Shown: piece after piece, positions 1 through 64,000 of the stretch
How the letters are laid out: every line of letters starts with the position of its first letter
How positions within the stretch are numbered: position 1 is the first letter of the stretch
From: a phage
Reading direction: 5' to 3' (one strand)
Sequence record: PV730300.1
DNA: 64,000 nucleotides
Translations under genes and position numbers: made by a program
Notes under the pieces: model-generated
Database searches by the model: none
Told to the model about the DNA's origin: nothing
The model's input: the letters and a program-made list of their open reading frames with translations, nothing else

Positions 1-831
1 TGGGTTTACGTTATTGATGCTGACTTCGATGCGAACGTTGCAATTTTCTGTTCAGATAACGGTATGTTCTCTGTTGGCTTTAAAGTTGACGGACTGAATG
101 TTGAAGTTGAAGAGGTTGCTAAACCTGTTGTTCGTGTTACTGATTATCAAGTTGTTGATGGTGATGTAATGATCTCCATTGATTTCTTTGAGGACGTTTT
201 AGACGATGCTTTGAGTAATCTCGTTAAGAGTTCCTTGAAACAAAGTCAAGTTAAAGATTATTTAGTGAAAGCTCACGCTAAAGCTAATACAAACTCTGTG
301 GATGCAGAGGCTAACCCCGCAGGTGATAAATCTGCAAACACAACTGGAATCAATAAAGGAGAAACCCCTTTGGAAAATATCAACAAAGAAGAATTCCTGA
401 AATCTGCTGAATTCCAAGAACTGATGAAAGCACAGATCGCTGAAGCTGTAGAAAAAGCAGCCGCAGATGCACGTGCAGCCGCAGAACTTGAAGCACAGGA
501 AAAAATCGCTAAGGCAGAACAGGAAGCAGAAGAACTTCGTAAAGCTGAACAAGCTCGTATCGAAGAAGAATATACAACTGTTGTTAAATCCTATTCTTTC
601 GTAGAAGAAGACAAAGTTGAAGCTCTCGTTAAATATCTGGTAGACAATAAAGATATCGCTGAAACTATCGTCAAAGCATTCGAAAAAGCACGTGCAGAAG
701 TGGACGCAGTTAAGAAAGAATTTGGAACAGAACGTGGTGTTGACGTGATCAATACTCAACCTGTAGCTAAATCTTCTTCTGAACTGATTAGTCAGAAAGC
801 TGCTGAACTTAAAAAAGCCCAGAAACAATAA
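1..831 (+). CDS. Head scaffolding / prohead maturation protein, C-terminal part (5' end lies outside the window)
   Basis: Reading frame is open from nt 1 into the listed ORF 64..831; Ala/Glu/Lys-rich predicted coiled coil (AEAVEKAAADARAAAELEAQEKIAKAEQEAEELRKAEQ); sits directly upstream of decoration and major capsid genes as in lambda-like head modules. Confidence 0.4.
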   Translation, partial: WVYVIDADFDANVAIFCSDNGMFSVGFKVDGLNVEVEEVAKPVVRVTDYQVVDGDVMISIDFFEDVLDDALSNLVKSSLKQSQVKDYLVKAHAKANTNSVDAEANPAGDKSANTTGINKGETPLENINKEEFLKSAEFQELMKAQIAEAVEKAAADARAAAELEAQEKIAKAEQEAEELRKAEQARIEEEYTTVVKSYSFVEEDKVEALVKYLVDNKDIAETIVKAFEKARAEVDAVKKEFGTERGVDVINTQPVAKSSSELISQKAAELKKAQKQ

Positions 832-850
832 TCTTAGGAGATTAAATTAA

Positions 851-1249
851 ATGGCTAAAGGAATTACTTTATCTAACTCTCGCCAGGAATTCGGACACCT
901 GGTTCTGGGTGGAGTGTTTAGCTCTGACCTTGGACACTGTGTACGTGAAGTTAACCTGGTTAAAACAGCAACCATGAAAATTGGTTCTATCTTGAAAGCT
1001 GACAACACTGAAGCTGCTAAAGCTGAAGCTGCCGATGCTGCTAAAGTTCTGATTTGGACTGATGCTCTGTTCGGTATTGACGATGTAGCAGTAGGTGACA
1101 CTTTCACCGCAGTTGTTGGCGTACGTGATCTTACTCTGAACCGCTTTGCAGTATACTACAAAGATGGCTCCCTGGTAGATGACGCTGGCGTAGCAGCACT
1201 GGAAACACATGATCTGAAACTGACCGAAAAAGTCGTTTTCACTTCTTAA
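851..1249 (+). CDS. Head decoration protein (lambda gpD-like)
   Basis: 132 aa ORF with SD, between scaffold and major capsid gene; Gly/Ala/Val-rich beta-type sequence with gpD-like pattern (LIWTDALFGIDDVAVG). Confidence 0.4.
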   Translation: MAKGITLSNSRQEFGHLVLGGVFSSDLGHCVREVNLVKTATMKIGSILKADNTEAAKAEAADAAKVLIWTDALFGIDDVAVGDTFTAVVGVRDLTLNRFAVYYKDGSLVDDAGVAALETHDLKLTEKVVFTS

Positions 1250-1270
1250 TTTTAATAGGAGATTAATATA

Positions 1271-2272
1271 ATGCCAGCAGTAATTTTAGATCAGGTTGTA
1301 GATTTCAGCCCTATGATCGAACTTCAGGATTCCCCTGATACACTGATTGCCAGCCTGAATCTGTTCAGTGTTGACTATCATTCAACTACCGCTATTGAAA
1401 TCGGTAAAGAAAAAGCTGAAGATGCTCTGATCTCCGCTCGTGAGCGTGGTGGTGAGCGTAACTTCCTGAGCATGAAAAATCCAGAACTGAAAGCGTTCCG
1501 CATTCCGTTCTTCCCTCTGGATAAAAACATCAAAGCTCAAGATATTCAATCTTTCCGTAGCTTTGCAATGGCAGGAATCAATGACTCTCTGCGCACAGAC
1601 GCTGAAGTTGTTAACCGCTATATGTCCCAGATTCTGCGTGACGTAGCAAAAACCAAAGAGAAAATCTTTGCAGAAGCAGTTATGGGTCGTGCCTATAACG
1701 GCGTAGGTGGTGCAGCTAACTCTGCATACAACTGGTATACCGAATGGGGTGCTACCCAGAAATCTGTTGCTGTAGACTTTGCTTCTACCACTGTTTCTCC
1801 AGCAGCCACTATCGAGAAAGAAGCTCGTGCTTACATCATCGATACTAAACAAGATGGCTCTACCGCTACTCGTATCGTAGCTCTGTGTTCTCGTGAATTT
1901 TTCGCATCTCTGGTTAACTCTCCATTTGTTCGCCAGGCATATCAGTATTTCCAGGGAACTCCTAACCTTCTGCGTGACCGCCTTAGCGGTAACATGGATG
2001 TTCAGGTGTTCGAATGGAACGGTGTAACTTACATTGAAGATATCCACGGTAACATCCCTGCTGGTGAAGCATATGTTCTGCCTATGGGTATCGAAGGTAT
2101 GTTCCAGGCGCACTACGCTCCTGCGGATACCCCAGAACTGGCTAACACCCAGGCTCGTGAACTGTATACCTTCATGATCAGCCAGCACCGCACTATTCAG
2201 CTTCAGTCTGAATTCTCGCTGCTCGCAGTTAACACCCGTCCAGAACTGGTAGTTAAACTGACTACGGCTTAA
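1271..2272 (+). CDS. Major capsid protein (lambda gpE-like family)
   Basis: 333 aa; C-terminal block LANTQARELYTFMISQ...RPELVVKLTTA resembles lambda gpE C-terminus (LGNTQARGLRTYG...DEFVSVQLA) as I recall it; high-expression codon usage; strong terminator immediately downstream. Confidence 0.75.
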   Translation: MPAVILDQVVDFSPMIELQDSPDTLIASLNLFSVDYHSTTAIEIGKEKAEDALISARERGGERNFLSMKNPELKAFRIPFFPLDKNIKAQDIQSFRSFAMAGINDSLRTDAEVVNRYMSQILRDVAKTKEKIFAEAVMGRAYNGVGGAANSAYNWYTEWGATQKSVAVDFASTTVSPAATIEKEARAYIIDTKQDGSTATRIVALCSREFFASLVNSPFVRQAYQYFQGTPNLLRDRLSGNMDVQVFEWNGVTYIEDIHGNIPAGEAYVLPMGIEGMFQAHYAPADTPELANTQARELYTFMISQHRTIQLQSEFSLLAVNTRPELVVKLTTA

Positions 2273-2293
2273 TAGAACTCTGTTAATATTAGA

Positions 2294-2326
2294 GGCTCGT
2301 CCGTGATGGGCGAGCCTTTTCTGTTT
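2294..2326 (+). terminator. Rho-independent terminator after major capsid gene
   Basis: 9-bp GC-rich stem ggctcgtcc/gggcgagcc with gtgat loop followed by ttttctgttt. Confidence 0.7.
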
Positions 2327-2356
2327 ACAATAAGAGTTTACAACGAGGAGATTGAT

Positions 2357-2701
2357 ATGTCAAACCCAGAATTGAAACGTTACTTTAGTTATCACGAAAT
2401 GATTCGTGATTTCGAATCGCTTTCACCACTGATCGATGCTGATAAAACATTAGTATCTGCGCCACCAATGTCTTTCTATCTGAAAGATGGTCGTATTGCA
2501 TTAGGTGGAAACTTCATTCACTTCCTCACGCGTTTGAGAGAAGAAACAGGTATTCTTGTGCATCCTTTTGCAAGCGAAGAACACATGGGTTACTATCTTG
2601 TAAGTTACGAAGACTATGCACCTGTAAAAATCAAAGAAGAAGTTTTAAAAGTAGAAGCGGTAGACACTCCAGCTAAAAAACGTTCCCTTCGTAAAAAATA
2701 A
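2357..2701 (+). CDS. Hypothetical head/neck protein
   Basis: ATG at 2357 preceded by GAGGAG SD; the longer listed ORF start (2303) lies inside the upstream terminator hairpin and is rejected. Confidence 0.45.
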   Translation: MSNPELKRYFSYHEMIRDFESLSPLIDADKTLVSAPPMSFYLKDGRIALGGNFIHFLTRLREETGILVHPFASEEHMGYYLVSYEDYAPVKIKEEVLKVEAVDTPAKKRSLRKK

Positions 2702-2710
2702 GGTGGGCTT

Positions 2711-3259
2711 ATGCTGAATGCGGTAGAGTTGGCACCACTGATCCGAATTCTTGTTTATAACCCTTCTCAAGAAGTATTGCCAGATGCAATGCTGATTCAG
2801 ATCATCCAAACTTGGATTGATATCATAGGGAATGAAGATAAGGATAAGTGTGCAGTATTGTGGAACAGCTTGATTTCTGTTTTAGAGTATTTATGGAACA
2901 ACGATGTTCTTAACAACAGTACTCAAACAGGAGGAGCTATGTCCCGCAGAGAAAAGATGGGTGAAGTCGAAGTTGAAGTTAAATTTAACAACGGTCAAGT
3001 CACTTATAAATCTCCGTGGGAAGATATCTATCATAACTATTTAAATGGTCTTATGGTGATCCCTGGGTGCACGGCAGGACGAGGAGCAACTAGCAAAGTT
3101 CTTATTGGCGGTGTGGATGCTCGTGAGATTGATCGAGTAAACAGCGATCCTAACTCTGTAAATGGTCTTGGTAATGTTGCAAGTGTTGATCGTAATACAC
3201 GCAACGTTAATTATTTGCGAAATTACGGACCTGTTTCTTTTTATCGTAGGGACAAATAA
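2711..3259 (+). CDS. Hypothetical virion protein (head-tail joining region)
   Basis: 182 aa ORF, tightly packed in late operon between capsid and tail sheath genes. Confidence 0.45.
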   Translation: MLNAVELAPLIRILVYNPSQEVLPDAMLIQIIQTWIDIIGNEDKDKCAVLWNSLISVLEYLWNNDVLNNSTQTGGAMSRREKMGEVEVEVKFNNGQVTYKSPWEDIYHNYLNGLMVIPGCTAGRGATSKVLIGGVDAREIDRVNSDPNSVNGLGNVASVDRNTRNVNYLRNYGPVSFYRRDK

Positions 3260-3747
3260 TGGAAAGTGAGATCTTACCAGGTGACGATACAGATTGGGGA
3301 ACCATTATCAAAAAGATGATGGACCTTGAACAAGTTCAAATCGAAGCTGGTTTTTTAACAAACAAAAGGCATCCTGAATCAGATCTCACTATTCCTGCAA
3401 TAGCAGCTATTCAACAATATGGTAATGAAACAAACAACATACCTGCTCGCCCTTTTATAACAGATGGTGCTGTTATCTCACAGAACAATATCGCTAAAAA
3501 GATGAAGCAGGTGTTTGCAAATTACTTACTGAATAATGTCGGGTTAGCTGTTTTTGAGCCTATAGCGAGAGCCTCTAGAGAAGGAATAGCTCAAGCGATT
3601 GCAATGCAACGTTATCGTCCTTTATCTCCTGTGACAATTAAGATACGACAAGATAAAGGCAACTATTCTAATCATATCTTAATAGATACGGCACACATGA
3701 TAAATGCAATCGAAACAAAAATCACAAAAAGCAAGTCTAAAAAATAA
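3259..3747 (+). CDS. Hypothetical neck / head completion protein
   Basis: 162 aa ORF, start overlaps upstream stop (translational coupling). Confidence 0.45.
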   Translation: MESEILPGDDTDWGTIIKKMMDLEQVQIEAGFLTNKRHPESDLTIPAIAAIQQYGNETNNIPARPFITDGAVISQNNIAKKMKQVFANYLLNNVGLAVFEPIARASREGIAQAIAMQRYRPLSPVTIKIRQDKGNYSNHILIDTAHMINAIETKITKSKSKK

Positions 3748-3748
3748 C

Positions 3749-3777
3749 TTGCATAAACTTTGTTTTTGATGTATACT
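3749..3777 (+). promoter_or_regulatory. Sigma70-like promoter candidate (TTGCAT-N17-TATACT)
   Basis: -35 TTGCAT 3749-3754, 17-nt spacer, -10 TATACT 3772-3777; followed by AAGGAG SD and GTG 3793. Confidence 0.3.
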
Positions 3778-3792
3778 AAAAAGGAGATACAA

Positions 3793-4209
3793 GTGTTACT
3801 AGATCAATTTACTCTCCTTGATCTAACTGAATACCAAGGTCGTAGACGAGTCTACAAAGAGGCCGTTGGTTCAGTTATTGCTAACTTAGAAAGTAGTGTA
3901 GAATATGAACCATTTACTATTGAAGCTGCAAGCTTACAACCGATATCTGGTAAAACACTGAATGCACTACCTGAAGGTTACAGATCTAAGGCTCAATATA
4001 GTTTCTGGACTAAAACAGAAATGAAGGGGTTACAACAAGGAACAGAACAGTTATCAGATCAGATATTGATAGATGGTAAATGGTATTCTGTTTATTCCCT
4101 TAAAGATTGGACCAGAACATCTTTCTTAGTCCATCATCACTGTGTTGCAATATTAGACGATCAAAACAACTCCTGGTCTTATGGAACAGAAGGAGGAAAC
4201 TTTGGCTAA
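3793..4209 (+). CDS. Hypothetical tail completion / neck protein
   Basis: GTG start with AAGGAG SD at 3782-3787; listed ORF start 3760 (TTG) is less likely. Confidence 0.45.
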   Translation: MLLDQFTLLDLTEYQGRRRVYKEAVGSVIANLESSVEYEPFTIEAASLQPISGKTLNALPEGYRSKAQYSFWTKTEMKGLQQGTEQLSDQILIDGKWYSVYSLKDWTRTSFLVHHHCVAILDDQNNSWSYGTEGGNFG

Positions 4210-4840
4210 TATTTACCAACAAATAGAAGCATACGAAAATGCCATCTACTTAAATATAGGTGGCTTCCTTCAAGAATTAGTGGGGTTGCCAGTCTATGTT
4301 ATGGATAAGCCATTCATTAAACCGGATACTCCTTACCTAGCACTACGTATTATCACTTCCAGCGATTCTGGAGGTTGGTCTTACCGAAGCTCTATTCAAA
4401 ATGATATGTATTCCTACGAGATGGATAATACCTACGAGATTGAACTTGTAGCCTATCGTGGAAGACCTACCACTTTGATGAGCTATGTTCTGGCTGCTCT
4501 CCGTGGTGCAGAGGAATTAAAATACAAACATCTCTATTCTAAAGGTCTTGGTTTTTTAGGAGCCTCCAATATAGCTCAAGCCAATACAATTGTAGACGGA
4601 GATAAGACTGAATTAAGAGCGCGTATGGTTATGACGTTCAACACTCGTATGAGTATTGAAGATATTGCTACTACACCAATAGAAGCAATCAACATGCACA
4701 TCCGTTCATTCAGAGATAGTTACAATGATCCTATCCCTTTAGATTTAATTCTAAACAGGGTTTATGCAATTACTTTGGTTCCAGGCGAATACTCGTCAGT
4801 CAATCAAAATGGATCATTATTTAACAACCCTACCGAATAA
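4202..4840 (+). CDS. Hypothetical tail terminator / sheath-associated protein
   Basis: TTG start at 4202 with AGGAGG SD (4191-4196) overlapping upstream stop; alternative ATG 4181. Confidence 0.45.
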   Translation: MANIYQQIEAYENAIYLNIGGFLQELVGLPVYVMDKPFIKPDTPYLALRIITSSDSGGWSYRSSIQNDMYSYEMDNTYEIELVAYRGRPTTLMSYVLAALRGAEELKYKHLYSKGLGFLGASNIAQANTIVDGDKTELRARMVMTFNTRMSIEDIATTPIEAINMHIRSFRDSYNDPIPLDLILNRVYAITLVPGEYSSVNQNGSLFNNPTE

Positions 4841-4874
4841 ACTCATTGGAATTAAGTTTCTAACAGGAGCATAA

Positions 4875-6248
4875 ATGGCAACTTTTCGTGAAAAGGTAGC
4901 AACCGTAACTTTACTGTATGGTGCTACATCAATTCGTGAAACCCAGTTCGATATTCCCCTGATCCTTACAGGTCAGAACGTAACTGGCGAAGCGATTCAA
5001 TATTACTCTTCTTCCGATGCACTTTTGGAAGCAGGTTATGGATTAAATGATCCAGCGTATATTATGGCAGTCAAACTGTTTAACGGTTTGTTCCCACCAG
5101 ATCAAGTCATGGTTGGTAAGCGTGAAGTTACAAACTTTACTCTAACTCCAATCGTAGAAGATAGTGCAACTTACACAATTACCATCAAAAATGGTACCAA
5201 GAAAAAAGAATTTAAATTCATTGCTGATGACACTGCAACTGCACAAGAGATTGTAGTTGGTCTGACTGAAATGATCAATGCAGATCTTGTTTATGGCCCA
5301 CTGTTTACAGTAGCTAACAACGGCGCTGCAATGACTTTCACTCCAGTAGAAGGTAAGTTTGGTTCTATTGACAGCACAGGTTTCACTCAAGAAACTGTCT
5401 ATGCTAATGCTATTACGGAAGATATCGCTGCTCTGCATGATATTGATAGTAGCTGGTTCTGGACCCTTTCAGATTCCCATGAAACAGAAGATGTTCTAGC
5501 TTTGGCTGCATGGGTAGAAGAGAATGATAAAGTTTACTTCTTCTCTAGCTCTGAACCTGGAATTAAAACGAAAGCAGAAGATAACGTTCTGGAACGACTG
5601 AATGACCTCGGTTATAATAACACTTGCTTTGCTTTGTGGATGACCGATGCAGATTCTGTATTCCCAGAAGCGGCAGTTGTTGGTGCAATCTGTTCTCGTC
5701 AACCTGGTTTAACTACTCTTCACGGTAAAACACTGGTAGGTGTAGAGATCGAGAAACTGGATCAGACTTCGGAAAACAATATTGTTCAACAGAACGGTAA
5801 CATCTATCGTAAAGAGCATGGAACTCTGTTCTATCGTGATGGATTGATGGTTAGCGGTTTCTTTGTTGACTATGTTGTTCATGCTTTGTGGTTTAAAGCT
5901 CGCACAGAAGAATCACTGTTTACACTGTTTAAACAACAGTCTATGCTGGGTGGTGGTGTTCGTGCTACTTCAAACGGTCTGGCTTTGATTCGACAAGCTG
6001 TTCTGGCTAACCCGATCCAAGTAGGTATCCTCAACGGTTCCATCGCTAATGAAGTTGTTACTTCTGAAGAGACTGGTTTGCGTGTCGATCTGAAACCTAT
6101 TGTTTATATTCCTTCTCGTGCCGATATGACTGATGCGCAAATCAATGCTCGTCTGGTCGATGGGATGAAGATTGAATATGTTTACGCTGGCTTCTTCCAT
6201 TACGTTAAAGTTCAGGTCAACGTCCTGACTAACCGTACTGCAAACTAA
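4875..6248 (+). CDS. Contractile tail sheath protein
   Basis: 457 aa ORF immediately upstream of a small tube-size ORF, the chaperone frameshift pair and the tape measure gene: canonical myovirus order; identity is by position and size, not by a motif. Confidence 0.6.
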   Translation: MATFREKVATVTLLYGATSIRETQFDIPLILTGQNVTGEAIQYYSSSDALLEAGYGLNDPAYIMAVKLFNGLFPPDQVMVGKREVTNFTLTPIVEDSATYTITIKNGTKKKEFKFIADDTATAQEIVVGLTEMINADLVYGPLFTVANNGAAMTFTPVEGKFGSIDSTGFTQETVYANAITEDIAALHDIDSSWFWTLSDSHETEDVLALAAWVEENDKVYFFSSSEPGIKTKAEDNVLERLNDLGYNNTCFALWMTDADSVFPEAAVVGAICSRQPGLTTLHGKTLVGVEIEKLDQTSENNIVQQNGNIYRKEHGTLFYRDGLMVSGFFVDYVVHALWFKARTEESLFTLFKQQSMLGGGVRATSNGLALIRQAVLANPIQVGILNGSIANEVVTSEETGLRVDLKPIVYIPSRADMTDAQINARLVDGMKIEYVYAGFFHYVKVQVNVLTNRTAN

Positions 6249-6253
6249 TACGG

Positions 6254-6280
6254 CGGGGGTTAAGCCCCCGTTATCAAAAT
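6254..6280 (+). terminator. Weak terminator / RNA-stabilising hairpin after sheath gene
   Basis: cggggg-ttaag-cccccg hairpin followed by a poor U tract (ttatcaaaat). Confidence 0.35.
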
Positions 6281-6294
6281 AAAGAGGATCTATA

Positions 6295-6774
6295 ATGGAT
6301 AAAATGCTTACTGGCGTAATGGCCTACGACCCATCTCAAGTTATCCTTTCATTAGGTGGTTGGGAACCGTGGGGTTTTGCGGCTGATACTAAAATCGTTA
6401 TTGCTAAATCTAACGATATTATCAACCCTTATGCAGGGACTGATGGCGACGTTTCACTAGCTTTGAGTCGTAACCGTTTGGGAACACTCACAATGTCTTT
6501 GCAACGCACATCTCCAGCTAACGAAGTACTTGCAACATATGCACAAACAATGTATTCTACTCGTCAAGTAGCATTCAGCGTTTACTTGGAAGACCCACGT
6601 GGCTATTACATTAGCACGATTGGATGGATTCAAAGTCAGCCTGAAGATACTATTGGCGAAATGATTACAGAGAACCAATGGGTTATTGGTCTTAAAGATG
6701 CAAGCCTTCTGCGTAATGAAGTTGGTGTAGGTTTGAGCACCCTTAACTCAATCTCTGCTCTGACAATTCAATAA
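6295..6774 (+). CDS. Tail tube protein
   Basis: 159 aa ORF directly after the sheath gene and before the chaperone; size and position typical. Confidence 0.55.
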   Translation: MDKMLTGVMAYDPSQVILSLGGWEPWGFAADTKIVIAKSNDIINPYAGTDGDVSLALSRNRLGTLTMSLQRTSPANEVLATYAQTMYSTRQVAFSVYLEDPRGYYISTIGWIQSQPEDTIGEMITENQWVIGLKDASLLRNEVGVGLSTLNSISALTIQ

Positions 6775-6781
6775 TAAATAA

Positions 6782-6803
6782 AGGGCAGAAATGCCCTTTT
6801 TAT
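6782..6803 (+). terminator. Rho-independent terminator after tail tube gene
   Basis: agggca-gaaa-tgccct hairpin (GNRA loop) followed by ttttt. Confidence 0.7.
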
Positions 6804-6819
6804 CATTAGAGAGGAAAAT

Positions 6820-7302
6820 ATGTCACAAGAACAAGATAACACAATTCAAAAATATGCTCGACCAGAAGAAGTAGTTGAGATTCCGTTAGATGGAAACAGA
6901 TCTGTTACTTTCCGTATTATGAAGTGGAGTCCATCTAAAGTGTTTGACAGGATTCCAGAATTGGGTAGTGTTCTGGTTGTTCCTATGACTATGTATAGCA
7001 CAGCAACAATGTCCGCAGACGAAGACCTTGAGTCACGTATTGCTATGGCACTGATCCAACTTTTTGCGGGTTTGGAAGAAAAGAATTTAACTGTCTTTTT
7101 GCGTAAAATTTTAGATGAGGTTTATACTCAAGACGGTTATAACGTTGCAGAAAATTTTGATGAATTATTTATGGCTCACCCAGAACTAGTGTTAGATCTT
7201 ACTGCTAAAGTTCTGGAGGTAAACTACGGCCCTTTTTTCAAACGAGGTTTCGGAAAACTGTTCACACAGCTTCAGGCGATGACGAGTTTAGCAGCAAATT
7301 AA
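6820..7302 (+). CDS. Tail assembly chaperone (gpG-like)
   Basis: 160 aa acidic ORF upstream of the tape measure region; contains slippery heptamer near its 3' end with an open -1 frame continuing to 7568. Confidence 0.55.
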   Translation: MSQEQDNTIQKYARPEEVVEIPLDGNRSVTFRIMKWSPSKVFDRIPELGSVLVVPMTMYSTATMSADEDLESRIAMALIQLFAGLEEKNLTVFLRKILDEVYTQDGYNVAENFDELFMAHPELVLDLTAKVLEVNYGPFFKRGFGKLFTQLQAMTSLAAN

Positions 7303-7568
7303 CACCTGCGATTGAACATGCTATCGACACAGCAACGAAAACCCTTACTTTGAAGTGGTATGAGGTTATTCTTTGCAAAGTCGTTAAAGATACCTCGGAA
7401 ACACTGAAAACATTGGATAACTACGGTGTAGATTATCTTTTAAAACTATATGAGTATTTAACATACGAAGAGTATGTTGAAGCCATGTATGTTAAAGACA
7501 CTTCAATAAAGAGAAAACATCAAAACCAAACAAATAAAATGTCAGATTTGTTTAAGAAACTTGTTTGA
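6820..7568 (+). CDS. Tail assembly chaperone G-T fusion product via -1 frameshift at 7233-7239
   Basis: Predicted fusion of about 250 aa (G frame to 7239, then -1 frame to 7568); conserved position immediately upstream of tape measure gene. Confidence 0.45.
7233..7239 (+). other. Programmed -1 ribosomal frameshift slippery site (T TTT TTC)
   Basis: Zero-frame codons CCT TTT TTC (7231-7239) give heptamer U UUU UUC; the -1 frame is open from 7209 to a stop at 7566-7568. Confidence 0.5.
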
Positions 7569-7593
7569 CTTTAAAACGTCACGGTGGTATACT
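7565..7593 (+). promoter_or_regulatory. Sigma70-like promoter candidate (TTGACT-N17-TATACT) upstream of endonuclease-like ORF
   Basis: -35 TTGACT 7565-7570, 17-nt spacer, -10 TATACT 7588-7593; followed by GGAGG SD (7610-7614) and ATG 7621. Confidence 0.45.
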
Positions 7594-7620
7594 TCTTTTA
7601 TTGAATAGAGGAGGAACATC

Positions 7621-8937
7621 ATGCGTGGCGTTTTAAATATTATAGGTCAAGACCCAAACAATCCAGACAAAATTCTGGTTACATGCTCTATCTGTTCAGA
7701 AGATAAAGAACTTTATCCTCAACCTTTCAGCATGTTCAAAAGTAACTTTGGTAGGCAAACACCTTGTGGTTGCTCAAAATGTCCAAAACTAAGTGAAGAT
7801 CAAGCCTACATTGTAGCAAAGAGAGCTACAGAAGCTTTAGGATACACTTTTTTAGGTTGGAGTAAAGAATACACAGGCTCAAGTTCTACAAAAATCCGTT
7901 GTGTTTGTCCTGAACATGGGGAATGGAACACTGGTATAATTTCAACGATTCGGAAGGGTGTGGGTTGTCCAAAGTGTGTAGATCCTAGGAAAAGAAAAGA
8001 TTTAGTAAAAGCTGAAGATTTCTTGGCAACAGGCTTCTTTGAAGATGGGACTACTTTTACCAAATCTGAAAGAAAAGATAAAAATGGTTGGAGTCCTTAT
8101 TGGTTTGTTACCTGCCCTACATGTTCAAATGATAAGTTTGTAAAAGCTGGACTTTGCTCTGGTATCTTTGAAGGCATGAAGTCTAATCTTTTGAAGGGTG
8201 CTAAACCTTGTCGTTGTTCTTCAAGGTATGTATACACTGAAGAGCAATATATTTTACGAATTAACACTGAAACACCTTATAGCTTTATTCGTTGGATTGG
8301 GAAGTTTAAAGGTAATCGCTCAAAAGTTGTAGTTTTTTGCGAAGAACATGGCGGTGAGATAGAGATGACTGTTTTTGGTTTGTTATCGGGAAACCGTTGT
8401 ATTACTTGTCACGGACACAAACCGAAACCAGAGACTGACATGAAAGAACAATTGAAAAAGGTTTGTGAGGAACGTGGATACACTTTTGTAAAGCTTATTG
8501 ATTACAAATCAAATAAGAGTTCTTTTCAATACTCTTGCAAAACCCACGGCATCCAACAAATATCAATCACAAACTTTATACACGGTGAACAAGGTTGTCC
8601 AGAATGTAGAGGTAAAAATCAGACCTATGCTTATATTCACCTGGTGGAAGATGAGGGTCTTGGTATTATTGGTCTTAAATTTGGAATAACAAAAAATCCA
8701 AGAATAAGAATAAGGCAACAGAATCGACTTGCTAAATATAAACTACGCAAGTTTAAGTTATATAGATTTGAAACTGTGGCAGCTTGTCGCACCGCAGAGA
8801 AAGAAGTGAAAGACGTTTTACCTTGCGGAGTTTTCTCCCAACAAGACATTCCAGACGGGTGGACAGAGACAACTTATATCTACAACCTGGAAAACATTAT
8901 GAAAATCTTTGAAGATAATGGAGGAATACTTTGTTAG
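7621..8937 (+). CDS. Homing-endonuclease-like protein: five tandem zinc-ribbon modules plus C-terminal T5orf172 (GIY-YIG-like) domain
   Basis: Repeated Cys-pair modules (TCSICS...TPCGCSKCPK; IRCVCPEHG...GVGCPKCV; FVTCPTCS...PCRCS; VVFCEEHG...RCITCHG; YSCKTHG...GCPECRG); C-terminal YAYIHLVEDEGLGIIGLKFGITKNPRIRIRQQN matches the T5orf172 pattern as I recall it; strong SD; lies just upstream of a group I intron core. Confidence 0.6.
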   Translation: MRGVLNIIGQDPNNPDKILVTCSICSEDKELYPQPFSMFKSNFGRQTPCGCSKCPKLSEDQAYIVAKRATEALGYTFLGWSKEYTGSSSTKIRCVCPEHGEWNTGIISTIRKGVGCPKCVDPRKRKDLVKAEDFLATGFFEDGTTFTKSERKDKNGWSPYWFVTCPTCSNDKFVKAGLCSGIFEGMKSNLLKGAKPCRCSSRYVYTEEQYILRINTETPYSFIRWIGKFKGNRSKVVVFCEEHGGEIEMTVFGLLSGNRCITCHGHKPKPETDMKEQLKKVCEERGYTFVKLIDYKSNKSSFQYSCKTHGIQQISITNFIHGEQGCPECRGKNQTYAYIHLVEDEGLGIIGLKFGITKNPRIRIRQQNRLAKYKLRKFKLYRFETVAACRTAEKEVKDVLPCGVFSQQDIPDGWTETTYIYNLENIMKIFEDNGGILC

Positions 8938-8989
8938 AAATTAACGCCTTAACTTAGGGGCTAATGTGTAGTGATACACATTATCAACT

Positions 8990-9250
8990 TTGTGAATTGC
9001 TGGGACACCCTTAGAGCCACACTACCACTGCGAATCGAAAGATGAAGCCACGGTTTGAAAAGTGTGTGGATTGGGTAATCAGCAGCCAAGCTCCGTTTAG
9101 GAGAAGGTTCAACGACTATCCCGTAAGGGAGTAGGATCAAGTGGTCCGAAGCGCAAAGCGTCTCATGTAGATGAAGATATAGTCTAATCTGTAGGGAAAC
9201 TTACAGCAGCGAAAGCGGGGAAGAATTAACGAATCTTCCCGAATACAATG
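8990..9250 (+). ncRNA. Group I intron catalytic core (P3-P9)
   Basis: Recognisable conserved elements: P-like aattgctgggaca (8996-9008), Q-like aatcagcagcc (9077-9087), R-like gttcaacgactatc (9107-9120), S-like aagatatagtct (9174-9185); gactat/atagtc give 6-bp P7; GNRA-loop hairpins at 8964-8981 (GTGA) and 9189-9206 (GAAA); no long ORF. Confidence 0.7.
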
Positions 9251-9264
9251 CAAAAATTAGTAAC

Positions 9265-11220
9265 GTGGTTACGTTTAAGGTGGACAAGAACAGTCTCAAG
9301 GAAGCAAAAGATGCCGTGTTGAGTGTTCAGAAGTTTGCAAATAAAATGCAACCCACTATGAACATGACCAAGTTTAGACAACAAATGAAAGAGATTGAGC
9401 GTGAACTTAAGAAAGCTCAAACTCAAAGTCAAAAACCTATGCGAGCACCTACTCCCGCTGGAGCGGGTGCTCCTGTAGGTGGATCTGGCAGACCTAGAAC
9501 TCCTAAAACCCCGCAAGGAAGAGAAGAAGAAAAAGCTCGTAAAGCGGCTGAACGCGAAGCTAAAGCAGCAGCACGTAGGGAAGATTTAGGTAATCTTCGT
9601 TTGCAGAACTTTAACTACCGAGCAAAAGCATTTAGTAAAGCCAGTCCTGGCGCTATGCAAGAAGCTAGAGACGTTATGGGTAAAGCTGTAGAGCAATATA
9701 AGAAGGGTGAAATAACTCTTCAACGTATGAACCAAGCTCTTGCTCACCAGTTAGATGCTTTACGCAGATCTCATCGTGAAAAGAATGCTGAAATAGAAGA
9801 CGAGGTTCGCGGTCGTCGCCGTATTCGTAGAGAGCTAGAAGCAGAAGCTAAAATGCGTATACGTATGCGAAACCGTGAACTTAGAGATATAGAACGCAAC
9901 CGTAAGCGTGAATTAGCTCAGCAAAAACGTGATCGTGATCGTCGATATGGACAATTAAAAGAAGGTGCAGCAGGTCTTAATCCACGCATGATTGCATCCT
10001 CTTTGATAGGTGCTGGACTGTTTGCAGGTGGTTCTGTAGTTGGTAACACTTTGATGAATACTAACGAAAGAATTAAAATGGTTAGTCGCGGTGCTGAAAA
10101 CGTCCAAACGAATGCTAACTCTATTTTAACAATGACCGCATGGGGTGAACAAAACGGTGTAGACTCGGCAAATATCATTAAAGCAATAGATAACATTAAA
10201 GACGTTCGTGAACGTCTAGGTAATACCATGATGAACACCAAATGGAACGCAAAAGAAGGGAAATGGAAAGGTGGTGATAACGGTATTACTGATATTATGA
10301 ATGCTTTTGGTTGGAACCCCGATCAAATAAAACATTTGCAAAATGACCCGTTAGCTTTTATCCAAGCCACTGTTAATGAAGGCGAACGTCGAGGCATGAA
10401 CTCTGCTCAAATCGGGCGACTTCTTGAAAACCTTGGTGATGACCTTATGCACTACCAACGTATGTTTAGTAAAAACGGCGAAGGGTATAACGAAGTATTG
10501 AAAATGCTTCAAAGAACAGGTGCAACATTAACTCAAGAACAAATAGATGCTTCTAAAGAGTTTACTCGTTTTGCTGCAACAGTTCAGCTTGTAGGTCAAG
10601 GTATGCAGAACCATTTCCTGGAAGGTTTTGTAAAAGCTTTACCTAAAGATGATTCTTGGTTGGATAATGTTAAAGTGCTAGATCAGTTCGCCAAAGATTT
10701 AGGTGAAGAACTTGGTAAAACAACAGTTCAACTTGGTGGTTTTGCTAAAGAATTGGGAGATGGTTTCGGATCTTTTACCAATTGGCTTAAAGAAACATTC
10801 CCCGATACCTTCGGAGACAACACAGATCCTAATAAATCTATGGCACAAAAAGCATATGAGGCAACGCAAAGTGGAGACAGTAACCCTGTAGCAGATTGGT
10901 TGTACAATTTAACAGGTATTGATACACAAGATATTGGTCGTATGTGGAGAGGAGAGCAAACAAGGACACGTGCTTTTGGATTTGGTAATCCTCTTGAGGA
11001 TTTACGTGAATCAGCCTATACACCTAACGTAAGTTTGGCTCGTAATCAACCTGTTGTTGAGAATACGGTAGCAATACCAAGTGATCTTATCAAAGTTACG
11101 ATCAGCCCTTCTTCCGAGTTTGGAAATATTCTTGATGCAAGAATTCAAAACAGCGGAAATAGCATTTTCCAACGTTTGTCTCTTTCAACTCTAAGTGGAC
11201 AATCTAACACTGGTGGTTAA
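9265..11220 (+). CDS. Tail tape measure protein (probable 3' exon; true 5' end unresolved)
   Basis: 651 aa, charged helical N-terminal region, follows the chaperone frameshift pair; listed GTG start has no SD and the frame opens only at 9175 inside the intron core. Confidence 0.6.
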   Translation: MVTFKVDKNSLKEAKDAVLSVQKFANKMQPTMNMTKFRQQMKEIERELKKAQTQSQKPMRAPTPAGAGAPVGGSGRPRTPKTPQGREEEKARKAAEREAKAAARREDLGNLRLQNFNYRAKAFSKASPGAMQEARDVMGKAVEQYKKGEITLQRMNQALAHQLDALRRSHREKNAEIEDEVRGRRRIRRELEAEAKMRIRMRNRELRDIERNRKRELAQQKRDRDRRYGQLKEGAAGLNPRMIASSLIGAGLFAGGSVVGNTLMNTNERIKMVSRGAENVQTNANSILTMTAWGEQNGVDSANIIKAIDNIKDVRERLGNTMMNTKWNAKEGKWKGGDNGITDIMNAFGWNPDQIKHLQNDPLAFIQATVNEGERRGMNSAQIGRLLENLGDDLMHYQRMFSKNGEGYNEVLKMLQRTGATLTQEQIDASKEFTRFAATVQLVGQGMQNHFLEGFVKALPKDDSWLDNVKVLDQFAKDLGEELGKTTVQLGGFAKELGDGFGSFTNWLKETFPDTFGDNTDPNKSMAQKAYEATQSGDSNPVADWLYNLTGIDTQDIGRMWRGEQTRTRAFGFGNPLEDLRESAYTPNVSLARNQPVVENTVAIPSDLIKVTISPSSEFGNILDARIQNSGNSIFQRLSLSTLSGQSNTGG

Positions 11221-11227
11221 TAAAATA

Positions 11228-11254
11228 CCTCGCTTCGGCGGGGTTTTTTCGTTT
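11228..11254 (+). terminator. Rho-independent terminator after tape measure gene
   Basis: cctcgc-ttcg-gcgggg hairpin (UUCG loop) followed by ttttttcgttt. Confidence 0.65.
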
Positions 11255-11257
11255 CCC

Positions 11258-11287
11258 TTGACACGAAGTTTCTATATGTGTTACAAT
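11258..11287 (+). promoter_or_regulatory. Sigma70-like promoter candidate (TTGACA-N18-TACAAT) followed by leader hairpin
   Basis: Perfect -35 TTGACA 11258-11263, -10 TACAAT 11282-11287; 7-bp hairpin ggaagat/atcttcc plus tttt at 11298-11320 in the leader. Confidence 0.4.
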
Positions 11288-11346
11288 AATCAATATGGGA
11301 AGATCTTGCATCTTCCTTTTGGCATTATCATTACTACGAGGTTATC

Positions 11347-12054
11347 ATGGCAGCAATGACTCCACAACAGTCGGTGAGAGCCGTCTATAAGGCAGAACAG
11401 GAAATCAACTCTACCGAGAATAAAAATACCTCGGCATCTACCGTAAAGGGTGATAATGGTTTCTGTATTTTAGCAAGTGTTTATAATAGTTCAAGCGATC
11501 AATACATTCAAAACTTTAAAGCAATTACTTTCGATTCAGTCCCTGAAATAGGTGTAACTCGTGAAGCAGATGTTACAAGTTTTCCTGTGGAATCAGGATC
11601 GGATGTAAGTGACCACGTTCAAATAAAAAACAACAGATTTAAACTTTCAGGTATAATTACCGAAACACCAATTCGGCTTATGCGAGATCAATTATACAGT
11701 GCAGGTGTAAATGGGGCAAGGATTTCTCAAGCAATAGAATATCTAGATCAAATATTTGAGTCAAGACAACCAATAGTTCTTTTGACAGAACACAGAACTT
11801 TTGAAAATGTTATTCTCAAAGGCTACTCTTATGATTATAAATCTGAATTTGCTATGCAATTTGATTTAGAGTTCGAACAAATCCGTCTAGTCTCTAAGGC
11901 CACCACTAACGCTATCGCTGTAAAAACAGCACCAAATAAGTCAACTGGTGGTGATGTGAAAGGACAAGTTCCATCTGGCGGTCCTAAAGTGGATAACCCA
12001 ATTACAAGAAACACTGCGTCATCTACTGGAACACCAACTAATACGGGGAATTAA
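11347..12054 (+). CDS. Tail / baseplate structural protein
   Basis: 235 aa ORF immediately after tape measure gene with AGG-rich SD. Confidence 0.4.
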   Translation: MAAMTPQQSVRAVYKAEQEINSTENKNTSASTVKGDNGFCILASVYNSSSDQYIQNFKAITFDSVPEIGVTREADVTSFPVESGSDVSDHVQIKNNRFKLSGIITETPIRLMRDQLYSAGVNGARISQAIEYLDQIFESRQPIVLLTEHRTFENVILKGYSYDYKSEFAMQFDLEFEQIRLVSKATTNAIAVKTAPNKSTGGDVKGQVPSGGPKVDNPITRNTASSTGTPTNTGN

Positions 12055-12056
12055 TA

Positions 12057-12470
12057 ATGGCAACATATTCTAAGACAACCCGATCTACAAGCAACTCTGG
12101 TTATAGTGCAGTATATTTAGAAGATCATTCAACATACTTTGCGTGGTATTTGAAAACAGAGGAATATCCAGATCAAACTTATACGGTAACTTTAGATGGG
12201 GTTGATTACGACATTCGTTTAAGGTGGAACACTAGGGACGAGTCTTGGCAATGTCAAATAGGGCTGTCTGGAGACGATCCAAGTATTACTTTTAAAGTTA
12301 CAAATGGTTTAGATCTTCTTAAACCTTATAAATATCTTGAAAGTGTGCCAGATGGTCAATTATATATAGTAGATACAGTCAAGATTAATGGTCGTCCTGG
12401 GTATACAACTACAGGTCGAGATAAACGTTTTGTATTGGTTTATATTGATAACAAACCTAATCAGGCGTAA
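12057..12470 (+). CDS. Tail / baseplate structural protein
   Basis: 137 aa ORF, tightly coupled to neighbours. Confidence 0.4.
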   Translation: MATYSKTTRSTSNSGYSAVYLEDHSTYFAWYLKTEEYPDQTYTVTLDGVDYDIRLRWNTRDESWQCQIGLSGDDPSITFKVTNGLDLLKPYKYLESVPDGQLYIVDTVKINGRPGYTTTGRDKRFVLVYIDNKPNQA

Positions 12471-12479
12471 GGAGATAAT

Positions 12480-13490
12480 ATGGCAGAAAGAGAGTATACA
12501 AAAGCTCCTGCCCCTAATTTAAACAGGGCATACAAATTATTAATTGGTTCTGCCACAAACACAATACAGAAGAGAACTAAGAACTCGGCATTTAAATCTA
12601 CAGTAGATTTGGATACCAAGTTAGGGACAACAGAAAAATCCTCTTCTAATTTGTATTTGTTGCAAGACCATCAAATAACCTTCAGTATTAAGAAAGATAA
12701 TAACAAAGATCCTAACCAAGCAGAGATTGTAGTTTATAACCTTTCGGATGATACTGTTAACTATATAAACCGTGGTATCCGAAATAACTTGGCTGTTGCT
12801 TTAGCGGTAGGATACGAAGGTGAAGAGTTGGTTATGATCTTCAAAGGAACTATCCAGTGGGTTAGTGATACTTTTGACTCGGTAGACAGGAAAACCACTT
12901 TACACTGTTTAGATGGCGGTATTAACATTGCAGAAGCAAGAACAAGCCGCAGTTATCCAAAAGGAACTAAAATAAAACGTGTTGTGACAGATTTAGTAAA
13001 GGATTTAGGAACTACAGAAGGTAATATACACGTAGATAATGATCAAACCTTATCCTCAGCAACAGCTATGTGTGGAAACACTTCACATTACCTAGAACAT
13101 ATTTGTAAAAGTATTGATCACAATGTGTCAATACAAGATGGATCTGTTTATGTCACTCCTCGTTCACAAATGTCTAGTGCACGTAGCGCCTATATTAGCC
13201 CTGAAACTGGTCTGATAGGAAGTCCAGAACCATTCCACAACGATATAAAACCTACTAAAAAAGTTACCAAGTCCTCTAAGAAGGCAAAGAAACCTACAGA
13301 TGGTGTTAAATTCAAATGCCAAATGAATGGTGCAATATTACCAGAAAAAACAATCTGGTTAAAAAGCCGAGATTATGATGGTCCATTTAAAGTTGTTTCT
13401 GTTTCTCACAATGGTGATAAAGAGGGTAAAGAGTGGGTTACTGAAGTGGAGTGTGTATCCGTGTCTGAAATAATGACTAAGGAGAAATAA
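12480..13490 (+). CDS. Baseplate hub-like protein
   Basis: 336 aa ORF directly upstream of the spike gene; position-based call. Confidence 0.4.
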   Translation: MAEREYTKAPAPNLNRAYKLLIGSATNTIQKRTKNSAFKSTVDLDTKLGTTEKSSSNLYLLQDHQITFSIKKDNNKDPNQAEIVVYNLSDDTVNYINRGIRNNLAVALAVGYEGEELVMIFKGTIQWVSDTFDSVDRKTTLHCLDGGINIAEARTSRSYPKGTKIKRVVTDLVKDLGTTEGNIHVDNDQTLSSATAMCGNTSHYLEHICKSIDHNVSIQDGSVYVTPRSQMSSARSAYISPETGLIGSPEPFHNDIKPTKKVTKSSKKAKKPTDGVKFKCQMNGAILPEKTIWLKSRDYDGPFKVVSVSHNGDKEGKEWVTEVECVSVSEIMTKEK

Positions 13491-14224
13491 TGGATGCATT
13501 GAATTTTGTCACAGCAATGCGTGGCTTAATGACAGAACAATTAGCAGAAGTCCATACAGCCCTGCCAGTCCGTGTGACTGGTGTTAATTATGGTGCTAAG
13601 ACTGTCACCTTAGAATCTATTGTTAAAAACACACGATCTAGCGAAGATGAAATAGATTACCCTACTTTTGAAGATGTTCCTTTTATGGTTAATGGTGGTG
13701 GGACAGGAAGAATCTCATTCCCTATTAAAGCTGGCGATTTAGGAACTGTTATATTTTCTGAAAGAGATCCTTCTAATGCACTGCAAACTAATGGGGAAAC
13801 CTCTTCATCATCCACTTTTATGCAACCTTGTGGATTATACCCTATTTGTTTTATTCCCAAAATAGCTACAGGAACAGATTCAACAGAAGCTGTAGATTCT
13901 GAAAAGGTAGTTATTTCTAATAACAAAAACACGTACGCTTCTTTCGACCCTACAGGTAATATCTCAATATGGAATAGTCAAGGGATGAAAATAGATATTA
14001 CTACCTCCGGTATTACTATTACAGATGGCACAGGGACTTTGGATCTAAAAGGTGGTAATTTAACTTTCAAAGGCGGCGTGGCAGATATCAATGGTCTTAA
14101 AATAGATCAGAACGGTTTGATGACAGATGGCAATGGCATCGGATTCCATACTCACACGCACACGGTTCGTAACATTCAGAGCGGTAACTCAAGTGCCGAG
14201 TCCTTAAAACCAACAGGAGCCTAA
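13490..14224 (+). CDS. Baseplate central spike protein (P2 gpV / Mu gp45-like)
   Basis: 244 aa; Gly/Thr-rich beta-helical C-terminus ending in His cluster GIGFHTHTHTV, resembling the metal-binding spike apex of gpV-type proteins. Confidence 0.55.
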   Translation: MDALNFVTAMRGLMTEQLAEVHTALPVRVTGVNYGAKTVTLESIVKNTRSSEDEIDYPTFEDVPFMVNGGGTGRISFPIKAGDLGTVIFSERDPSNALQTNGETSSSSTFMQPCGLYPICFIPKIATGTDSTEAVDSEKVVISNNKNTYASFDPTGNISIWNSQGMKIDITTSGITITDGTGTLDLKGGNLTFKGGVADINGLKIDQNGLMTDGNGIGFHTHTHTVRNIQSGNSSAESLKPTGA

Positions 14225-14225
14225 C

Positions 14226-14852
14226 ATGGGAATCCCTTTTGACTTAAAACTTGGGCCAAACAACGACCTCATCATGGATGATGGGGATTTGGTCCTCACT
14301 ACAACCAGAACAGAAATTGCAGCACAAACTCTTGGGATAACTCTGAACACGTATCGTGGAGAGTGGTTTTTAAATACTAACTTCGGTGTTCCTTACTTAC
14401 AAGAGATTATTGGTGTTGCTAGAAAGAAAGATATTGTAGACAGAATATTTTTAGCAGAGATTGCCAAAAACGTTTACATAGATACAATAAACAGTTATAA
14501 ATCTGCTTATGATATGGACCAACGTTATTATTCAATGACAGTTATGGTCACAGTTGGAGCAGATACAGTAACATCTATATTCAATACTCAACCTTCTGAA
14601 GAGTTTATTTACCCTGAAGCTGGCGAAGACAATGCAGCGATCATTTGTGAAGCTTACAGTATTGTTGAGAATTCGAATAGACTTTATCGCTTTATCAACT
14701 TTGTTGGTTTGCCACGTGATACCTACTCTACTTGGTGGAATGAATGGTCTACAGAGTCAGCAGTGGAAAGAATCATGGTTAACGAAAAAGGTGATGCATT
14801 AGCTACAAACAATGATTTCGGTATAACAGCTATGACAGGAGTAGAAGAGTAA
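14226..14852 (+). CDS. Baseplate wedge protein (gp25 / gpW-like N-terminal domain)
   Basis: N-terminal RTEIAAQTLGITLNTYRGEWFLNTNFGVPYLQEIIG fits the gp25/gpW-family pattern as I recall it; follows spike gene. Confidence 0.45.
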   Translation: MGIPFDLKLGPNNDLIMDDGDLVLTTTRTEIAAQTLGITLNTYRGEWFLNTNFGVPYLQEIIGVARKKDIVDRIFLAEIAKNVYIDTINSYKSAYDMDQRYYSMTVMVTVGADTVTSIFNTQPSEEFIYPEAGEDNAAIICEAYSIVENSNRLYRFINFVGLPRDTYSTWWNEWSTESAVERIMVNEKGDALATNNDFGITAMTGVEE

Positions 14853-15325
14853 TGGCAGATTTAACTACGATCAAAATTTCTGATCTTACACAAACAACCT
14901 CTGTGTCTGATACAGATTTCTTTGTAACAGATCAGGCTGGAATAACAAAGAAAACTTCTTTGAAAGTGCTGTTGAGTGGTGCAGGGGTAACTAGAAACCG
15001 TCTGAATGCACGGGGAACAGTAACTAGCACCTTGGTATTAGATATTAGTTCGGCAGAATATTTTTCAGCAACTTTATCTTCTGCAACGTGCACAATTAGT
15101 TTTACTAATATTCCAGTAGCAACAAATGCAGTTTTAAACTTTACTTTAGCTTTGCGTCAAGGAAGTGGTGCAAATAAAGTCGTATGGCCTTCTTCTGTAA
15201 AATGGAGTTTTGGTCGTTCCCCAGTTTTGAGTTATCGTCAAGGTGCAACAGACACTTTTGAGTTTATCAGTTATGATAATGGAGCAACTTGGACAGGTAG
15301 CTTAGTTTTAGCAGGAGTTATTTAA
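14852..15325 (+). CDS. Baseplate / tail structural protein
   Basis: 157 aa ORF with overlapping stop-start to both neighbours. Confidence 0.4.
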   Translation: MADLTTIKISDLTQTTSVSDTDFFVTDQAGITKKTSLKVLLSGAGVTRNRLNARGTVTSTLVLDISSAEYFSATLSSATCTISFTNIPVATNAVLNFTLALRQGSGANKVVWPSSVKWSFGRSPVLSYRQGATDTFEFISYDNGATWTGSLVLAGVI

Positions 15326-18201
15326 TGTCAAGAGTTAAGCACAATATTGACAACACGTTTCAGTTGATTGAAGGGTTGGTTCAGTTTTTGGAAAGAAATA
15401 CTGGGCTTACCATAGATCCTACGGTTCAGCATTACATTATCAACCCACAAAACGTATTGGCGAACAACAGACACTTTATTAACTGGACAGCGCAGGAAGG
15501 GCAACCAAACGGTGACGCTACTACCGAAGGTCAATCTGTGCTTATCACTGGTTTTGCTTATGCATATTTGGCTACAGGGGATAAAAAATATCTTGAATCT
15601 GCCGAGAAGTATTGGCAAGCCTATATAGATCACTTCTTCGGGGGCCAACCTATTCCTGATCCTCCGGCTAAGTATCGTCCCAACTGGATCATCAATGGTA
15701 AAGAACCACGTTTAGCACATTACCCTCTCACAGATGATGGGTATCCTACGCACGGCGGGTTCAAAGGTAGCATGATGACTTGGATTAACGGAAGGACTGT
15801 TATTCCTAAAGGTGCACCGCATTGGGGGGAATACTTAGATAAAGCTTGGTTTGCTTTCAATGGCAATCTTGGTTGGAACTCCGTTAACGCAACAGTGTAT
15901 GCAACTAACCCAGATGGTTCAACCAACTGGAAAGAATATGGAGATCAGTGGGACGTTGAATGGATTATAGATCGTCTAGGACGTAAAGTTGACTGGGATG
16001 GTAACATTTTATCCACTGGGCATAGCTTTGCAGAATATGGAACAGTGCAACTTAAAAACGCTTCTGTGAACGGTGACTATAAATTCAACTACGCTACATG
16101 CAACCCTGTAGAACACGGTGGATATCTGCTTAAGCGTAATGAGATGTGGCATAACCGTCCTGTAAACGTTCCGGTAGAGTTAGGTTATCAAGACAATGCT
16201 TCCGATGCTGAAACGTGGTGGTGTGATGCAAACTACTTGATGTATCAGATCACAGGAGAGAGAAAATACTGGCTTTGCTGGCAATCTTCTTTATTGTTGT
16301 GTCAAGACTACTCAAACATTGATATGTTTGATAAATTCTTCCGTAGATCTACGACAGCAATAATTCCTTTTACAGATGGTATCTCGTATGATTACTCATA
16401 CCCATCTACAGCAATACCTAAATATTCTCGTGACGAATTAGGATACACAGTAATTCGCCAAGATGTTTCAGCACAAACAACTCTAGAACAACAGGCAGTT
16501 TGGTTCAGAGTAGATCAGAATTCAAAACTGCGTATTGAGTTTCAAGGTGTAGATGATGCAGGGGAAGGTGTTCTTTTCCGTCCAGAGCTAGAATTAAGCA
16601 AAACTAAGAGTGAAACAGACACAGTGACATATCGTTGTGGCTTACCTCTTGGTGCAGCTAATATGACTAAGATGGATATACCTTTATCTAGTTTTATGCG
16701 CACTGAACCTCCTGGAGGTGGTGTATATATTATTGCTGAACCTAGAATCATTGTTGACTGGGGAAGCAATACTGTGATACAATATAAATATGCAACTGGT
16801 ATTGCTGGGACAAATAGTGATCAGATAGTTTCTGCTAATATGGATTCAGATGGTGGTTTTACTATTGGGTTTTGGTTAACACCAACTAAAACAACCAATT
16901 TAAAATCTATTACGTATCGTTCATACGCAGATGATTTTAACATCACTATTACGGATTCCGCAGGTTGGAGATGGTGGGCCATGTTAGAAAAAACAAATTC
17001 TGCATGGGTTACTAAAGCTTTAAGTCCTGCTGATTTCAAATTAAGTACTTGGCAACCTAATCACAATGACACAGAGACAAAACCTTCGTCAATAAACCTG
17101 ACTGCTGTTGATCAGATGAACATTGCATTGGATTCTGAACCTGCAAATGGCTTGACAGGGGCAATCGACTTTTATTGCGTTAACGATATCCCATCTTTGT
17201 ATTCTTCAGCCGCTGGTGATGATTACACAATGTATTTCAGGGTTACAGTTTCATCTGAAAATCCTTATACAGCAAAACTTGGAGATTGTACAATACTGGA
17301 CTACAAACTTGACAGTTTGAATTATACTCCAGGAATCATTCCATTTTCCAATATTAGTGATCCTAACACAGCATTATATGATGGTTGGCGTGGTATTCCT
17401 TACCCAGGTTATCAGTATCCATCCTTATATTGTTTTAAAGGGAGAGATATTGACTGGGTTCGTATGAACAACAGTATAGACTTTTTATATGATTCACAAA
17501 TGTGGTTTTATAATAAGTTTGCCCCTGTAATGCCTGGGCCAATGGCACAAGCTTATGTTTGGGATCGTTGGGATGCTCATAAATATGGAAACAAAAATGA
17601 GTTCACAATGTATCATTGGAACGATAAAGCTTGGGATGGTTATGAAGCAAGAGCATTCTTCTGTGCGTGTCATACGGTATACGAACTAAAGCGACGAGGA
17701 GCCGAAGTTCCTGAAAAACTTTTAACAGTTTGTAAAAACTGGATCAACTATCTGAAATGGTTCCAAGATAACAACGAAGGAAGAACACCAACAATATTTT
17801 ATCCCAATGGAGAAGTGGCTGCGCCTGTAGATGACTTTACAAGTCACATGTCTGCGCTCTTTATGGCGGGATGTGCTATAATGGGGATGGCTGGATATGA
17901 TTCAGAAATTCCTAACATTAAAATAGTAGCAGACCGCTGTTTTGAACTTATTCAGGAAAACTATATTGTTCTTGGTCCTAATCACGTCATGAATGGTTGT
18001 TGGAGTGCTGCTCCTAGACCAGACAGTGATAACGGAGTCTTCTTTGGCTTCCACGCTGGAGAGTTGTTACGTGGTTTTGGGTTGTATGCCTTATACAAAA
18101 AACTTAATCCCCAAAATGCATTACCTGTTTTGGATTCGAGCAATATTCCTGCACTTACTGTTTTGACAATGGCAAACATTAGTGTGGACGTTACCAAGTA
18201 A
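15325..18201 (+). CDS. Large baseplate or fibre-associated structural protein
   Basis: 958 aa, Trp/Tyr/Asn-rich, within baseplate cluster; no motif recognised. Confidence 0.45.
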   Translation: MSRVKHNIDNTFQLIEGLVQFLERNTGLTIDPTVQHYIINPQNVLANNRHFINWTAQEGQPNGDATTEGQSVLITGFAYAYLATGDKKYLESAEKYWQAYIDHFFGGQPIPDPPAKYRPNWIINGKEPRLAHYPLTDDGYPTHGGFKGSMMTWINGRTVIPKGAPHWGEYLDKAWFAFNGNLGWNSVNATVYATNPDGSTNWKEYGDQWDVEWIIDRLGRKVDWDGNILSTGHSFAEYGTVQLKNASVNGDYKFNYATCNPVEHGGYLLKRNEMWHNRPVNVPVELGYQDNASDAETWWCDANYLMYQITGERKYWLCWQSSLLLCQDYSNIDMFDKFFRRSTTAIIPFTDGISYDYSYPSTAIPKYSRDELGYTVIRQDVSAQTTLEQQAVWFRVDQNSKLRIEFQGVDDAGEGVLFRPELELSKTKSETDTVTYRCGLPLGAANMTKMDIPLSSFMRTEPPGGGVYIIAEPRIIVDWGSNTVIQYKYATGIAGTNSDQIVSANMDSDGGFTIGFWLTPTKTTNLKSITYRSYADDFNITITDSAGWRWWAMLEKTNSAWVTKALSPADFKLSTWQPNHNDTETKPSSINLTAVDQMNIALDSEPANGLTGAIDFYCVNDIPSLYSSAAGDDYTMYFRVTVSSENPYTAKLGDCTILDYKLDSLNYTPGIIPFSNISDPNTALYDGWRGIPYPGYQYPSLYCFKGRDIDWVRMNNSIDFLYDSQMWFYNKFAPVMPGPMAQAYVWDRWDAHKYGNKNEFTMYHWNDKAWDGYEARAFFCACHTVYELKRRGAEVPEKLLTVCKNWINYLKWFQDNNEGRTPTIFYPNGEVAAPVDDFTSHMSALFMAGCAIMGMAGYDSEIPNIKIVADRCFELIQENYIVLGPNHVMNGCWSAAPRPDSDNGVFFGFHAGELLRGFGLYALYKKLNPQNALPVLDSSNIPALTVLTMANISVDVTK

Positions 18202-18209
18202 GGGGTAAA

Positions 18210-20363
18210 ATGAAACAAGCTATATTTACTGTCACGCGAGACAAGAGAGTAAATGCGAGTTCATTTAACTACACGACTGTTGACGGAACAGCAGTCGCTG
18301 GTAGAGATTATATTGCAAAATCGGGAACACTTGTGTTCCCTGATGATGCTGATTCTGCTACTATTGTGGTTGAAGTATTTGAACGACCAAAGAACTCAAT
18401 AGATCTTAACTTCTCCCTCCAAGTTTCAGGGATTAGTCAAAATAACATGATGGTTGAAACAACCATCAATTGTATTATAACTACTATCCAAGAAAATACT
18501 ACTCCAATAACTTGGACTACAAAAGACGTTAAAATGTTCTCTCCTATGTATTGGACAATAGATTCTCAAGCAACGGAAAGTTGTTCTATTGTATCTCATG
18601 GAGACTCTTTTACTGCAAGATTTGTAAACAGAACAACAGCAGGTTTGGCAGGGGTTATCTGGAGCACAGTTGACAAATATGACCATAAAGGTGTTGGGTA
18701 TTTACCCCACACAGATTTAAGTTCAGAGAAACTTTGGTTTAAAATGGAAATTAGTCAAAACATGCCAGGTTTTAAAGAAGAACCTTTGGTGCCGACTTTG
18801 ACTGTAACCCTCCTGGATAAAAGTGTTCATTATGTCAGTTTAGGATTCTATGCTTCAGATATTTCAGAAGATGGTAAAACAGCCACAATCAAGCTAGATT
18901 TTGGTAATATCTTTTCTGGCCCTAATAATGATATTCCTTTGGATATGAGTGCCGTAGACAATATTTTCTTCTCTTTGATTACAGCAAGGTATGAAAAAAT
19001 AGAGGAGATTGTACCTATTGACAGTCAAGAGGCTTGGTTTACTTTCACTCTTCTTGAACCTACTTCTGGTTATAGTATGATGAAAGTCAGCAACCTTGTC
19101 CAGCCTGAACATGATATTCGCATGTGCACATCTTATGATGATATGTATAACCTGACTCCAGAGAGAGTTATTTATAATACATATGCACTAGGTTATCGTG
19201 GAATGATTAACCATTACAACGGAATGTCTCACTATTATGAGTTCTCATGGAACGGAACATCTTGGGCTTTAAATAGATCTGTTTTCCTGAATCCGGCTAC
19301 AGAAGCTTGGCTTAACAGTTTCCATTCTATAGCTAATGAAAATGGCTACACAATAATGAACTCTTTGAGTTTTGAGTTGATGAGCACAGTTTGTCCTGTT
19401 GAATGGGTCCAGCATGATTGGAACGATGCTCTTGCAGCAACAGGGTATAAGCCTCCTAGTTACGTGTTGTCTCCAACTATTGACGAAGGCATGGAATATT
19501 TGCAAAATGTTATTAACAAAATAGCATCTATTTCTCAAGCTAATAACATTCCAGTCGTCATTCAAATTGGTGAACCTTGGTGGTGGTATAATACAGCAAG
19601 TAAAATGCCTTGCATATACGATTACACTACCAAACTGGCATTCAACACAGAAACTGGCTTATTTGCACAAGATGCAGGAACAATAGATAATTATAAAACA
19701 GGAACGCCGTTTGACGAATACTATGCGTTTTTGTCTCGTAAACTAGGATTAAGAGTTACAAAGTTTGCAACAGACACTAGAGCAACTTATCCAGGAGCTA
19801 AAGTAACATTGCTGCCATTCTTACCATCAATTATCGGCAATGGTTTAATGGAGAAAGTTAACTTTCCGTCTGATTACTACATTCCTGAAGCTTTTGATTT
19901 TTATTGTTCAGAGTGTTACGACTGGCTTCTGGAAGGTAAAATGATGAAAGCATTTGATGCAATTACCATACCACATGAAAAATTAGGTTTTGAATATTCT
20001 GATATTCACTATCTTGCAGGTTTTGTTCCAGATGCTACTCTTGCCCCTTTGTATGGCTTTGATCCTGAATCAAACTACCGCACGTATCTTTGGAAAATGA
20101 TTATAGGTAACATAGTGTTGAACGCCAATAAGTTTGACGGACTTACACAATATATATGGGCCTATCCTCAAATAATGCACGATTCTATCACGGTAGTTAA
20201 TTCTCAATCCCAAGTTTTCTATATGGGTAACGTGCCTTTGAACGCTTATTTACAGGATATCACTCTTAAGCAGGTAAATGTTGAGATTGCCACCCTAAGT
20301 GGAATTACATTAGCCACTAAATCTGGAGAAGATTTAGTAACAACACAAAAATTTTATATATAG
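18210..20363 (+). CDS. Large tail structural protein
   Basis: 717 aa ORF with SD in baseplate/fibre cluster. Confidence 0.45.
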   Translation: MKQAIFTVTRDKRVNASSFNYTTVDGTAVAGRDYIAKSGTLVFPDDADSATIVVEVFERPKNSIDLNFSLQVSGISQNNMMVETTINCIITTIQENTTPITWTTKDVKMFSPMYWTIDSQATESCSIVSHGDSFTARFVNRTTAGLAGVIWSTVDKYDHKGVGYLPHTDLSSEKLWFKMEISQNMPGFKEEPLVPTLTVTLLDKSVHYVSLGFYASDISEDGKTATIKLDFGNIFSGPNNDIPLDMSAVDNIFFSLITARYEKIEEIVPIDSQEAWFTFTLLEPTSGYSMMKVSNLVQPEHDIRMCTSYDDMYNLTPERVIYNTYALGYRGMINHYNGMSHYYEFSWNGTSWALNRSVFLNPATEAWLNSFHSIANENGYTIMNSLSFELMSTVCPVEWVQHDWNDALAATGYKPPSYVLSPTIDEGMEYLQNVINKIASISQANNIPVVIQIGEPWWWYNTASKMPCIYDYTTKLAFNTETGLFAQDAGTIDNYKTGTPFDEYYAFLSRKLGLRVTKFATDTRATYPGAKVTLLPFLPSIIGNGLMEKVNFPSDYYIPEAFDFYCSECYDWLLEGKMMKAFDAITIPHEKLGFEYSDIHYLAGFVPDATLAPLYGFDPESNYRTYLWKMIIGNIVLNANKFDGLTQYIWAYPQIMHDSITVVNSQSQVFYMGNVPLNAYLQDITLKQVNVEIATLSGITLATKSGEDLVTTQKFYI

Positions 20364-20371
20364 GAGTAAAA

Positions 20372-22012
20372 ATGTCAACTACAATTACTAATTTACCTGA
20401 AACATCAAAAGTTAATGGTTCTGATTACCTGGTTTTAGACCAACCTGATAAGACTGTTAAAAGCACAGTTTCCAACTTTCTTACTGACACTGGGGTGGTT
20501 TTAGCCACCCAGTTGAAAGATACAGATGGAGCAGGTTTAGTTAACACATCTAGCGGAGATTCAGTCCAAACCGTTATTGATTATCTGATAGATACTGACC
20601 TGGCTCATCTTAGTAATCTGGCTACTGCCAAAGCGTCTACCATTAAAGCCAACAACATTAATATTGCTTATAAATATGGTAATGTTTCTTATCTCTCTAC
20701 CGGCACTACTGGTACGCCTTCAACTGGTAACGCACATACTTTTTATGATGCAACTGGTAAGGGGTTTAAGATAAATGCACCGCAACGGCAGAAAAACACT
20801 TCTGGTGTAATAGCATTCTCGGAAGTATGGACTAAGTTAGATTTAGACCCTACTCTATTCGAAAAAGCAATATCGCTAGGAATTGGTACATTCATGTTCT
20901 ATACCTGGACAGCGCCAGTACAGACATATAAAGATTTCCTCGACCTTGCGAGTATTTACGGATTTGATGTTATTTTACAGGCAGTACCAAATAGTACGTA
21001 TTCATCCGACCTGGACGCGGATTTCGCTAAACTGTCTCCTTTATTCGACCATGACGCTGTAGTAGGGTTATACCTATTCGACGAGCCGAACTTGTCTACA
21101 TACCCTCTTACCCGCCAGGGTGAGATTATTGCTAAAGCGAAAACACTTAGTAACCTACCGCTGTACGCCGCTAGTAATGCAGAAGTTAACGGGGAATCTC
21201 TACCACTCCATATGGATATTGATTACGTATTTACATCCCAGTACGCGCATTTCATAGGTGCAGTTGGTATCCGTCGATACGCTGCCTCTATGTGGTCGGC
21301 TATGGAGGAGGAGGGGATGAGGGCAGGACGTATCATCCCGTTACTAACAGCGTATTGGTATGAGAACGAGGCCCCAACTTTAAAATCCGCACAGATTACA
21401 GCGGTTAATAACTTCATCTGTAAAAACTTTTCTAAGATTGGCATGTGGGCTTTCTATGCTAATAAAAATGGGCACTTTCTGGAAAACGATGACCAGATAT
21501 ATAATCTCGTGAAACAAAGTCTTGCCATCCGCAAGAGTAAAATAAAAGACTGTAAGTTGATACGTACACTATTCCGAAAGGCTAACGCCCTGCCCGCTAA
21601 CTGCTATAAATACCAGACAAAACCAACTGTCGTAGGGGATGTGTTCTGGCTAGATCCTGCATCAACCGCTACATGGAACGACCCCGCAGGAGTTATTCGA
21701 ATTAAGACAGGGGAGCAATTCGCCATAAACTTTGGGCGACCAGTACGTCTGGAGGCGATTATAGCAGCTTTCACCGACAACAACGGTTCAAGTAACAGCG
21801 CCACCCTGTCCCTCACTTTCAACCCAACTATCGCATCTGGTAGGGTGTATGATACTACTGTCACAAAAGTAGGCGGCGGCGATTTTGAGTGGTTTTTTAC
21901 GGATTTATCGAACCCACCACATTTAGTTACTACAGTGGCTATAAAGGTTGTATCGTCTACTGGCTCTGACTATCTGATATTGGAGCGTATTGGTTTTGTA
22001 GTAACTGAGTAA
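20372..22012 (+). CDS. Tail fibre / tailspike-like protein
   Basis: 546 aa; N-terminus (TNLPETSKVNGSDYLVLDQ) resembles fibre/spike attachment domains; followed by strong terminator. Confidence 0.45.
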   Translation: MSTTITNLPETSKVNGSDYLVLDQPDKTVKSTVSNFLTDTGVVLATQLKDTDGAGLVNTSSGDSVQTVIDYLIDTDLAHLSNLATAKASTIKANNINIAYKYGNVSYLSTGTTGTPSTGNAHTFYDATGKGFKINAPQRQKNTSGVIAFSEVWTKLDLDPTLFEKAISLGIGTFMFYTWTAPVQTYKDFLDLASIYGFDVILQAVPNSTYSSDLDADFAKLSPLFDHDAVVGLYLFDEPNLSTYPLTRQGEIIAKAKTLSNLPLYAASNAEVNGESLPLHMDIDYVFTSQYAHFIGAVGIRRYAASMWSAMEEEGMRAGRIIPLLTAYWYENEAPTLKSAQITAVNNFICKNFSKIGMWAFYANKNGHFLENDDQIYNLVKQSLAIRKSKIKDCKLIRTLFRKANALPANCYKYQTKPTVVGDVFWLDPASTATWNDPAGVIRIKTGEQFAINFGRPVRLEAIIAAFTDNNGSSNSATLSLTFNPTIASGRVYDTTVTKVGGGDFEWFFTDLSNPPHLVTTVAIKVVSSTGSDYLILERIGFVVTE

Positions 22013-22022
22013 TAATACATTC

Positions 22023-22048
22023 CCCTCTTAGGAGGGGTCTTTTTCTTA
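22023..22048 (+). terminator. Rho-independent terminator
   Basis: cccctc-ttag-gagggg hairpin followed by tctttttctt. Confidence 0.6.
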
Positions 22049-22067
22049 GAAAAACAAAGAGGTACTT

Positions 22068-22220
22068 ATGAACGAATTATTCTCCCAAGGCGGTATTGCC
22101 CCAGGTATTACTGCCATTGGTCTTAGTGCTGCCGGAGTATTAGTTCACTCTGCTGGTAATGTGGACCTTGGGGAATTAGCTGCATATCGTGATTTAAAAA
22201 GTAATGAGAACGCACTATGA
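22068..22220 (+). CDS. Small membrane protein (1 predicted TM helix), 50 aa
   Basis: ATG with AAGAGG SD; hydrophobic stretch IAPGITAIGLSAAGVLV; stop overlaps next start (ATGA); below the 60-aa ORF track cutoff. Confidence 0.35.
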   Translation: MNELFSQGGIAPGITAIGLSAAGVLVHSAGNVDLGELAAYRDLKSNENAL

Positions 22221-22459
22221 GAAAATTTTTAATAGGTATGTTCTGTACATATCCTGATAATAAAGTCAGTTCTACGAAAGTCTGGAACGCTGTAGGCATG
22301 TCGGTTATGACAGGCATGTTTATCTTTTTAGGAATAGAAAAAGAAATTCCTGAATGGATGGGTTGGGCTTTTGTTTTCATGATAACTCCTTCTCGCCTCA
22401 TGAAAAATCTTATTGATTTACGCTGGGGCAGATCACAATCTACCAAAGAGGATGACTAA
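22217..22459 (+). CDS. Small membrane protein with two predicted TM helices and charged C-terminus (holin-like topology)
   Basis: 80 aa; hydrophobic segments VWNAVGMSVMTGMFIFLGI and WMGWAFVFMITP; C-terminal RWGRSQSTKEDD. Confidence 0.4.
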   Translation: MRKFLIGMFCTYPDNKVSSTKVWNAVGMSVMTGMFIFLGIEKEIPEWMGWAFVFMITPSRLMKNLIDLRWGRSQSTKEDD

Positions 22460-23946
22460 TGGACGAATATGGTTTGACAGATGCGGGATTTGTAATCCCG
22501 ACTTTTGACGATGTTTTAAACAACTACATGACAGCAGTAAAAAACACATTTGGTGCAGATGCAGCCACTTCGGAAGATACTGTGATCGGACAACTGTTTA
22601 GAATAATTGCATACACAGATTACACATTGTGGGAAGGTATGCAAGGTGTTTATAATACTCAAACACTGGATGGTGCAGAAGGTATTTATCTTGATGAAAT
22701 CTTTTCTAAACGCGGTTTCTATCGAGCAGGTGCAGCAGCAAGTACAGGTTATGCATATGTTAAGAGTAATAACAAAGCAGCTTGGACTTATGAGCTAGGC
22801 ACGGATATTTACTTCAACTCTGATAGTGATATGAACTACTATGTTAGCACACCAACCATGTTGAATGCTAAGATTGCAGCTTATCAAATCTCTCGTGCTA
22901 ATGCAACTGCTACAGGTGTTCCAAATATTACTTTTTATGCACAAAGTGCGGTCGATGGAGGACTAAACAGCAAAACACTTGCACCTGGTTCTTCTACATT
23001 TATAACCGATCTTGAAACTTTTATCAAGGCAAATTTAACAGAAGCTGATCGTAGTCTTGTATTTTCTGATTCAGGTAACTTATCAATTGGTTTTACTTCT
23101 TTAACCAGTGATACTCCAGTGGGGCTGGTAACTCCTATTAAATTTTATGCTAGTGTTCCGGTTGGAACCAAGTGGAGTGAGATTCCGGTAGTTGCAGCAG
23201 AGAAAGGATACAATCCTGTTGGTGTGGAGTCTATTACAGGGATATCTTCTACCTTTACAGGTTATCTTGACAGTGGTAACTTCTATTCATTTTCTCCTGG
23301 TCGAGATGTTGAGACAGACGCAGAATTCCGCTCTCGTTTCAATGACAACGTTGATGAAGCTAACGCAGGGACACGAGCAGCTATTGTGAAAGCTCTGTTG
23401 CTTACAGATGGTGTTACTAAGGTGAAGATTTATGATAACCCTACGTTACATGATCAAGAACACGCTCCAGCTATGACTTTCCAGACTATAGTTTATGGTG
23501 GCAGTGCAGAAGAAATTGCAAATGTTATCTATAAAACCAAACCAATCAACACTTTGACACACGGAACAACTAACATAACAGTTACAACAGAAGATGGAGG
23601 ACAAGAAATTATTCGCTTCTCCCCTGGTGCTTCTGCTACGTATTCTGTAAAACTTGTTTATCAAACTGTCAACGGAACAACTTTAAGTGGAACAGAAAAA
23701 CAAAACATCGTAGAAGCTTTACAAAACCTGCAAGCTTACTTTGAGTTAGGTTCTTCAGTAACGAACGATCAAATCAAAGGTGTTATTTATGCAGCACTTG
23801 CTTTTGGACGCTTGACTTCTCTTCGTGTTTATGTTAAACTTAATACTGAGGATGACAGTAAATATACAGAGAATAATATAGTTCCTGCTTATAATGTTGT
23901 CCCTTCTTTTGACCTTGATAACATTTCTTACGAGTATGGAGTGTAA
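22459..23946 (+). CDS. Baseplate J-like protein (gp6 / gpJ family)
   Basis: 495 aa; position between baseplate genes and tail fibre; Gly/Asp-rich N-terminal region suggested as Baseplate_J-like; not motif-confirmed. Confidence 0.5.
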   Translation: MDEYGLTDAGFVIPTFDDVLNNYMTAVKNTFGADAATSEDTVIGQLFRIIAYTDYTLWEGMQGVYNTQTLDGAEGIYLDEIFSKRGFYRAGAAASTGYAYVKSNNKAAWTYELGTDIYFNSDSDMNYYVSTPTMLNAKIAAYQISRANATATGVPNITFYAQSAVDGGLNSKTLAPGSSTFITDLETFIKANLTEADRSLVFSDSGNLSIGFTSLTSDTPVGLVTPIKFYASVPVGTKWSEIPVVAAEKGYNPVGVESITGISSTFTGYLDSGNFYSFSPGRDVETDAEFRSRFNDNVDEANAGTRAAIVKALLLTDGVTKVKIYDNPTLHDQEHAPAMTFQTIVYGGSAEEIANVIYKTKPINTLTHGTTNITVTTEDGGQEIIRFSPGASATYSVKLVYQTVNGTTLSGTEKQNIVEALQNLQAYFELGSSVTNDQIKGVIYAALAFGRLTSLRVYVKLNTEDDSKYTENNIVPAYNVVPSFDLDNISYEYGV

Positions 23947-23948
23947 AA

Positions 23949-24578
23949 ATGGCAGTGAGTGTTGACCATGTAACAACTTGGGCCAGTATCAACGAAGATG
24001 TTAAAAACCTTCTGATTGAAGATTTTAAATCTTCTCCTAACATTGTCAAGCTCCTCTACATCGTATCCAGTGAAAAGCAAAAGATAGATCAGGCAATGAT
24101 CTATCTTGCTAAACACCGCTTGATCTCTACAGCCACAGGCAAATACCTAGATATTCTAGGGGAAGAAATGGGGATCGAACGTAATGGCTCTGATGATGAA
24201 GAGTATAGAACAATATTAAAAATCAGGGCTTACCGCGTAGCCTCATCGGGGACTCGTGGTGACATAATTGATATCTTCGCCCGTTTCACAGGAACAGAGC
24301 GTGAAACGCTTAATACTTACGTAGGTTTGAATAAAACCTTTGATGTGTTTTTCTACAACCTGTGTCTTCAATCTGATCAAGCTTTAGAGCAGTTGCTAAG
24401 TGTTTTCCCTATTATTAGTAGCTACCGTCTTGGAGCAAAAGCAGGATCAGCTTTTGGTTTTAGTTCTTATTATGCTACCAAACCGCCTCATGGTATTGGT
24501 GGTTTAGGTTCCCTGTACATGGAATCTACTGGGGATGAAACAGGACGCATGTGTACGCTTCTCAAGCAAATAGATTAA
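23949..24578 (+). CDS. Baseplate protein (gpI-like)
   Basis: 209 aa ORF immediately downstream of J-like gene, as in P2/Mu-type baseplate operons. Confidence 0.4.
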   Translation: MAVSVDHVTTWASINEDVKNLLIEDFKSSPNIVKLLYIVSSEKQKIDQAMIYLAKHRLISTATGKYLDILGEEMGIERNGSDDEEYRTILKIRAYRVASSGTRGDIIDIFARFTGTERETLNTYVGLNKTFDVFFYNLCLQSDQALEQLLSVFPIISSYRLGAKAGSAFGFSSYYATKPPHGIGGLGSLYMESTGDETGRMCTLLKQID

Positions 24579-24587
24579 GGAGTTTAA

Positions 24588-25649
24588 ATGGCGAAGCCAA
24601 TATATTATCCTGACTGGGCTACACAAACTGTAACGCTCCCAGGAACTTTAAACACAAACAAAATTAGACCTAAAGAAACCATCCGCACAGTTGGTATGGA
24701 TTATGGTCAAATCATGACTTGCGAAGAAATGAACTGGATTCTTAATAATATCGGTTTATGGATTCGCTATTTGGTGGATGACTTTCTTCCAACTTTACCT
24801 AATACCTACTTGCCTTTAGTGGGAACTAAGATTACAATGGCAGGTGATGCTACTGGTGAGGCTACTTGGAACGGTAACAAAGAAGTTACTTTATCTATCC
24901 AAGTTCAAGATAACAGTCATAATCACTTGTCGGCAAACATTACAGATGCCACTAGTTCAACAGTAACACCAAACGTGTTGGTAAAACGTGATGCGGGTGG
25001 TGCTATTTATGGTGGCGATGTTTATGTTAACGGTACTTCCACAACAGATCCTGCAACACTGTTCTTCAAAAACTTCGCAGGACAAACAAATGGTGAGATT
25101 TCTGCCGAGTATCAAAGCGGAGGTCAGCTTTACATCTATCGTAGAAATCCTAGCACAGGTAATGTATCGGCAGGTGTTCGTTTATATGATGCAGGTTATG
25201 TTCTAATAGACAGTCCAAGATCAAACAGTGGGCAAGATACTTCTAACGGAAACGCTTTAGTTCGCTTAGATTATCTGAATTCTCGTTTGACTTCTCTTCA
25301 GAACACATTGCAGACGAATATTAACACTGTTCAAAACAACCTGAATAGTGTTAACAACAACCTCTCTTCTCGTATAAACAATGTAGAAAGTAATCATCAA
25401 AGTCAGATTACAAATAACTACAACTATGCTAACGGAACCTTTGTAAGAGATATTCGTTATACTAGCCAAGGTGTGTATTATCCCCCAGGGAACGAGGTTT
25501 CTTGGACTTATATCTGTTCTTCTGGTTATGTTCTTTCTGGTATTATCGTACAGGAAACAGGACGTAGCTCTGCGGATAACATCGGTGGGGTTTACTTCAA
25601 ACGCCTCCAGCGCAACGTTAACGGAAACTGGTACGATATTGGAGGCTAA
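24588..25649 (+). CDS. Tail fibre protein
   Basis: 353 aa; Asn/Ser/Thr/Gly-rich with heptad-like NNLNSVNNNLSSRINNVESN segment; followed by putative assembly chaperone. Confidence 0.45.
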   Translation: MAKPIYYPDWATQTVTLPGTLNTNKIRPKETIRTVGMDYGQIMTCEEMNWILNNIGLWIRYLVDDFLPTLPNTYLPLVGTKITMAGDATGEATWNGNKEVTLSIQVQDNSHNHLSANITDATSSTVTPNVLVKRDAGGAIYGGDVYVNGTSTTDPATLFFKNFAGQTNGEISAEYQSGGQLYIYRRNPSTGNVSAGVRLYDAGYVLIDSPRSNSGQDTSNGNALVRLDYLNSRLTSLQNTLQTNINTVQNNLNSVNNNLSSRINNVESNHQSQITNNYNYANGTFVRDIRYTSQGVYYPPGNEVSWTYICSSGYVLSGIIVQETGRSSADNIGGVYFKRLQRNVNGNWYDIGG

Positions 25650-26195
25650 ATGATATTTACAAACTTTAAAAAATATATTCCTGAAGACCCTGAACTAAAA
25701 GAATTGGTAGAAGCAGAGAACATTCTTTTTCTTCGTTGCGATCAAGGTTACGATTGGTATGATTTACGTAGCACAGAGTTCAATAACGATAAAATGAAAG
25801 TCGTTTTTGATGATCAAAATCGTATTGTGTTTTGGAATACTGATCCTACACTACTTTGCCCTGAAGATCTTTCTATAGCACAAGTAGACTTTAATATAGA
25901 TACTTTTGAGGATATTAGGAACAAGGTTCTGGATTTAGAAACCTTAACTCTTAAGGATAAAGAGTATTCCCGTGAAGAGTTGATGACACAAGCTAGTGCA
26001 AAAATTCGCTCTTTACAAGAAACAGCGGTAGCACTTATAACACCTTTACAGTATGCTAAAGATTTAGAAATGGCTACTGAAGACGAATTAGCTTATCTTA
26101 AAAATCTTCAAGTTTATGTAGTTAAACTAAATCGTGTTCCGCTTCAAAAAGACTATCCTTACGCTATAGATTGGCCTACATTACCGACAGAATAA
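25650..26195 (+). CDS. Tail fibre assembly protein / chaperone
   Basis: 181 aa acidic ORF translationally coupled to the preceding fibre gene. Confidence 0.4.
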   Translation: MIFTNFKKYIPEDPELKELVEAENILFLRCDQGYDWYDLRSTEFNNDKMKVVFDDQNRIVFWNTDPTLLCPEDLSIAQVDFNIDTFEDIRNKVLDLETLTLKDKEYSREELMTQASAKIRSLQETAVALITPLQYAKDLEMATEDELAYLKNLQVYVVKLNRVPLQKDYPYAIDWPTLPTE

Positions 26196-26204
26196 GGGAT
26201 CACT

Positions 26205-26540
26205 ATGGAATTTCAAGAAGCATGGGGACTTGCAAAGGATGCAATAATCCCTTTAATCGGAGTCATCTGGTTCTTTTTCAAACAAAAAATGGATAAATTC
26301 GGCTCTGATCTTGAGGAAATGGAGGAGAAAAGTCGAGAGCTAGAGAAGAAGTTGGTCTTTGTTGAATCAACTTATGCAACTAAAGCCGAACTTACCCAGA
26401 TGCTAAATCAAATTAACTCTACATTAATGGCAAATAATAACACCCTTGAGCAAAAAATTGAAAAGATTATGGACCTCAAGAATGCGACTATCCAAATGAT
26501 GCTAGATGACATAGTTAAACGTACACAGAATAAGGGGTAA
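26205..26540 (+). CDS. Membrane-anchored coiled-coil protein
   Basis: 111 aa; N-terminal hydrophobic helix AIIPLIGVIWFFF then Glu/Lys-rich predicted coiled coil. Confidence 0.4.
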   Translation: MEFQEAWGLAKDAIIPLIGVIWFFFKQKMDKFGSDLEEMEEKSRELEKKLVFVESTYATKAELTQMLNQINSTLMANNNTLEQKIEKIMDLKNATIQMMLDDIVKRTQNKG

Positions 26541-26543
26541 TTA

Positions 26544-29500
26544 ATGGCAACATTCCCAACATATCCAGCAACGTCTCTCGAACAGGGCGTAGACCTGGTT
26601 ATTTTCTCATCTAACCAACTCCATGATGTTATTAATGGAAGTGCTACAGAGAGTATTGAAACAGAATCAGGGTTGATACCAACCCTGAGAAAAGCCCTTG
26701 TTGACAACTTTTTCTTTAAAAGCCCATTGGATTGGGCGCAAGGCACAAACGAAACAGTTTTTAACCAACTTCGTTATTTCCAGAATGGAGTATTGAGCGG
26801 TTATTACTATGCCCCTAACGCTACATTGGTTAACCCAATCCCTATGCAAGGGACTCCAGTAGGAGATAACAACTGGGTATTGTGGGGACTGAAAACAGAA
26901 CAACTAGCAACAGAAGTCACCCCGTGGGTATACTCTGGTGCAACGGGTTATGAAACAGTAATTAGTCCTCCTTACATCTTTGATAGTGCTATTGTTACGA
27001 TCAATGGTGTTATTCAGGTTCTGGGGGAAGCTTTCCGTATAGAAGATAGTAAGATCATCTTATCTGAACCTTTGGGACACGATCCTGCAACAGGACTGCC
27101 AAACAAGCTTTTTGCTTATATTGGTAAAATCGTAGCTTCAGCAGATACAGATCCTAACCTAGAGAATCGTCTTGTTAGTTTAGAAACAAAAACGGAAGAA
27201 CTAACAGAAAGCATGGATAAAGTCCCTCTGCAAACTATTGCTCGTAAATATGGTTTGTTAGATGATGAGGTGGCTTACGCAACAGCAGGTCAATCGTTAA
27301 CAGGGATTAAAGCTCTGTATGATCCAGTAGCACAGTCTTCCTACACATTACCTCCTAACATCACAGGAACTTTAACATCCTTATCTGTTTCTGGAGTAAT
27401 GACTTATTCTGGTGGGTCTGTAGATCTTTCTGCACTAGCTGTTGAACGTGGACAGTTTGTTCATTTGCCTACAAGCTTTGGTAATAACGTAACTCTGACA
27501 GCTAAAAATCAGACGATTGGACGTGGTGCTGGTCGTTATCGTTGGGCTGGAAGTTTACCAAAAAGTATTTTGGCCTCCGATACATTGGAGACAAGCGGTG
27601 GATTAGGTCCAAATGCATGGGTTCTGACCAATACAGAAGGACTGTTAACCCCTCGTGGTGGAACATACAACGACTTATTCGATGTTGTCTACTTGTCAGA
27701 ATTTGCTAACAACACAACAGCATATACCACACCAGAAGCAGCTTTCCAAGCAGCACTGTTAGCAGCAAAAGCTTCTAAAAGCAAGATTCTCGATGCTTAC
27801 GGTTGTGATATGACTTTCACGACAAGCTCTTTTGATATTCAAGGTATCACTTTGCGTGGGGGTGTGTTCCGTGGTCAACGCGACTATCGTGTGCAAAATG
27901 CTACAGTAGAAGGCACAACTTTCCGTAACTCTCGTGTTATGTATTGGGGTGGTGCTGTGCGCATGTTCGATTGTTTGTGGGACGGTGCTCCTCGCGCAGG
28001 TCAAGTTGGTAGCTTGGTATTCCAAGGCAACCCAATATCAGGTACTTTTGAAATTGATAACTGTACTTTTAAAAACGGGTTGTATGGCATCCTTCAACAA
28101 GGAACAGGGGAACCAGTAACACGTGGTGTCTTCCGTAACCTTACCTTCATGGACATGCAAGGTGATGCAATAGAACTGAACGTCATCAATAAACATTATG
28201 ACGATGGTTGTGTGATTGAGAATATTTACCTGTCTAATATCGATGGGACTAACGCTCCTATTCCTCTGTCCAACTGGGGTATCGGTATCGGTGTAGCTGG
28301 TAAAGGACCATATGGTTACGGAATCCCTGATGATCAATATTGCAAGAATATTACAATTCGTAACGTTTTTGCAAAACGTTGTCGTCAGATTGTCCACGTA
28401 GAAGTTGGTCGTAATATCTCTATCGAAAACATTCATGGCGATCCAGACCAGACCGTATCTGTTGGGACAGGTTTGGCAACTGGCGCAGTTGTAATGTATG
28501 GAAGTAAAGATTTTACGATTGACGGTGTTTACGGAGAGCCTAAAACAGACGGTAGCACACTTGCAAGTAATATCCGTATGATTTATTTGGAGTGGGGAAC
28601 TAACGCAGTTCTGGATGAAGAGGGTAATCCGGTAGTTCCGGCACAGGGCAGACCTTCAAATCCATGCTTTAACTATTCTGTTCGTAACATTCACACCAAA
28701 ACTGGGCGTGTTTTTGCGGGAGTTTCCGCTGGACCAGGTTATGAAAACAGAGTTAGCTTTGAAAATATTCGTTGCGCTGCATTGCAGTTGTTCGGTATAG
28801 CTTCTTGGCTTTCAATGTCTAACATCACCTGTAATATCTTCGATTGTGTTGGTCAACCTGAATCTGGTCCAGGGACATTTTATGATGGATTCTTCCGTAG
28901 AGAAAAATCTGTTCTTGAAATGGTTAACGTAAACTGTTACCCAGATGGCAAGACGATGGTTACTGGTCGTCCACAGTGGAGCCGTTGCCGTTACTCTGAT
29001 ATTCATCGTGTCAACTGTAATGTTGAAGCTAATATGTATACCAATATCGCAGGTGGTATTGGAGCTATTGTAGGGACAACGGGCAAAGTTTATTACTTAG
29101 AGCCTAATCCTAGTCGAAACATTGATGGAATGCATTTCCCAACAGGGAAAGAGTTTGACAAAGGTGATATGATAGTCAAGGCGGATAATACGTTCTTCCT
29201 TGTAACAACAAGTGGGGCATATATTCCAGATATCCCAGCTTTCGGTATTCGAGCTACACAGGCAGGAGATACCTTCCTAACACAGAACTTGACTCCTAAC
29301 GGGACAGCAACAAATGCTTCTTGGTTGTATCATTACCCTCTGTCAGCAGGGACACGTATCCGTATTCCTGGTGCTGGCGTAGGTGGAGCAGATTTGGACA
29401 CAGTTATTACTCGTGCACCTTATCAAGATAATGATACGTGGACTAACCCAGTTAAAATAGACATTGCAGATCCAATTGTAACGCCTACAAGTGCTGGAGT

Positions 29501-29597
29501 TAGAATTAAAACCATACCTAATGATTCCAGCAATGTTTCTGTAGGTAATACTGCGGTTATTCGCCCAACGCCAGTAGTAGATGTGCCAACAACCTAA
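26544..29597 (+). CDS. Tailspike protein with right-handed beta-helix (pectate-lyase-like) repeats
   Basis: 1017 aa; repeated N-x-T-I-x-N-h segments (NITIRNVFAKRC, NISIENIHGDP, VRNIHTKTGRVFAGVSAG) suggestive of a parallel beta-helix. Confidence 0.5.
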   Translation: MATFPTYPATSLEQGVDLVIFSSNQLHDVINGSATESIETESGLIPTLRKALVDNFFFKSPLDWAQGTNETVFNQLRYFQNGVLSGYYYAPNATLVNPIPMQGTPVGDNNWVLWGLKTEQLATEVTPWVYSGATGYETVISPPYIFDSAIVTINGVIQVLGEAFRIEDSKIILSEPLGHDPATGLPNKLFAYIGKIVASADTDPNLENRLVSLETKTEELTESMDKVPLQTIARKYGLLDDEVAYATAGQSLTGIKALYDPVAQSSYTLPPNITGTLTSLSVSGVMTYSGGSVDLSALAVERGQFVHLPTSFGNNVTLTAKNQTIGRGAGRYRWAGSLPKSILASDTLETSGGLGPNAWVLTNTEGLLTPRGGTYNDLFDVVYLSEFANNTTAYTTPEAAFQAALLAAKASKSKILDAYGCDMTFTTSSFDIQGITLRGGVFRGQRDYRVQNATVEGTTFRNSRVMYWGGAVRMFDCLWDGAPRAGQVGSLVFQGNPISGTFEIDNCTFKNGLYGILQQGTGEPVTRGVFRNLTFMDMQGDAIELNVINKHYDDGCVIENIYLSNIDGTNAPIPLSNWGIGIGVAGKGPYGYGIPDDQYCKNITIRNVFAKRCRQIVHVEVGRNISIENIHGDPDQTVSVGTGLATGAVVMYGSKDFTIDGVYGEPKTDGSTLASNIRMIYLEWGTNAVLDEEGNPVVPAQGRPSNPCFNYSVRNIHTKTGRVFAGVSAGPGYENRVSFENIRCAALQLFGIASWLSMSNITCNIFDCVGQPESGPGTFYDGFFRREKSVLEMVNVNCYPDGKTMVTGRPQWSRCRYSDIHRVNCNVEANMYTNIAGGIGAIVGTTGKVYYLEPNPSRNIDGMHFPTGKEFDKGDMIVKADNTFFLVTTSGAYIPDIPAFGIRATQAGDTFLTQNLTPNGTATNASWLYHYPLSAGTRIRIPGAGVGGADLDTVITRAPYQDNDTWTNPVKIDIADPIVTPTSAGVRIKTIPNDSSNVSVGNTAVIRPTPVVDVPTT

Positions 29598-29603
29598 TGG
29601 AAC

Positions 29604-29630
29604 AGAGGGGGATTCCCCCTCTTCTTCCAA
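29604..29630 (+). terminator. Terminator-like hairpin after tailspike gene
   Basis: 8-bp stem agaggggg/ccccctct with 3-nt loop, followed by tcttcc. Confidence 0.45.
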
Positions 29631-29658
29631 TAGAATGGTCTAATGATAGGAGAGATAA

Positions 29659-31683
29659 ATGAATTTAACAAGACCTAATAGTGCGATAGCCGATCTGGTA
29701 GAAGCTACTTATCGAAAACGTCGCAGCTTTGAGGCAGGTTTTACATTACGTAATTCCCGTGAAGTTTTGCTGTTAGCAGCAGAAGGGAATTATTACCAAT
29801 GGAAAGGAACTTTTCCTAAAGTAGTTCCAGCAAACTCTACGCCAGCCACCACAGGTGGTATTTCTTCCCTTGCATGGCAAAGTGTTGGGACCGCTGATGA
29901 TATAGCAATTATCAATGCCAAGTTTACGGCAATGCAGCAACAGATTGATGATCTGTCGGAAACAATACCTGAAGCTGGTAAATCGGCTTATCAGATCGCA
30001 CTTGATAATGGTTTTGTTGGAACAGAAGCACAATGGCTTGCTTCTTTGAAAGGGGATACTGGTGCTCAACTTAATATTAAAGGATCATTAGCAAGCACTA
30101 GTGAGCTACCATCTACAGGTAACGTTGCAGGGGACGGTTATATCGTAGGCGATGTAATCTATGCTTGGGATGGTTCTGTTTGGAAGCTTATTTCTTCTCT
30201 TGGACCAGAAGGGAAATCAGCTTATGAGGTATGGTTGGCAGATGGTAATACAGGATCTGTTTATGATTTTCTTACCTCTATAAAAGGTGATAAAGGTGAT
30301 GTTGGTCCTACAGGGCCACAGGGAGCACCTGGTGTTAACGCCAACGGTTTTGATTATCGTGGAGATTTGCCTTCTACAAGTAACTTACCACAACCTAACT
30401 CTGAAAACGTAAGCCAAGCTTATTCTATCAATGGTAATCTTTATGTCTCTAATGGGACAGCTTGGGTCAACATGGGTAATATTGTTGGTCCTCAAGGTCC
30501 ACAAGGTGAGGCAGGTAAAGACGGTCTTGATGGAACAGATGGAGATGAAGGGAAATCTGCATATCAAAGTTGGCTGGATGCTGGTAATGAAGGGACAGAA
30601 GTAGATTTTATTGCCTCACTTAAAGGTCCAAAAGGAGACAAGGGTGATCAAGGAGAGCGAGGTCCACAAGGTGAACTAGGTCCACAAGGACCAGTGGGTG
30701 CAACAGGATCAGGCTTAGAGATTATCGGGGTTCTGAACAGTGAAGCTGAACTTCCTCCTACTGGAGAAGTAGGTGATGCATATAAAATTAATAATGATTT
30801 GTATGTTTGGATTCAAGATGCTACGGAATGGATGAATGTTGGCAGTCTTGGAGGAACATCAATTACAGCTAAAGGTCATGTTCCGAACAGTGAAGCTCTC
30901 CCTGTTTATAATAACTATGGTGATGCCTATTTAACTGAAGACACTAGTAATCTTTACATCTATACCTACGATCAAGACACCAATTCCGCATCTTTTGTTG
31001 ACATGGGAAGTATTAAAGGCGACAAAGGTGAAAAAGGGGATAAAGGAGATAAGGGTGATCCTGGAACAAACGGAACCAACGGTACTAATGGGACCAACGG
31101 TAAAGACGGCGCACAGTGGTTTGTAGCAACAACTAATCCAGTCGCAGGTGATGGTGTTATCAATGATTACGCTTTCAACACTACCACTGGAGCAGTGTTT
31201 AAGAAAACAGATTCTTCTACGTGGACACTTATAGGAACTCTTCCTAGTATACCAGAAGCACCTCAAGACGGCTTGACGTATGGTCGTTCTGATGGGAACT
31301 GGATCGAAATATCAGGATCAGATCCTACAGAAGCTATAACACCAACTAAAGTTACAGCAGGTTTCATGGAACTTGAAACAACTACTGCCAACTCTGGAGC
31401 ATCTTGGACTCCTTCTGGAACTTCCAATATGTATGTTGTTACAGTAACTGACGCTCTGACAGTTGGAGCATGGCCTGGTGTCACTGGCTCTACAAAGCCT
31501 AAAGCGTTTTCAGCAATGATTTATTTGATTCAAGATACAACGGGACACACGGTTACACTAGATGCGTCTTATGGAGCACTGAATGATACAGAAATAGCAA
31601 CTACTGCTAACGCAGTAACAATTTTGCAATTAACGTATCCTGGTGTGGGTAATGTCGTGGACATGGTTGTTGTAACACGATAA
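29659..31683 (+). CDS. Tail fibre protein with collagen-like Gly-X-Y repeats
   Basis: 674 aa; GDKGDVGPTGPQGAPG, GPQGPQGEAGKDGLDGTDGDEG, GPKGDKGDQGERGPQGELGPQGPVGATG, GDKGEKGDKGDKGDPGTNGTNGTNGTNGKDG; three copies of KSAYQxxLxxGxxGTxxxFxxSLKG module. Confidence 0.55.
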   Translation: MNLTRPNSAIADLVEATYRKRRSFEAGFTLRNSREVLLLAAEGNYYQWKGTFPKVVPANSTPATTGGISSLAWQSVGTADDIAIINAKFTAMQQQIDDLSETIPEAGKSAYQIALDNGFVGTEAQWLASLKGDTGAQLNIKGSLASTSELPSTGNVAGDGYIVGDVIYAWDGSVWKLISSLGPEGKSAYEVWLADGNTGSVYDFLTSIKGDKGDVGPTGPQGAPGVNANGFDYRGDLPSTSNLPQPNSENVSQAYSINGNLYVSNGTAWVNMGNIVGPQGPQGEAGKDGLDGTDGDEGKSAYQSWLDAGNEGTEVDFIASLKGPKGDKGDQGERGPQGELGPQGPVGATGSGLEIIGVLNSEAELPPTGEVGDAYKINNDLYVWIQDATEWMNVGSLGGTSITAKGHVPNSEALPVYNNYGDAYLTEDTSNLYIYTYDQDTNSASFVDMGSIKGDKGEKGDKGDKGDPGTNGTNGTNGTNGKDGAQWFVATTNPVAGDGVINDYAFNTTTGAVFKKTDSSTWTLIGTLPSIPEAPQDGLTYGRSDGNWIEISGSDPTEAITPTKVTAGFMELETTTANSGASWTPSGTSNMYVVTVTDALTVGAWPGVTGSTKPKAFSAMIYLIQDTTGHTVTLDASYGALNDTEIATTANAVTILQLTYPGVGNVVDMVVVTR

Positions 31684-31687
31684 CAGA

Positions 31688-31713
31688 AGCCCCGAAAGGG
31701 GCTTTCTTTTTAT
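31688..31713 (+). terminator. Rho-independent terminator
   Basis: agcccc-gaaa-ggggct hairpin followed by ttctttttat. Confidence 0.7.
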
Positions 31714-31724
31714 GGAGGGTTTAA

Positions 31725-33485
31725 ATGTTTCCAATTCCAATATTTACTATTATGACTAGCACTGGTGTCGTTCCTCTGCCAGCAGGTATTGTTAAAAAAG
31801 TGATTACTTTAGATTACCCAGATAACGCTGGTAATTCTAACAACAGTTTAGCAATTTTGCTTAATGATGGTAGATTGTTTACTCAAGGCGCAAACCTCTT
31901 TGGTGAGATTGCAGATGGAACTCGTAGTGCACGATTCAATAATTTCCACTTAGCTTCTACTGTAGTAGCGGACGTGTTTACCGCAGATCGTTGTTTTGTT
32001 ATTAAAACTAACAGTGGTGGATGGCAATATTCAGGATTGACAGCAGGGTTGGTAGGATCTATAGCAGCAGGTGGTACGGATGCATGTGTAACTACTTGGA
32101 CCAGCTTTCCATCTGTAATAACAGGGACTATTTCTTTAGCCAATCTTAAAGAGGTTAAAGGAGGGTATAACAATACTCTCTGGTTAATGAATAGTGGTGT
32201 TCTTTATGGATCGGGTCAAAACACAGTAGGTAGTTTAGGTGCAAGCACTACTAACGAAGTTTCTACTCCTCGTCAGATAACAAGCGCAGCAGTTGCTTTT
32301 GATGCAGGTTACAACCAATGCTCTTATGTCAACAATGTGGGAACCTTGCGTGTTTGTGGAGCTAGTAAAGGTTTAGCAGGTAATAATAACACAACAACAG
32401 CTTTTGTCAATGCCAAGATATCCACTACTGAAACAGTGTATGTCAAAGATTACATCAATACAGTTTCCCAGACAATAGTTGTAGGAGATACCTCCGGTGG
32501 CACGGGTACAGTAAACTACTTATATGTTAGATCTAATACAGAAACAACCTACACTAAACTGGACACCTTTGCAGCAGGTTTTTCAACATGGAAATTTCCA
32601 CCAAGCCGCCACTCTTTTTTCGTTGGGATCAATAATTCCTTGTGGGCTATTGGTAAGAACTATACGGCAAACTTAGGTTTGGGATATGATTCTGCGAGCG
32701 GAGATCCACTCCAAGTGGGAAAACCAGTTAAACCTGAAGGAGTGGGTTCCTGGGATATAAACAAGCTCACAAGCGTTCATACGCTGAATATGGATATTAC
32801 TAACCAATTAGGTTATCAAGGAACCTTTTTCGTTTATAACGGGAATATGTATTATTCCGGTATTTGGAAAGATGGGAAAGCCTCGTATCTGTTCAATAGT
32901 GGTCTAAACTATAATAAATTCACACCAATAGCAAGCTCTGTGATTACAGGGGATGTGCTGGCGACTAGCTTAACTACAGATTCTTTAGGAATTTGTATTG
33001 TAGGTGGAACTAAACAGTTGACACATTCTGTTAGCCCAGAAGGAGGTAAACTTTTCAATATTAAATACACTTCTTCTGCCCCTGCAAACATGACAATATC
33101 ATCTACTGGTTTAATGACTTTCCATGCAGAAGGTGGTTTTGATGCAGGTATGACAGCCTTAAACGCTGAAGGAACAATTTTATCAGATACCTCTGGAGGA
33201 TATGCTTCAACATTGAGTGTTTACACCCCTAGCTTATCTGCGATGGATGTAGGAACAACACAAACAATGGTAGCAGAAATAACGCCAACAGGGGCAGCAA
33301 GCTTACCTGGTATGGTTGTTGAGTATACCACTACAGATCCTAGTGTTGCTACAGTAGATCCTACAACTGGTGTAATAACTGGTGTTGGTGACGGTGGTTG
33401 TAGGATTGGTTGCACAGCTACGTATCAAGGTGTTGTTACCGCTTCTGATAGTTCTTATTTAACGGTGAATGCTGTTGCGGGATAA
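31725..33485 (+). CDS. Tail fibre / adhesin-like protein with C-terminal Ig-like (Big_2-type) domain
   Basis: 586 aa, Gly/Thr/Ser/Asn-rich; C-terminal TQTMVAEITPTGAASLPGMVVEYTTTDPSVATVDPTTGVITGVGDGG suggestive of a bacterial Ig-like domain. Confidence 0.45.
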   Translation: MFPIPIFTIMTSTGVVPLPAGIVKKVITLDYPDNAGNSNNSLAILLNDGRLFTQGANLFGEIADGTRSARFNNFHLASTVVADVFTADRCFVIKTNSGGWQYSGLTAGLVGSIAAGGTDACVTTWTSFPSVITGTISLANLKEVKGGYNNTLWLMNSGVLYGSGQNTVGSLGASTTNEVSTPRQITSAAVAFDAGYNQCSYVNNVGTLRVCGASKGLAGNNNTTTAFVNAKISTTETVYVKDYINTVSQTIVVGDTSGGTGTVNYLYVRSNTETTYTKLDTFAAGFSTWKFPPSRHSFFVGINNSLWAIGKNYTANLGLGYDSASGDPLQVGKPVKPEGVGSWDINKLTSVHTLNMDITNQLGYQGTFFVYNGNMYYSGIWKDGKASYLFNSGLNYNKFTPIASSVITGDVLATSLTTDSLGICIVGGTKQLTHSVSPEGGKLFNIKYTSSAPANMTISSTGLMTFHAEGGFDAGMTALNAEGTILSDTSGGYASTLSVYTPSLSAMDVGTTQTMVAEITPTGAASLPGMVVEYTTTDPSVATVDPTTGVITGVGDGGCRIGCTATYQGVVTASDSSYLTVNAVAG

Positions 33486-33490
33486 GAAAA

Positions 33491-33518
33491 GGAGCCAAAT
33501 GGCTCCTTTCTTTTATTC
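33491..33518. terminator. Bidirectional intrinsic terminator between convergent plus and minus transcription units
   Basis: 7-bp stem aggagcc/ggctcct with aaat loop flanked by A-rich upstream and T-rich downstream tracts. Confidence 0.65.
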
Positions 33519-34007
33519 AGCGTTCAACCCTTCCCCATGTTCTTGATGCCAAGCTTCATGGTGCAGAGGACACAGCCATAGAACATCTAACGGTTTATCA
33601 TAATCACAATGATGAGCATGAACATCAACAGACCCACACACTTGGCAAGGTTGTTTTATTAACTTTCCATCTCGGAGTGCGTTACCTACAGCTATATGAG
33701 CAGAACGTTTTTTCGGATTCTTTTCGATGTAACGTTTCTTAGCTTCATTAGCCTTATCTTTACCTTTCCCTTTTGCGTAAGCCTCTTTTAAAGCTTTGCG
33801 CTCTGGGGTCTGATCTCTGTTTTTATCATACTCTTTGTAATATTCAGATTTATCTTTACGATTCTGTTTAACATCTTTCTTATTACATTCTTTGCATTTA
33901 TTGACGTGACCGTCAGCCATAGCTTTATGTTTGTAAAATTCAGTGAGGGGCTTTAACACCCCACACTTGAAACAAACCTTAGAAGCAATGCAGGAAGTTT
34001 CGACCAT
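33513..34007 (-). CDS. HNH homing endonuclease
   Basis: C-terminal CQVCGSVDVHAHHCDYDKPLDVLWLCPLHHEAWH (HNH with Cys pairs); likely ATG at 34007 (listed ORF start 34205 overlaps the upstream gene). Confidence 0.7.
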   Translation of the reverse strand: MVETSCIASKVCFKCGVLKPLTEFYKHKAMADGHVNKCKECNKKDVKQNRKDKSEYYKEYDKNRDQTPERKALKEAYAKGKGKDKANEAKKRYIEKNPKKRSAHIAVGNALRDGKLIKQPCQVCGSVDVHAHHCDYDKPLDVLWLCPLHHEAWHQEHGEGLNAE

Positions 34008-34908
34008 ATTGCAGTCCAATAGGGGCAAAAGGAATATCTTCATCGAAGTCCATTGGAGGTTCTTCTTGATTACTTGGAGTTGGTTCTGGTTGTGGTTCAG
34101 GTTTCTTAACTTCTTTCTTCTCTTCTTTCTTAGGTTGTTCTGCGGAACCACGGATGGCAGCAGCAACTTTATCAGACAGAGCCAGAACTTTACGAGCAGA
34201 GTCAATCAGATCTTCTACAGATACAGTCTTAATGGTATGGTCTTTACAAGCATTGAGGATAGCGTGACCAACAGATGCCCCAAGATCATAATCATTAATA
34301 TCAACGCCACGAGATTCAGCAATTTCCGATTTCAGTGTGACAGTTGCAGATTGAACAACCCCAGCGATATCGAAAGCATCGCCTTTAACACCATTACGAA
34401 TCAGTTCCAGTGCACCATTTACTGCGTGACCAGTTTCCAGACCTACAGTATCACGTTTTTTATAGGATTGCTTAGGAGCATCGTTGGAACCTTTATTGCC
34501 AGAAGATTTGTTAGACTTCTGAACACCATCGGTAGACAATACTGTAATACGAGATTTTTTAGTATTGTAGTAAGTCTTACCGCCTTTATTATCAACGCGA
34601 TCAATATCAATACTTACTTCTACACCTTTTTCAATAGTGATCCAATTATCACCTTCTTTGACTTGCAGGTTTTCATAACCTTCTTTCAGTTCAATGTCAC
34701 CAAGAGAAATCCAAACACCTTTCTCATCTGGTTTAGCACCTTTCTCTTTCAGAACAAGAGAAGCTCGGTGAGTTGAAACAATCGTTTTTCCTTCCCAATG
34801 AAAAGTTTTAGGTTCAGCGAATTTATCCAGTTTAACGTAGTCTACGATACCAGTTGCATAAGTTACGGTTTTGCCTTTACGATCAGTTTCAGTATTAATT
34901 ACGGACAT
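33979..34908 (-). CDS. Single-stranded DNA-binding protein-like, with E. coli SSB-type acidic tail motif
   Basis: 309 aa; C-terminal PSNQEEPPMDFDEDIPF closely resembles E. coli SSB tail (PSNEPPMDFDDDIPF) but is followed by 15 further residues that overlap the HNH gene start. Confidence 0.5.
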   Translation of the reverse strand: MSVINTETDRKGKTVTYATGIVDYVKLDKFAEPKTFHWEGKTIVSTHRASLVLKEKGAKPDEKGVWISLGDIELKEGYENLQVKEGDNWITIEKGVEVSIDIDRVDNKGGKTYYNTKKSRITVLSTDGVQKSNKSSGNKGSNDAPKQSYKKRDTVGLETGHAVNGALELIRNGVKGDAFDIAGVVQSATVTLKSEIAESRGVDINDYDLGASVGHAILNACKDHTIKTVSVEDLIDSARKVLALSDKVAAAIRGSAEQPKKEEKKEVKKPEPQPEPTPSNQEEPPMDFDEDIPFAPIGLQYGRNFLHCF

Positions 34909-34924
34909 TATTATCTCCTCTATA

Positions 34925-35317
34925 TTACATTAATTTTGCACAGAAAGAGCGGAGTCTTTCCATATCATCTTGCTCTAACAGGTATTTACCTTTACCTATT
35001 CCAACTCCAATTTCACCATTAGGAAAATGAACTATTTGCACTGGGAAACCTCCGAGTTTAATTGTGGCAGCTTTGCCTTCTTCGTCTATAACGTTTCGGA
35101 TTGTATCTTGCAGTGAAATGAATTCTTTGTTTGTAACAGTGGTTTCAATTATTTCAGATGTTTCAACACGAGCAGTTAGCTTCTTGTTTCCACCTTGAAT
35201 AACCAAAATTTGAAAATAAAAAGAGTTGTCAAGACCTACAACATTTTTCTCAACTAGTGTCAAACTGGTATAGTTTCCATAAACAGTTTCAACAGCTATC
35301 TTAGAACGTTCAGTCAT
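34925..35317 (-). CDS. Hypothetical protein
   Basis: 130 aa ORF in replication module. Confidence 0.4.
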   Translation of the reverse strand: MTERSKIAVETVYGNYTSLTLVEKNVVGLDNSFYFQILVIQGGNKKLTARVETSEIIETTVTNKEFISLQDTIRNVIDEEGKAATIKLGGFPVQIVHFPNGEIGVGIGKGKYLLEQDDMERLRSFCAKLM

Positions 35318-35362
35318 TGAATGCTATCCTATCATAAAATGTTTAATATTGTCAAGCTTTAA

Positions 35363-35956
35363 TTACCAAGGAATATCATCTTCTTCCAATCTGGCATCTA
35401 CTTGAGGTGGACGTGGAACCTTAACCTCTTTCACAAAACGAAGATATGGGAAACGTGTAGCAATTTTAATAACATGTTTGGCATCTTCTCTAACATCTTT
35501 GTGCAAGAAGCAGATCCCTGTTTCCAAGGTTGTTTCAAAATCTTTAGAATAATAACAGTCCTTCCCATCAAATGCAGCCTGGCAGATGGACAGATCGAAC
35601 TCATTTAGAAAGGTTGTCATTACGCTTGGTTCCATAATCATAAGGTTGCAAAGCTGACCATCACGTTCAAACTCAAAAACGTGTTTAAGACCAGTAACAC
35701 CTTCATAATTGTCAGAAGCCTCTTTGTTTCCTAGTTTACGAATATTGGTTCCCATTAAAGCAGATGCAATTAATCCTTGTATTTGTTCTTCAGTCTGATG
35801 TGCAGGAAGGGATGTATAGAAATCCAGATCACGTCCAGCAATATCAAGAATACGCCAATCACGAACAGCACCGCCAGCCAAGACAGAATTAGGATCAGCG
35901 ATCTTTAATACGGTAAGAATCTCTTTGGCAATATTGATTTGTTTTGATTTAGTCAT
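35363..35956 (-). CDS. Pol-beta-superfamily nucleotidyltransferase-like protein (tRNA nucleotidyltransferase head-like) with SSB-tail-like C-terminus
   Basis: LAGGAVRDWRILDIAGRDLDF fits the GG-x-VRD...DxD head motif; C-terminus ends EEDDIPW. Confidence 0.45.
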   Translation of the reverse strand: MTKSKQINIAKEILTVLKIADPNSVLAGGAVRDWRILDIAGRDLDFYTSLPAHQTEEQIQGLIASALMGTNIRKLGNKEASDNYEGVTGLKHVFEFERDGQLCNLMIMEPSVMTTFLNEFDLSICQAAFDGKDCYYSKDFETTLETGICFLHKDVREDAKHVIKIATRFPYLRFVKEVKVPRPPQVDARLEEDDIPW

Positions 35957-36167
35957 TGATACGCTCCACAGTTACTTTTACAACATCGTCCATATTAATC
36001 TCATCCCCCAAGACCTCAATAACACCTTCCTCATAAAGTCGAGCACATTCTTCCCACACTTCAGCTTCCGTCATTCCACCTGCAATCTTATTTGCAAGAC
36101 CTTTAATAACATCTTCATTTTGTTCATCAACAAGAATTGAAACATTAAAGCTCACTAATTTACGCAT
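35949..36167 (-). CDS. Hypothetical small acidic protein
   Basis: 72 aa ORF with AAGGAG SD. Confidence 0.35.
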   Translation of the reverse strand: MRKLVSFNVSILVDEQNEDVIKGLANKIAGGMTEAEVWEECARLYEEGVIEVLGDEINMDDVVKVTVERIND

Positions 36168-36178
36168 TGTTTTCTCCT

Positions 36179-36345
36179 TATACTTCTAAACGGAAAGTTT
36201 CTTTAGATACAAAATCGTATCCACCTTTTTCAAGCCAGTTATTGTAAACCTCATCGGCTTGAGACTCTATCATAAAATACCGAGTGGTAACTTCGTCTCC
36301 GACAATACGCACAATTTTATAGCAAATCATGATACCATTTCCCAT
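36179..36345 (-). CDS. Hypothetical small protein (55 aa)
   Basis: ATG overlaps stop of upstream gene (TAATG); below ORF-track size cutoff. Confidence 0.25.
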
Positions 36346-36536
36346 TAATCTTCCTCCAGATCAATTTCATTGTAACAATGTATGCAGAAACCATCATTGT
36401 GCATATGTTGTTCATAAGACATATCTTTACCACAAGACCAACAACGGATATCCCCATCGTCCCATTCACGTTCTTCTTCACCTTCAAATTCATCTGGTAG
36501 GTAAGGCATACCAAGACAATCTAAATCGTAATGCAT
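36345..36536 (-). CDS. Small zinc-ribbon protein
   Basis: 63 aa with CWSCG...CIHCY Cys pairs and acidic tails. Confidence 0.4.
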   Translation of the reverse strand: MHYDLDCLGMPYLPDEFEGEEEREWDDGDIRCWSCGKDMSYEQHMHNDGFCIHCYNEIDLEED

Positions 36537-36584
36537 ATCTCCTCCTATAAAGGGGCAGAAGCCCCTTATAAAACAATGAGTTAA

Positions 36585-39182
36585 CTAGTGACAGGACGCC
36601 CAGGAATTACCCACATCATACCCAGCAGTAAGCTGAACATTAAGATTGTAAAATTCTCCAGCCTTAGTAACAGCTAAAGCAGCAAGTTCACCTGCCCGAC
36701 TATAAGCTGTAAACCATCCACCTTTGGGAGATTCATGAATGTTAGCCCAAATTTGCCCTGTCTCTTTTTCCTTATTATGCTTCCATTCTTCGACTTTAGC
36801 AAGGCATTCTTTATCAATTTTCTTTTGTTCTTCAGGATCGTCTACTTTCTTCCAACCTAATGATTCAGGTGAAAACCATTTAAATTCTACAAGGTTACGA
36901 GAAACTTCAAGCTGGGCTTCATCGTGATATGCAATCATTTGTTGCACGAAATCTTTATTCTTCCAGTCATCTTTAAAGAAGTCAACACTTAATCCTTCTT
37001 CTTCGATCATGTCGTCATAAATAACCATTGCACGTTTAGCACAGATAACCCCACCACTTTGGAACAGAGAGTTAAGAATCGCGTGAGCAGAACGAGTAGG
37101 AACCTTACGACCGTCAATACCCAAAACATATTGTTTACCAGTCTTAACCCAGAAATCGTTTAAACGTTCTTTAAGACGCGCCAATGGGAATGCAGCTTCC
37201 CAGAAAGCATCGAACACCAATTGACCTGTAAACTTATCGCTACCAATTGTTTTAGCAACCTTGTCGGCTTGTGCACCATAGGTAATACCATACTTAACAG
37301 ATTTAGCAGGACTACGTTCAAATTTACGTCCAATAGTTTCAGTGATACGTTTTGCCATCATTGTGTGAACATCGTTAGGTTTCTCTAACAACAGAGCGTT
37401 ACAATATTCGTGTGGCTCCGGCTCGTACCGCCAACAGTAGTGTGATTCAATTTTTGCTTCCAAAGAGTCGAAGTCGTAGCCGATCTGGAAGTATTTAGGA
37501 ACCTCCACACCAAACAAGTTACGCATCTCCCATCCAAACAAAGATGTGACACGAGGAATATTAGCTACAGATCTATGCTTCATACGAGAGGTTGCAGCAT
37601 CACATGTAGCGGCTGGGGTAGGAATACGACCATCCGCCCTTACTGCGGCTAAGAAACCTTTATCGTATTCTTGATCTTCCTCATCTTCTTCCCAATCAGC
37701 ACCACCACCTAAAATAGAATTCCTACGATGCTTATACGTTAAGTATTCTACAATCTGTGTAGCATAAGGGAATTTCTCACCCAAAGCTTGCAGGTTAGGA
37801 CAGATTTCTTTTTCCTGACCTTTGGTAAAGCATGGGTTAGTCAATACTTTAAGACCGCGACCTTTACCTTTTGCTATACGCTCTTGAATCTTCCTCTCCA
37901 AGGTTTCCGGTGTGCACTCCAGATGATCACAACGATCCTGACAAAAATTAGAAGATAGAGTTTGCTCAACGTAAGCTCGAATACCTTTCTGAAGTTCTTC
38001 CTCGCTCTTTTTAATCTTGGTGCCAGATTTAAGAGTCAAGTCTTTATCTTTATATTCAGACGGTACCCAACCTAATCCTACAAGCCAGTTTTTAATATGG
38101 GTAGTATCGTTCAATGTTGCAGGTATGTTAGGATCACACAAAGGCTCATCTGCTGCAACTGGCAGTTTCCACTCTTTCCCCAACATCACTAACCACCAAT
38201 CTCCATCCCTCTCTTCCAAATGACCATCATGTTTCTTAGCAAAATTGATCATATGGTTAGTTGGCTCTAAGTTCTTTTTAATTTGCAACTTAGGTGGAAT
38301 AAAAGCCTTAAGATAACCTTTTGTTGCTGGTTTAGGTGGCAAAATAGGCTCAACGAGTAAACGAAGACGCTCCATTTCTGCATCCAAAAAAGCAAGGTTC
38401 TCTTCTGCTTGCTTCATGTTAAAAGCAAACCCACGGTGTTCCTGGCGTGTAATAATGTCTGCTACACGTTGTTCAAGTTCAAATGGACCTTCCCATTTAT
38501 CATAATCGCCCCATTCTTCCATAAGGTAATTATATACGCTCGTATTGGCTTTGTTGTCATAGATACAGTAATAAAGCATATCCGCAGCAAAAGTCTTAAA
38601 TCGATCTTCTTCTGGAATCTCTTTACGGAAATCTATTTTTACATCACCACCTGCCTTTCGAGAAAGTGCTGCCAAACTATGTCCTGATTTGCCCTCAATC
38701 TTTCGATCTGGGTTTAACACTTTACTCAAAATCAAGGAGTCAATAAGTTTTACCTTATTTTTGCCCCACGTGTTATATTTAACACTGTAATCTAAGCCAT
38801 AAAACAGTTTTGTAGCCAACCAGTCGTAGTTGATACCGTTGTGAGCCACAGCCATTTCAACCAGATATTCAGGCTTATCTTTAAAATAACCTTCATGATT
38901 AATAAAGTCTGGGAAATCTTTTAGTTGAAAATGTGTGTAATCTTGCGCCACATATTCTTTAAGAACATATGTGTATTTACCATCTGACTCTTCATAAGGA
39001 CGCCCATCAAAGATGTATTTAGGGCCATCGTGGAAAGCTACTATTTCTCCTGTTTCATGGTTCTCTAAGACAATACAGTGCATTTGAAATGTGTCTTTGA
39101 GACGATAAGGACTAGCTAAATAATCGATAGTGTCATTATTCAACAATCCGTTTGCTTCAATATCCCATGTAAACTTACTCAC
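36585..39182 (-). CDS. DNA polymerase, family A, with 3'-5' exonuclease domain
   Basis: Exo motif DIEANGL; Pol A motifs A (DFDSLEAK), B (RSPAKSVKYGITYGA) and C (YHDE). Confidence 0.85.
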   Translation of the reverse strand: MSKFTWDIEANGLLNNDTIDYLASPYRLKDTFQMHCIVLENHETGEIVAFHDGPKYIFDGRPYEESDGKYTYVLKEYVAQDYTHFQLKDFPDFINHEGYFKDKPEYLVEMAVAHNGINYDWLATKLFYGLDYSVKYNTWGKNKVKLIDSLILSKVLNPDRKIEGKSGHSLAALSRKAGGDVKIDFRKEIPEEDRFKTFAADMLYYCIYDNKANTSVYNYLMEEWGDYDKWEGPFELEQRVADIITRQEHRGFAFNMKQAEENLAFLDAEMERLRLLVEPILPPKPATKGYLKAFIPPKLQIKKNLEPTNHMINFAKKHDGHLEERDGDWWLVMLGKEWKLPVAADEPLCDPNIPATLNDTTHIKNWLVGLGWVPSEYKDKDLTLKSGTKIKKSEEELQKGIRAYVEQTLSSNFCQDRCDHLECTPETLERKIQERIAKGKGRGLKVLTNPCFTKGQEKEICPNLQALGEKFPYATQIVEYLTYKHRRNSILGGGADWEEDEEDQEYDKGFLAAVRADGRIPTPAATCDAATSRMKHRSVANIPRVTSLFGWEMRNLFGVEVPKYFQIGYDFDSLEAKIESHYCWRYEPEPHEYCNALLLEKPNDVHTMMAKRITETIGRKFERSPAKSVKYGITYGAQADKVAKTIGSDKFTGQLVFDAFWEAAFPLARLKERLNDFWVKTGKQYVLGIDGRKVPTRSAHAILNSLFQSGGVICAKRAMVIYDDMIEEEGLSVDFFKDDWKNKDFVQQMIAYHDEAQLEVSRNLVEFKWFSPESLGWKKVDDPEEQKKIDKECLAKVEEWKHNKEKETGQIWANIHESPKGGWFTAYSRAGELAALAVTKAGEFYNLNVQLTAGYDVGNSWASCH

Positions 39183-39976
39183 TATTCCTCCTTTCTAATG
39201 TTCTCCAGAACCCACTGAAGTTCTTTTAAACTTAAACTTCTTACTCCCGCAGTTTTACTAGCTTCAGCTTTAAGTAACGGGTAAGCCTCAATGATACGCG
39301 TTTTAAGATCAGAAGTCAAGGCTTTTAAAAAATAGGTAGATGCTTCAGATAAAGAATCTTCTTCTGATAACACTTTACCTGCACTTGCTCCCGCTCTCCT
39401 AACAGCTATATCGTAGTCTTTACTGTTACCTAATACGAATAATCGATTCTCTCCTAAAACAACGGGAGAACGCTTCTCGTTGCGTTTAATCCATACCTGG
39501 AATACACAAGGAACATCCCAAGGTTCTCCATGAAGAATAAAAGATCCTTTTGGACATTCTTCTTCGTAAAGAAGATGCATATGGGGATTTAGTTTGTGTG
39601 CAAAAAAGATTTTTTGAAATGTGCGAGGCAAGATAAAACAAATACCACCTTCGTTATCCAGCATTTCAGCACAATGGTTAAAGAATTTAATGGCAAGACT
39701 AGCATTTTTTCCAAAAGGAGGATTACCGACAAAAGCAGTTACACTACCAACAGACTCAACAGATTGAGCTAAAAAATCTGCCTCAATACAATCTTCAAAC
39801 TTAGGGTCAATATCAAAAGAAGTTATGTTTTTAAAACAAGAAGAGAAAGCTCCTTCTCCCGCAGATGGTTCTACGTAGTTAGCTTCCTCTCCAAAAATTT
39901 CTTTGATCTTATCACATAAGAACCCCGCATAAGCGGGGTTAGTGTAATATTGATCAAGTGTGTTCAACTTGCTCAA
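39182..39976 (-). CDS. DNA methyltransferase (amino-methyltransferase, NPPF catalytic motif)
   Basis: SAM-binding motif VEPSAGEGAF followed by NPPFG; no adjacent restriction endonuclease gene seen. Confidence 0.65.
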   Translation of the reverse strand: MSKLNTLDQYYTNPAYAGFLCDKIKEIFGEEANYVEPSAGEGAFSSCFKNITSFDIDPKFEDCIEADFLAQSVESVGSVTAFVGNPPFGKNASLAIKFFNHCAEMLDNEGGICFILPRTFQKIFFAHKLNPHMHLLYEEECPKGSFILHGEPWDVPCVFQVWIKRNEKRSPVVLGENRLFVLGNSKDYDIAVRRAGASAGKVLSEEDSLSEASTYFLKALTSDLKTRIIEAYPLLKAEASKTAGVRSLSLKELQWVLENIRKEE

Positions 39977-39985
39977 TAGTCCTCC

Positions 39986-40417
39986 TTAGTTGTTAGCGAA
40001 CTCAATAGTGAGGTCAACTTTACCATCATCAGAAATAACCATGTTTTTAGTATTTTTAAAGATGATATCTACTTTACCTTCACTTACACGACAGAAGGCA
40101 ACACCATCTGCAACTTTATCGATATAATATTTGTAAGAAAGAATACCCACTTTACTACGACCAGCACCTTTTGTGAAAGAAGGGCTTACATCGAAACGGA
40201 AACCTTTGGAAGAAACAACACGGTAAGAACGTCCAGTTGGGATATGTTCAATAACAGAAACATTGTTCTCAACAACTTTTACAGCAAACTCTTCAGGATG
40301 ATCCTCAACAATCATATGTGGGATGGCAAATGCCAACGCTTGTTTGTGTTTAATAACACCAGCACCCAGAGCACCAGCAGCTTTAACTTTTGCATTCAGA
40401 TCGATTGTCATACGCAT
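39986..40417 (-). CDS. Hypothetical protein
   Basis: 143 aa ORF between primase-helicase and methyltransferase. Confidence 0.4.
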   Translation of the reverse strand: MRMTIDLNAKVKAAGALGAGVIKHKQALAFAIPHMIVEDHPEEFAVKVVENNVSVIEHIPTGRSYRVVSSKGFRFDVSPSFTKGAGRSKVGILSYKYYIDKVADGVAFCRVSEGKVDIIFKNTKNMVISDDGKVDLTIEFANN

Positions 40418-40509
40418 TTTTACTTCTCCTCTTGTTTGGTTGATGAGACAAGTATAAGTCCCTTCCGCAAAGTTGTCAACAGGTATTTTTAATAAAAGGG
40501 CCGAAGCCC

Positions 40510-42288
40510 TTAATAGTTGCTATCCGTAGGCAAATTAGCAGGATTGTTGAAATACTGCTCTTTGTCATGCAGAGTTGCAGTTCTAATGTCATAGTAAAAC
40601 TGCCCTGCCGGACCAGTTTCCGAGAACTCACGGTTTTTTAGGATAAAGCAATGAGTCGTATTTCGTTCTACAGGGTCTTCAGCGGCTTTATCTCGTTCCA
40701 AAGCCAAGGTAATACCAGCGCCTTTAGCCAAGAAACTACTACCCATTGCATCGTCCTCTGTTAAGTGTTCATTGCCACCATTAGCCGATTTCTTAACGTG
40801 TGAGATGACGATAATAGTTATAGCATACTCTTTCATGATGCGCTTCAACCATGTTGCTAACTCTTCCTGGGCTTGAACATCCATACCAGAAAGCAAATCA
40901 GAATAAGGGTCGATAACAAGAATTGTTACTCCAAAATAGATGATCATCTCCAAAACTTTTTCTTTGATAGACTCCACATCTGCTCCACGATCATCACACA
41001 CATAAAAACGTGGTGATCCATCTTCTCTTTCGTAAAAATCTAGGATTTTTTCTTTATTCTCTTCCAGGATTTGAAATTTCTCTTCCGGTGTTTTCCTATG
41101 TAGAGGAATATGCAGGAACGAGGACAACAGGTTACGAGAATATTTCTTATAAGTTGCTTCCAATGACAGAATACCAAGAGTATGTTCTGGGTGTGCAACG
41201 ATAATATGTTTGGTGATCTCATTCACCATCAAAGTTTTACCGATACTGGTCTTTGCCAGAATGACTGTAATCTCTTCCTCTACTAAACCACCACCCAGCA
41301 TATTTGCAGCAACACGCATAAAAGGAGGCAAGGTAATCATCTTGGATTCCAAGCATTCTAATGCAGCTTCATACAAGACATTAGAAGCATAAACACCTGC
41401 TGGGGTGTATAGACGAGCACTCCAAAAAGCTTTTACGAAATCCTTTGCACGACCTTCTTCCAGATACTGATTGGCATCCTTAAGATCCATCTGCATACGG
41501 TAGACTTTGTTACGAGGCAACACCTTAACAATATTTTCAAATGCCTCATTACCCGCTTTGTCATTATCCATGCAAACAATAATCTTCTTAAATTTTTCAA
41601 AGAAAGGATATTGTGCCTGAACTTGTTTATACATACTGGTTTCACCAGTTGTGCCACTAACTACTGCTGGAAGTTCATATTTGTTGTCCAAGTTTTCAGA
41701 CAGCATTTGATAAGCTGCCAGAGCATCGTGTTCACCACCTGTAATTACCACAGTATGAGAACGGTCTGCAAAACGAATTTGTCCAAAAAGATCTACATCT
41801 TTACCTACTTGACCAATAGGTTTACTGAAATCTTTAGGATGGATACGACGCTTAAAACCAACCAATTCTTTACCGATGGTAGTTGGATATAAACAACTTT
41901 CTACTACCATCTGATCCCCTTCCTGACGGTATTCATAACGAACACCATAGAAAGATGAAACTTTTTCTTTAATGCCTCGATAACCACGTGGGTTGGTTGA
42001 TGTTTCTTGAACAATTTTACGATGAATCTGTTTATTAAATTCCGAACCCACAATCTCCTCCTCTTCTTCTAAAACTTCACCATTTTCTCGTAACCATTCT
42101 ACGCTAGGAATAGTGTATTCACACGCAAAGCACTTAGCACCTTTATGCTCTCCATTAGAATCTAATCCATAAACCATCAAGTTATTACGAGAGCGATCCT
42201 TGCCATTTTTCATGCAGCGCGGACAACCTGTATGCCCTTCCTTGCTAAGATCAACATCAAATCCATATTTAGTTATAATGTGCGACAC
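40510..42288 (-). CDS. DNA primase-helicase (T7 gp4-like bifunctional)
   Basis: N-terminal zinc-binding CPRCMKNG...KCFACE; C-terminal Walker A AKTSIGKT. Confidence 0.8.
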   Translation of the reverse strand: MSHIITKYGFDVDLSKEGHTGCPRCMKNGKDRSRNNLMVYGLDSNGEHKGAKCFACEYTIPSVEWLRENGEVLEEEEEIVGSEFNKQIHRKIVQETSTNPRGYRGIKEKVSSFYGVRYEYRQEGDQMVVESCLYPTTIGKELVGFKRRIHPKDFSKPIGQVGKDVDLFGQIRFADRSHTVVITGGEHDALAAYQMLSENLDNKYELPAVVSGTTGETSMYKQVQAQYPFFEKFKKIIVCMDNDKAGNEAFENIVKVLPRNKVYRMQMDLKDANQYLEEGRAKDFVKAFWSARLYTPAGVYASNVLYEAALECLESKMITLPPFMRVAANMLGGGLVEEEITVILAKTSIGKTLMVNEITKHIIVAHPEHTLGILSLEATYKKYSRNLLSSFLHIPLHRKTPEEKFQILEENKEKILDFYEREDGSPRFYVCDDRGADVESIKEKVLEMIIYFGVTILVIDPYSDLLSGMDVQAQEELATWLKRIMKEYAITIIVISHVKKSANGGNEHLTEDDAMGSSFLAKGAGITLALERDKAAEDPVERNTTHCFILKNREFSETGPAGQFYYDIRTATLHDKEQYFNNPANLPTDSNY

Positions 42289-42300
42289 TTTGTTCTCCTG

Positions 42301-42579
42301 TTAAAATGGTTCGTTAGTCTCCATCATATATTCTGCTTCTAGTTCTTCCATGTGCTTTCTAAATTGGAAAGCAATTTCTGCTACAGTTACATTTAAATCT
42401 TTTTCAAAAACTTCTGTAGAGCCTTCGTAAAAACGAATACCGTCAATTAAAAGCCCTCCGTGGTAATCCCAATCACTTTCACGAGAAAGCGGGTTAGGCT
42501 CTTCATAATAGTAATCCACCTCCACGACTAAAGCTTTCCCGTTACGAGTGGTGTATTCAAAATCAAAAGTGTTAATCAT
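42301..42579 (-). CDS. Hypothetical protein
   Basis: 92 aa acidic ORF. Confidence 0.4.
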   Translation of the reverse strand: MINTFDFEYTTRNGKALVVEVDYYYEEPNPLSRESDWDYHGGLLIDGIRFYEGSTEVFEKDLNVTVAEIAFQFRKHMEELEAEYMMETNEPF

Positions 42580-43523
42580 TATAGCTCCTCAAATAAAAGT
42601 CTACGACGCTCATTCAACACATCAATGTGATAATGAGTCCTGACATACTTAGCTAATGCTAATCCTTTCTCCATGCAAACATCGGGAGCACTTAATAAGT
42701 ATTCCGTAATATCTTTCCACTCGGAAGGTGTTTCAGCAAAGAATAACAGATCTTTAAACTCTTGTGTATGATAATTCTCACGAGGAGAACAGATCAAAGG
42801 TAAACCCTTAGCACCTGCCTCAAGAATTTTAAGATTGCTTTTTGCATTATTAAACACGTTATCAATCAATGGCGCAAGACTGATTTGATGACCATCGTAA
42901 GATTCCATGTAGTTGGCATATGGTCTTACACCTTCATAAACACAAGTTGGTGCTACATTTTCCCTGATTACAGACCATTCACGACTACTTAAAACTTCAG
43001 AATCCCTACGAAAACCACATATTGTAAGATCTTTACCAAAATCGGGCAAGATAGCCAAATCTTGTTTATGTGTTTCACTTCCAGCCCAGACTAATGGAGT
43101 TTTGGAGTAGCGATCACGGGTCAACACAAATTGACCTTCATCGTAAGGAAGTCCATTAGGGATTATGTGCACATTATCATTGTATTGTGAAAGTTCAACT
43201 TGCAAGGCAGGTGTCGTAGTTGTAACAAGGTCACTGTGCTCTAAAAACCATTTTAAATGTTCACGAATACCTGATTCAAAAATACCTTCTAACATGTGTC
43301 CTTTTGGAATAACTAAAGAGTCATCCAAATCCATAACCATTTTAAAGCCTAGGTTTTTAAGGGCTAAAAAGCCCTCTTTACCTTTTGTTGGCACTCCGTT
43401 AAAAACGAAAACGTTGTGTTTAGGTTGTGAAGAGAACTGCCTTGAGTAAGGCAGCACTACCCTATGGAAATCGCAGACACTATAATTGATTCCGTTACGA
43501 TTGTCAAGAATTATTTGTCCCAT
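42579..43523 (-). CDS. Glycosyltransferase, GT-B fold (paralog 1)
   Basis: 314 aa; KSNLKILEAGAKGLPLICS resembles the GT-B E-x7-E/ILEA motif region; paralogous to adjacent gene. Confidence 0.55.
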   Translation of the reverse strand: MGQIILDNRNGINYSVCDFHRVVLPYSRQFSSQPKHNVFVFNGVPTKGKEGFLALKNLGFKMVMDLDDSLVIPKGHMLEGIFESGIREHLKWFLEHSDLVTTTTPALQVELSQYNDNVHIIPNGLPYDEGQFVLTRDRYSKTPLVWAGSETHKQDLAILPDFGKDLTICGFRRDSEVLSSREWSVIRENVAPTCVYEGVRPYANYMESYDGHQISLAPLIDNVFNNAKSNLKILEAGAKGLPLICSPRENYHTQEFKDLLFFAETPSEWKDITEYLLSAPDVCMEKGLALAKYVRTHYHIDVLNERRRLLFEEL

Positions 43524-43530
43524 ACTTCAC

Positions 43531-44478
43531 CTACAAACTTTCAATAACCTGGCGTCGCAATTCGTTTGCATCTGCCAGATTGTAGTGTGTTCGAACATGT
43601 TCCGCTAAGAACAAGCCACGATCTTCCCGATAGTTTGGATTGCGAAGAAGCTTAACAATTTCGTAATGCCATTCTGCTTTATTCTCTGCGTAAGCAACAG
43701 CACGAGCATCTACAGGGTTAAAATAAGGTAACACCTTAGAACAAACAATCGGAATACCTTTTGCCCCAGCTTCCAGGATTTTGAGATTACTTTTGCAATT
43801 ATTAAAATCATTATCTACCAAAGGAGCTATAGCAATAGCATGACTTTCGTAAACACTCATGTAATTATCTAAATCTTTTACAGCAGCTTTATATTTGGCA
43901 TTTGGTAAATTTCTGCGAATCTTAATCCACTCTTGTCCCGTGATGCTCTGCGATGCTTCATATCCCGCAATAGTAAGAAGTTCATCATCGAAAGTATTAG
44001 AGACTAGTCGTAAATCGGGTTCGTGACTAGCACCGCCAGCCCATACAACAGGGGTACCGGATGAACGATCATTTGACAAAGTGAATTGTCCACTATCAAA
44101 AGGAAGTGCATTTCGGATCACAACAACATTCCTATTTAAGTGACGGATCTTATATGCCAAGTATTCCGTAGTCACAATAACCACATCAGCAAGTTTAACC
44201 ATAGCCACAATAGCATGAGTGTTTGACTCGTATAGACTTGCTAAATAATGTTCTGGATTAAGTTGGTAGAAATCATCTAAATCTACAACAATCTTAACAC
44301 CTTGACGTTTCAAAGATAAAACGTATTCTGCACCTTTAGAGTGGATACGGTTAAACACAACAACATCTTTCTTAGGTTGAAGATTATGGTTGTTAAATGG
44401 CATAACAATACGATGATAGTCACAACCGCTGTGAGGTTTTGCATCAATTTTTAGTTTAGACCATTTTTTATTTGACAT
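43531..44478 (-). CDS. Glycosyltransferase, GT-B fold (paralog 2)
   Basis: 315 aa; shares blocks with paralog 1 (CDYHRIVMPF / CDFHRVVLPY; NNCKSNLKILEAGAKGIPIVCS). Confidence 0.55.
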   Translation of the reverse strand: MSNKKWSKLKIDAKPHSGCDYHRIVMPFNNHNLQPKKDVVVFNRIHSKGAEYVLSLKRQGVKIVVDLDDFYQLNPEHYLASLYESNTHAIVAMVKLADVVIVTTEYLAYKIRHLNRNVVVIRNALPFDSGQFTLSNDRSSGTPVVWAGGASHEPDLRLVSNTFDDELLTIAGYEASQSITGQEWIKIRRNLPNAKYKAAVKDLDNYMSVYESHAIAIAPLVDNDFNNCKSNLKILEAGAKGIPIVCSKVLPYFNPVDARAVAYAENKAEWHYEIVKLLRNPNYREDRGLFLAEHVRTHYNLADANELRRQVIESL

Positions 44479-45151
44479 GTGCTAGTGCCTCCTCATAGGA
44501 AATTCGGATTTTCCCATTTTTAATATCCTCTAAAGATGCTTTATATTCTTCCCAGTTAATCCCGATAGCAGCTTCTTTCTCTTCTTTTGTCAGATTAGCA
44601 AAAGGCATAGGATTGTTTCCAAAAACATCGTCTGGGTGGATATAAGCCATGATACGAAGTGGACAAGGTGTTGCCTGAATACCATGATTCAAACCAGCAG
44701 CTTTCAAACGGTGTCCCCATTCGGCATCTTCAAAACCATAACCGTGAGTGTAAGGGCGGAAATAACCCATCTTCTCAACAACGGCACGAGAATACATTGC
44801 AAATTGACACATTGCAAGTTCCCAGAGAATAACTTCTCCTTTGCTTCCAACAACTTTATCTTTGAAGTACTCCGGCATACCAAAGAAATCCCATCCTCCA
44901 GAAACAGCCTGATCTACAAAATATGTTTCCCATCCTTCCATGACTGGGTAGCAATCATCGTCAAAAATAAACCAATAATCATAACCTTCTTCATAGAACT
45001 GGTGCATAAGTTCATTCCTGGCATAAGCTACACCTTTACGATCTGGATCGTTGAATACTCGAAAATCTGCACGTGGATCTGTTACAAGGTAGTCTTTAAG
45101 TGGACGGACACCTACAGTGATAACACCCACTCCGATTTTAATATTTTCCAT
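44468..45151 (-). CDS. Glycosyltransferase, GT-A fold (galactosyltransferase-like)
   Basis: FIFDDDCYP (DxD-type) and GYGFEDAEWGHRL resembling the W-G-x-G-x-E-D motif of GT-A galactosyltransferases. Confidence 0.5.
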   Translation of the reverse strand: MENIKIGVGVITVGVRPLKDYLVTDPRADFRVFNDPDRKGVAYARNELMHQFYEEGYDYWFIFDDDCYPVMEGWETYFVDQAVSGGWDFFGMPEYFKDKVVGSKGEVILWELAMCQFAMYSRAVVEKMGYFRPYTHGYGFEDAEWGHRLKAAGLNHGIQATPCPLRIMAYIHPDDVFGNNPMPFANLTKEEKEAAIGINWEEYKASLEDIKNGKIRISYEEALAHVK

Positions 45152-45159
45152 TTTCTCTC

Positions 45160-45723
45160 CTAAATAGTTTTACTGTGATCATGACAGTGTAATAAATGAT
45201 GTATAGACCGTTGAGGATTTGTTTGACCTAATCTGTAAATGTGAAACAGATACATTCCCCGCATCAATCCTAACCTCTTTCCTTTTTCATGTAAAGTGCG
45301 AGAGAAAATTAAGTCAAATTGGATAGATTTTTCTTCGAAAGGAATTTCATTCCACAGTGATTTCCTAAAAAGCAAAAAGAAACCAGCTAAAGGTGTTCCA
45401 AAAGGAACTTCTTCAACGTTTGTTTTATGATATTCCCGTGCAATTTTAGCATATTCTATGTGATTTAGAATGTCTGGGTCATCATTAATTTGGTTAGAGA
45501 AAAGCTGATAACCACTACCCAGCCTATTACAAGTTGCACCTATTACATCAAAAGGTGGGTTTGACATAATAAGCTCTTCAAGCATAGATGGTTGATCAGG
45601 TAGGAGGAACATTGTATCGGTATCTCTTAAACACACCCAACTATCATCTGGAAGAACGGCAATAGCTTCATTAATAGCCTTGCCGATATTTCCTGTCAGA
45701 TAGGGAGTAATATAATAAATCAT
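45160..45723 (-). CDS. Putative glycosyltransferase-like protein (GT-A-like, weak)
   Basis: 187 aa; LRDTDTMFL acidic motif; adjacent to three glycosyltransferase genes. Confidence 0.35.
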   Translation of the reverse strand: MIYYITPYLTGNIGKAINEAIAVLPDDSWVCLRDTDTMFLLPDQPSMLEELIMSNPPFDVIGATCNRLGSGYQLFSNQINDDPDILNHIEYAKIAREYHKTNVEEVPFGTPLAGFFLLFRKSLWNEIPFEEKSIQFDLIFSRTLHEKGKRLGLMRGMYLFHIYRLGQTNPQRSIHHLLHCHDHSKTI

Positions 45724-45739
45724 TCTCCCCTCCGTTATA

Positions 45740-45931
45740 TTAACTGTCAGCTACAATCCCACGTTTAATCATTTCTTGTTGGATTTGGATCACACGATCT
45801 CGTGCTTCCATATATTCTTTAAAAGATTCTTGAAGATGGTCACGAGCTACGTCTCGTAGCTTAATCAGTTTGTCGTTTGTCACTTCTTGAAGAGAGATTT
45901 CGCCAGTTTCATTGGTCCCAAGCGTTTTCAT
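45740..45931 (-). CDS. Hypothetical small protein
   Basis: 63 aa ORF. Confidence 0.3.
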   Translation of the reverse strand: MKTLGTNETGEISLQEVTNDKLIKLRDVARDHLQESFKEYMEARDRVIQIQQEMIKRGIVADS

Positions 45932-46187
45932 TTACAACCTCCTTAATAGCTACTGCACAGTTCTTACAAATACATTGACCTTTGTTCTTAGAAATTTCAA
46001 TGTAAGGTTCATTTTCGTTTTCTCCGCGTCGTGAGTCGTATATTACTGTATTGAAGCAGACAACGCAAATGTTTTTAATAACGACATATTTTTGCACTTT
46101 CTGTTTAGTGCGAAAATTGACTTCAATGACTTCTCCCATCAGTGAATCTCCCCTAAAATGTTGTTTTGAGACATTACTGCGGAGCAT
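45909..46187 (-). CDS. Small zinc-binding protein
   Basis: Cys pairs CVVCF...CICKNC; start uncertain. Confidence 0.35.
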   Translation of the reverse strand: MLRSNVSKQHFRGDSLMGEVIEVNFRTKQKVQKYVVIKNICVVCFNTVIYDSRRGENENEPYIEISKNKGQCICKNCAVAIKEVVNENAWDQ

Positions 46188-46423
46188 TCTACAGCATCAT
46201 GAGTCCTTGCAAAACGCTCCCACAACACAGCATCTACTTTAAGAACCATACAAGGATAAATACTGTCGTTGATCATATCAATGCTATATTTATCTACATC
46301 CTTTTCATCTTCCATAAACAAAGTAGCGTATGCTTCTAAATGCTTACGGGTGTAGTATACATCCTCTTCGGTAAGACCGACAACCAGGTAACTTGCTACA
46401 ACAACAGTATTATCTTCTTGCAT
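46139..46423 (-). CDS. Hypothetical protein
   Basis: Likely starts at internal ATG (MQEDNT...) just after upstream stop. Confidence 0.35.
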   Translation of the reverse strand: MQEDNTVVVASYLVVGLTEEDVYYTRKHLEAYATLFMEDEKDVDKYSIDMINDSIYPCMVLKVDAVLWERFARTHDAVECSAVMSQNNILGEIH

Positions 46424-46424
46424 T

Positions 46425-46946
46425 TTAACTCCCCTTTGGTAGATAGAAACCATGCACTTTATCTCGATAAACAAGACGCATATCACGTTCCCAGTGTGTC
46501 CTTATATTCCGTTTCTTGAAGTATAGAGCACCTTTAGTAACATCTAAAACAGACCGCAATTCAGGAAAATGTTTCTCTAAATAAAGTAAACGCTCCGCTA
46601 TTGCTTTTGCTTCCTGCCACTTATCTTTCTCTGTTACGTTAAAAGTTTTCGCATATGAGAATTGTCCTTTCTGGAACAAGACTCCTCTGACTGTGTTAGG
46701 GAAGTAGGTATCATTTCTTCTGTTGATTACCACATTCCCAACGGCATTCATTCCTTTTTTACCCAGACCGCGACCTTCTGCGTAAATTGCACAAGCTAAT
46801 AGAATTTTATCATTATATTGCTTTGTACATTTGTGAACTACTTTAGCGGTTTTTACGTTTGCAGCTTCGGCTTTCGCCACAACAGGTGTAAATGTAAAAG
46901 CAGTTAAGGATAGTAACGCAACTGTTACAAAGTTTTTTATCAGCAA
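46425..46946 (-). CDS. Secreted cell-wall hydrolase (SleB/CwlJ-type), candidate endolysin
   Basis: N-terminal signal-like sequence ending AKA-EA; LLACAIYAEGRG...VGNVVINR resembles the SleB/CwlJ hydrolase signature; TTG start with AAGGAGG SD. Confidence 0.55.
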   Translation of the reverse strand: MLIKNFVTVALLSLTAFTFTPVVAKAEAANVKTAKVVHKCTKQYNDKILLACAIYAEGRGLGKKGMNAVGNVVINRRNDTYFPNTVRGVLFQKGQFSYAKTFNVTEKDKWQEAKAIAERLLYLEKHFPELRSVLDVTKGALYFKKRNIRTHWERDMRLVYRDKVHGFYLPKGS

Positions 46947-46978
46947 ATTTTGCCTCCTTTTTAAGTTAACGAATTTCT

Positions 46979-47007
46979 AGTATAACACGATAGAGGCTTT
47001 ATTGCAA
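46979..47007 (-). promoter_or_regulatory. Sigma70-like promoter candidate (TTGCAA-N17-TATACT) for the hydrolase gene
   Basis: On minus strand: -35 TTGCAA (47002-47007), 17-nt spacer, -10 TATACT (46979-46984); GC hairpin at about 47008-47028 upstream. Confidence 0.4.
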
Positions 47008-47046
47008 GAGGGGGGATTTCTCCCCCTCAAAATCATTTGTTAATTA

Positions 47047-47649
47047 TTATGGACATTCATACCATTCTTTTTTACCACCGAAGGCCATCACCACATCACA
47101 AATATCCAGACCAGCTTTACCTACACCATATGCTTTCAGCTTCCATTCCCCATCTTCACGAACCAAGGAAGCCACGTGGCAGATTGTGTTGCCAGCTACT
47201 TCAGGAGCCAGGAAGTCAAAATCCAGAATTTCCACATTGCGCTCGGAGTCGAAGATTTTAAGCATACCTTCAGAAGCATGACCAAAACGTTTCAGACCTG
47301 TATCATCATCAATGGTCAGGACAAAGGCAATCTCTTGTGCATCAGGAGAGATTTTAGCCAGAGTAATATCAATCTGCTCCATGCTGCCAGTTCCATCACG
47401 AACATCGTCACCAGCGAAGGTAGAACGTTCAGGATCAAACTTGTTAGCATAGCAAACCAGGTGACGTGCAGACAGCATTTCAGGATTGCCAGCGGCATTG
47501 TGACGACAAACCAGTGCACTTACATCCAGATCCAGTTTAGAATCAGATTTCCAAGAGAATTCCAGGCGCAGTTCTTTCAGAGCCGGAGCAACTTTCTTCA
47601 GGGAAATTTTTTCGCTAGAGCCTTTTTTCAGGGAAATTTTATCAGTCAT
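47047..47649 (-). CDS. TerD-family protein (tellurite resistance / stress response domain)
   Basis: ISLKKGSSEKISLKK N-terminus, AGDDVRDGTGSMEQ, EIAFVLTIDDDT and REDGEWKLKAYGVGKAGL align block by block with the Klebsiella TerD sequence as I recall it. Confidence 0.8.
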   Translation of the reverse strand: MTDKISLKKGSSEKISLKKVAPALKELRLEFSWKSDSKLDLDVSALVCRHNAAGNPEMLSARHLVCYANKFDPERSTFAGDDVRDGTGSMEQIDITLAKISPDAQEIAFVLTIDDDTGLKRFGHASEGMLKIFDSERNVEILDFDFLAPEVAGNTICHVASLVREDGEWKLKAYGVGKAGLDICDVVMAFGGKKEWYECP

Positions 47650-47664
47650 CTTTTGTCTCCTCTA

Positions 47665-47934
47665 TTATTTAAGTGTAATACCAGTTACAGTCAATTCTAC
47701 TTCCAAAAGCTTAGATGTGTTTTGGATTGATACTAATTGTGCATGATGGTTTAGTTCTACAGCAGAACAATCATTTTCCCCATCATCTACTTTTAAATAA
47801 ACAATGATTTCACTAAGGTCTAAACCATTTTCGTCAAATGCATTTTCATAGACGAAAGTATCTCCTACATCCAAATCTTTAATGGTAAGGCATCGTTTAT
47901 TTACTTTTTGCTCATCAATTTCGAAGTTTAACAC
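47665..47934 (-). CDS. Small protein, paralog of 48956..49300
   Basis: Shared blocks DLDVGDTFVY...GLD...VELTVTGITLK versus DLDVGATFMY...GLD...VDLEVTNITLKK. Confidence 0.4.
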   Translation of the reverse strand: MLNFEIDEQKVNKRCLTIKDLDVGDTFVYENAFDENGLDLSEIIVYLKVDDGENDCSAVELNHHAQLVSIQNTSKLLEVELTVTGITLK

Positions 47935-48163
47935 TTCTTCCTCCTAATGTTATCTCCGGTTTGTATATACGAAGAATTATAGCATTTTCATTTTCTTTGT
48001 CAACCCATTCTTCATAATCGGGCCATACATGAATCTCTACTCTACTTACAATATCTTCCATTCGCACAGTCCCAATGAAATACTCTTTGAGACTGCGTAT
48101 AATGAAAGCTTCTCTCTCGCGCCAATAATTTTCTATGACTTGAGAGGCAAGCTCGTCGATCAT
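47915..48163 (-). CDS. Hypothetical protein
   Basis: 82 aa ORF overlapping stop/start with neighbours. Confidence 0.35.
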   Translation of the reverse strand: MIDELASQVIENYWREREAFIIRSLKEYFIGTVRMEDIVSRVEIHVWPDYEEWVDKENENAIILRIYKPEITLGGRSVKLRN

Positions 48164-48954
48164 TTTTTAGCACCTACTTTAACAACCCACTCTCCGAACT
48201 CTTCAGATAAGAGTTTGTCATAAAGCTCTGAATCTGTCAAGTCTAAATCTTTAATGCCAATAAAACCAACATTATCATAAGCATTTGCCAGTTCTTTCAG
48301 GAAGCCAAACTTCTCATTACCAACGCCAACCATGAACCAATAGATAGGCTTATTCTTATTTTCTTCAATAAGACGACGAACAGCACTAGGATCACCATTC
48401 TCACCATCCGTCTGGAAGAATACAACACCAGGGGTAACGTCAGCACCTGGTTCAGATACAGCTACAACTTTTTCACGCTCTACAGACACTGTTTCAGTTT
48501 TACCAAGCAGACGATTAAAGAAGCCTTTCTTTGGAGCCTCCTCTTGTACCACTTGTTTAGTGGTAATATATTTAGTAACAGTGCCAAAATACTCATCGTA
48601 GATATCCGCCATTACAGGGGCGTAATTTGTTCCACCTCCGATACGAACATTACGCATACATTTACCAACATAGTCATCGTAAACATCTGCTGTTGCTGGA
48701 GTAAGCTCTTGGGAACTCGTATTGAAGGCCCACATATCAATTTGTTGATTATCGTCGAACAGCATACCAAAAGGAAGCAGTTTACCTACAAAATCACTCA
48801 CTACCCCACTAGAATATAGACCATGCATACTACCAGAAATATCTAGAGCACATGCTACACGAAGAACAATCTTACCTTCATTCAGGTTCTTATTCTTTTT
48901 CAGAGAGAAAGCAAGGTTTTCTTGACGTTTTTTCAGGCTGATTTTCTCGGACAT
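48160..48954 (-). CDS. von Willebrand factor A domain protein (TerF/TerY-like)
   Basis: MIDAS motif DISGSM plus GGGTNY; N-terminus KISLKK...FSLKK echoes the TerD N-terminal strand. Confidence 0.65.
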   Translation of the reverse strand: MSEKISLKKRQENLAFSLKKNKNLNEGKIVLRVACALDISGSMHGLYSSGVVSDFVGKLLPFGMLFDDNQQIDMWAFNTSSQELTPATADVYDDYVGKCMRNVRIGGGTNYAPVMADIYDEYFGTVTKYITTKQVVQEEAPKKGFFNRLLGKTETVSVEREKVVAVSEPGADVTPGVVFFQTDGENGDPSAVRRLIEENKNKPIYWFMVGVGNEKFGFLKELANAYDNVGFIGIKDLDLTDSELYDKLLSEEFGEWVVKVGAKK

Positions 48955-48955
48955 A

Positions 48956-49300
48956 TTATTTCTCCTTCTTAAGTGTAATATTGGTAACTTCTAAATCTAC
49001 TTCCACCATATTTGTATCTGGTGGGATGCAATGAGTATAGCCTCGTTGTGCTAGTGATCCATTAATACAAATCGCACTGTTTGTGGAATTTTTAATGAAC
49101 ACCAAGTTACGGTAGGTATCCAACCCTGCGTCTTCATAGGCATCATAATACATGAATGTGGCCCCTACGTCAAGATCTTCGAAAGCAATAGGTAAATCCT
49201 GACACTTTTCTTCTTGAATATTGAATCTAAACACGCATACCTCCTCTACCAATTTTGAAGCCCAAATCGTAAGCTTCCTTAGTGATCTTTTGTAACTCAC
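48956..49300 (-). CDS. Small protein, paralog of 47665..47934 (start uncertain)
   Basis: See paralog; listed start overlaps upstream gene, true start may be near 49234. Confidence 0.4.
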   Translation of the reverse strand: MSYKRSLRKLTIWASKLVEEVCVFRFNIQEEKCQDLPIAFEDLDVGATFMYYDAYEDAGLDTYRNLVFIKNSTNSAICINGSLAQRGYTHCIPPDTNMVEVDLEVTNITLKKEK

Positions 49301-49790
49301 TTATAGGAAGTGTTACAAGAGGATCATCTTCTTCAATTTCCATCTTGTCATCTTCTGTTTCAATGAGAGTATTATGCACTTTGTGATAAGGGTTGTCAAC
49401 ACGTTTAAACTTATTCTTTTCTGTGCTGAAAAAACAATCTGGATCTTCTTCACCATCACCCCAACCTTGATTAGGATCTCCGTCAGATTGTTCTGTAGGG
49501 ATTTCACCTGTAAAGTACTCTTCCAGCACCATAGCGATACCGTCCCTTGGATTTGAGGAATGCATTAAATCACAAACCTTACCCCAATCCATAGCCCATT
49601 CGAACCGTTCACGAACGCCATTTTCATCCTCCTTTCCAGAGAAAACACAACCATAACTATCATAGTTGCCATACATCTCTTCAATAACAGCACCGTCCTT
49701 CAAAAGAAAGAGATAACAAGGTGATCCGTCGAAAGAAGTAGAAAGGGCAGCTTTGCCCGATTCCTTACACAAAAAACTAAAACAACCCAT
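49227..49790 (-). CDS. Hypothetical acidic protein
   Basis: 187 aa ORF, Asp/Glu-rich C-terminal half. Confidence 0.4.
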   Translation of the reverse strand: MGCFSFLCKESGKAALSTSFDGSPCYLFLLKDGAVIEEMYGNYDSYGCVFSGKEDENGVRERFEWAMDWGKVCDLMHSSNPRDGIAMVLEEYFTGEIPTEQSDGDPNQGWGDGEEDPDCFFSTEKNKFKRVDNPYHKVHNTLIETEDDKMEIEEDDPLVTLPISELQKITKEAYDLGFKIGRGGMRV

Positions 49791-49993
49791 TACAAACCCT
49801 CCTTCAGATTATCAAGAGCTACAGTGGTTTCACAAAAGTCTCCATACGTTTTATGATGTTCCAGAAAAGCTTCGGGTCCACCCCAATCATTGTCTTGTGT
49901 ATTCCAGCCATCAATAAAAGCATCTTCAATGATTGTGATCAGTTCTTGTCGGGTTAACTGGATAATATTAGGGTCGTTATCGTAGTTAAACAT
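49790..49993 (-). CDS. Hypothetical small protein
   Basis: 67 aa ORF, start overlaps upstream stop. Confidence 0.3.
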   Translation of the reverse strand: MFNYDNDPNIIQLTRQELITIIEDAFIDGWNTQDNDWGGPEAFLEHHKTYGDFCETTVALDNLKEGL

Positions 49994-50158
49994 CCTCTTC
50001 CTCCTCTAAAATATGGAACCCGTAATTACAATAGTCCTGAAAGGTTTCGTGCGCAAGATCTTCTATATCCTCTTGAGACATATCATCTTCAATTTCGATA
50101 TCCACAACCTCATTGCATCCACACCAAGCAGTTTCAATACTCACTCGTAATATTTTCA

Positions 50159-50353
50159 TTACTCCTCCTCATTGAAGTCAATATCTGCAAGGAGTTGGAA
50201 TTTACGGAAGTTACGACAACCTTCATAAATATAACAATCACGACAAACTGCTAGAACACTTGGGGGATATATGCCTCCCATCGGTGCGAATCGTTTTTCG
50301 TCATCATAACGGACACCAATGTCTTCATCAATTATATAGATACGGATTCTCAT
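50159..50353 (-). CDS. Hypothetical small Cys-containing protein
   Basis: 64 aa ORF (CRDCYIYEGC). Confidence 0.3.
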   Translation of the reverse strand: MRIRIYIIDEDIGVRYDDEKRFAPMGGIYPPSVLAVCRDCYIYEGCRNFRKFQLLADIDFNEEE

Positions 50354-51462
50354 TTACCAAGCCCTCGTTTCACAGCAGCTACCATCCCGTCTTCCAGAGA
50401 TTGAACTTCATTAATATAATCAACACGAGCAGCACGGGCTTCCGTATTGATGCGGTTAGTTTCTTCCAACATCTTAACCAAGTTTTCCTGATCGTGACGC
50501 AGAGTTTCAATATCCAACACTTGACGGTTAGCCAGTGCTGCTGCTTCGATTTGATTCTGTGTGGCAAGATCGCTACCCAGTTTAATTGCCAGGTTAAATT
50601 CATCAAGAACGTTATTCTGCGTCTCTGCTGCTTTCATTTGACGTAAGCTTTCGATATACATTGAGAAGTTAGCAGAGTAAGCAGGAATAACATTATTTAC
50701 TATGTTACGCGCAGATCGCATTAAGCTTGCAGAAACTTTTTGCATACCTTGTACACGCGGTCCCATTTGGACACACAGTAGGCGCAATGCTTTTAAATCT
50801 GCAATACGAATCTCCAGAAGATCCAAAGTATCTCGGATCACTTGTCGCTGTTCTACTGCATCTTCTGGAAGAGCAGCCAAAACTTGTTCTTCTTTTTCAT
50901 AGGTTGCTGTTAGAAGCTGCATATCTCGGTTCAAACTTGCAGCATATTGTCCAATAGCTTGATGTAGCTTTTCAAGATATACCAAGGAATCTTCTTCTTT
51001 GCGAATATCCATTTGAAGGTTCTTTACCAACTCTTCAATACGGTTATTAACATTATCAAACTCCCCGAACAGGTCTTCTTTCATACCCATAACTTTTTTA
51101 ATGAGTTTAGTAATACCTTTGCTTTGTTTAATAGAGTTTGGATCAAGTTGTTTTGCCTGTTTAATCAAAGCTGTGAGTCGTTCACTCATCTGATCGCCTT
51201 GATTACTACGTTGATGTTTTAATACCTCGGCATTCAAGGAACGCAAGGTTGTTCCTGCCTCTGCCCCAATCTCTTCGATCTCTTGTCGGGTCATAGAAGG
51301 CAAAACTGGAACTTCTTGCGGTGCTGCTGGTGCGTAAACAGGACTGGCATCTAACACGCTTGGAGCGAATACAGATTTACTTGCATCTGTTGTTGCAGCG
51401 AATACACTCATTTCAGACTTCTTCTGACCACCAGTAGCTGCTTTTAAAAATGGACTTGTCAT
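50350..51462 (-). CDS. TelA-like toxic-anion-resistance family protein
   Basis: 370 aa, predominantly helical with long heptad-like segments; size and composition fit the TelA/KlaA/YceH family; clustered with TerD, vWA and TerC genes. Confidence 0.45.
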   Translation of the reverse strand: MTSPFLKAATGGQKKSEMSVFAATTDASKSVFAPSVLDASPVYAPAAPQEVPVLPSMTRQEIEEIGAEAGTTLRSLNAEVLKHQRSNQGDQMSERLTALIKQAKQLDPNSIKQSKGITKLIKKVMGMKEDLFGEFDNVNNRIEELVKNLQMDIRKEEDSLVYLEKLHQAIGQYAASLNRDMQLLTATYEKEEQVLAALPEDAVEQRQVIRDTLDLLEIRIADLKALRLLCVQMGPRVQGMQKVSASLMRSARNIVNNVIPAYSANFSMYIESLRQMKAAETQNNVLDEFNLAIKLGSDLATQNQIEAAALANRQVLDIETLRHDQENLVKMLEETNRINTEARAARVDYINEVQSLEDGMVAAVKRGLGK

Positions 51463-52049
51463 TCTTCATTCTCCTCTTCTGCATCTCTTATATATGGTGA
51501 AACACCGTACTCTTTAGCTACTTTAACCCAATCATCCCATTTATACAACCATAATTTTCCTTCAGTTCCTTCTTTATCTGATTTCAACCACATATTAGGT
51601 TGCTTGCCTGGATACATGCGATTAGGTTTACGATTATAACCTCTGACACATCTTGTCGCAAACCTATCTACCAGAACAAGAACATACTTATATTCGTGGT
51701 TCAACGGTTCTTTGGAAGTGGCTTTAGGATTAGCCCCTAATTCTGCTGCCAGTTTTTGCCAATGAGCACCGTGTCTACTAAATTTACCCATACAACCATC
51801 AATAGCATGAGCAATTTCGTGCTTCATTGTATCCACGATCATATCTCTTGTAGAGTTCTTATGCAAGTGCCAATTTACAACAACAATTTTATCTCGGTAG
51901 TTGCACCAACCGAAAGAGTTATTCACTTTGTTTCTAACACAAGCTTTATATCCTGCTTCACGTAACATGTTGTAGTAAACAGGAAAATCTTCTTTTATTT
52001 CCTGCATCACTTCCCACCACAAGAGTTGCAAGTCTCTCTCGGTATGCAT
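51459..52049 (-). CDS. SprT-like zinc metalloprotease domain protein
   Basis: HEIAHAIDG (HExxH) followed by His/Cys-rich segment GCMGKFSRHGAHW; stop overlaps TelA-like start. Confidence 0.5.
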   Translation of the reverse strand: MHTERDLQLLWWEVMQEIKEDFPVYYNMLREAGYKACVRNKVNNSFGWCNYRDKIVVVNWHLHKNSTRDMIVDTMKHEIAHAIDGCMGKFSRHGAHWQKLAAELGANPKATSKEPLNHEYKYVLVLVDRFATRCVRGYNRKPNRMYPGKQPNMWLKSDKEGTEGKLWLYKWDDWVKVAKEYGVSPYIRDAEEENEE

Positions 52050-52052
52050 AAC

Positions 52053-52646
52053 TTACACCTTAAAAGCGAAATACGTGGTCGTGGCTTCAAAATCAGGGCC
52101 AGATAAACTTGCACTGAAATCTGAAATATTTGTAATTAAAAAGCTTTTATGCATACCTAACACAGCCACGCTTTCAATATCTTCTACTAACATTTCAATC
52201 ATGTTAGAAACATGGCTGAACGTAGAGTTTTGTTTTTTGATGGTGTAGAAAGAAAGATTCCCACCTGCTGTATAAGATACCTCTTCAAAATCTTTAATCG
52301 TATATTGTGTGCCATCAGTAAAGAAAATGGTAGCTTTATTAGTAGCACGTTTCTTGTTTTTTGGTCCTTTTTTACGTTTACTGCGAGTAGGCAAACCGTT
52401 TGGAAATACCGTAGCTACAAATTCTTCAGGAGAAACCTCCTTACCGAAATCATAACCGTAAGAAACAGCGTCTATAAACTCGTCGTCTTCATTTTTAAAA
52501 TAATGAAAATAGGGCCAATTTGAGAGATTATCGAGCATCTTATGCTCATCCACAGCAGAGAACGTATCCCTCAAAGCACGTGTGATTTGTAAAGCATTAG
52601 GCAAACTTTTAACACCTGTAATGGAAGTACGAATAGAAATTGTCAT
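52053..52646 (-). CDS. Hypothetical protein
   Basis: 197 aa ORF with SD. Confidence 0.4.
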   Translation of the reverse strand: MTISIRTSITGVKSLPNALQITRALRDTFSAVDEHKMLDNLSNWPYFHYFKNEDDEFIDAVSYGYDFGKEVSPEEFVATVFPNGLPTRSKRKKGPKNKKRATNKATIFFTDGTQYTIKDFEEVSYTAGGNLSFYTIKKQNSTFSHVSNMIEMLVEDIESVAVLGMHKSFLITNISDFSASLSGPDFEATTTYFAFKV

Positions 52647-52660
52647 TGTTTTTCTCCTTA

Positions 52661-53098
52661 TTAACGTCGCTTGCTACGAGATGAACTCTTTTTACTTAAA
52701 GGGCTATTGTAAGATTTACGAGTTGTATAGCTACTATTTGTTTTAAAAGTTTGTCTCGGCTTTTCATAAGTTTTTATCTCTTGCTTAGGCTTACCATAAA
52801 AATTAGTTTTCGGTTTAGGTGTATTATAATGCTTATTAATAATCGTTCTGTTATCGTTATAATCCCCACTGTTACGATTACCACCACCACTCATCATATG
52901 CCCTAACAACATACCTGTAGCAAACTCACCAACACCGCTACTACTAGAACCGCCACCATTGTTGATAATAGTTGTATCTCCGTCAGATCCTTGTTGAGCG
53001 TATTGTTGAGGAGGTTGTTGGTATTGTGCAGGATTTGTTTCATCCTCGCAAGCTGTTAAAAAGATACAACCAATTAAAATCAGTGCTAGTTTTTTCAT
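52661..53098 (-). CDS. Lipoprotein (signal peptidase II lipobox), Gly/Ser-rich with basic C-terminus
   Basis: MKKLALILIGCIFLTAC with lipobox L-T-A-C; ATG at 53098 with AGGAAA SD; Gly-rich segment and Lys/Arg-rich tail. Confidence 0.5.
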   Translation of the reverse strand: MKKLALILIGCIFLTACEDETNPAQYQQPPQQYAQQGSDGDTTIINNGGGSSSSGVGEFATGMLLGHMMSGGGNRNSGDYNDNRTIINKHYNTPKPKTNFYGKPKQEIKTYEKPRQTFKTNSSYTTRKSYNSPLSKKSSSRSKRR

Positions 53099-53285
53099 AT
53101 TTGCTTTCCTCATTTTGACTATTAATACACCTGTGTTTGAAATCTCCAGAGAAGCAATAAAGTTGCTCTCCATCTCGGTATAAACTCACTTTACTGCCGT
53201 TGATTACGCTTGTCAATACAAAAATTACAACAAACAACCCTATTGCAAAACAAATATTTTCAAACACAACCAACAAGTATTTCAT
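53040..53285 (-). CDS. Small membrane protein (N-terminal TM helix)
   Basis: 81 aa; LLVVFENICFAIGLFVVIFVLTSVI; 3' end overlaps lipoprotein gene start in another frame. Confidence 0.35.
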   Translation of the reverse strand: MKYLLVVFENICFAIGLFVVIFVLTSVINGSKVSLYRDGEQLYCFSGDFKHRCINSQNEESKYEKTSTDFNWLYLFNSLRG

Positions 53286-53632
53286 TTTAAAAATACCTCA
53301 TCATCAGTTTCATTATCCCAGAAGAACAAATCCCAACCATTCGGATCATTCCATTTGGCTGCTGGAGAAGTCCATATTTGTTCGATATCAATATTCAAAA
53401 CTTCACCGTTTCGTTTTGAAACAGCTTTAGTTAATTCCCAACGAGATACAGGCTCTACTTCTCCTGAACCACTTCCACAACAAGCTACAACATTAGGAGG
53501 CAAATTAATTGGATCTTTGGTCACAATCATAACGCTTACCCCAGGGTAAACTTTTGAAAGATAATCTAAAACGTAATCCACATCACCAGATAAATCCCAA
53601 ATAAGTTCTTGAATTTCATCAAAATTATTCAT
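53282..53632 (-). CDS. Hypothetical acidic protein
   Basis: 116 aa ORF. Confidence 0.4.
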   Translation of the reverse strand: MNNFDEIQELIWDLSGDVDYVLDYLSKVYPGVSVMIVTKDPINLPPNVVACCGSGSGEVEPVSRWELTKAVSKRNGEVLNIDIEQIWTSPAAKWNDPNGWDLFFWDNETDDEVFLK

Positions 53633-53674
53633 AAGTCTCTCCTATAAAATAGCCTCCCGAAGGAGGCTCATCTA

Positions 53675-54649
53675 TTAAACAGCAGCTTCTTCTTTTTCAG
53701 GGAAGATAAAGCTTGCAATAACACCCAGAGCTAATGTGCCTAGAACAATCATCAGACTTACGTTAGGGGAAATATCATGCGGGAGGAATGACCACTTGGC
53801 ATGAAGTGTTTCACCGAACGGGTGATACATAAGTTTAGCACCAACAAACACCAGAACCACAGCAACAGCTTTCTCTAAGTGAACCAGATATTTCACAGCT
53901 ACACTCAACACAAAGAAAAGTGCACGTAAACCAAGAACAGCCATCAGCATTGCAGAATAAACTAGCAGAGGTTCTTGTGTCACACCGATCACAGCCGGAA
54001 CTGAATCAAAAGAGAAGACAATATCTGTAAGCTCAATAACAAACACACAAAGAAGAGCAGGAGTTGCATATTTAATACCATTCTTAATGGTGATGAACTT
54101 TTCACCATCCAGCGCATTGTGCACAGGCAGAACTTTACCTACTAAACGAACAGCCCAATGCTTAGAGTAATCAATATCCTCTTCTTCGTCACCACCTTTG
54201 ATGATAGCCACGGCAGACCAAGCTACAATCAAACCGAACAACACTTGGACCGACCAATGAAGGTTAAACAAAGCGGTCCCTGCTGCAACAAAAATACCTC
54301 GGAAGACAATGGCTCCTGCAATCCCCCAAAGTAAAATCTTATGTTGGAGATGTGTACTCTTAATTCCAAAGCTTGCAAAAATTGCCATGAACACCATCAG
54401 GTTATCTACAGAAAGACTCTTTTCCAACACATAGCCACTTAAGAAAAGCGCGGCAAACTCTTTACCATGTTCTACCCAAATGAATGCGTAATATCCTAAA
54501 GCTAAAGCAATCCAAAAAACAGACCAAAGCAAAGCAGATTTAATTCCAATTTCTTTATTCTCTTTATGACCAAAGAAATCGATACCAATAGACAATGCCA
54601 AAATACCAACTAAAACAACTACATCAATAATTGGGAAACCGAGTTGCAT
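53675..54649 (-). CDS. TerC-family integral membrane protein
   Basis: Multiple predicted TM helices and the TerC signature EKSLSVDNLMVF. Confidence 0.8.
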   Translation of the reverse strand: MQLGFPIIDVVVLVGILALSIGIDFFGHKENKEIGIKSALLWSVFWIALALGYYAFIWVEHGKEFAALFLSGYVLEKSLSVDNLMVFMAIFASFGIKSTHLQHKILLWGIAGAIVFRGIFVAAGTALFNLHWSVQVLFGLIVAWSAVAIIKGGDEEEDIDYSKHWAVRLVGKVLPVHNALDGEKFITIKNGIKYATPALLCVFVIELTDIVFSFDSVPAVIGVTQEPLLVYSAMLMAVLGLRALFFVLSVAVKYLVHLEKAVAVVLVFVGAKLMYHPFGETLHAKWSFLPHDISPNVSLMIVLGTLALGVIASFIFPEKEEAAV

Positions 54650-54728
54650 TCTTTTCTCCTCTCTTTGCGGGGAACTATTCCCCGCTTCATGTGATATATC
54701 TTACTCTTTTTAAGAACTGTGTCAACAC

Positions 54729-54950
54729 TTATTTTGTTGAATGAGAGGAAAAGATTCCTCGTAATACCGCCAGAATAAACGAAACACAAACCACGGTCCA
54801 GAAGGTTACTGGGACAGTGATATCTGCATGACCCATAACTTCAGCAACATAGTTGTAAGCCAGCAACAGTAACCAAGCTGGAATCAAACTAAGCATAAAA
54901 GCAATAACAAAAAAGCTTACCACTGCAACAATACCTGCAAAAACACCCAT
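54729..54950 (-). CDS. Small membrane protein (two predicted TM helices)
   Basis: 73 aa, almost entirely hydrophobic. Confidence 0.4.
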   Translation of the reverse strand: MGVFAGIVAVVSFFVIAFMLSLIPAWLLLLAYNYVAEVMGHADITVPVTFWTVVCVSFILAVLRGIFSSHSTK

Positions 54951-54962
54951 ACTAATCTCCTC

Positions 54963-55436
54963 TTAAAGTTTATAAATAGTTACATCGTGACCTGTTTTTA
55001 CTAAAGTTTCTTCAATCATCACTTGGATGATAGCCCAATTACCTCCAGCATATCCAGCGCCAATCATAGGTAAGCCGATCTTACATTTTTGGTCACGGAG
55101 AAGCAAATCATTAGCCATAGCTATTAGTGCATCGTAAAGTGCATCATAGTCCAACTGACGACCTTTAGCATTGTATCCGTAACGGTATTGCCCGTATAGA
55201 TTATATACCAAAGGGTCTGATTGTTCGTCTGGCACCCCTAAACTAAAAGAACCTAACTTACTTTGATCACCAGCCATTGTGTCTAAATCTGCCGCATATG
55301 CATAAGGGAATGCTCGTTTAATTTGCGGAGCAATTCCTGCTCCCATGTTACACATACAATTGCAACAATGAGCAATAACAGTTACTTCACCTGCTTTAGC
55401 GGCATCAATAAGATTACCTGTTTTCGTTTTAAGCAT
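54963..55436 (-). CDS. Macro domain protein (ADP-ribose binding / processing)
   Basis: VIAHCCNCMCNMGAGIAPQIKRAFP and IGLPMIGAGYAGGNW resemble the macro-domain Gly-rich ligand-binding loops. Confidence 0.5.
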   Translation of the reverse strand: MLKTKTGNLIDAAKAGEVTVIAHCCNCMCNMGAGIAPQIKRAFPYAYAADLDTMAGDQSKLGSFSLGVPDEQSDPLVYNLYGQYRYGYNAKGRQLDYDALYDALIAMANDLLLRDQKCKIGLPMIGAGYAGGNWAIIQVMIEETLVKTGHDVTIYKL

Positions 55437-55448
55437 TTTAGCTCCTTA

Positions 55449-56276
55449 TTACAGAATGTGTTGTTTTGTGTAACGATCCAAGAATTCAAAGTTTTCAGCA
55501 TACTTTGAAATTCGGTTGTAACCTTCTCCCAAGCATCCAAAGAAAAGTTGCTCTACATAGTAGTGTGGCAATTGACTAAGAATGATTTTGAAGTCTTCAT
55601 GATTTTGGCCCATAAGATATTTAATAGGACGAACAAGACACTGTGCATCACGTTCTTCATTAATCATTTTAACAAATGCTTCTGGTGTATTAATGTAGTT
55701 AAAATTCAGTTTAGCTTCGGTATCTGCTTGATTACCTTCATATTTTGCAAAATACAGGAAGTAAACATCATTTTTAACTTGATTTTCATCAAGAATCTCA
55801 ATCAGTTTGTCTTCATGCGTTCCAGTGATATTTACATCATCAATGAATACAAGCTTCTTATCACCCCAGAATTCTTTGTTGCAGTAGAATGTATCCCCAT
55901 CAATAAGTTTCTTACGACTAGCTTTATCCAAGAAACCATAATCGTTGATATAGCTAACTTTACGATGAATAATGTCCAGTTCTGCTGAACGACCTTGATC
56001 ATATTGTGATTGCAACATGTTAAAGTAATTAATAAAATGATCTGTCATCATTGTTGCAGCATTATGCACATGGTTGTAAGGAGAAGGAATGATAACAAAT
56101 TGTTCCCCAATATGTTTCATTGCCACTTGAGCAAAAAACTGAAGTGCCAATTCTTTACCCATACGACGCGCGGCTTGGTTACTACCAAATTTCAATTTTG
56201 AATAATCTTGGATATCAAAAGTAGCAGTTTCCAGGTCATCAAATTTATTTGCAAAAATTTGAGTTTGATTACGCAT
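55449..56276 (-). CDS. Type I phosphoribosyltransferase-like protein
   Basis: PRPP-binding-type motif KKLVFIDDVNITGTHE (hydrophobic run, DD, then TGxT); not similar by eye to Prs N-terminus. Confidence 0.5.
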   Translation of the reverse strand: MRNQTQIFANKFDDLETATFDIQDYSKLKFGSNQAARRMGKELALQFFAQVAMKHIGEQFVIIPSPYNHVHNAATMMTDHFINYFNMLQSQYDQGRSAELDIIHRKVSYINDYGFLDKASRKKLIDGDTFYCNKEFWGDKKLVFIDDVNITGTHEDKLIEILDENQVKNDVYFLYFAKYEGNQADTEAKLNFNYINTPEAFVKMINEERDAQCLVRPIKYLMGQNHEDFKIILSQLPHYYVEQLFFGCLGEGYNRISKYAENFEFLDRYTKQHIL

Positions 56277-56925
56277 TTACAATTTCTCCTCTTTTAAGTT
56301 TCTCTAGTAAGTCGTTAGGGTTCTTAATATGACAGAAGTTAAATCCTAAGTCAACACATTTTCCATCATATTCTTCACTATCGCCTACGTGCAATACTTC
56401 GTGCCCTAACAGAGGGATCGGAGAATACGTGAGCGTGCGAGCAAAGAATCGCGGATCTGGTTTACAAAGTAAAGCTTCATCCGAGAAATGGGTGAACTCA
56501 AAACAATTCCAACTATCAAACTTACAAGCACGACGCAGGATATCCCCTGATATAAAGTTGGTATTGCTCTTAATACTCAAATCATAACGTCCCGAAAGAT
56601 ACAGCAAGTACATCGGCAGATCCACGGCTACGTGTGGTGGAAACTTAAGGAACCACTGTTCACACTCAAAACGAAGCTTTGCAGACTTCCAAGGCGTTAT
56701 CCCAAGTTCAGAACCAAGTCTTTCCCAGGCGTATGCTGCACACTCGGCTTTGCCTTGAAGTGCTGCATTATCCAGTTCCTTTTTGATCTTCTTATAAGCT
56801 GCTCTTGCTTCCACTTCTGTAATATCTCCATATTTTGCGATAGTCCAGGCTCGCATATCTGCGTAATTGGAGTTTGCTGTGATCAGTGTGTTCCATACAT
56901 CAAAAGAGATATGTTTAATAGTCAT
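56269..56925 (-). CDS. HAD-superfamily hydrolase with non-canonical motif I
   Basis: Motif I FDVWNTL (Asp nucleophile but Trp at D+2, as in DxYGT dehalogenase-type), motif II SIKSNT, motif III CKPDP, motif IV VGDSEEYD. Confidence 0.5.
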   Translation of the reverse strand: MTIKHISFDVWNTLITANSNYADMRAWTIAKYGDITEVEARAAYKKIKKELDNAALQGKAECAAYAWERLGSELGITPWKSAKLRFECEQWFLKFPPHVAVDLPMYLLYLSGRYDLSIKSNTNFISGDILRRACKFDSWNCFEFTHFSDEALLCKPDPRFFARTLTYSPIPLLGHEVLHVGDSEEYDGKCVDLGFNFCHIKNPNDLLEKLKRGEIVNA

Positions 56926-56926
56926 A

Positions 56927-57532
56927 TTAAGCCCACCATGCGTCTAAGTTAAGATTACTGTCCACTACCACTTGTTCTATGTGGTAGCCTTTTATCTGTA
57001 TCCCACTGTTCAAGAGCATATCATACGCTTCATTGAAACGCAACTTATCTTCTGCGGAATATAAGCGAGCATTATAAAATCGGTAATCAATTTCTTCAGC
57101 ATTAGAAGAAATACGGAAGAAGTTTGTTTCTACTTCGGGGTCACTTGCTGAAGTCTTAATGTGAACTTCTCCGTAATTTTCTTTACTTAGATCCATGAAA
57201 AGAACACAGGCAACATGTTTAAACATTCGTTCCAGTTTGTAACGAACAACATTGAAACCTGCATTCTCAAGTTTTTCTACACACTGCAACATTAAAGTAG
57301 TGTCGAGATCGCTTTGATACTTTGTTAACATACGATCACGTTGAGACTTTGTATCCCGATGTAAATCAATTGTTGTGCATTTGGCACCAATAATCTTAGC
57401 TGCTTTCATCAACTCTTCAGAACTAACGTTAGATAAAGTAAGATGAAAATGGGCTTTCCACACTTTTTTAGCAGGGACACCAAAAGATTTATCCCCACTA
57501 TTCGGCATGTTGACTACTACACTATGTTGCAT
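56927..57532 (-). CDS. Hypothetical protein (possible degenerate 2H-phosphoesterase-like, weak)
   Basis: 201 aa; one H-x-T-x motif (HFHLTL) and a second imperfect one (VHIKTSAS). Confidence 0.35.
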   Translation of the reverse strand: MQHSVVVNMPNSGDKSFGVPAKKVWKAHFHLTLSNVSSEELMKAAKIIGAKCTTIDLHRDTKSQRDRMLTKYQSDLDTTLMLQCVEKLENAGFNVVRYKLERMFKHVACVLFMDLSKENYGEVHIKTSASDPEVETNFFRISSNAEEIDYRFYNARLYSAEDKLRFNEAYDMLLNSGIQIKGYHIEQVVVDSNLNLDAWWA

Positions 57533-57547
57533 TACTTATCTCCTCAC

Positions 57548-57739
57548 TTAAAATGGAAGTCTTTGAAGTTCATCTCCTCCGATATCAAGTAATTTAGCAA
57601 CATCTTGATCAGAAAGCAACTCTTTTCTTTGTAAAATATCTACAAGGGTTGCAAGAATGTCCTTAACGTCCCGATCACTGTTCTTCAAAAGTTCTCCTGC
57701 CGTCCCTACTCTATCTCCTACAGCAAAATATGTAACCAT
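57548..57739 (-). CDS. Hypothetical small protein
   Basis: Likely starts at internal ATG (MVTYFAV...) to avoid overlap with nrdG. Confidence 0.3.
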   Translation of the reverse strand: MVTYFAVGDRVGTAGELLKNSDRDVKDILATLVDILQRKELLSDQDVAKLLDIGGDELQRLPF

Positions 57740-57752
57740 GAAACCTCCTAAG

Positions 57753-58223
57753 TTAATCTGATTGCCAACCACTTGCCGTTTTGGTCCATAATCTTTGATT
57801 ATCTGACCCTCTGAAAGGTTTTGTAGTTGGATTGTTTATTTCATACTTTCCGTCTACAATAATGTCAACAAGATTTTTAATATACAAAGGCACTTCCTCA
57901 AAAGTATATCCTGTATACACCATTATATCTTTGCTTGACCCATAAACATCTCTAACCTTTTCTATAAGGTTTTTAACATTGTAAATATTCTGCGGATCTA
58001 ATGGCTCTCCTCCTAAAATTGTTAAACCTTTTACAAACGGTCTTGACAAATCTTTTAAAACTTGCTCTACATTTTCGTGAGTAAACGGTTTCCCATAAGA
58101 ATAAGACCAGGCTTTTTGGTTAAAACAGCCACGACAACCGTGGCTACAACCACTAACCCAGAGGGAGCACCTAACTCCCTCACCATTAATAAGATCTACA
58201 GGTTCGTATCCTGCAAAATTCAA
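57753..58223 (-). CDS. nrdG: Anaerobic ribonucleoside-triphosphate reductase activating protein
   Basis: Radical-SAM cluster motif CSHGCRGC; overlaps stop of nrdD. Confidence 0.8.
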   Translation of the reverse strand: MNFAGYEPVDLINGEGVRCSLWVSGCSHGCRGCFNQKAWSYSYGKPFTHENVEQVLKDLSRPFVKGLTILGGEPLDPQNIYNVKNLIEKVRDVYGSSKDIMVYTGYTFEEVPLYIKNLVDIIVDGKYEINNPTTKPFRGSDNQRLWTKTASGWQSD

Positions 58224-60046
58224 AAATGTTTCTCCCTTTGCAAAACTTCCTGCATTTTACCTTTGTTATAAGGCCGTGAATTAGGGGCAGAAAGATACCC
58301 TGATACACGTCTAACTACAGAAATAGTTTCTTCTTCATGGTTGCCACAATCAGGACACTCAAACCCTTTAGCCGTTGCCTTAAATTCCCCATGAAAACCA
58401 CACTTAAAGCATTGATCCACGGGCTGATTAATACCAAAATAGTGAATATGTTCATAAGCGTAGTCTACTAAAGTCTCCAAAGCTTCTAAGTTATTCTTTA
58501 AGTTTGGTGTTTCGACATAACTTATGTTACCACCATTACTAATCTGTGCAAAACCTGCTTCATAATCCCATTTTTCAAAAGGATTTGTTACCAACCATAC
58601 AGGTTGATGAAAAGAGTTAGTAAGATAGTCTCTTTCTACCAAACCTGGGTATTTTTCATTTAAAGCTGTTGCAAACTTATAGCACAAAGATTCTGCTGGA
58701 GTTCCATAGAGACTAAACGCCAAATTAGATCGTTCTTTAAACACAGCACACACATCTTTCATATGTTGCAGAATGTTTTTACCAAGTTCCTTTTTATCTT
58801 TTTCTTCTGGATAAAGGATTTCCAAAGCTTCGGCAAGACCTACATAACCAATACTAATAGAAGCATAACCACCTTCAAACAAAACACCAATTTCATCGTT
58901 GGCATTTAAACGCGCTAAAGCCCCTTCCATGAAAAGAATAGGGTTTTCAGATGCTTTGGTATGTCTGATACGGTTTACACGTAGCATGTGAGCATCGTAG
59001 GCTATCTCCATATGTTTATTAAGAAGATCGGTGAAAGATTCTCCTTTACTTCTCGCTTCCGCAGCGATCAGAGGTAAGTTGATAGAAACTACTCCAAGGT
59101 TGAATCGTCCATCGTATTTTTCTCCTTGTTCGGTGGCATAGTGAGAAAGGAAGCTTCTGCAACCCATGCTTGTAACCTTGCCATCTGAAGATCCTGTGAC
59201 TTCCATGTTCAGTGGAACAGAGATGAAATCAGGGTAAATCCTTTCTGCACAACATTCCATTGCCAGTTGCTTGAGATCGTAATTCGGGTCACCCGGTTTC
59301 ATATTCACCCCGTCTTTCAGGAAGAACACGACTTTCGGGAATACTGGGGTCACGCGATCCTTCCCAAGACCTCCTGTATGAACCTTTAAATAGTTCTTAG
59401 TGATCATTCGTCCAAAAACAGAGGTGTCCAAGCCGAGGCTGATAGTGATGAATGGTGATTGACCATTCACACTCATCAAGGTATTAACTTGATACAGAAG
59501 TGTTTGCATTGCGTCATAAACAAGACTGTCCACCACTTCCATCGCCCTTTTCTCTAAGTCCTCTGTATTAGGACCACGATAATTTTTGCTGAGATTATTA
59601 AAGATTTTGTTGTAGCTTTTTTCTACGTATTGTTTTAATCCCTCGTCAATATGCGCACAAGTCTGTCCACCATACTGGCTCGATGCTACAGCTTGGATGA
59701 TTTGAGTTAGCACTGTGGTAGCTACTCCAATAGATTTTGGTTTTTCTATCTGTGCAGCACCGATCTTAAAACCATTTTCTAACATATCTTGGTAATTAAC
59801 AAGACAACAGTTTGTAAGAGGAGAGAGCAGATAATCCAAGTCGTGAATATGTCCAAAACCTTCTGTATGCCATTCTGACAAGTTTTTTGGCAGTATCTGT
59901 GTCATTGCCATATGTTTGCTTAAAATCCCCGCCAAGAGATCCCTGTGTGTGTTAACGAGGTGGGAAGGTTTGTTTGCATTCTCTCTAGTGTATGTTTCTG
60001 AAGTGCGATCTAAAAAAGAAAAAACATCTTGGTACAAATCTTTCAT
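58220..60046 (-). CDS. nrdD: Anaerobic ribonucleoside-triphosphate reductase
   Basis: 608 aa; C-terminal zinc ribbon (CFKCG...CPDCG) and glycyl-radical motif RRVSGYL. Confidence 0.85.
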   Translation of the reverse strand: MKDLYQDVFSFLDRTSETYTRENANKPSHLVNTHRDLLAGILSKHMAMTQILPKNLSEWHTEGFGHIHDLDYLLSPLTNCCLVNYQDMLENGFKIGAAQIEKPKSIGVATTVLTQIIQAVASSQYGGQTCAHIDEGLKQYVEKSYNKIFNNLSKNYRGPNTEDLEKRAMEVVDSLVYDAMQTLLYQVNTLMSVNGQSPFITISLGLDTSVFGRMITKNYLKVHTGGLGKDRVTPVFPKVVFFLKDGVNMKPGDPNYDLKQLAMECCAERIYPDFISVPLNMEVTGSSDGKVTSMGCRSFLSHYATEQGEKYDGRFNLGVVSINLPLIAAEARSKGESFTDLLNKHMEIAYDAHMLRVNRIRHTKASENPILFMEGALARLNANDEIGVLFEGGYASISIGYVGLAEALEILYPEEKDKKELGKNILQHMKDVCAVFKERSNLAFSLYGTPAESLCYKFATALNEKYPGLVERDYLTNSFHQPVWLVTNPFEKWDYEAGFAQISNGGNISYVETPNLKNNLEALETLVDYAYEHIHYFGINQPVDQCFKCGFHGEFKATAKGFECPDCGNHEEETISVVRRVSGYLSAPNSRPYNKGKMQEVLQREKHF

Positions 60047-60114
60047 TATTAATCCTTATTTTGTGAGTAGAACTATTATTCTACCTCTTCCAACCGAAAA
60101 AAGCTTTGAGGAAA

Positions 60115-60140
60115 ATCAAAAAAGGCGCAAAGTGCGCCTT
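60115..60140 (-). terminator. Rho-independent terminator (minus strand), likely bidirectional
   Basis: ggcgca/tgcgcc hairpin flanked by A6 upstream and tttaagtttt downstream on plus strand (T6 on minus). Confidence 0.55.
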
Positions 60141-60146
60141 TAAGTT

Positions 60147-61496
60147 TTATCGTTTGGAGAGGAATTGTCTTCCCATGATCTTACCGTTCTTTACAGCGGT
60201 CCCATCGTGTCCATTATAATCCCAAGTTCCATCAATGTTACGCAAGAAGCTATCACGAACAGTGTAGGCTTTACCGTTCTCTACTTTACTTTCTTCAACA
60301 ATGATTGCCATAACAAGCTTATTTTCAATTTCGGTAGTAACCGATTCTTTAATACCCTCTGTAACTTCACGATCATATTGGATATAAACTCGCTCCTCGG
60401 TCACTTGCACGTCTACCACATTTTTAAATGTGTATGTCTGCTGTGTAGTGTAAAGGACACGAACAACACTCTTCTTACCTACTGGCGGCTTCTTACGAGG
60501 CTTACGGTAACGTGGAGACGGGTTAAGTTTAATATAGCCTACAATGTCTGATCCATCTCCAGAGTGGCTCCAATAAAGTGTCTCTGCCAACAAACCTTTT
60601 CCTTGGTCCCCATTTCGAAAAAGAACATCAACAGGACCATCACAAGGGCGTTTACCTCCGATGTGGGCTTGGTATTTTGCTGTTCTTGGGAGAACAAAAT
60701 ATTCTTCAATCTGCCATTCACTATCGTATTTCTCCCATTCAAAGTGGTTGGCTTTGCATACTTCTAAAACACCATTTTTGTAACGGACTTGAACAAAGTC
60801 CTCACAAGGTTGAATACCTGTATTAGGAATATAGGTAGGCTCTGTGTCTTCTGGTTCAAAAGTCTTTTTTTGTTGTTCCACATCTTCCACTTTTCTTACA
60901 TGCTTAGTATAAAACATATCTTTAAACTCCTGTGCTTCAACCTCAACTGCAAATTCATGTTCTCTGACCGCCGGAGGCACAAGACTTCCACACTCAAGAT
61001 GTAGAGCATCCAGACCTGCCATTTTATCGTAAAAGATAACTTTTCGATACTTCTTACCGTCTTCTGGAATAGCAGGGTCTACTCGTTTAAGACGGGAAGC
61101 ATCGCTTTTAGTCCAAAAACTCTTCCCTGTTGTATTATTGAAAGTAGTAATCATTTCTCCAATTTCTTCTTCAGAAAGGTTACTAGTGTCTGTGTAAACA
61201 TCTTCAATTTTTAGCATTTTAGTTTTCTTAAAAATTAAATCTAGCATTGCATCTCCTGTAAAACGTAGTTCATTATCTCCTACTGTCGGCTCTCCATTAA
61301 ATTCATCGGTCCCGACTGTGTGACAGATGTATGGAAAATTTGTGCAACCGTGTAAAAGAGCATATTGTCCTGTAAGTTTAGGATCTGTCTCTTTAGTCCA
61401 ACCATATGCAATCTCAATAGCTTTGCAAAGCCTATCGAACAAGCCCCGATTGTTTGCCGCTGTTACCAAATCTTGCTTATGTGCATATACATTCAT
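60147..61496 (-). CDS. Hypothetical protein
   Basis: 449 aa ORF, no motif recognised. Confidence 0.45.
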   Translation of the reverse strand: MNVYAHKQDLVTAANNRGLFDRLCKAIEIAYGWTKETDPKLTGQYALLHGCTNFPYICHTVGTDEFNGEPTVGDNELRFTGDAMLDLIFKKTKMLKIEDVYTDTSNLSEEEIGEMITTFNNTTGKSFWTKSDASRLKRVDPAIPEDGKKYRKVIFYDKMAGLDALHLECGSLVPPAVREHEFAVEVEAQEFKDMFYTKHVRKVEDVEQQKKTFEPEDTEPTYIPNTGIQPCEDFVQVRYKNGVLEVCKANHFEWEKYDSEWQIEEYFVLPRTAKYQAHIGGKRPCDGPVDVLFRNGDQGKGLLAETLYWSHSGDGSDIVGYIKLNPSPRYRKPRKKPPVGKKSVVRVLYTTQQTYTFKNVVDVQVTEERVYIQYDREVTEGIKESVTTEIENKLVMAIIVEESKVENGKAYTVRDSFLRNIDGTWDYNGHDGTAVKNGKIMGRQFLSKR

Positions 61497-62047
61497 AATA
61501 ACCCTCCTCGTTTTATTGCAATAGATGCCCTAGGCTCTGCGATACCAGTGGCGTATAAATATGGATGACCTTGTGGAGAAGTTCTCATCCCAAACGAACC
61601 TAATTCTAACCCATACATATCTTCCACGTCAAGACCAATATCTGTCTCTATGATTTGAGTTTGAACTTTGTAATACGTCCAAAAGAAATAGCGCATAGTT
61701 TCGGCATATTCTTTGACGGACGCTCCTGGATAAAACTCAATAATTTCCAACTTTAAGAAAATGTTAAAATGAGCATCATCCAATTCTTCTTCTGTTCGGT
61801 AGCAAGGTGTTAGAGCCATATAAGGATGATCTGTTGAAAATTCAAACCCATCTTTCTCCATCTGGAGGAAAGACTGCTCTGCACTGGCTACGTAGAACTT
61901 ACCATTAGGATGCCCCAAGGGGCGATCCTCTTTACCTTCTGGTAATGTATATGCAAGGATATCCGCATCTACAAGATAAGGGACTTCCAACATCTCCGCA
62001 AATCGCCCGTAGTAATCAATAGCTTGAGCAATAACAGCTACGTTCAT
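61493..62047 (-). CDS. Hypothetical protein
   Basis: 184 aa ORF overlapping stop/start with both neighbours. Confidence 0.4.
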   Translation of the reverse strand: MNVAVIAQAIDYYGRFAEMLEVPYLVDADILAYTLPEGKEDRPLGHPNGKFYVASAEQSFLQMEKDGFEFSTDHPYMALTPCYRTEEELDDAHFNIFLKLEIIEFYPGASVKEYAETMRYFFWTYYKVQTQIIETDIGLDVEDMYGLELGSFGMRTSPQGHPYLYATGIAEPRASIAIKRGGLL

Positions 62048-62295
62048 GATCTTCCTCCTGTGCGGAAAGCGCGTTTAGTAATGTTGGACATAATGATTAA
62101 ATCTTGTAAAGTCATATCTGGGAACTGTTGTTCTAAAACTCCCTCAACAGCACCTATAATATCTGACAATTCAACAAGTTGCATTATTTTGCAATCCTGC
62201 GCAACAGCATCAAAAAGTTCTTCTACTTCCTCTTTAATCTTTTCTATGCTGCCGTAAGGTTGTTTCTTAATGTCTGTTATGTGATACCCTGCCAT
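62044..62295 (-). CDS. MazG-like nucleotide pyrophosphohydrolase (small all-helical type)
   Basis: 83 aa; acidic helix pattern IEKIKEEVEELFDAV...LVELSDIIGAV resembles the MazG/HisE-type EExxE...ExxD signature. Confidence 0.4.
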   Translation of the reverse strand: MAGYHITDIKKQPYGSIEKIKEEVEELFDAVAQDCKIMQLVELSDIIGAVEGVLEQQFPDMTLQDLIIMSNITKRAFRTGGRS

Positions 62296-63888
62296 TTAAC
62301 GATCCTCTCTGATTTGATTAATCTTACGAGCAAGGGCAGCTATAAGCTTATCTTCTTCAGATACAGGAGCCGTGCTCTTACCTAAACGATGCATGTCTAA
62401 AATCTCTTGAACAGTCCGGTTCCATTGCAGACATTTAATACAACGTGTATGTGCAACATACAGAAGATTTCGTTCTGATTCTTCAAGACCTACCCACTCA
62501 CCCTTCTTATCATAATTAGAAGGGAAGTCATTTGCAACAATAACCTGATCCCATTCCAAACCTTTTGATTTGTGGGCTGTAGTTAAAGTAACTTTAGCCG
62601 TTGGAGAGTTACGGTGCATACGTAAAGTGTATGCAATATTATTAGCTTTACCAGAAACAACAATGTTTAAAAGTCGTTTTGCATCAGGATCTGATTCTGC
62701 ACACTCTACAAATTCTTCCCAAGAAGTGTAAGGGAGAACTGTCTCATGCTTAACTTTGTCCAAATCACCTCTACGTAAAGCATTAACACTATCAACCATA
62801 GAAATGAAATCTTTGGTATCTACGTTAATAATAATCTCTTCTCCGTTAGCGATTCGGTCCATAGCTTCGAGCAACAGAGTCAAATTCTTACGGAAAATAA
62901 TGGTGTAAGGTTTACTATAATCTACCACATCAGAATGAAAACTTCCAGTGACAGTATCATAACCTTTGCCTACCAGCGGATGCTTCAGAGGTGAGCGATC
63001 AGAAAGGATCGCATTAGCAATGTCCGCAACTTTAGGACCAAAGCGAAAACAAGCTGTCAGAGGCAACTCAACCCCATATGTAGCCGTTTGCTTCATCATG
63101 TTCTGGCTTCCACGGAACTGATAAATACTCTGAAACTCATCACCCACAACAACAATACGTTTAGCCGATTTAGCATTGCGAAGGATAGACAGGAATGCAG
63201 GGTTAACATCCTGGAATTCATCTCCAAAAATAATATCGTATCCTAAATCTTCTTTACTCAATTCAAAGAGTTTCACATAGGTGTCATGAGTCATAATGGT
63301 TTCTGATTTAGGATCAATACGCTCCCGCCAAAGTTGCTTCGCATATTTAACAACTTCGTTAATAAGTTTTTGTTCGTTGATGTTCTTACGTTTAAGATCT
63401 GACATATGCACTTTAGGAAAATGTTTATGTCCAATATGTTCATCGTCAGAAAACTCGTATTTAGCTAAAGTTTGTTTTACCATTAACCCGATCATTGCAC
63501 GAGTCAGTAGCACTTTACCATTCTTATCGATCAAGTTCTGAATCTTGAATTTTTTAGCAATCTCACTACCAGTTCCAGCTACGTTAACATATTGACCTTC
63601 TGGACGAGACAATTTGTGTCGAAGGTTTTGTGGAAGACGCTGGTAGCAGATAGAATGTAGCGTTCGGCACATAACATTAGGCGGCATTTTACGTCGAGCT
63701 TCCTCTGCCATACTTTTGTTAAACGCCAAGTATAGAATACTATCATTTGTGCCATTAGCCAACATATACAGTGTTGACGTTTTACCTGATCCAGATTTAG
63801 CTTGAATTGTAACGAAACGATTTTCTTTATACCCGCTTTCAATAGCGTATTGTTCCTCGGTAGGTGTAAAACTCAATTGTGTAGACAC
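62296..63888 (-). CDS. ATP-dependent DNA helicase, UvrD/Rep-like (SF1)
   Basis: Walker A AKSGSGKTSTL and motif II IIFGDEFQD. Confidence 0.75.
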   Translation of the reverse strand: MSTQLSFTPTEEQYAIESGYKENRFVTIQAKSGSGKTSTLYMLANGTNDSILYLAFNKSMAEEARRKMPPNVMCRTLHSICYQRLPQNLRHKLSRPEGQYVNVAGTGSEIAKKFKIQNLIDKNGKVLLTRAMIGLMVKQTLAKYEFSDDEHIGHKHFPKVHMSDLKRKNINEQKLINEVVKYAKQLWRERIDPKSETIMTHDTYVKLFELSKEDLGYDIIFGDEFQDVNPAFLSILRNAKSAKRIVVVGDEFQSIYQFRGSQNMMKQTATYGVELPLTACFRFGPKVADIANAILSDRSPLKHPLVGKGYDTVTGSFHSDVVDYSKPYTIIFRKNLTLLLEAMDRIANGEEIIINVDTKDFISMVDSVNALRRGDLDKVKHETVLPYTSWEEFVECAESDPDAKRLLNIVVSGKANNIAYTLRMHRNSPTAKVTLTTAHKSKGLEWDQVIVANDFPSNYDKKGEWVGLEESERNLLYVAHTRCIKCLQWNRTVQEILDMHRLGKSTAPVSEEDKLIAALARKINQIREDR

Positions 63889-64000
63889 GTATTTCTCCTC
63901 TCTTAATAAAAACTCTTGACAATCCTCATCATTTCCTTAGCTCTGTTGGCATAAGGTTCTTTTAGATTAGGTGGCAAATGTGCATTAATGTACCCCATTT

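What the first reader, a model, noticed from the sequence alone, without database searches (positions are those of the whole stretch)
33979..34060. E. coli SSB-like C-terminal tail motif is internal: 15 extra residues overlap the HNH endonuclease start
The 309-aa protein carries PSNQEEPPMDFDEDIPF, nearly identical to the E. coli SSB tail, whose function depends on a free C-terminal Phe. Here the ORF runs on for 15 residues (APIGLQYGRNFLHCF) before stopping, and the HNH gene ATG (34007) lies inside this extension. This suggests insertion of the HNH gene remodelled the 3' end of the SSB gene, potentially altering partner binding, or that the tail is exposed by processing.
Basis: partly seen in the sequence, partly recalled or inferred. 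Interest (0 to 1): 0.55.

Follow-up and report, generated by a model that had tools for sequence, protein, structure and literature searches.

The report
Conserved cap on phage SSB tail
The 15 residues after the E. coli-like SSB tail are real and are a conserved, selected "cap" peptide found behind this tail on many phage replication proteins and often beside a mobile HNH endonuclease gene, which questions the rule that this tail must end the protein.

Summary
The minus-strand ORF 33979-34908 (309 aa) ends ...PPMDFDEDIPF + APIGLQYGRNFLHCF*. A 164-aa HNH-type gene starts at ATG 34007, inside the extension. The window is a Phapecoctavirus. Most relatives end at DIPF* and have no HNH. About nine carry the extension, each with this HNH or a deleted remnant of it, so in this genus the extension came in with the HNH cassette.

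The extension is not read-through junk. The same 13-17-residue module ([AS]P[IV]GLQY, then 6-10 residues ending in a hydrophobic residue) directly follows DDDIPF-type tails in 81 distinct peptides. These sit on PF00436 SSBs, this OB-plus-helical protein family, DnaB-type primase/helicases and several unannotated families, mostly with no HNH nearby. Its pN/pS is 0.08-0.15 in the SSB frame and at least 0.9 in the other two frames.

The HNH family sits directly behind the module in at least six unrelated host genes, so it probably homes to tail-coding DNA.

The function of the cap is unknown. My best guess is a composite docking peptide in which the tip is internal. The main rival is a pro-peptide that is cleaved off. 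I found no paper containing the motif.

The parts
33979..34908 (-). SSB-like gene, 309 aa. It consists of an OB-fold domain, a linker, a four-helix domain, a disordered acidic tail and the cap.
   Evidence: ORF. It matches phrog_4477; SSB PHROGs and NCBIfam hit only the tail. There are 108 homolog clusters.
34525..34908 (-). N-terminal all-beta domain (aa 1-128), predicted OB fold.
34153..34446 (-). Four-helix domain (aa 155-252). It is specific to this family and absent from PF00436 SSBs.
   Evidence: AF2 pLDDT is 88-95, with helices 155-171, 178-200, 207-222 and 231-252.
34027..34053 (-). E. coli SSB-Ct-like tail MDFDEDIPF (aa 286-294). Here it is internal.
   Evidence: Relatives have MDFDDDIPF.
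33982..34026 (-). 15-codon cap APIGLQYGRNFLHCF (aa 295-309). It is one copy of a widespread conserved module.
   Evidence: 81 distinct tail-plus-cap peptides and 69 DNA versions were collected. pN/pS is 0.15 for the core and 0.077 over the full 15 codons in this frame, against 0.9-3.3 in the other frames.
33513..34007 (-). HNH-type endonuclease gene, 164 aa. The ATG lies inside the cap and overlaps the SSB-like ORF by 29 nt.
   Evidence: It matches phrog_2340 at 9e-49 over residues 9-163. The family has 991 clusters with invariant C12, C15, C38, C41, C121, C124, H132, H133, C146, H150 and H154. AF2 pLDDT is 94, with a beta-beta-alpha unit at residues 130-157. The gene is present or absent among near-identical genomes.
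33885..33974 (-). N-terminal zinc ribbon of the endonuclease (CFKCG...CKEC). RefSeq-style starts (MADG...) cut it off.
   Evidence: Regex hit; invariant cysteines; RefSeq coordinates.
33488..33509 (.). Shared terminator hairpin between the convergent tail-protein gene and the SSB-HNH unit. It marks the right-hand boundary of the cassette.
   Evidence: Terminator scan. In alignments A2 and A3 the empty, HNH-A and HNH-B alleles re-join at AAAAGAAAGGAGCC.

Best explanation
Shown: The 15 residues are one copy of a conserved C-terminal module, which I call the cap. Its form is [AS]-P-[IV]-G-L-Q-Y followed by 6-10 residues that end in M, I, L or F. In many phages of Vibrio, Aeromonas and enterobacteria it directly follows a DDDIPF-type tail. 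It is found on PF00436 SSBs, on this OB-plus-four-helix protein family, on DnaB-type primase/helicases and on several unannotated families. It is translated in frame with the tail and is under purifying selection.

Shown: A large family of zinc-ribbon-plus-HNH endonuclease genes sits immediately behind the module. Its start codon lies in the module's last codons, or overlaps the stop of uncapped tails. This is seen behind at least six unrelated host genes. The copies are polymorphic among near-identical genomes, and some are decayed.

Inferred: The endonuclease is a free-standing homing endonuclease that targets tail-coding DNA. In Phapecoctavirus the cap came in with HNH variant A by double-strand-break repair with co-conversion of the donor's flank. 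It has stayed after HNH was deleted.

Inferred, least certain: The tail and cap work together as one disordered docking peptide of about 25 residues for a replisome or host partner. In it the IPF tip is internal, so it cannot use the pockets of host SSB partners that clamp the free alpha-carboxylate. A new hydrophobic C-terminus is presented instead.
For: Alleles.
- The empty site ends DIPF* in most of the roughly 55 phages.
- HNH-A plus cap occurs in the window, Mt1B1_P17, ZCKP1, nieznany and PsgM04F.
- Cap plus one shared HNH deletion scar occurs in EcG1, DE16, DIJ07P2, 536P1 and ECO340P2.
- HNH-B with an intact stop occurs in nepoznato, AV125 and phiWec188/190.

Selection: pN/pS is 0.15 for the core and 0.077 for the 15 codons in the SSB frame, against 0.9-3.3 in the other frames. 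Every synonymous codon is used at each conserved residue over 69 DNA versions. Window versus L014 shows 5 of 5 differences synonymous. Length is 13-17 aa and the last residue is hydrophobic.

Breadth:
- 25 of 108 homolog clusters carry the cap.
- The representative library search returned 16 hits. The 15 retrieved all carry the tail plus cap and include canonical SSBs and other families.
- 47 IMG/VR contigs match the pattern where about one is expected by chance.
- Pfam SSB and DnaB_C domains are confirmed on cap-bearing proteins.
- Cultured Vibrio, Aeromonas and Salmonella phages carry it.
- Only 9 real hits were found in 185,579 bacterial species genomes.

Two replisome proteins in one genome carry it (NINP13076 primase/helicase and SSB-like protein). 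In GAP31 the order is helicase-cap, then HNH, then DNA polymerase.

HNH sits behind the cap in this family, the P0116 family, the P0124 family, a PF00436 SSB (L084), L072 and primase/helicases. Decayed copies are seen in L048, L081 and the EcG1 type. No promoter lies between the SSB-like gene and HNH.

SSB-Ct pockets anchor the terminal alpha-carboxyl (PMC10164576; PMC3152348). AF2 leaves the tail and cap disordered.
Against: No binding partner has been identified and no binding was tested.

The cap is optional within genera. Most phapecoctaviruses lack it, and Mydovirus KB57 appears to. So whatever it does is not essential.

The fixed length and hydrophobic C-terminus would also suit a substrate of a C-terminal processing protease.

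Homing was never observed. Cleavage specificity is unknown, and the HNH fold search was uninformative. The window protein does not reach Pfam's HNH threshold.

The direction of change in nepoznato-type alleles (cap lost or never present) is unresolved.
Confidence: 0.55

Rival explanations
1. Pro-peptide. The cap is cut off after Phe294 by a host or phage protease. The mature protein then has the normal free DIPF tip, and the conserved residues are the recognition site.
For: Conservation is strongest right after the Phe (A-P-I-G-L-Q-Y). The fixed length of 13-17 aa and the hydrophobic last residue resemble substrates of C-terminal processing proteases, such as the D1 protein with CtpA (my own knowledge). 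The DIPF tip remains strictly conserved in capped proteins. Capped and uncapped alleles coexist in one genus, as expected if both give the same mature protein.
Against: No cytoplasmic protease with this specificity is known in E. coli, where the PDZ proteases are periplasmic (my own knowledge). None was seen next to these genes. Some capped proteins carry tandem internal tail copies, for example DDVPFDDDIPF and MDFDEPPMDFDDDIPF, so internal copies appear to be used as such. Nothing here tests cleavage.
Confidence: 0.2
2. Shield or degron. The cap only blocks the tip, keeping host SSB-partner nucleases or SSB-sensing defence systems away, or it marks the protein for turnover. No new partner is involved.
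For: An internal Phe cannot offer the alpha-carboxylate that SSB-Ct pockets clamp (PMC10164576). Phage SSBs are known triggers of defence systems (Retron-Eco8 and DARNA preprints listed). The C-terminus is hydrophobic.
Against: Any extension would block the tip, so a pure shield does not explain strict conservation of APIGLQY and of length. It also does not explain why the blocked DIPF stays conserved. A degron on both the SSB and the replicative helicase of a lytic phage is hard to rationalise.
Confidence: 0.12
3. Expression device for the endonuclease. The extension exists to place the HNH start inside a translated ORF, for translational coupling or as a nascent-peptide pause, and has no role in the SSB-like protein.
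For: The HNH start codon lies 2-11 codons before its first Cys, inside the last cap codons, in nearly all linked cases. There is no promoter and no evident Shine-Dalgarno sequence.
Against: 42 of 47 IMG/VR capped genes, all 9 bacterial ones, and PVP-SE1, L014 and L033-L037 have no HNH, yet they keep the peptide under purifying selection. The same HNH family works without the cap in nepoznato, L021 and L027. The RNA fold of the junction is not unusual (z -1.6).
Confidence: 0.06
4. Neutral scar. The extension is random read-through created when the insertion destroyed the stop codon, and it is merely tolerated.
For: In this genus the extension is strictly linked to HNH-A or its remnant.
Against: pN/pS is 0.08-0.15 in the SSB frame only. 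There are 81 peptide variants of constant architecture across unrelated proteins. No truncated caps were seen, although GGA, TTG, CAA and TAT are each one step from a stop codon.
Confidence: 0.03

Closest known systems
E. coli SSB C-terminal tip (SSB-Ct, ...PPMDFDDDIPF) and its partner-protein hub
   Same: The nonapeptide is the same in relatives and differs at one residue in the window. It sits at the end of a disordered, Pro/Gln/Glu-rich linker behind an OB-fold domain.
   Different: The tip is internal here, followed by a conserved 15-aa cap, whereas SSB-Ct pockets clamp the terminal alpha-carboxyl. The globular part is not PF00436 and carries an extra four-helix domain. The capped form is nearly absent from bacterial chromosomes.
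T7 gp2.5 and gp4 acidic C-terminal tails ending in Phe, which both dock on T7 DNA polymerase (own knowledge; mentioned in PMC5686142)
   Same: Several replisome proteins of one phage share one C-terminal docking peptide. In Seunavirus NINP13076 both the primase/helicase and the SSB-like protein end in tail plus cap, and the helicase gene is followed by the DNA polymerase gene, with the HNH gene in between.
   Different: T7 tails end at the aromatic residue. No cap is known there, and no binding was tested here.
Free-standing homing endonuclease genes of T4-like phages, such as segG next to the SSB gene 32 and mobE in the nrd genes (own knowledge; review PMC2988022 listed)
   Same: A small endonuclease gene lies between conserved replication and other genes. 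It is present or absent among near-identical genomes, is co-transcribed and weakly expressed, has decayed copies, and shows altered flanking sequence on the donor side.
   Different: The start codon lies inside the host ORF. The element is associated with a selected in-frame peptide at the end of the host protein. The same family sits behind at least six unrelated genes that share only the tail. Cleavage and homing were not shown.
C-terminal pro-peptides removed to free a functional carboxylate, such as photosystem II D1 with CtpA (own knowledge)
   Same: A short C-terminal extension of 9-17 residues lies behind a residue whose free carboxylate matters.
   Different: This is an analogy only. 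No protease and no cleavage evidence was found here.

Membership tests
Bacterial-type SSB (Pfam PF00436) | Sequence match of the OB domain to the SSB profile | tested here: not met
   There is no Pfam hit in residues 1-250. NCBIfam and the SSB PHROGs match only the tail, residues 246-294.
Bacterial-type SSB (Pfam PF00436) | OB fold of the DNA-binding domain | tested here: met
Bacterial-type SSB (Pfam PF00436) | ssDNA binding and oligomerisation | not testable with these tools
   These need biochemistry.
Functional SSB-Ct tip | Acidic run followed by I-P-F | tested here: met
   The tail is MDFDEDIPF at aa 286-294. It aligns with E. coli SSB residues 170-178.
Functional SSB-Ct tip | Phe is the last residue, giving a free alpha-carboxylate | tested here: not met
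   Fifteen residues follow the Phe in the window. The feature is met in ESCO5- and ESCO13-type alleles. Post-translational removal was not tested.
HNH / His-Me finger endonuclease | Catalytic His-His plus downstream His/Asn, and a CxxC...CxxH zinc site | tested here: met
   H132, H133, H150, H154, C121, C124 and C146 are invariant in 44 sequences.
HNH / His-Me finger endonuclease | Beta-beta-alpha-metal fold | tested here: inconclusive
HNH / His-Me finger endonuclease | Curated profile match | tested here: inconclusive
   PHROG matches are phrog_2340 'endonuclease' at 9e-49, phrog_1035 'endonuclease VII' at 1e-9 and phrog_2255 'HNH endonuclease' at 3e-6. The window protein has no Pfam hit. The homolog in L032 scores 20.8 bits on PF01844, whose cut-off is 21.4.
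Free-standing homing endonuclease gene | Presence/absence polymorphism at one site in otherwise near-identical genomes | tested here: met
   Flanks are 95-99% identical, with empty, HNH-A, HNH-B and deleted alleles.
Free-standing homing endonuclease gene | Association with one conserved target sequence in different genomic contexts | tested here: met
   The same HNH family lies directly behind tail or cap codons of at least six unrelated genes.
Free-standing homing endonuclease gene | Cleavage of the element-free allele and biased inheritance | not testable with these tools
   This needs enzyme assays and phage crosses.

The most novel reading that the evidence does not exclude
The APIGLQY cap is a previously undescribed short linear motif. 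It turns the universal bacterial SSB-Ct hub peptide into an internal, re-addressed docking signal on phage SSBs and primase/helicases. This would recruit a phage or host partner while hiding the tip from the host's SSB-partner nucleases or SSB-sensing defences. A dedicated family of HNH homing endonucleases spreads the motif between unrelated genes, using the conserved tail codons as the homing site and co-converting the cap.
Probability: 0.35. Interest if true: 0.85.

Novelty: new variant of a known kind. Interest (0 to 1): 0.7.

Why it matters
The SSB C-terminal tip is a textbook example of a motif that must be at the very end of the protein. Its free carboxylate is clamped by every characterised partner. 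Here, many phage replication proteins keep the exact tip but bury it behind a conserved, selected 13-17-residue cap. I could find no paper that contains the motif.

Nature also supplies near-isogenic pairs with and without the cap, such as ESCO5 versus EcG1 or DE16, and the window phage versus either. That makes the question directly testable. Candidate roles are changing the partner set, being removed, or evading host factors.

The finding also points to a homing endonuclease family whose target seems to be a peptide-motif-coding sequence shared by unrelated genes. It further shows a way in which a selfish element could move a functional peptide module between proteins.

On the practical side, the cap should be considered in three settings: when phage SSBs are used in recombineering, when SSB tails are used to predict partners, and when annotating these genes. 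The HNH start is mis-set in RefSeq records.

Tried and rejected
- **Frameshift or early termination after Phe294.** The other two frames have no nearby stop. The Pro third base varies, and Phe uses TTT 45 times and TTC 24 times, so there is no slippery site. Rejected.
- **RNA structure at the junction.** The MFE z-score is -1.6, which is not significant.
- **Cap docking on its own protein.** AF2 leaves residues 253-309 at pLDDT 44-65. There is no support for docking.
- **In-frame SSB-HNH fusion products.** None was found among the 120 listed HNH homologs.
- **Word-index search with the 45-aa tail.** It returned only one candidate, so that search was wasted. The full HMMER scan worked instead.
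- **Literature string searches for the motif.** They returned nothing relevant. PDB chains have no cap-like segment.
- **KNP2 as a two-protein example.** The record has Ns at the junction, so NINP13076 was used instead.
- **Weak similarity between ESCO5 post-stop DNA and cap DNA.** The match is 11 of 19 positions, too weak to decide which allele is ancestral.

Full report
**1. The observation.** The window carries a minus-strand ORF at 33979..34908 of 309 aa.
- The protein ends ...PTPSNQEEPPMDFDEDIPFAPIGLQYGRNFLHCF*.
- Read from the sequence, the tail MDFDEDIPF occupies 34027-34053 and the 15 extra codons occupy 33982-34026.
- The stop TAA is at 33979-33981.
- In another frame an ATG at 34007 opens a 164-aa ORF that ends at 33513. 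The two ORFs overlap by 29 nt.
- The tail aligns with the very end of E. coli SSB (1eqq/4mz9 residues 155-178 of 178). It also aligns with the end of NCBIfam PRK09010.
- The description is therefore correct.

**2. What the two genes are.** The 309-aa protein has no Pfam hit and belongs to phrog_4477, of unknown function. SSB profiles match only its tail.
- An AlphaFold model built on 63 homologs gives an all-beta domain at residues 1-128. A disordered linker follows, then a confident four-helix domain at 155-252, then a disordered end at 253-309.
- 'SSB-like' is therefore reasonable at the level of fold. The protein is not a PF00436 SSB.

The downstream protein matches phrog_2340 'endonuclease' at 9e-49 over residues 9-163.
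- It belongs to a family of at least 991 clusters.
- The family has an invariant N-terminal zinc ribbon (C12, C15, C38, C41).
- It also has an invariant CxxC...HH...CxxH...H core.
- Its model (pLDDT 94) has a beta-beta-alpha unit at residues 130-157.
- I call it HNH-type on the strength of the motif and the PHROG matches.
- RefSeq records start it at MADG..., which removes the zinc ribbon. The ATG at 34007 is the better start.
- No promoter-like site separates the two genes, and one terminator at 33488-33509 closes the unit.

**3. Alleles in the genus.** The window is a Phapecoctavirus, 95-99% identical to many isolates. At this site there are four states.
- **(a) Empty.** The protein ends ...DDDIPF* (CCG TTC TGA). 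This is the case in ESCO5, ESCO13 and most of the roughly 55 distinct phages.
- **(b) HNH variant A plus the 15-codon extension.** This is found in the window, Mt1B1_P17, ZCKP1 and nieznany. It is also found in the more distant PsgM04F.
- **(c) Extension kept but HNH-A internally deleted.** All copies share one junction (AAGTGT[G/A]TGAGGTTGAA). This is found in EcG1, DE16, DIJ07P2, 536P1 and ECO340P2.
- **(d) HNH variant B with the native stop.** Here the TTG start overlaps the TGA. This is found in nepoznato, AV125 and phiWec188/190.

All alleles re-join at AAAAGAAAGGAGCC, the terminator.

**4. The extension is a conserved module.** Among 108 homolog clusters of the SSB-like protein, down to 28% identity, 25 carry an extension after the Phe. 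Examples are:
- APIGLQYGRNFLHCF and APIGLPYGRNFIHCI
- APIGLQYGMKLLHAMP and APVGLQYARHAISALYA
- SPLGLQYPNHSMYALYA and APICLMYPNHAIYAL
- APIGLQYRELLYAM and APIGKQYRAELYL
- APIGLMYNNAYIHCI

DNA from 15 distinct versions gives pS 0.81 and pN 0.12 for the APIGLQY block in the SSB frame, so pN/pS is 0.15. The other two frames give 1.5 and 3.3. For the GRNF-type full 15 codons the values are 0.077 against 0.88 and 1.5. The window and L014 (64% protein identity, no HNH) differ at five positions in the 45 nt, all synonymous in the SSB frame.

A full HMMER scan of 1.84 billion representatives with the window's last 40 residues returned 16 hits. The 15 that I retrieved all carry the tail plus the module. 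They include canonical E. coli-type SSB fragments and unrelated proteins of 161, 268 and 480 aa.

The degenerate DNA pattern for PFAP[IV]GLQY hits 47 IMG/VR contigs. Roughly one hit is expected by chance if the collection holds about 1e11 bases, which is my assumption. Nearly all hits are the last 13-17 codons of an ORF, right after an acidic ...D-I-P-F. FAPIGLQY is preceded by Pro in 43 of 44 hits.

Pfam confirms PF00436 SSBs (L091, L056, L084) and a DnaB_C primase/helicase (L046) among the carriers. Over 69 distinct DNA versions every synonymous codon is used at each conserved residue of both the tail and the cap. The length distribution is 14 aa (40 versions), 15 aa (23), and 13, 16 or 17 aa (6). 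The last residue is M, I, L or F in most.

Cultured carriers include many Vibrio phages, Aeromonas 2L372D and 4L372D, Salmonella PVP-SE1, SSE121 and SalP219, and Acinetobacter ABPH49. In 185,579 bacterial species genomes there are only 9 real cases. Those with a complete N-terminus are canonical MA(S)RGVNKVILVG-type SSBs, one of them on a 45-kb plasmid. No paper in the library contains the motif strings, and no PDB chain resembles the cap.

**5. Relation to the endonuclease.** Only 5 of the 47 IMG/VR capped genes have the HNH family behind them, and in two of those it is a remnant. PVP-SE1 gp038, L014 and L033-L037 have the cap directly followed by a terminator. So the cap does not depend on HNH.

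Conversely, wherever the HNH family was seen it sits immediately behind a tail.
- Its start codon lies 2-11 codons before its first Cys.
- In capped genes that start lies inside the last cap codons.
- It lies behind capped ends of this family: L009, L010, L012, L024, L031, L032 and ABPH49.
- It lies behind capped ends of the 268-aa family (L038) and the 480-aa family (L040).
- It lies behind a PF00436 SSB (L084) and behind L072.
- It lies behind the primase/helicase of Seunavirus GAP31 and NINP13076.
- It also lies behind uncapped tails: nepoznato, L021, and L027, which ends ...DVPFN*.
- These cases are documented.

The only thing these host genes share is the tail, with or without the cap. 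Together with the presence/absence polymorphism and the decayed copies, this is the signature of a free-standing homing endonuclease whose target lies in tail-coding DNA.

The inference for this window is as follows. HNH-A and the cap codons on its 5' side were copied together into an uncapped phapecoctavirus gene by break repair, with the upstream exchange inside the conserved tail codons. The donor-type CCW TTT, against CCG TTC in empty alleles, marks the edge. The cap then survived deletion of HNH, with only synonymous changes (GCC to GCT, CGA to AGA). Cleavage and homing themselves are not shown.

**6. What the cap may do.** Typical SSB-Ct pockets bury the terminal Phe and anchor its alpha-carboxyl group on a 'basic lip'. 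Loss of that contact abolishes binding (PMC10164576; PMC3152348). A capped tip cannot make that contact, yet DIPF remains as conserved in capped proteins as the cap itself.

Some capped proteins carry two tail copies in tandem, such as DDVPFDDDIPF and MDFDEPPMDFDDDIPF. That suggests internal copies are used as such.

In NINP13076 both the primase/helicase and the SSB-like protein end in tail plus cap. In GAP31 and NINP13076 the capped helicase gene is followed, after the HNH gene, by the DNA polymerase gene. This recalls T7, where the SSB and helicase tails share one docking site on the polymerase (own knowledge).

I therefore favour a composite, disordered docking peptide with a new hydrophobic C-terminus. 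I hold this loosely. The cap is optional within genera, no partner is known, and AF2 gives no hint.

The main rival is a pro-peptide that is cut after the Phe. The fixed length and hydrophobic end fit that too, but no protease is in sight. The other readings fare as follows.
- A pure shield or degron does not explain the sequence conservation.
- A device for HNH expression is contradicted by the many HNH-free capped genes.
- A neutral scar is refuted by the selection test.

**7. Verdict.** The local event is an ordinary kind of thing, a mobile endonuclease cassette next to a replication gene. What it carries into the SSB-like gene is a widespread, selected and apparently undescribed cap on the SSB tail. 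That would surprise specialists and is directly testable with natural near-isogenic phages.

Noticed in passing
window 35363-35956 (-), C-terminus at 35366-35383: The 197-aa nucleotidyltransferase (phrog_10174), two genes upstream, ends ...LEEDDIPW*. The free [DE][DE]DIPW end is kept in Mt1B1_P17, ESCO5, ZCKP1, nepoznato, PsgM04F (DEDIPW) and phiWec188 (QDDIPW). This is a second SSB-Ct-like tail in the same operon.
   Followed up: partly
window 33920-34007 (-); L001 2526-2933, L003 1532-1939: RefSeq and GenBank records start the endonuclease at MADGHV... (135 aa). That cuts off the invariant N-terminal zinc ribbon. The ATG at 34007 (164 aa) fits the family profile.
   Followed up: yes
window about 33943-33965 (-): A GC hairpin (GGGG...CCCC) lies inside the zinc-ribbon codons TGT GGG Gxx xxx AAG CCC CTC, 17 nt after the SSB stop, and is followed by TTTT. 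The GGG and CCC codons are kept in about 11 of 14 HNH DNAs seen. It may attenuate HNH expression.
   Followed up: partly
L107 (Cronobacter phage GAP31) 1-1453; L108 and L109 (Salmonella phage NINP13076): The primase/helicase ends ...DFDNDTPF-APIGLQYANHAIYAL* in GAP31 and ...DMDDDTPF-APIGLQYANHAIYVL* in NINP13076. It is overlapped by the same HNH family and followed by the DNA polymerase gene. NINP13076 also has the capped SSB-like protein, so two capped replisome proteins occur in one genome.
   Followed up: yes
Klebsiella phage KB57 (hit H196): The Mydovirus KB57 primase/helicase matches the query only as far as ...DDDTPF. The helicase gene may therefore also have capped and uncapped alleles within a genus.
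   Followed up: no
P0077, P0016, P0110, P0072: Some capped proteins have tandem tail copies before the cap: MDFDEPPMDFDDDIPF-, DDVPFDDDIPF-, DDDFPFDEDIPF- and DFDEFDEFEDIPF-.
   Followed up: no
L106 (Klebsiella phage KNP2, NC_048647.1 around 15000-15100): The public record has a run of N exactly at the SSB-tail/HNH junction, so the annotated 467-aa 'hypothetical protein' is an artefactual fusion.
   Followed up: partly
L048, L081 (IMG/VR): Only the first 35-40 residues of the HNH protein remain behind the cap. These are further decayed copies of the element.
   Followed up: partly
L032 3171-3713: This HNH homolog itself ends ...EIKIPF*, an IPF C-terminus on the endonuclease.
   Followed up: no
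L078 (IMG/VR, 4037 bp): A 634-aa ORF with a portal-like N-terminal part runs into an SSB-type Q-rich linker, tail and cap. It is probably a chimeric assembly or a frameshift rather than a real fusion.
   Followed up: no

Follow-up and report, generated by a model that had tools for sequence, protein, structure and literature searches.

Four glycosyltransferase genes of a Phapecoctavirus as an expanded copy of a portable phage cassette, with virion proteins as a candidate acceptor

What do four consecutive glycosyltransferase genes beside the replication genes of a phage glycosylate? The question arises in a stretch of 64,000 nucleotides (the window) from a Phapecoctavirus that is ~98% identical to phAPEC8, in whose RefSeq annotation all four genes are already named glycosyltransferases. 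An earlier note on this DNA had placed four glycosyltransferase-like genes at 42579-45723, between the primase-helicase and the lysis/Ter region; we recovered all four ORFs there on the minus strand, and our calls for the flanking genes agree:

36585-39182, family A DNA polymerase, flanking the cluster
40510-42288, Toprim/DnaB primase-helicase, flanking the cluster
42301-42579, minus strand, 92-aa ORF (pI 4.2) between the GT-B1 and primase-helicase genes, matching phrog_4240 (6e-33)
42579-43523, minus strand, GT-B1, 314 aa, probable GT-B-fold glycosyltransferase by paralogy, PF13524 and phrog_7162
43531-44478, minus strand, GT-B2, 315 aa, probable GT-B-fold glycosyltransferase by phrog_7162 and weak PF13692/PF13524 matches
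44468-45151, minus strand, GT-A, 227 aa, with invariant DDD and ED, a phrog_2456 match and a GT-A fold model
45160-45723, minus strand, GT4, 187 aa, minimal GT-A fold by its DxD motif (D34/D36), phrog_14179 and model
46425-46946, cell-wall hydrolase, flanking the cluster
47047-47649, TerD, flanking the cluster
48160-48954, vWA-TerF-like protein, flanking the cluster
50350-51462, TelA, flanking the cluster

The four genes are co-directional and tightly packed, those for GT-A and the 315-aa protein overlapping by 11 nt, and no minus-strand terminator-like sites were seen within the cluster. No transmembrane segments were found in the four proteins (maximal 19-residue Kyte-Doolittle mean at most 1.65), so that all would be soluble and cytoplasmic, and three of them are acidic (pI 5.0-6.0). 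PHROG places the genes in the category "moron, auxiliary metabolic gene and host takeover". The cluster belongs to the conserved core of phages that are strictly lytic, and an orthologous, syntenic cluster is present in phi92-like phages of the sister genus (EmilieFrey/Bas61 and Paula). The acidic 92-aa ORF may or may not belong to the same system. It is kept alongside the four-gene version down to 33-35% identity (L021-L028 of our loci) and no homologs were detected in small-phage cassettes; L029 and L052 have an ORF of similar size at this position, with no similarity detected by search.

The two GT-B proteins are paralogs, as the earlier note had proposed, with 41% identity over 303 aa (E=1e-77), and its ILEAGAKG-type motif is found in both as KILEAGAKG(L/I)P. 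Both match phrog_7162 "glycosyltransferase" at E ~1e-145 (1e-148 for the 315-aa protein). Against the two Pfam families for the C-terminal part of GT-B enzymes, Glyco_trans_1_2 (PF13524) and Glyco_trans_1_4 (PF13692), the 314-aa protein scores just above the cut-off for PF13524 (25.2 bits, cut-off 25) and the 315-aa protein stays under both PF13524 (20.4, cut-off 25) and PF13692 (22.8, cut-off 27); many GT-B homologs carry one of these two families in precomputed Pfam annotation. At least 209 clusters of GT-B2 homologs were detected, prophage and adhesin loci among them. In every locus with a single GT-B, this protein is closer to the 315-aa GT-B2 than to the 314-aa GT-B1, and a second copy occurs only in large Stephanstirmvirinae-like phages (L001, L011, L017-L028 and L044). 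On this evidence GT-B2 is the ancestral core partner of GT-A, and GT-B1 is a lineage-specific duplicate. That the paralogs are distinct or sequential transferases, an idea from the earlier note, is reasonable.

The DDD and FEDAEW motifs previously ascribed to the GT-A enzyme are present as FIFDDDCYP and YGFEDAEW, and D64-D66, E141 and D142 are invariant in 16 homologs. The protein matches phrog_2456 (9e-79), and its Pfam matches to TAGT, GT2 and GT7C are weak and all under cut-off. Its model (pLDDT 89.6) has a GT-A fold, with GT-A enzymes as all top matches in PDB and BFVD; on this predicted structure the 227-aa protein is a GT-A fold (GT2-like) glycosyltransferase. The best PDB match is a viral glycosyltransferase, STIV A197 (E=4e-6), and glycosyltransferases of megavirus and other giant viruses are among the best BFVD matches, with TM-scores of only 0.4-0.7, 11-18% sequence identity and unrelated virus lineages. 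The capsid protein of STIV is glycosylated; we know of no biochemical demonstration of A197 function. Outside the Stephanstirmvirinae group, relatives of GT-A in cultured phages are only glycosyltransferases of Cluster F and Myrna mycobacteriophages, the best being Ramsey gp106 (E=3e-8 over 130 residues). Similarity to Che8 gp108 is weak and generic for GT-A (pairwise E=3e-4) and none was detected to Che8 gp109 or gp110, so that GT-A does not fall into one sequence family with the proven Che8-type enzymes.

The fourth ORF, regarded earlier as a weaker GT-A-like candidate, proves to be a real minimal GT-A-fold enzyme, on which PHROG, DxD motif and model agree. No Pfam match was found for the 187-aa protein, which matches phrog_14179 (2e-112) and has a DxD motif (D34 and D36) with conservation of at least 90%. 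The top PDB matches of its AlphaFold2 model (pLDDT 91.4) are all GT-A glycosyltransferases (LH3, COLGALT1, ppGalNAc-T2 and RmlT). GT4 orthologs adjoin GT-A/GT-B in L005, L029, L033, L035/L046, L050, L051 and L052, and GT4 is a frequent third member of the set.

The pairing of GT-A with GT-B recurs in more than 25 loci, and the four genes are best explained as a lineage-expanded copy of a portable, mobile phage glycosylation cassette. Its core is one GT-A and one GT-B, with the 187-aa enzyme as an optional third; in some phages the set also includes a sugar-nucleotide 4,6-dehydratase or epimerase, and in the Stephanstirmvirinae version the GT-B is duplicated and an RmlABCD operon lies separately. 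Its hosts differ greatly in their envelopes (Pseudomonas, Enterobacter, Serratia, Dongiaceae and Sphingobacteriaceae). Outside Stephanstirmvirinae, the cassette is nearly always in or beside head/packaging genes. In Pseudomonas, Enterobacter and Serratia prophages and several viral contigs it immediately precedes the HNH, TerS, TerL and portal genes. In two prophages whose capsid modules are unrelated (L050 and L051), its place is precisely between the genes for the major head protein and the head-tail adaptor; a 16 nt gap (L050) or an 8-nt overlap (L051) at the adaptor gene is too little there for a promoter or terminator of its own. In Cellulophaga phage phi12:1, a GT4 relative lies inside the head module beside a SAM methyltransferase, and a thymidylate-synthase or dioxygenase gene is absent from the complete 39-kb genome. 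The placement of glycosyltransferase genes in or adjoining the virion and packaging operon thus holds for relatives of the cassette and not for the window, where the cluster adjoins the primase-helicase gene, as in L029 and L052.

The cassette also has relatives beside adhesins. In Trinickia and Burkholderia dolosa (Burkholderiaceae), an adhesin gene of the invasin/intimin type is followed by that of a GT-B with 41-45% identity to GT-B2, an order of adhesin and glycosyltransferase like that of Aah/AIDA-I and TibC/TibA. Aah and TibC are heptosyltransferases of another family; unlike in these systems, the adhesin is an inverse autotransporter, and its glycosylation is putative.

Sugar supply is encoded by the phages themselves. 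The products of phAPEC8 gp166-169 match the RmlB, RmlA, RmlC and RmlD Pfam families (E 1e-66 to 1e-80); these genes lie outside the window. RmlC is found at 60% identity or more in ~130 Stephanstirmvirinae records, with a distribution that mirrors that of the cluster. The dTDP-L-rhamnose pathway (RmlA-D) is therefore wholly phage-encoded and co-occurs with the glycosyltransferases, at least one of which would use dTDP-rhamnose.

Since many other phages have the cassette among their capsid and packaging genes, the sugars are more likely placed on proteins of the virus particle than on DNA. Our leading, still tentative reading, which falls just short of probable, is that the cassette is expressed late and glycosylates virion proteins, with sugar coming from the phage dTDP-rhamnose pathway in this subfamily. 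It is a real possibility, though short of probable, that such portable 2-4 gene cassettes glycosylate the virions of phages of Gram-negative bacteria, Phapecoctavirus and Justusliebigvirus, with their own dTDP-rhamnose, included. We infer that a short glycan of up to ~4 sugars, probably containing rhamnose, would be built during infection on one or more virion proteins, with the capsid or another head protein as the leading candidate acceptor. One of the two core enzymes would place the first sugar on the protein, for the remaining enzymes to extend or branch. The particles that leave the cell would be coated with glycan, which might affect how well antibodies or proteases reach them, how stable they are or how often they adsorb non-productively.

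This reading is supported by the co-occurrence of RmlC, by the match of GT-A to a viral glycosyltransferase (STIV A197) and by the adhesin loci of Trinickia and B. dolosa, which resemble those of dedicated adhesin glycosyltransferases. Further support comes from the slot beside the terminase genes, as in Che8, and from the weak kinship of GT-A to mycobacteriophage enzymes. Glycosylation of mycobacteriophage virions (Che8 gp108-110, Corndog gp38 and Myrna) was reportedly described by Freeman et al. in 2023. Two papers cite Che8 gp108-110 as proven virion-glycosylating enzymes (PMC12363180, PMC11256854). Their genes occupy the end of the genome, ahead of HNH and terminase, a slot shared by the cassette in many temperate phages, and both systems are sets of two to four soluble phage glycosyltransferases with no dedicated membrane machinery, in which the GT-A fold and weak sequence similarity (Ramsey gp106, Che8 gp108) recur. 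Unlike the mycobacteriophage systems, the cassette has Gram-negative hosts and a core pair of GT-A with a PF13524-type GT-B, and Stephanstirmvirinae add their own dTDP-rhamnose pathway. The glycan and acceptor here are also putative, and no Ser/Thr-rich C-terminal tails like those of Che8 were found in the capsid and tube proteins of the window, which counts against virion proteins as acceptors.

Other observations weaken the case as well. The cluster lies beside the primase-helicase gene in the window phage, L029 and L052, and protein-, teichoic-acid- and glycan-acting GT-A enzymes match about equally well in the fold searches. A cassette that moves among phages with unrelated capsid proteins would have to recognise a very simple motif in its acceptor, or else act on some other, universal acceptor. 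In temperate phages, morons and genes for DNA modification are likewise often found beside terminase genes. We found no literature report of glycans on capsid or tail proteins of Stephanstirmvirinae by staining or mass spectrometry, and ten phages, among them E. coli myoviruses whose genus is not stated, were negative in a glycoprotein stain (PMC12894461).

DNA is the acceptor towards which the earlier note leaned, proposing base glycosylation against restriction while leaving the substrate open; its gene calls, folds, paralogy and motifs stand, and its preference for DNA is disfavoured. DNA glycosyltransferases are said to have been covered by Pyle et al. in 2023 (T4 alpha-/beta-GT and TAGT enzymes) and Lee et al. 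in 2026 (arabinosyl-5hoC systems), and Olsen et al. reportedly speculated on DNA glycosylation in 2020. That the enzymes rhamnosylate or otherwise glycosylate a modified base of phage DNA would fit the position of the cluster in the replication module, transcriptionally just upstream of the primase-helicase and DNA polymerase genes (window phage, L029 and L052). Every phage offers DNA as an acceptor, which would suit the mobility of the cassette, and DNA-modifying genes also often lie near terminase genes. GT-A has an R...DDD...ED pattern and weak local matches to TAGT and to phrog_842 "beta-glucosyl-HMC-alpha-glucosyltransferase" (7.5e-6). The TAGT (PF20691) match, however, reaches 19.3 bits (E=1.2e-3) where 27.5 is the cut-off, and is confined to residues 32-68 around DDD. 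Unlike in T-even and 5mYOX/TET-associated systems, and in base-J-type ones, the accompanying base-modifying enzymes were not found. The earlier note had seen no hydroxymethylase in the window, and tblastn with an approximate E. coli ThyA query likewise gave no match there. In the complete phAPEC8 annotation, no dCMP or dUMP hydroxymethylase of ThyA type and no dioxygenase appear, and the "thymidylate synthase" gp156 is a ThyX/Thy1 protein. ThyA-like matches were absent from the window and ~50 loci, the top 25 Pfam families in 125 neighbouring ORFs include no dioxygenase or hm-/ho-pyrimidine synthase family, and the visible early regions of small temperate carriers are without base-modifying genes. 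Unknown routes do exist, as the Krischvirus phage SAP has glucosylated methyl-dC although its genus lacks known synthases (PMC13390438). Phages with the orthologous cluster, however, are highly sensitive to type I-III restriction: Bas60-62 are "exceptionally susceptible" (PMC8594841), and BREX lowers phiPau by ~7 logs, while the phages hit by BrxU, a nuclease that depends on modification, do not include it (PMC8565348). This literature, on sister-genus phages and not on Phapecoctavirus, argues against T-even-type protective hypermodification. Three of the four enzymes are also acidic, and we regard DNA as a very improbable acceptor, which in turn supports the virion reading.

Remodelling of the host envelope, with rhamnose-containing sugars added to intermediates of LPS core, O-antigen, ECA or capsule at the cytoplasmic membrane face, could block superinfection, keep progeny off debris or, in temperate phages, bring about lysogenic conversion. 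Polysaccharide synthesis typically relies on GT-A and GT-B enzymes accompanied by sugar-nucleotide genes, and PDB matches across the GT-A and GT4 fold searches include TarP, a prophage teichoic-acid glycosyltransferase (repeatedly, for GT-A), the rhamnosyltransferase RmlT and the O-antigen fucosyltransferase WrtF. The phage Rml enzymes would consume dTDP-4-keto-6-deoxyglucose, from which Fuc4NAc, a sugar of ECA, is made. ECA and LPS outer core are the receptors of these phages (PMC8594841), and the BASEL authors annotated the GT-Bs as "disaccharide synthase". Against this acceptor, the phages that keep the cluster in their conserved core are strictly lytic, the cassette of L050 and L051 is merged with the late structural operon too tightly for the promoter and terminator that a conversion moron typically has, and the envelopes of the cassette hosts differ widely. 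TarP, like GT-A a phage-borne GT-A enzyme, works on envelope polymers in lysogens, as does Gtr, which depends on membrane proteins, whereas the cassette is soluble, has a GT-B partner and lies in late operons or lytic phages. Gtr-type seroconversion (membrane GtrA, GtrB and GtrC; undecaprenyl-linked sugars) is contradicted by four proteins without a hydrophobic segment and by the lack of Gtr-like partners, and the envelope seems an unlikely target overall. Rather unlikely, too, is another soluble acceptor for takeover or anti-defence, such as a host protein or a small molecule (signalling nucleotide, cofactor or antibiotic-like compound). The PHROG category, co-transcription with non-structural genes in the window phage and mobility across distant hosts would suit a conserved cytoplasmic target. 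Such a target has no precedent or specific signal, however, and leaves the repeated placement in head-morphogenesis operons unexplained; three or four sequential glycosyltransferases with a dedicated high-flux sugar-nucleotide pathway better fit an oligosaccharide on an abundant acceptor than the inactivation of a scarce molecule.

Glycosylation of virion proteins, if true, would be the first virion glycan coat outside actinobacteriophages and would replace the recurrent assumption in the literature of a rhamnose DNA modification in these phages. Phapecoctavirus and Justusliebigvirus coliphages are widely used in therapy cocktails, and glycosylation of their virions would matter for phage therapy.

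Four glycosyltransferase (GT) genes are present in the window at the position given in the earlier note, all on the minus strand, with the flanking genes that the note had described.

Glycosyltransferase genes of the cluster
42579-43523, minus strand: GT-B1, 314 aa, phrog_7162, weak PF13524/PF13692
43531-44478, minus strand: GT-B2, 315 aa, phrog_7162, weak PF13524/PF13692
44468-45151, minus strand: GT-A, 227 aa, invariant DDD and ED, GT-A fold model
45160-45723, minus strand: GT4, 187 aa, D-x-D motif, GT-A-type PDB matches

Across 42301-46187 the window shares 95-99% identity with 65 phage records, with phAPEC8, ESCO5, tuntematon and anhysbys among the 30 matches listed. Judged by this identity to phAPEC8-type records, the window is assigned to Phapecoctavirus (subfamily Stephanstirmvirinae, genome about 150 kb). 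The phAPEC8 counterparts in RefSeq are gp074-gp071, each named "glycosyltransferase", and the four genes are thus already annotated knowledge. Records labelled as Campylobacter phages (B15, A110a, A150), Acinetobacter phage vB_AbaM_ABPW7, Pseudomonas phage PsgM04F and "Dompiswa phage" carry cluster regions or proteins with about 65-100% identity to their counterparts in Stephanstirmvirinae phages of E. coli; these host labels are probably wrong or derived from contaminating coliphages.

The 314- and 315-aa proteins are paralogous, as proposed (41% identity, E=1e-77), and weakly match PF13524 and PF13692, which are GT-B C-terminal families. The DDD and ED motifs noted in the 227-aa protein form a signature that is invariant in 16 homologs, and the model of this protein has a GT-A fold (pLDDT 89.6). 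The 187-aa protein, described before as a weaker GT-A-like ORF, has no match in Pfam, but its D-x-D conservation, confident model (pLDDT 91.4) and best PDB matches, all of them GT-A glycosyltransferases, identify it as an enzyme of the GT-A fold. PDB sequence and profile searches with all three GT families returned nothing significant, nor did an NCBIfam search return a match. Three of the four proteins are acidic and hydrophobic segments are absent from all four.

Since the cluster region is uninterrupted by any terminator-like site on the minus strand, its genes are probably transcribed together with the upstream cell-wall hydrolase and the downstream primase-helicase. A near-consensus sigma-70-like promoter match (43479-43507, minus strand; TTGACA, 17 nt, TATAGT; 11/12) falls within the 314-aa gene, close to its 5' end. 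Immediately upstream of the lysis/GT region, in the direction of transcription, this strictly lytic coliphage encodes a tellurite-resistance-type set.

Tellurite-resistance-type genes
47047-47649, minus strand: TerD
48160-48954, minus strand: vWA-TerF-like
50350-51462, minus strand: TelA

Between the DNA polymerase and the primase-helicase, a 264-aa ORF (39182-39976, minus strand) contains NPPFG, a motif characteristic of N6-adenine DNA methyltransferases; its counterpart is annotated as such in phAPEC8, and it has no Pfam match at E<=1e-3. In the structural operon, the tail assembly chaperone gene is separated from the tape-measure gene by an inserted 438-aa HNH/homing-type endonuclease (7621-8937, plus strand; phrog_681 and phrog_559). 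The GC skew changes sign at about 33500, at the switch from the plus-strand structural to the minus-strand replication/metabolism module.

Homologs of the GT-B enzymes are numerous, also in bacterial genomes, where they belong mostly to prophages. Using a local tblastn map of about 50 loci, we identified a constant core of one GT-A followed by one GT-B, the latter always nearer to the 315-aa than to the 314-aa copy of the window. The 187-aa GT is often adjacent to this core, on either side, and in some phages (L005/L006, L029 and L052) an RmlB-like dehydratase/epimerase is inserted. Only large Stephanstirmvirinae-like phages have the second GT-B and a 92-aa ORF; the cluster of the window is thus an enlarged form of a mobile cassette.

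The cassette lies within the late operon in prophages of Pseudomonas, Enterobacter and Serratia and in several viral contigs, following the lysis genes and immediately preceding HNH, TerS, TerL and portal; Pfam matches from a bulk scan of the neighbourhood (125 ORFs) agree with this placement. The genes of a Pseudomonas alliivorans prophage (L050) run scaffold, major head protein, GT4, GT-A, GT-B and head-tail adaptor, and those of another locus (L051) run major head protein, GT-A, GT-B, GT4 and head-tail adaptor. The capsid families of these two loci are unrelated, and the cassette is separated from the adaptor gene by 16 nt in the first and overlaps it in the second. Cellulophaga phage phi12:1 encodes a GT4-like domain that is flanked by portal/MuF and protease/capsid and adjacent to a SAM methyltransferase; neither a thymidylate-synthase nor a dioxygenase gene is present in the complete genome of this phage. 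Directly upstream of this GT, within the head module, is gp39 (gp39-gp40, L049:18868-20540), annotated as "DNA methylase" from PF13578, which could instead be a sugar or protein methyltransferase. Counter to the head/packaging pattern, the cassette is next to the primase-helicase in the window and in two other loci (L029 and L052).

The genome-end slot before HNH and terminase is also that of gp108-110 in mycobacteriophage Che8, which are reported to glycosylate its capsid and tail-tube proteins (as cited in PMC12363180 and PMC11256854). Similarity to mycobacteriophage GTs is real but weak and generic, and was not used as evidence of membership. Ser/Thr-rich C-terminal tails like those of Che8 were not found in the capsid, decoration, sheath and tube proteins of the window, where the major capsid protein is encoded at 1271-2272 and the decoration protein at 851-1249.

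The exceptions to a prophage setting are two adhesin loci, in Trinickia and Burkholderia dolosa, where an invasin-type inverse autotransporter and its Ig-rich continuation precede a close GT-B homolog, which shares 41-45% identity with the phage enzyme. Dedicated adhesin glycosyltransferases show the same arrangement.

Adhesin units with a GT-B homolog
L007:4742-11026: Trinickia symbiotica
L045:3025-8440: Burkholderia dolosa

Conserved in both are the inverse autotransporter (IAT_beta, Invasin_D3, Big_1), an Ig-rich protein of about 560 aa (34% identity between the two species) and the GT-B; the unit could represent an adhesin glycosylation system not described before.

The complete dTDP-rhamnose pathway was described in phapecoctaviruses and phi92-like phages by Olsen et al. 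2020, who speculated on rhamnosylated hydroxymethyl bases (PMC7552041), and "rhamnose modification" has been repeated in later papers. We confirmed RmlB, RmlA, RmlC and RmlD in phAPEC8 with Pfam, and RmlC co-tracks with the GT cluster over about 130 genomes. The earlier note likewise leaned towards glycosylation of DNA bases, a reading that the evidence disfavours. Phage DNA glycosylation, as known, requires a hydroxylated base, made either by a ThyA-family synthase (5hmC, 5hmU and, shown recently for RB69 and DLP3, 5hoC; PMC13326640) or by a methyltransferase with a TET-like dioxygenase (Pyle et al.). Tblastn with E. coli ThyA gave no match in the window, in line with the absence of a hydroxymethylase noted before, or in any fetched locus. 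The suggestion to look elsewhere in the genome was followed in phAPEC8, whose annotation outside the equivalent of the window includes neither route. Its "putative thymidylate synthase" gp156 (L002:45712-46710, 332 aa) is of the ThyX/Thy1 family (PF02511, E=5e-8) and not ThyA, which makes hydroxymethylase signature residues read from an alignment to E. coli ThyA meaningless. An NT5C-like 5'-nucleotidase comes after gp156, which is noted as common to rV5 and PVP-SE1; rV5-type phages are not among the GT-A matches summarised. The GT-A scores 19.3 bits against Pfam TAGT, below the cut-off of 27.5, with only the DDD region covered.

Published sensitivities also conflict with rhamnose on DNA. EmilieFrey (Bas61, a phi92-like phage of the BASEL collection), one of the Bas60-62 phages reported as "exceptionally susceptible" to restriction-modification (PMC8594841), has a syntenic cluster of GT4, GT-A, two GT-Bs, a small ORF, primase-helicase and polymerase. 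The full cluster is also carried by Paula (Justusliebigvirus), which we read as the Durham phage phiPau. BREX reduces phiPau by about seven orders of magnitude, whereas BrxU, a modification-dependent nuclease, attacks 13 phages of which phiPau is not one (PMC8565348). Later work showed that every Durham phage sensitive to BrxU belongs to the Straboviridae and has modified cytosines (PMC13390438). These restriction and BREX data come from a sister genus with proteins 65-77% identical to those of the window, and they argue strongly against T4-style protective hypermodification, leaving room for a sparse or unusual DNA mark. DNA glycosylation thus survives only as an unconventional, non-protective mark, which we consider very improbable.

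The GT-A and GT4 models resemble GT-A enzymes that act on proteins, teichoic acid, glycans and collagen to about the same degree (TM 0.4-0.55), and top BFVD matches are unnamed; the fold search was rejected as a guide to the acceptor, since structure comparison did not separate the virion, envelope, DNA and other-acceptor readings. Remodelling of envelope glycans is unlikely: the enzymes are soluble and fused into structural operons, and strictly lytic phages conserve them, both of which suit this reading badly. Another soluble acceptor is also rather unlikely. A negative glycoprotein stain of ten phages could not be tied to the cluster, the genera of JEP6 and JEP7 being unstated. Because of the weight of genomic context, we tentatively favour, at somewhat less than even confidence, a late-acting cytoplasmic system whose product is placed on virion proteins. 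The analysis shows the folds and motifs of the enzymes, the structure of the cassette and its positions, and the donor pathway. We infer the acceptor, sugars and order of action: the cytoplasmic GTs would act late and glycosylate virion proteins, most plausibly of the head, with phage-made dTDP-rhamnose as the sugar donor in Stephanstirmvirinae. Virion-protein glycosylation by the cassette is offered as a testable hypothesis rather than a demonstrated function. Our literature search found no measured DNA composition or virion glycans for Phapecoctavirus or phi92-like phages.

The genes, their GT nature and virion glycosylation in actinobacteriophages are already known. What appears to be new is the recognition of a portable GT-A/GT-B(/GT4) cassette, its repeated insertion in head-morphogenesis operons in phages of Gram-negative bacteria, and the reassignment of Stephanstirmvirinae "rhamnose DNA modification" to a probable protein target; no paper reporting any of the three was found in our literature search. 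The analysis corrects a "rhamnose modification" claim that is becoming established in the literature: for Stephanstirmvirinae DNA it lacks a genomic basis in a hydroxylated base and is at odds with published restriction and BREX sensitivity. Phapecoctaviruses and phi92-like phages have some of the broadest host ranges of all coliphages and are frequent components of therapeutic and biocontrol cocktails. A phage-made rhamnose-containing glycan, if real, would affect antibody neutralisation, clearance, stability and also manufacturing, since a phage that brings its own rml genes makes the propagation host matter less. It would further take virion glycosylation beyond mycobacteriophages into Gram-negative systems, and would define a compact cassette for transfer between phages to engineer a glycan shield. 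Whatever its acceptor, the system is a core-conserved, high-investment one of eight genes, including rmlA-D, in more than 130 sequenced phages.

Follow-up and report, generated by a model that had tools for sequence, protein, structure and literature searches.

The analysis of the window, that is, the whole 64,000-nucleotide stretch of phage DNA (PV730300.1), revealed an open reading frame at 46425-46946 (minus strand), having a TTG start codon at 46946 and a TAA stop, which encodes a 173-aa cell wall hydrolase of the SleB/CwlJ family (Hydrolase_2) that is predicted to be exported. The reading best supported by the evidence, to which a probability of roughly 60% is given, is that this protein is a Sec-exported, disulfide-stabilised periplasmic hydrolase produced at low dose, serving as an accessory lysin of phAPEC8/phi92-like phages. 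The gene itself is already known, because it is annotated in dozens of near-identical genomes and the signal peptide has been described for relatives; phAPEC8-like coliphages widely share it as a well-known second lysin, so that it is an ordinary system rather than a novel one. The result corrects a tempting misreading, namely lysis by an unusual secreted SleB enzyme without a holin.

In the proposed mechanism, the protein would be exported by Sec by virtue of a classical N-terminal signal peptide, which signal peptidase I would probably remove after Ala26, and a Cys40-Cys52 disulfide would form in the periplasm, stabilising the enzyme. The dose would be kept low by the weak TTG start, the upstream hairpin terminator, the gene's own extended -10 promoter and an anti-Shine-Dalgarno (anti-SD) motif in the promoter spacer; mainly the promoter-initiated mRNA would be translated and the read-through RNA would be masked. 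The enzyme would most likely reach the sacculus independently of the holin, and would nick or weaken the glycan strands from the periplasmic side, rendering wall destruction at lysis faster or surer. The Rz/Rz1 spanins and a holin-requiring cytoplasmic T4-type lysozyme would act alongside it.

The assignment to the SleB/CwlJ family is solid. The profile PF07486 (Hydrolase_2) matched the 173-aa protein with E=1.9e-17 and 64.1 bits, against a gathering cut-off of 27 bits, over profile positions 3-100 of 100, and was the one Pfam domain found in the protein. A match to PHROG 938 'endolysin' was also obtained (E=1.2e-18), and the sequence matches in the PDB were exclusively Bacillus SleB catalytic domains (4F55, 4FET). 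The AlphaFold2 model calculated from a 60-sequence alignment gave a pLDDT of 91.9 and superseded a run on 15 close homologues (pLDDT 61.9). The model begins with an N-terminal helix (residues 4-19), passes through a coil of lower confidence (20-37) and ends in a globular domain (38-173), with a linker of about 15 aa following the signal peptide. The Foldseek search with this model returned 4F55/4FET as the sole significant matches (E ~1e-5, probability 1.00), with target-normalised TM scores of 0.72-0.75 against the SleB structures. The SleB/CwlJ-type hydrolase proposed in the initial annotation is in accordance with the Hydrolase_2 match, the PDB matches and the fold of the model. As regards sampling, a word-indexed homologue search yielded 18 close relatives only, and the diversity was obtained from an exhaustive profile search, having 17,203 matches at E<=0.001.

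The codon of the predicted catalytic glutamate, Glu57, lies at 46776-46778 (minus); its motif YAEGRG aligned with YGESRG of Bacillus SleB (4F55/4FET), whose Glu is taken to be the catalytic one in the SleB structures. The residues E57, R76 and H165 were invariant across the 60-homologue alignment. Bacillus SleB is a germination-specific lytic transglycosylase, and from this homology a Glu57-based lytic transglycosylase chemistry is most likely for the phage protein. The two share the catalytic fold and the catalytic Glu in Y-x-E-x-R-G; however, their identity is only 25-26%, and the phage protein is devoid of the N-terminal PG_binding_1 domain and of the YpeB partner, carries a predicted Gram-negative Sec signal, and cannot have the muramic-delta-lactam cortex as its substrate. 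A point against this reading is that Bacillus SleB needs muramic-delta-lactam, which is missing from E. coli murein; activity on the normal peptidoglycan of E. coli is an assumption.

The region upstream of the gene was analysed for the elements that may set its expression. The upstream neighbour is a TerD-domain protein (47047-47649, minus; TerD E=3e-28) having its stop codon at 47047-47049. It is followed by a G+C-rich hairpin, GAGGGGGAGAAAUCCCCCCUC (47008-47028, minus), which is a probable leaky terminator; the simple terminator scan did not call it because of its poor U-tract, and phage ASO2A annotates the corresponding hairpin as a rho-independent terminator. A -35 hexamer TTGCAA (47002-47007, minus) is then separated by a 17-nt spacer from a -10 hexamer TATACT with extended TGn (46979-46987, minus; TATACT itself 46984-46979), and the Shine-Dalgarno (SD) sequence AGGAGG (46953-46958, minus) stands 6 nt ahead of the TTG start. 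The promoter-like site showed 9/12 consensus matches in the scan. As such sites are frequent in the AT-rich DNA of this region (17 sites in 3 kb versus 7.1 expected), the promoter match alone is weak.

The conservation of these elements was therefore considered together with the scan. The intergenic region was compared in ten lineages, comprising the window, a phi92-like phage, phiWec190 and seven metagenomic contigs, the lowest protein identity being 59%. The hairpin, the -35 TTGC, the T(G/A)TGnTAnAAT element, the AGGAGG and the TTG start were kept in all ten, thereby bearing out the strong SD and the own sigma70-like promoter (TTGCAA-17-TGnTATACT) that had been claimed for the gene. TTG serves as start codon in 10/10 Stephanstirmvirinae lineages, and two Vequintavirinae use TTG or GTG. 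The leader RNA of the promoter-initiated transcript, which begins downstream of the -10 and hence is devoid of the -35/spacer segment, is essentially unstructured (-2.9 kcal/mol, z=0.78). A perfect sigma70 consensus, TTGACA-16-TGnTATAAT (12/12), was also observed at 47976-48003 (minus) inside the small ORF 47915-48163, upstream of the ORF 47665-47934 and of the TerD gene; it would yield read-through transcripts reaching the SleB gene.

The spacer of a promoter normally drifts in sequence. The motif CCUCU/CCUCCU was found in the spacer of all ten lineages, and in the window it reads GCCUCU (46992-46997, minus), a predicted anti-SD on the grounds of folding and conservation. In the read-through RNA, the predicted partner of GCCUCU is the SD GGAGGC, and that of GCAA in the -35 hexamer is UUGC of the start region (46992-47007 with 46944-46958, minus), by which both the SD and the start codon would be masked in read-through transcripts. 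The probability that the SD is paired with the -35/spacer segment was 0.67-0.99 in 10/10 lineages; when that segment was shuffled 200 times at matched composition, only 0-19 of the shuffles attained the observed pairing value. Elsewhere in the window, no promoter-like site combines an anti-SD spacer with a gene start behind it, and the Rfam search gave no known RNA element at 46700-47300. A column-wise covariation count gave no support to the SD/anti-SD helix, both strands being near-invariant or register-shifting, and the conservation of the two motifs among related lineages could have another cause.

McPheeters et al. (1986) reportedly described how T4 gene e (lysozyme) is translationally masked in early transcripts. 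The likeness to T4 gene e is that the lysin RBS is masked in the upstream-started RNA and free when the promoter lies inside the masking segment; the differences are that the internal promoter of the SleB gene is of the host sigma70 extended -10 type and not a T4 late promoter, and that the masking structure of the SleB gene is known here by prediction alone. The conserved weak start together with the predicted masking points to a tight limitation or gating of expression, as is expected for a dangerous periplasmic enzyme. The predicted anti-SD gating is the sole potentially new element of the gene, and it raises the question of RBS masking as a real timing device.

The genome type was established from the closest relatives. 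The SleB region shares 99.5% identity with Escherichia phage nepoznato and 99.1% with phAPEC8; judged by its sequence, the window is a Phapecoctavirus (Stephanstirmvirinae) with E. coli as host. In the relative EF1-1, a 166-aa T4 lysozyme homologue adjoins phoH (34545-35045, minus); it matched T4 lysozyme with E ~1e-47 over residues 7-165 and has the Glu/Asp/Thr triad. This homologue occurs at >=95% identity in 65 Phapecoctavirus records, including nepoznato (99.2%) and phAPEC8, and the number of records having the SleB region at >=95% identity is likewise 65. About 70 further, more distant Stephanstirmvirinae also carry it, the identity being 72-80% in phi92-like phages. An overlapping i-/o-spanin (Rz/Rz1) pair lies directly upstream of terL in EF1-1, and a spanin census lists phi92 and phAPEC8 (PMC6139136). 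In relatives, the T4-type lysozyme gene is located ~70-80 kb from the SleB gene (~70 kb in nepoznato) and the spanins ~50 kb from it. The tblastn search of the 64-kb window with the T4-like lysozyme and both spanins gave nothing significant, and no muralytic gene besides the SleB-type ORF was found within the window. The description of this ORF as the only evident lysis enzyme hence stands for the window; for the genome type it does not, as the relatives carry the T4-type lysozyme and spanins. A separate canonical endolysin elsewhere in the genome was one of the two findings that the initial annotation had named as speaking against its own reading; such an endolysin, the T4-type lysozyme, is present in the genome type, outside the window. 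As a side observation, the PDB entry whose sequence best matched the T4-like lysozyme of Phapecoctavirus was 7RGR ('Artificial protein L056', E=1e-71); the N-terminal ~70 residues of 7RGR and the EF1-1 lysozyme are identical, and the 'artificial' sequence largely reproduces a natural lysozyme.

The coexistence of two lysins is in line with published descriptions. A Phapecoctavirus with two lytic proteins, PF00959 and PF07486, has been reported (PMC10793346), two endolysins have been described for PVP-SE1-like phages (PMC12210895), an M15C peptidase accompanies a SleB-like protein in Septuagintavirus (PMC11370258), and T5-like phages carry lysozyme, holin and SleB all together (PMC3326045). The question raised is what makes so many large virulent phages of Gram-negative bacteria retain a Sec-exported SleB enzyme, tightly dosed, beside a normal endolysin.

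The immediate neighbourhood was searched for a holin by hydropathy. No transmembrane segment was found in the three downstream ORFs or in the upstream ORFs of the SleB gene, nor any TMD in the ORFs flanking either lysin gene (SleB-like or T4-like), which upholds the earlier statement that no holin is adjacent. The 'hol-like chemotaxis protein' gp122 of EF1-1 was considered as a holin and rejected, as it has no TMD. Two membrane proteins were observed in the tail-fibre cluster: an 80-aa protein at 22217-22456 (plus; phrog_1322), which has one clear TMD and perhaps another short hydrophobic stretch, and a 111-aa protein at 26205-26537 (plus; phrog_15210, a weak Rz-like match), in which a single N-terminal TMD is combined with a coiled coil. 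No holin is annotated in the genome, and these two are weak candidates for a holin or lysis function. The SleB protein thus differs from a canonical holin-dependent endolysin in having an export signal, in not being the sole enzyme and in having no adjoining TM proteins. It differs also from the Certrevirus arrangement, where a small 2-TMD protein overlaps the SleB-like gene; none is present at the window gene.

A different role has to be weighed here, in which the SleB enzyme would be the principal endolysin, which Sec exports early and which stays restrained in the energised periplasm until the holin brings the PMF down, with the T4-like lysozyme being redundant or having some other purpose. 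Lys44 of the Oenococcus phage fOg44 is said to be such a secreted lysin, restrained in energised cells until PMF collapse. Lys44 and the SAR endolysins P1 Lyz and R21 resemble the window protein as muralytic enzymes that reach the wall via the host Sec system and not through holin holes; they differ as sole endolysins with lysozyme folds, whereas the window phage type has a second, cytoplasmic endolysin. The nomenclature favours a principal role: the SleB-like gene is annotated as 'putative cell wall hydrolase SleB' or 'endolysin' in near-identical relatives, and in several records the RefSeq and PHROGs label 'endolysin' (PHROG 938) is given to it and not to the T4-like gene. Tight expression control, suggesting a dangerous product, speaks in the same direction, as do two homologues: CR3_087 is described as 'implicated in host lysis', and CB7_83 is toxic when expressed (PMC7344957). 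Against these points, a complete, catalytically intact T4-type lysozyme is kept in every relative; Stephanstirmvirinae, Vequintavirinae and T5-like phages, the groups examined, each carry the SleB-like gene plus another dedicated endolysin; and the gene lies in the replication block (adjacent to rIIA/rIIB in rV5-like phages), away from the spanins. A principal role is considered unlikely on this balance, and the accessory lysin remains the preferred reading.

The distribution of the SleB-like gene was analysed by tblastn, and homologues were found in 1094 phage records, with Escherichia (350), Salmonella (285), Klebsiella (121) and also Pseudomonas among the main hosts. The homologue groups include rV5-like, phi92-like and T5-like phages. 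The homologues of rV5-like phages, Henunavirus and T5-like phages have signal-peptide-like N-termini, reading MKIKIFAIILSAFLSLPVVAA/PK, ...SLTTAPAMA/TE and MKAALLLIAALTYSFNSHA/TY, respectively (the slash marks the predicted cut). The expectation that a signal-bearing enzyme of this family would be uncommon in enterobacterial phages is contradicted by these numbers and N-termini.

The phAPEC8-like genes (AFU62770/YP_007348567, nepoznato, ESCO5) code for proteins 98-99% identical to the window protein, and the Vequintavirinae homologues (CB7 gp83, CR3_087, rV5/PVP-SE1) are more distant, with ~35% identity for the rV5-like protein. The proteins of all three have in common a length of ~170 aa, a signal peptide, the H-x-C ... 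LAC Cys pair and a non-ATG start, and the genes share a place in a replication/early block and a separate coexisting endolysin. In the Stephanstirmvirinae, the SleB gene always follows vWA-TerF/TerD and precedes three small soluble proteins and glycosyltransferases; in the window it sits in the TerD/vWA and replication block, so that its assigned location inside a Ter/nucleotide-metabolism region is confirmed. The Vequintavirus gene instead forms an operon with rIIA/rIIB, overlapping the rIIA start with rIIB following. In RudolfGeigy (Vequintavirus, 2495-4974), for example, the SleB-like gene has a GTG start, a terminator hairpin directly ahead of it and a 4-nt rIIA overlap. One small ORF separates the SleB-like gene from rIIA-rIIB in Henunavirus, and in T5-like phages it is surrounded by replication and recombination genes in the early region. 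The arrangement in rV5-like phages suggests co-expression of the SleB-like gene with membrane-integrity and lysis-inhibition genes.

These locations bear on the view that the enzyme does not serve lysis and is an early or middle periplasmic wall-remodelling factor, possible options being sacculus loosening for cell enlargement, a murein change against superinfecting phages, or rII-type cooperation. The view draws on the early/replication-region location in three unrelated phage groups, in particular the overlap of the Vequintavirus SleB-like stop codon with the start of rIIA-rIIB and the early T5-like gene (PMC3326045), as well as on the host sigma70 type of the promoter and the dedicated endolysin elsewhere. 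Position is, however, a weak indicator of timing, because 'early' blocks also harbour the lysis genes of T5 and, here, the T4-like lysozyme, and the strong expression limitation and the toxicity suit a lytic activity equally. A role confined to wall remodelling is regarded as unlikely, the accessory lysin being favoured over it. A broader proposal combines several of the above features: the SleB-like hydrolase of phi92/phAPEC8-, rV5- and T5-like phages might be a separately timed periplasmic wall-modifying factor instead of a redundant endolysin, gated by the anti-SD so that translation is limited to RNA from its own promoter, and with a signal segment functional beyond targeting. This proposal is tentative and has a low probability; if true, it would amount to a conserved holin-independent step of the lytic programme in large virulent coliphages, one that has never been studied.

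The export signal on which the preferred reading, the accessory periplasmic lysin, depends was examined residue by residue. The predicted Sec signal peptide comprises residues 1-26, MLIKNFVTVALLSLTAFTFTPVVAKA (46869-46946, minus), with a predicted signal peptidase I cut at AKA/EA, and this N-terminus followed by EAANV obeys the n/h/c and -3/-1 rules. Its layout, MLIK-NFVTVALLSLTAFTFT-PVVAKA/EAANV, has K4 as the single basic residue, a 15-residue h-region from F6 to T20, P21 at -6, and small residues at -3/-1 (A24-K-A26, then E27). An alternative cleavage may occur after AEA28. The initial annotation had proposed an export signal, and the n/h/c architecture, the Pro at -6 and the AxA site, as predicted from sequence rules, agree with it. 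A lipoprotein or Tat signal was ruled out, as no Cys occurs before residue 40 and no RR motif is present. Among 15 homologues of 59-99% identity, the c-region varied most (mean pairwise identity of 41%, indels included), and the small -1/-3 residues were kept despite this drift, a pattern expected of a putative signal peptidase I site. In the exhaustive profile search, 125 of the best 150 representatives had a hydrophobic N-terminal segment. For CB7_83 (Certrevirus), the Vequintavirinae homologue, a signal peptide and toxicity in E. coli have been reported, and its homologues are stated to be present in all Vequintavirinae genera (PMC7344957).

The cysteines give a further indication of the destination. 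The segment between the Cys40 and Cys52 codons (46791-46829, minus) was identified from the Cys-pair pattern of 60 homologues as the site of a probable periplasmic disulfide. The pair C40 and C52 was present exactly in 21/60 homologues, including the phAPEC8-like clade and the Vequintavirinae, a different pair, located where the window protein has L49 and R87, exactly in 30/60, and precisely one of these two mutually exclusive pairs in 51/60. Such exclusive pairs are the signature of a structural disulfide, and therefore of an oxidising, periplasmic location; a Cys40-Cys52 structural disulfide is thus probable. The mature enzyme is predicted to be periplasm-competent and disulfide-stabilised, and may be of interest for Gram-negative lysin engineering.

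Two features of the h-region led to one more alternative being weighed. Within the Stephanstirmvirinae, the n+h region (residues 1-21) showed 81% pairwise identity versus 70% for the catalytic core (residues 44-100), which is atypical for a merely cleavable signal and could reflect a retained anchor or SAR role; the composition is rich in Thr/Ser/Ala (8/19 residues, 42%) with zero Gly. The idea that the segment stays uncleaved, tethering an inactive enzyme as a SAR or membrane anchor until depolarisation frees it, gains from this conservation and composition and from one inspected Pakpunavirus homologue, which has a hydrophobic TM-like N-terminal segment with no basic residue ahead of it, but it is given a low probability in view of the h-region without Gly, the Pro at -6, the AxA function kept despite c-region variation and indels, the clear AxA or SHA sites of wider homologues with unrelated h-regions, and the absence of an adjacent pinholin, SAR endolysins being devoid of a cleavage site, having a weakly hydrophobic, Gly/Ala-rich TMD at the N-terminus and being paired with pinholins.

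Just downstream of the SleB cluster, at 43531-45723 (minus), three glycosyltransferase-annotated ORFs were observed, and annotated relatives have a fourth glycosyltransferase further downstream. In the Pfam search of this segment, two ORFs gave weak matches below the cut-off, one of them being TET-associated glycosyltransferase (TAGT)-like, and the third gave nothing. These matches hint at a modification of DNA or of a surface glycan by the products of the 43531-45723 ORFs.
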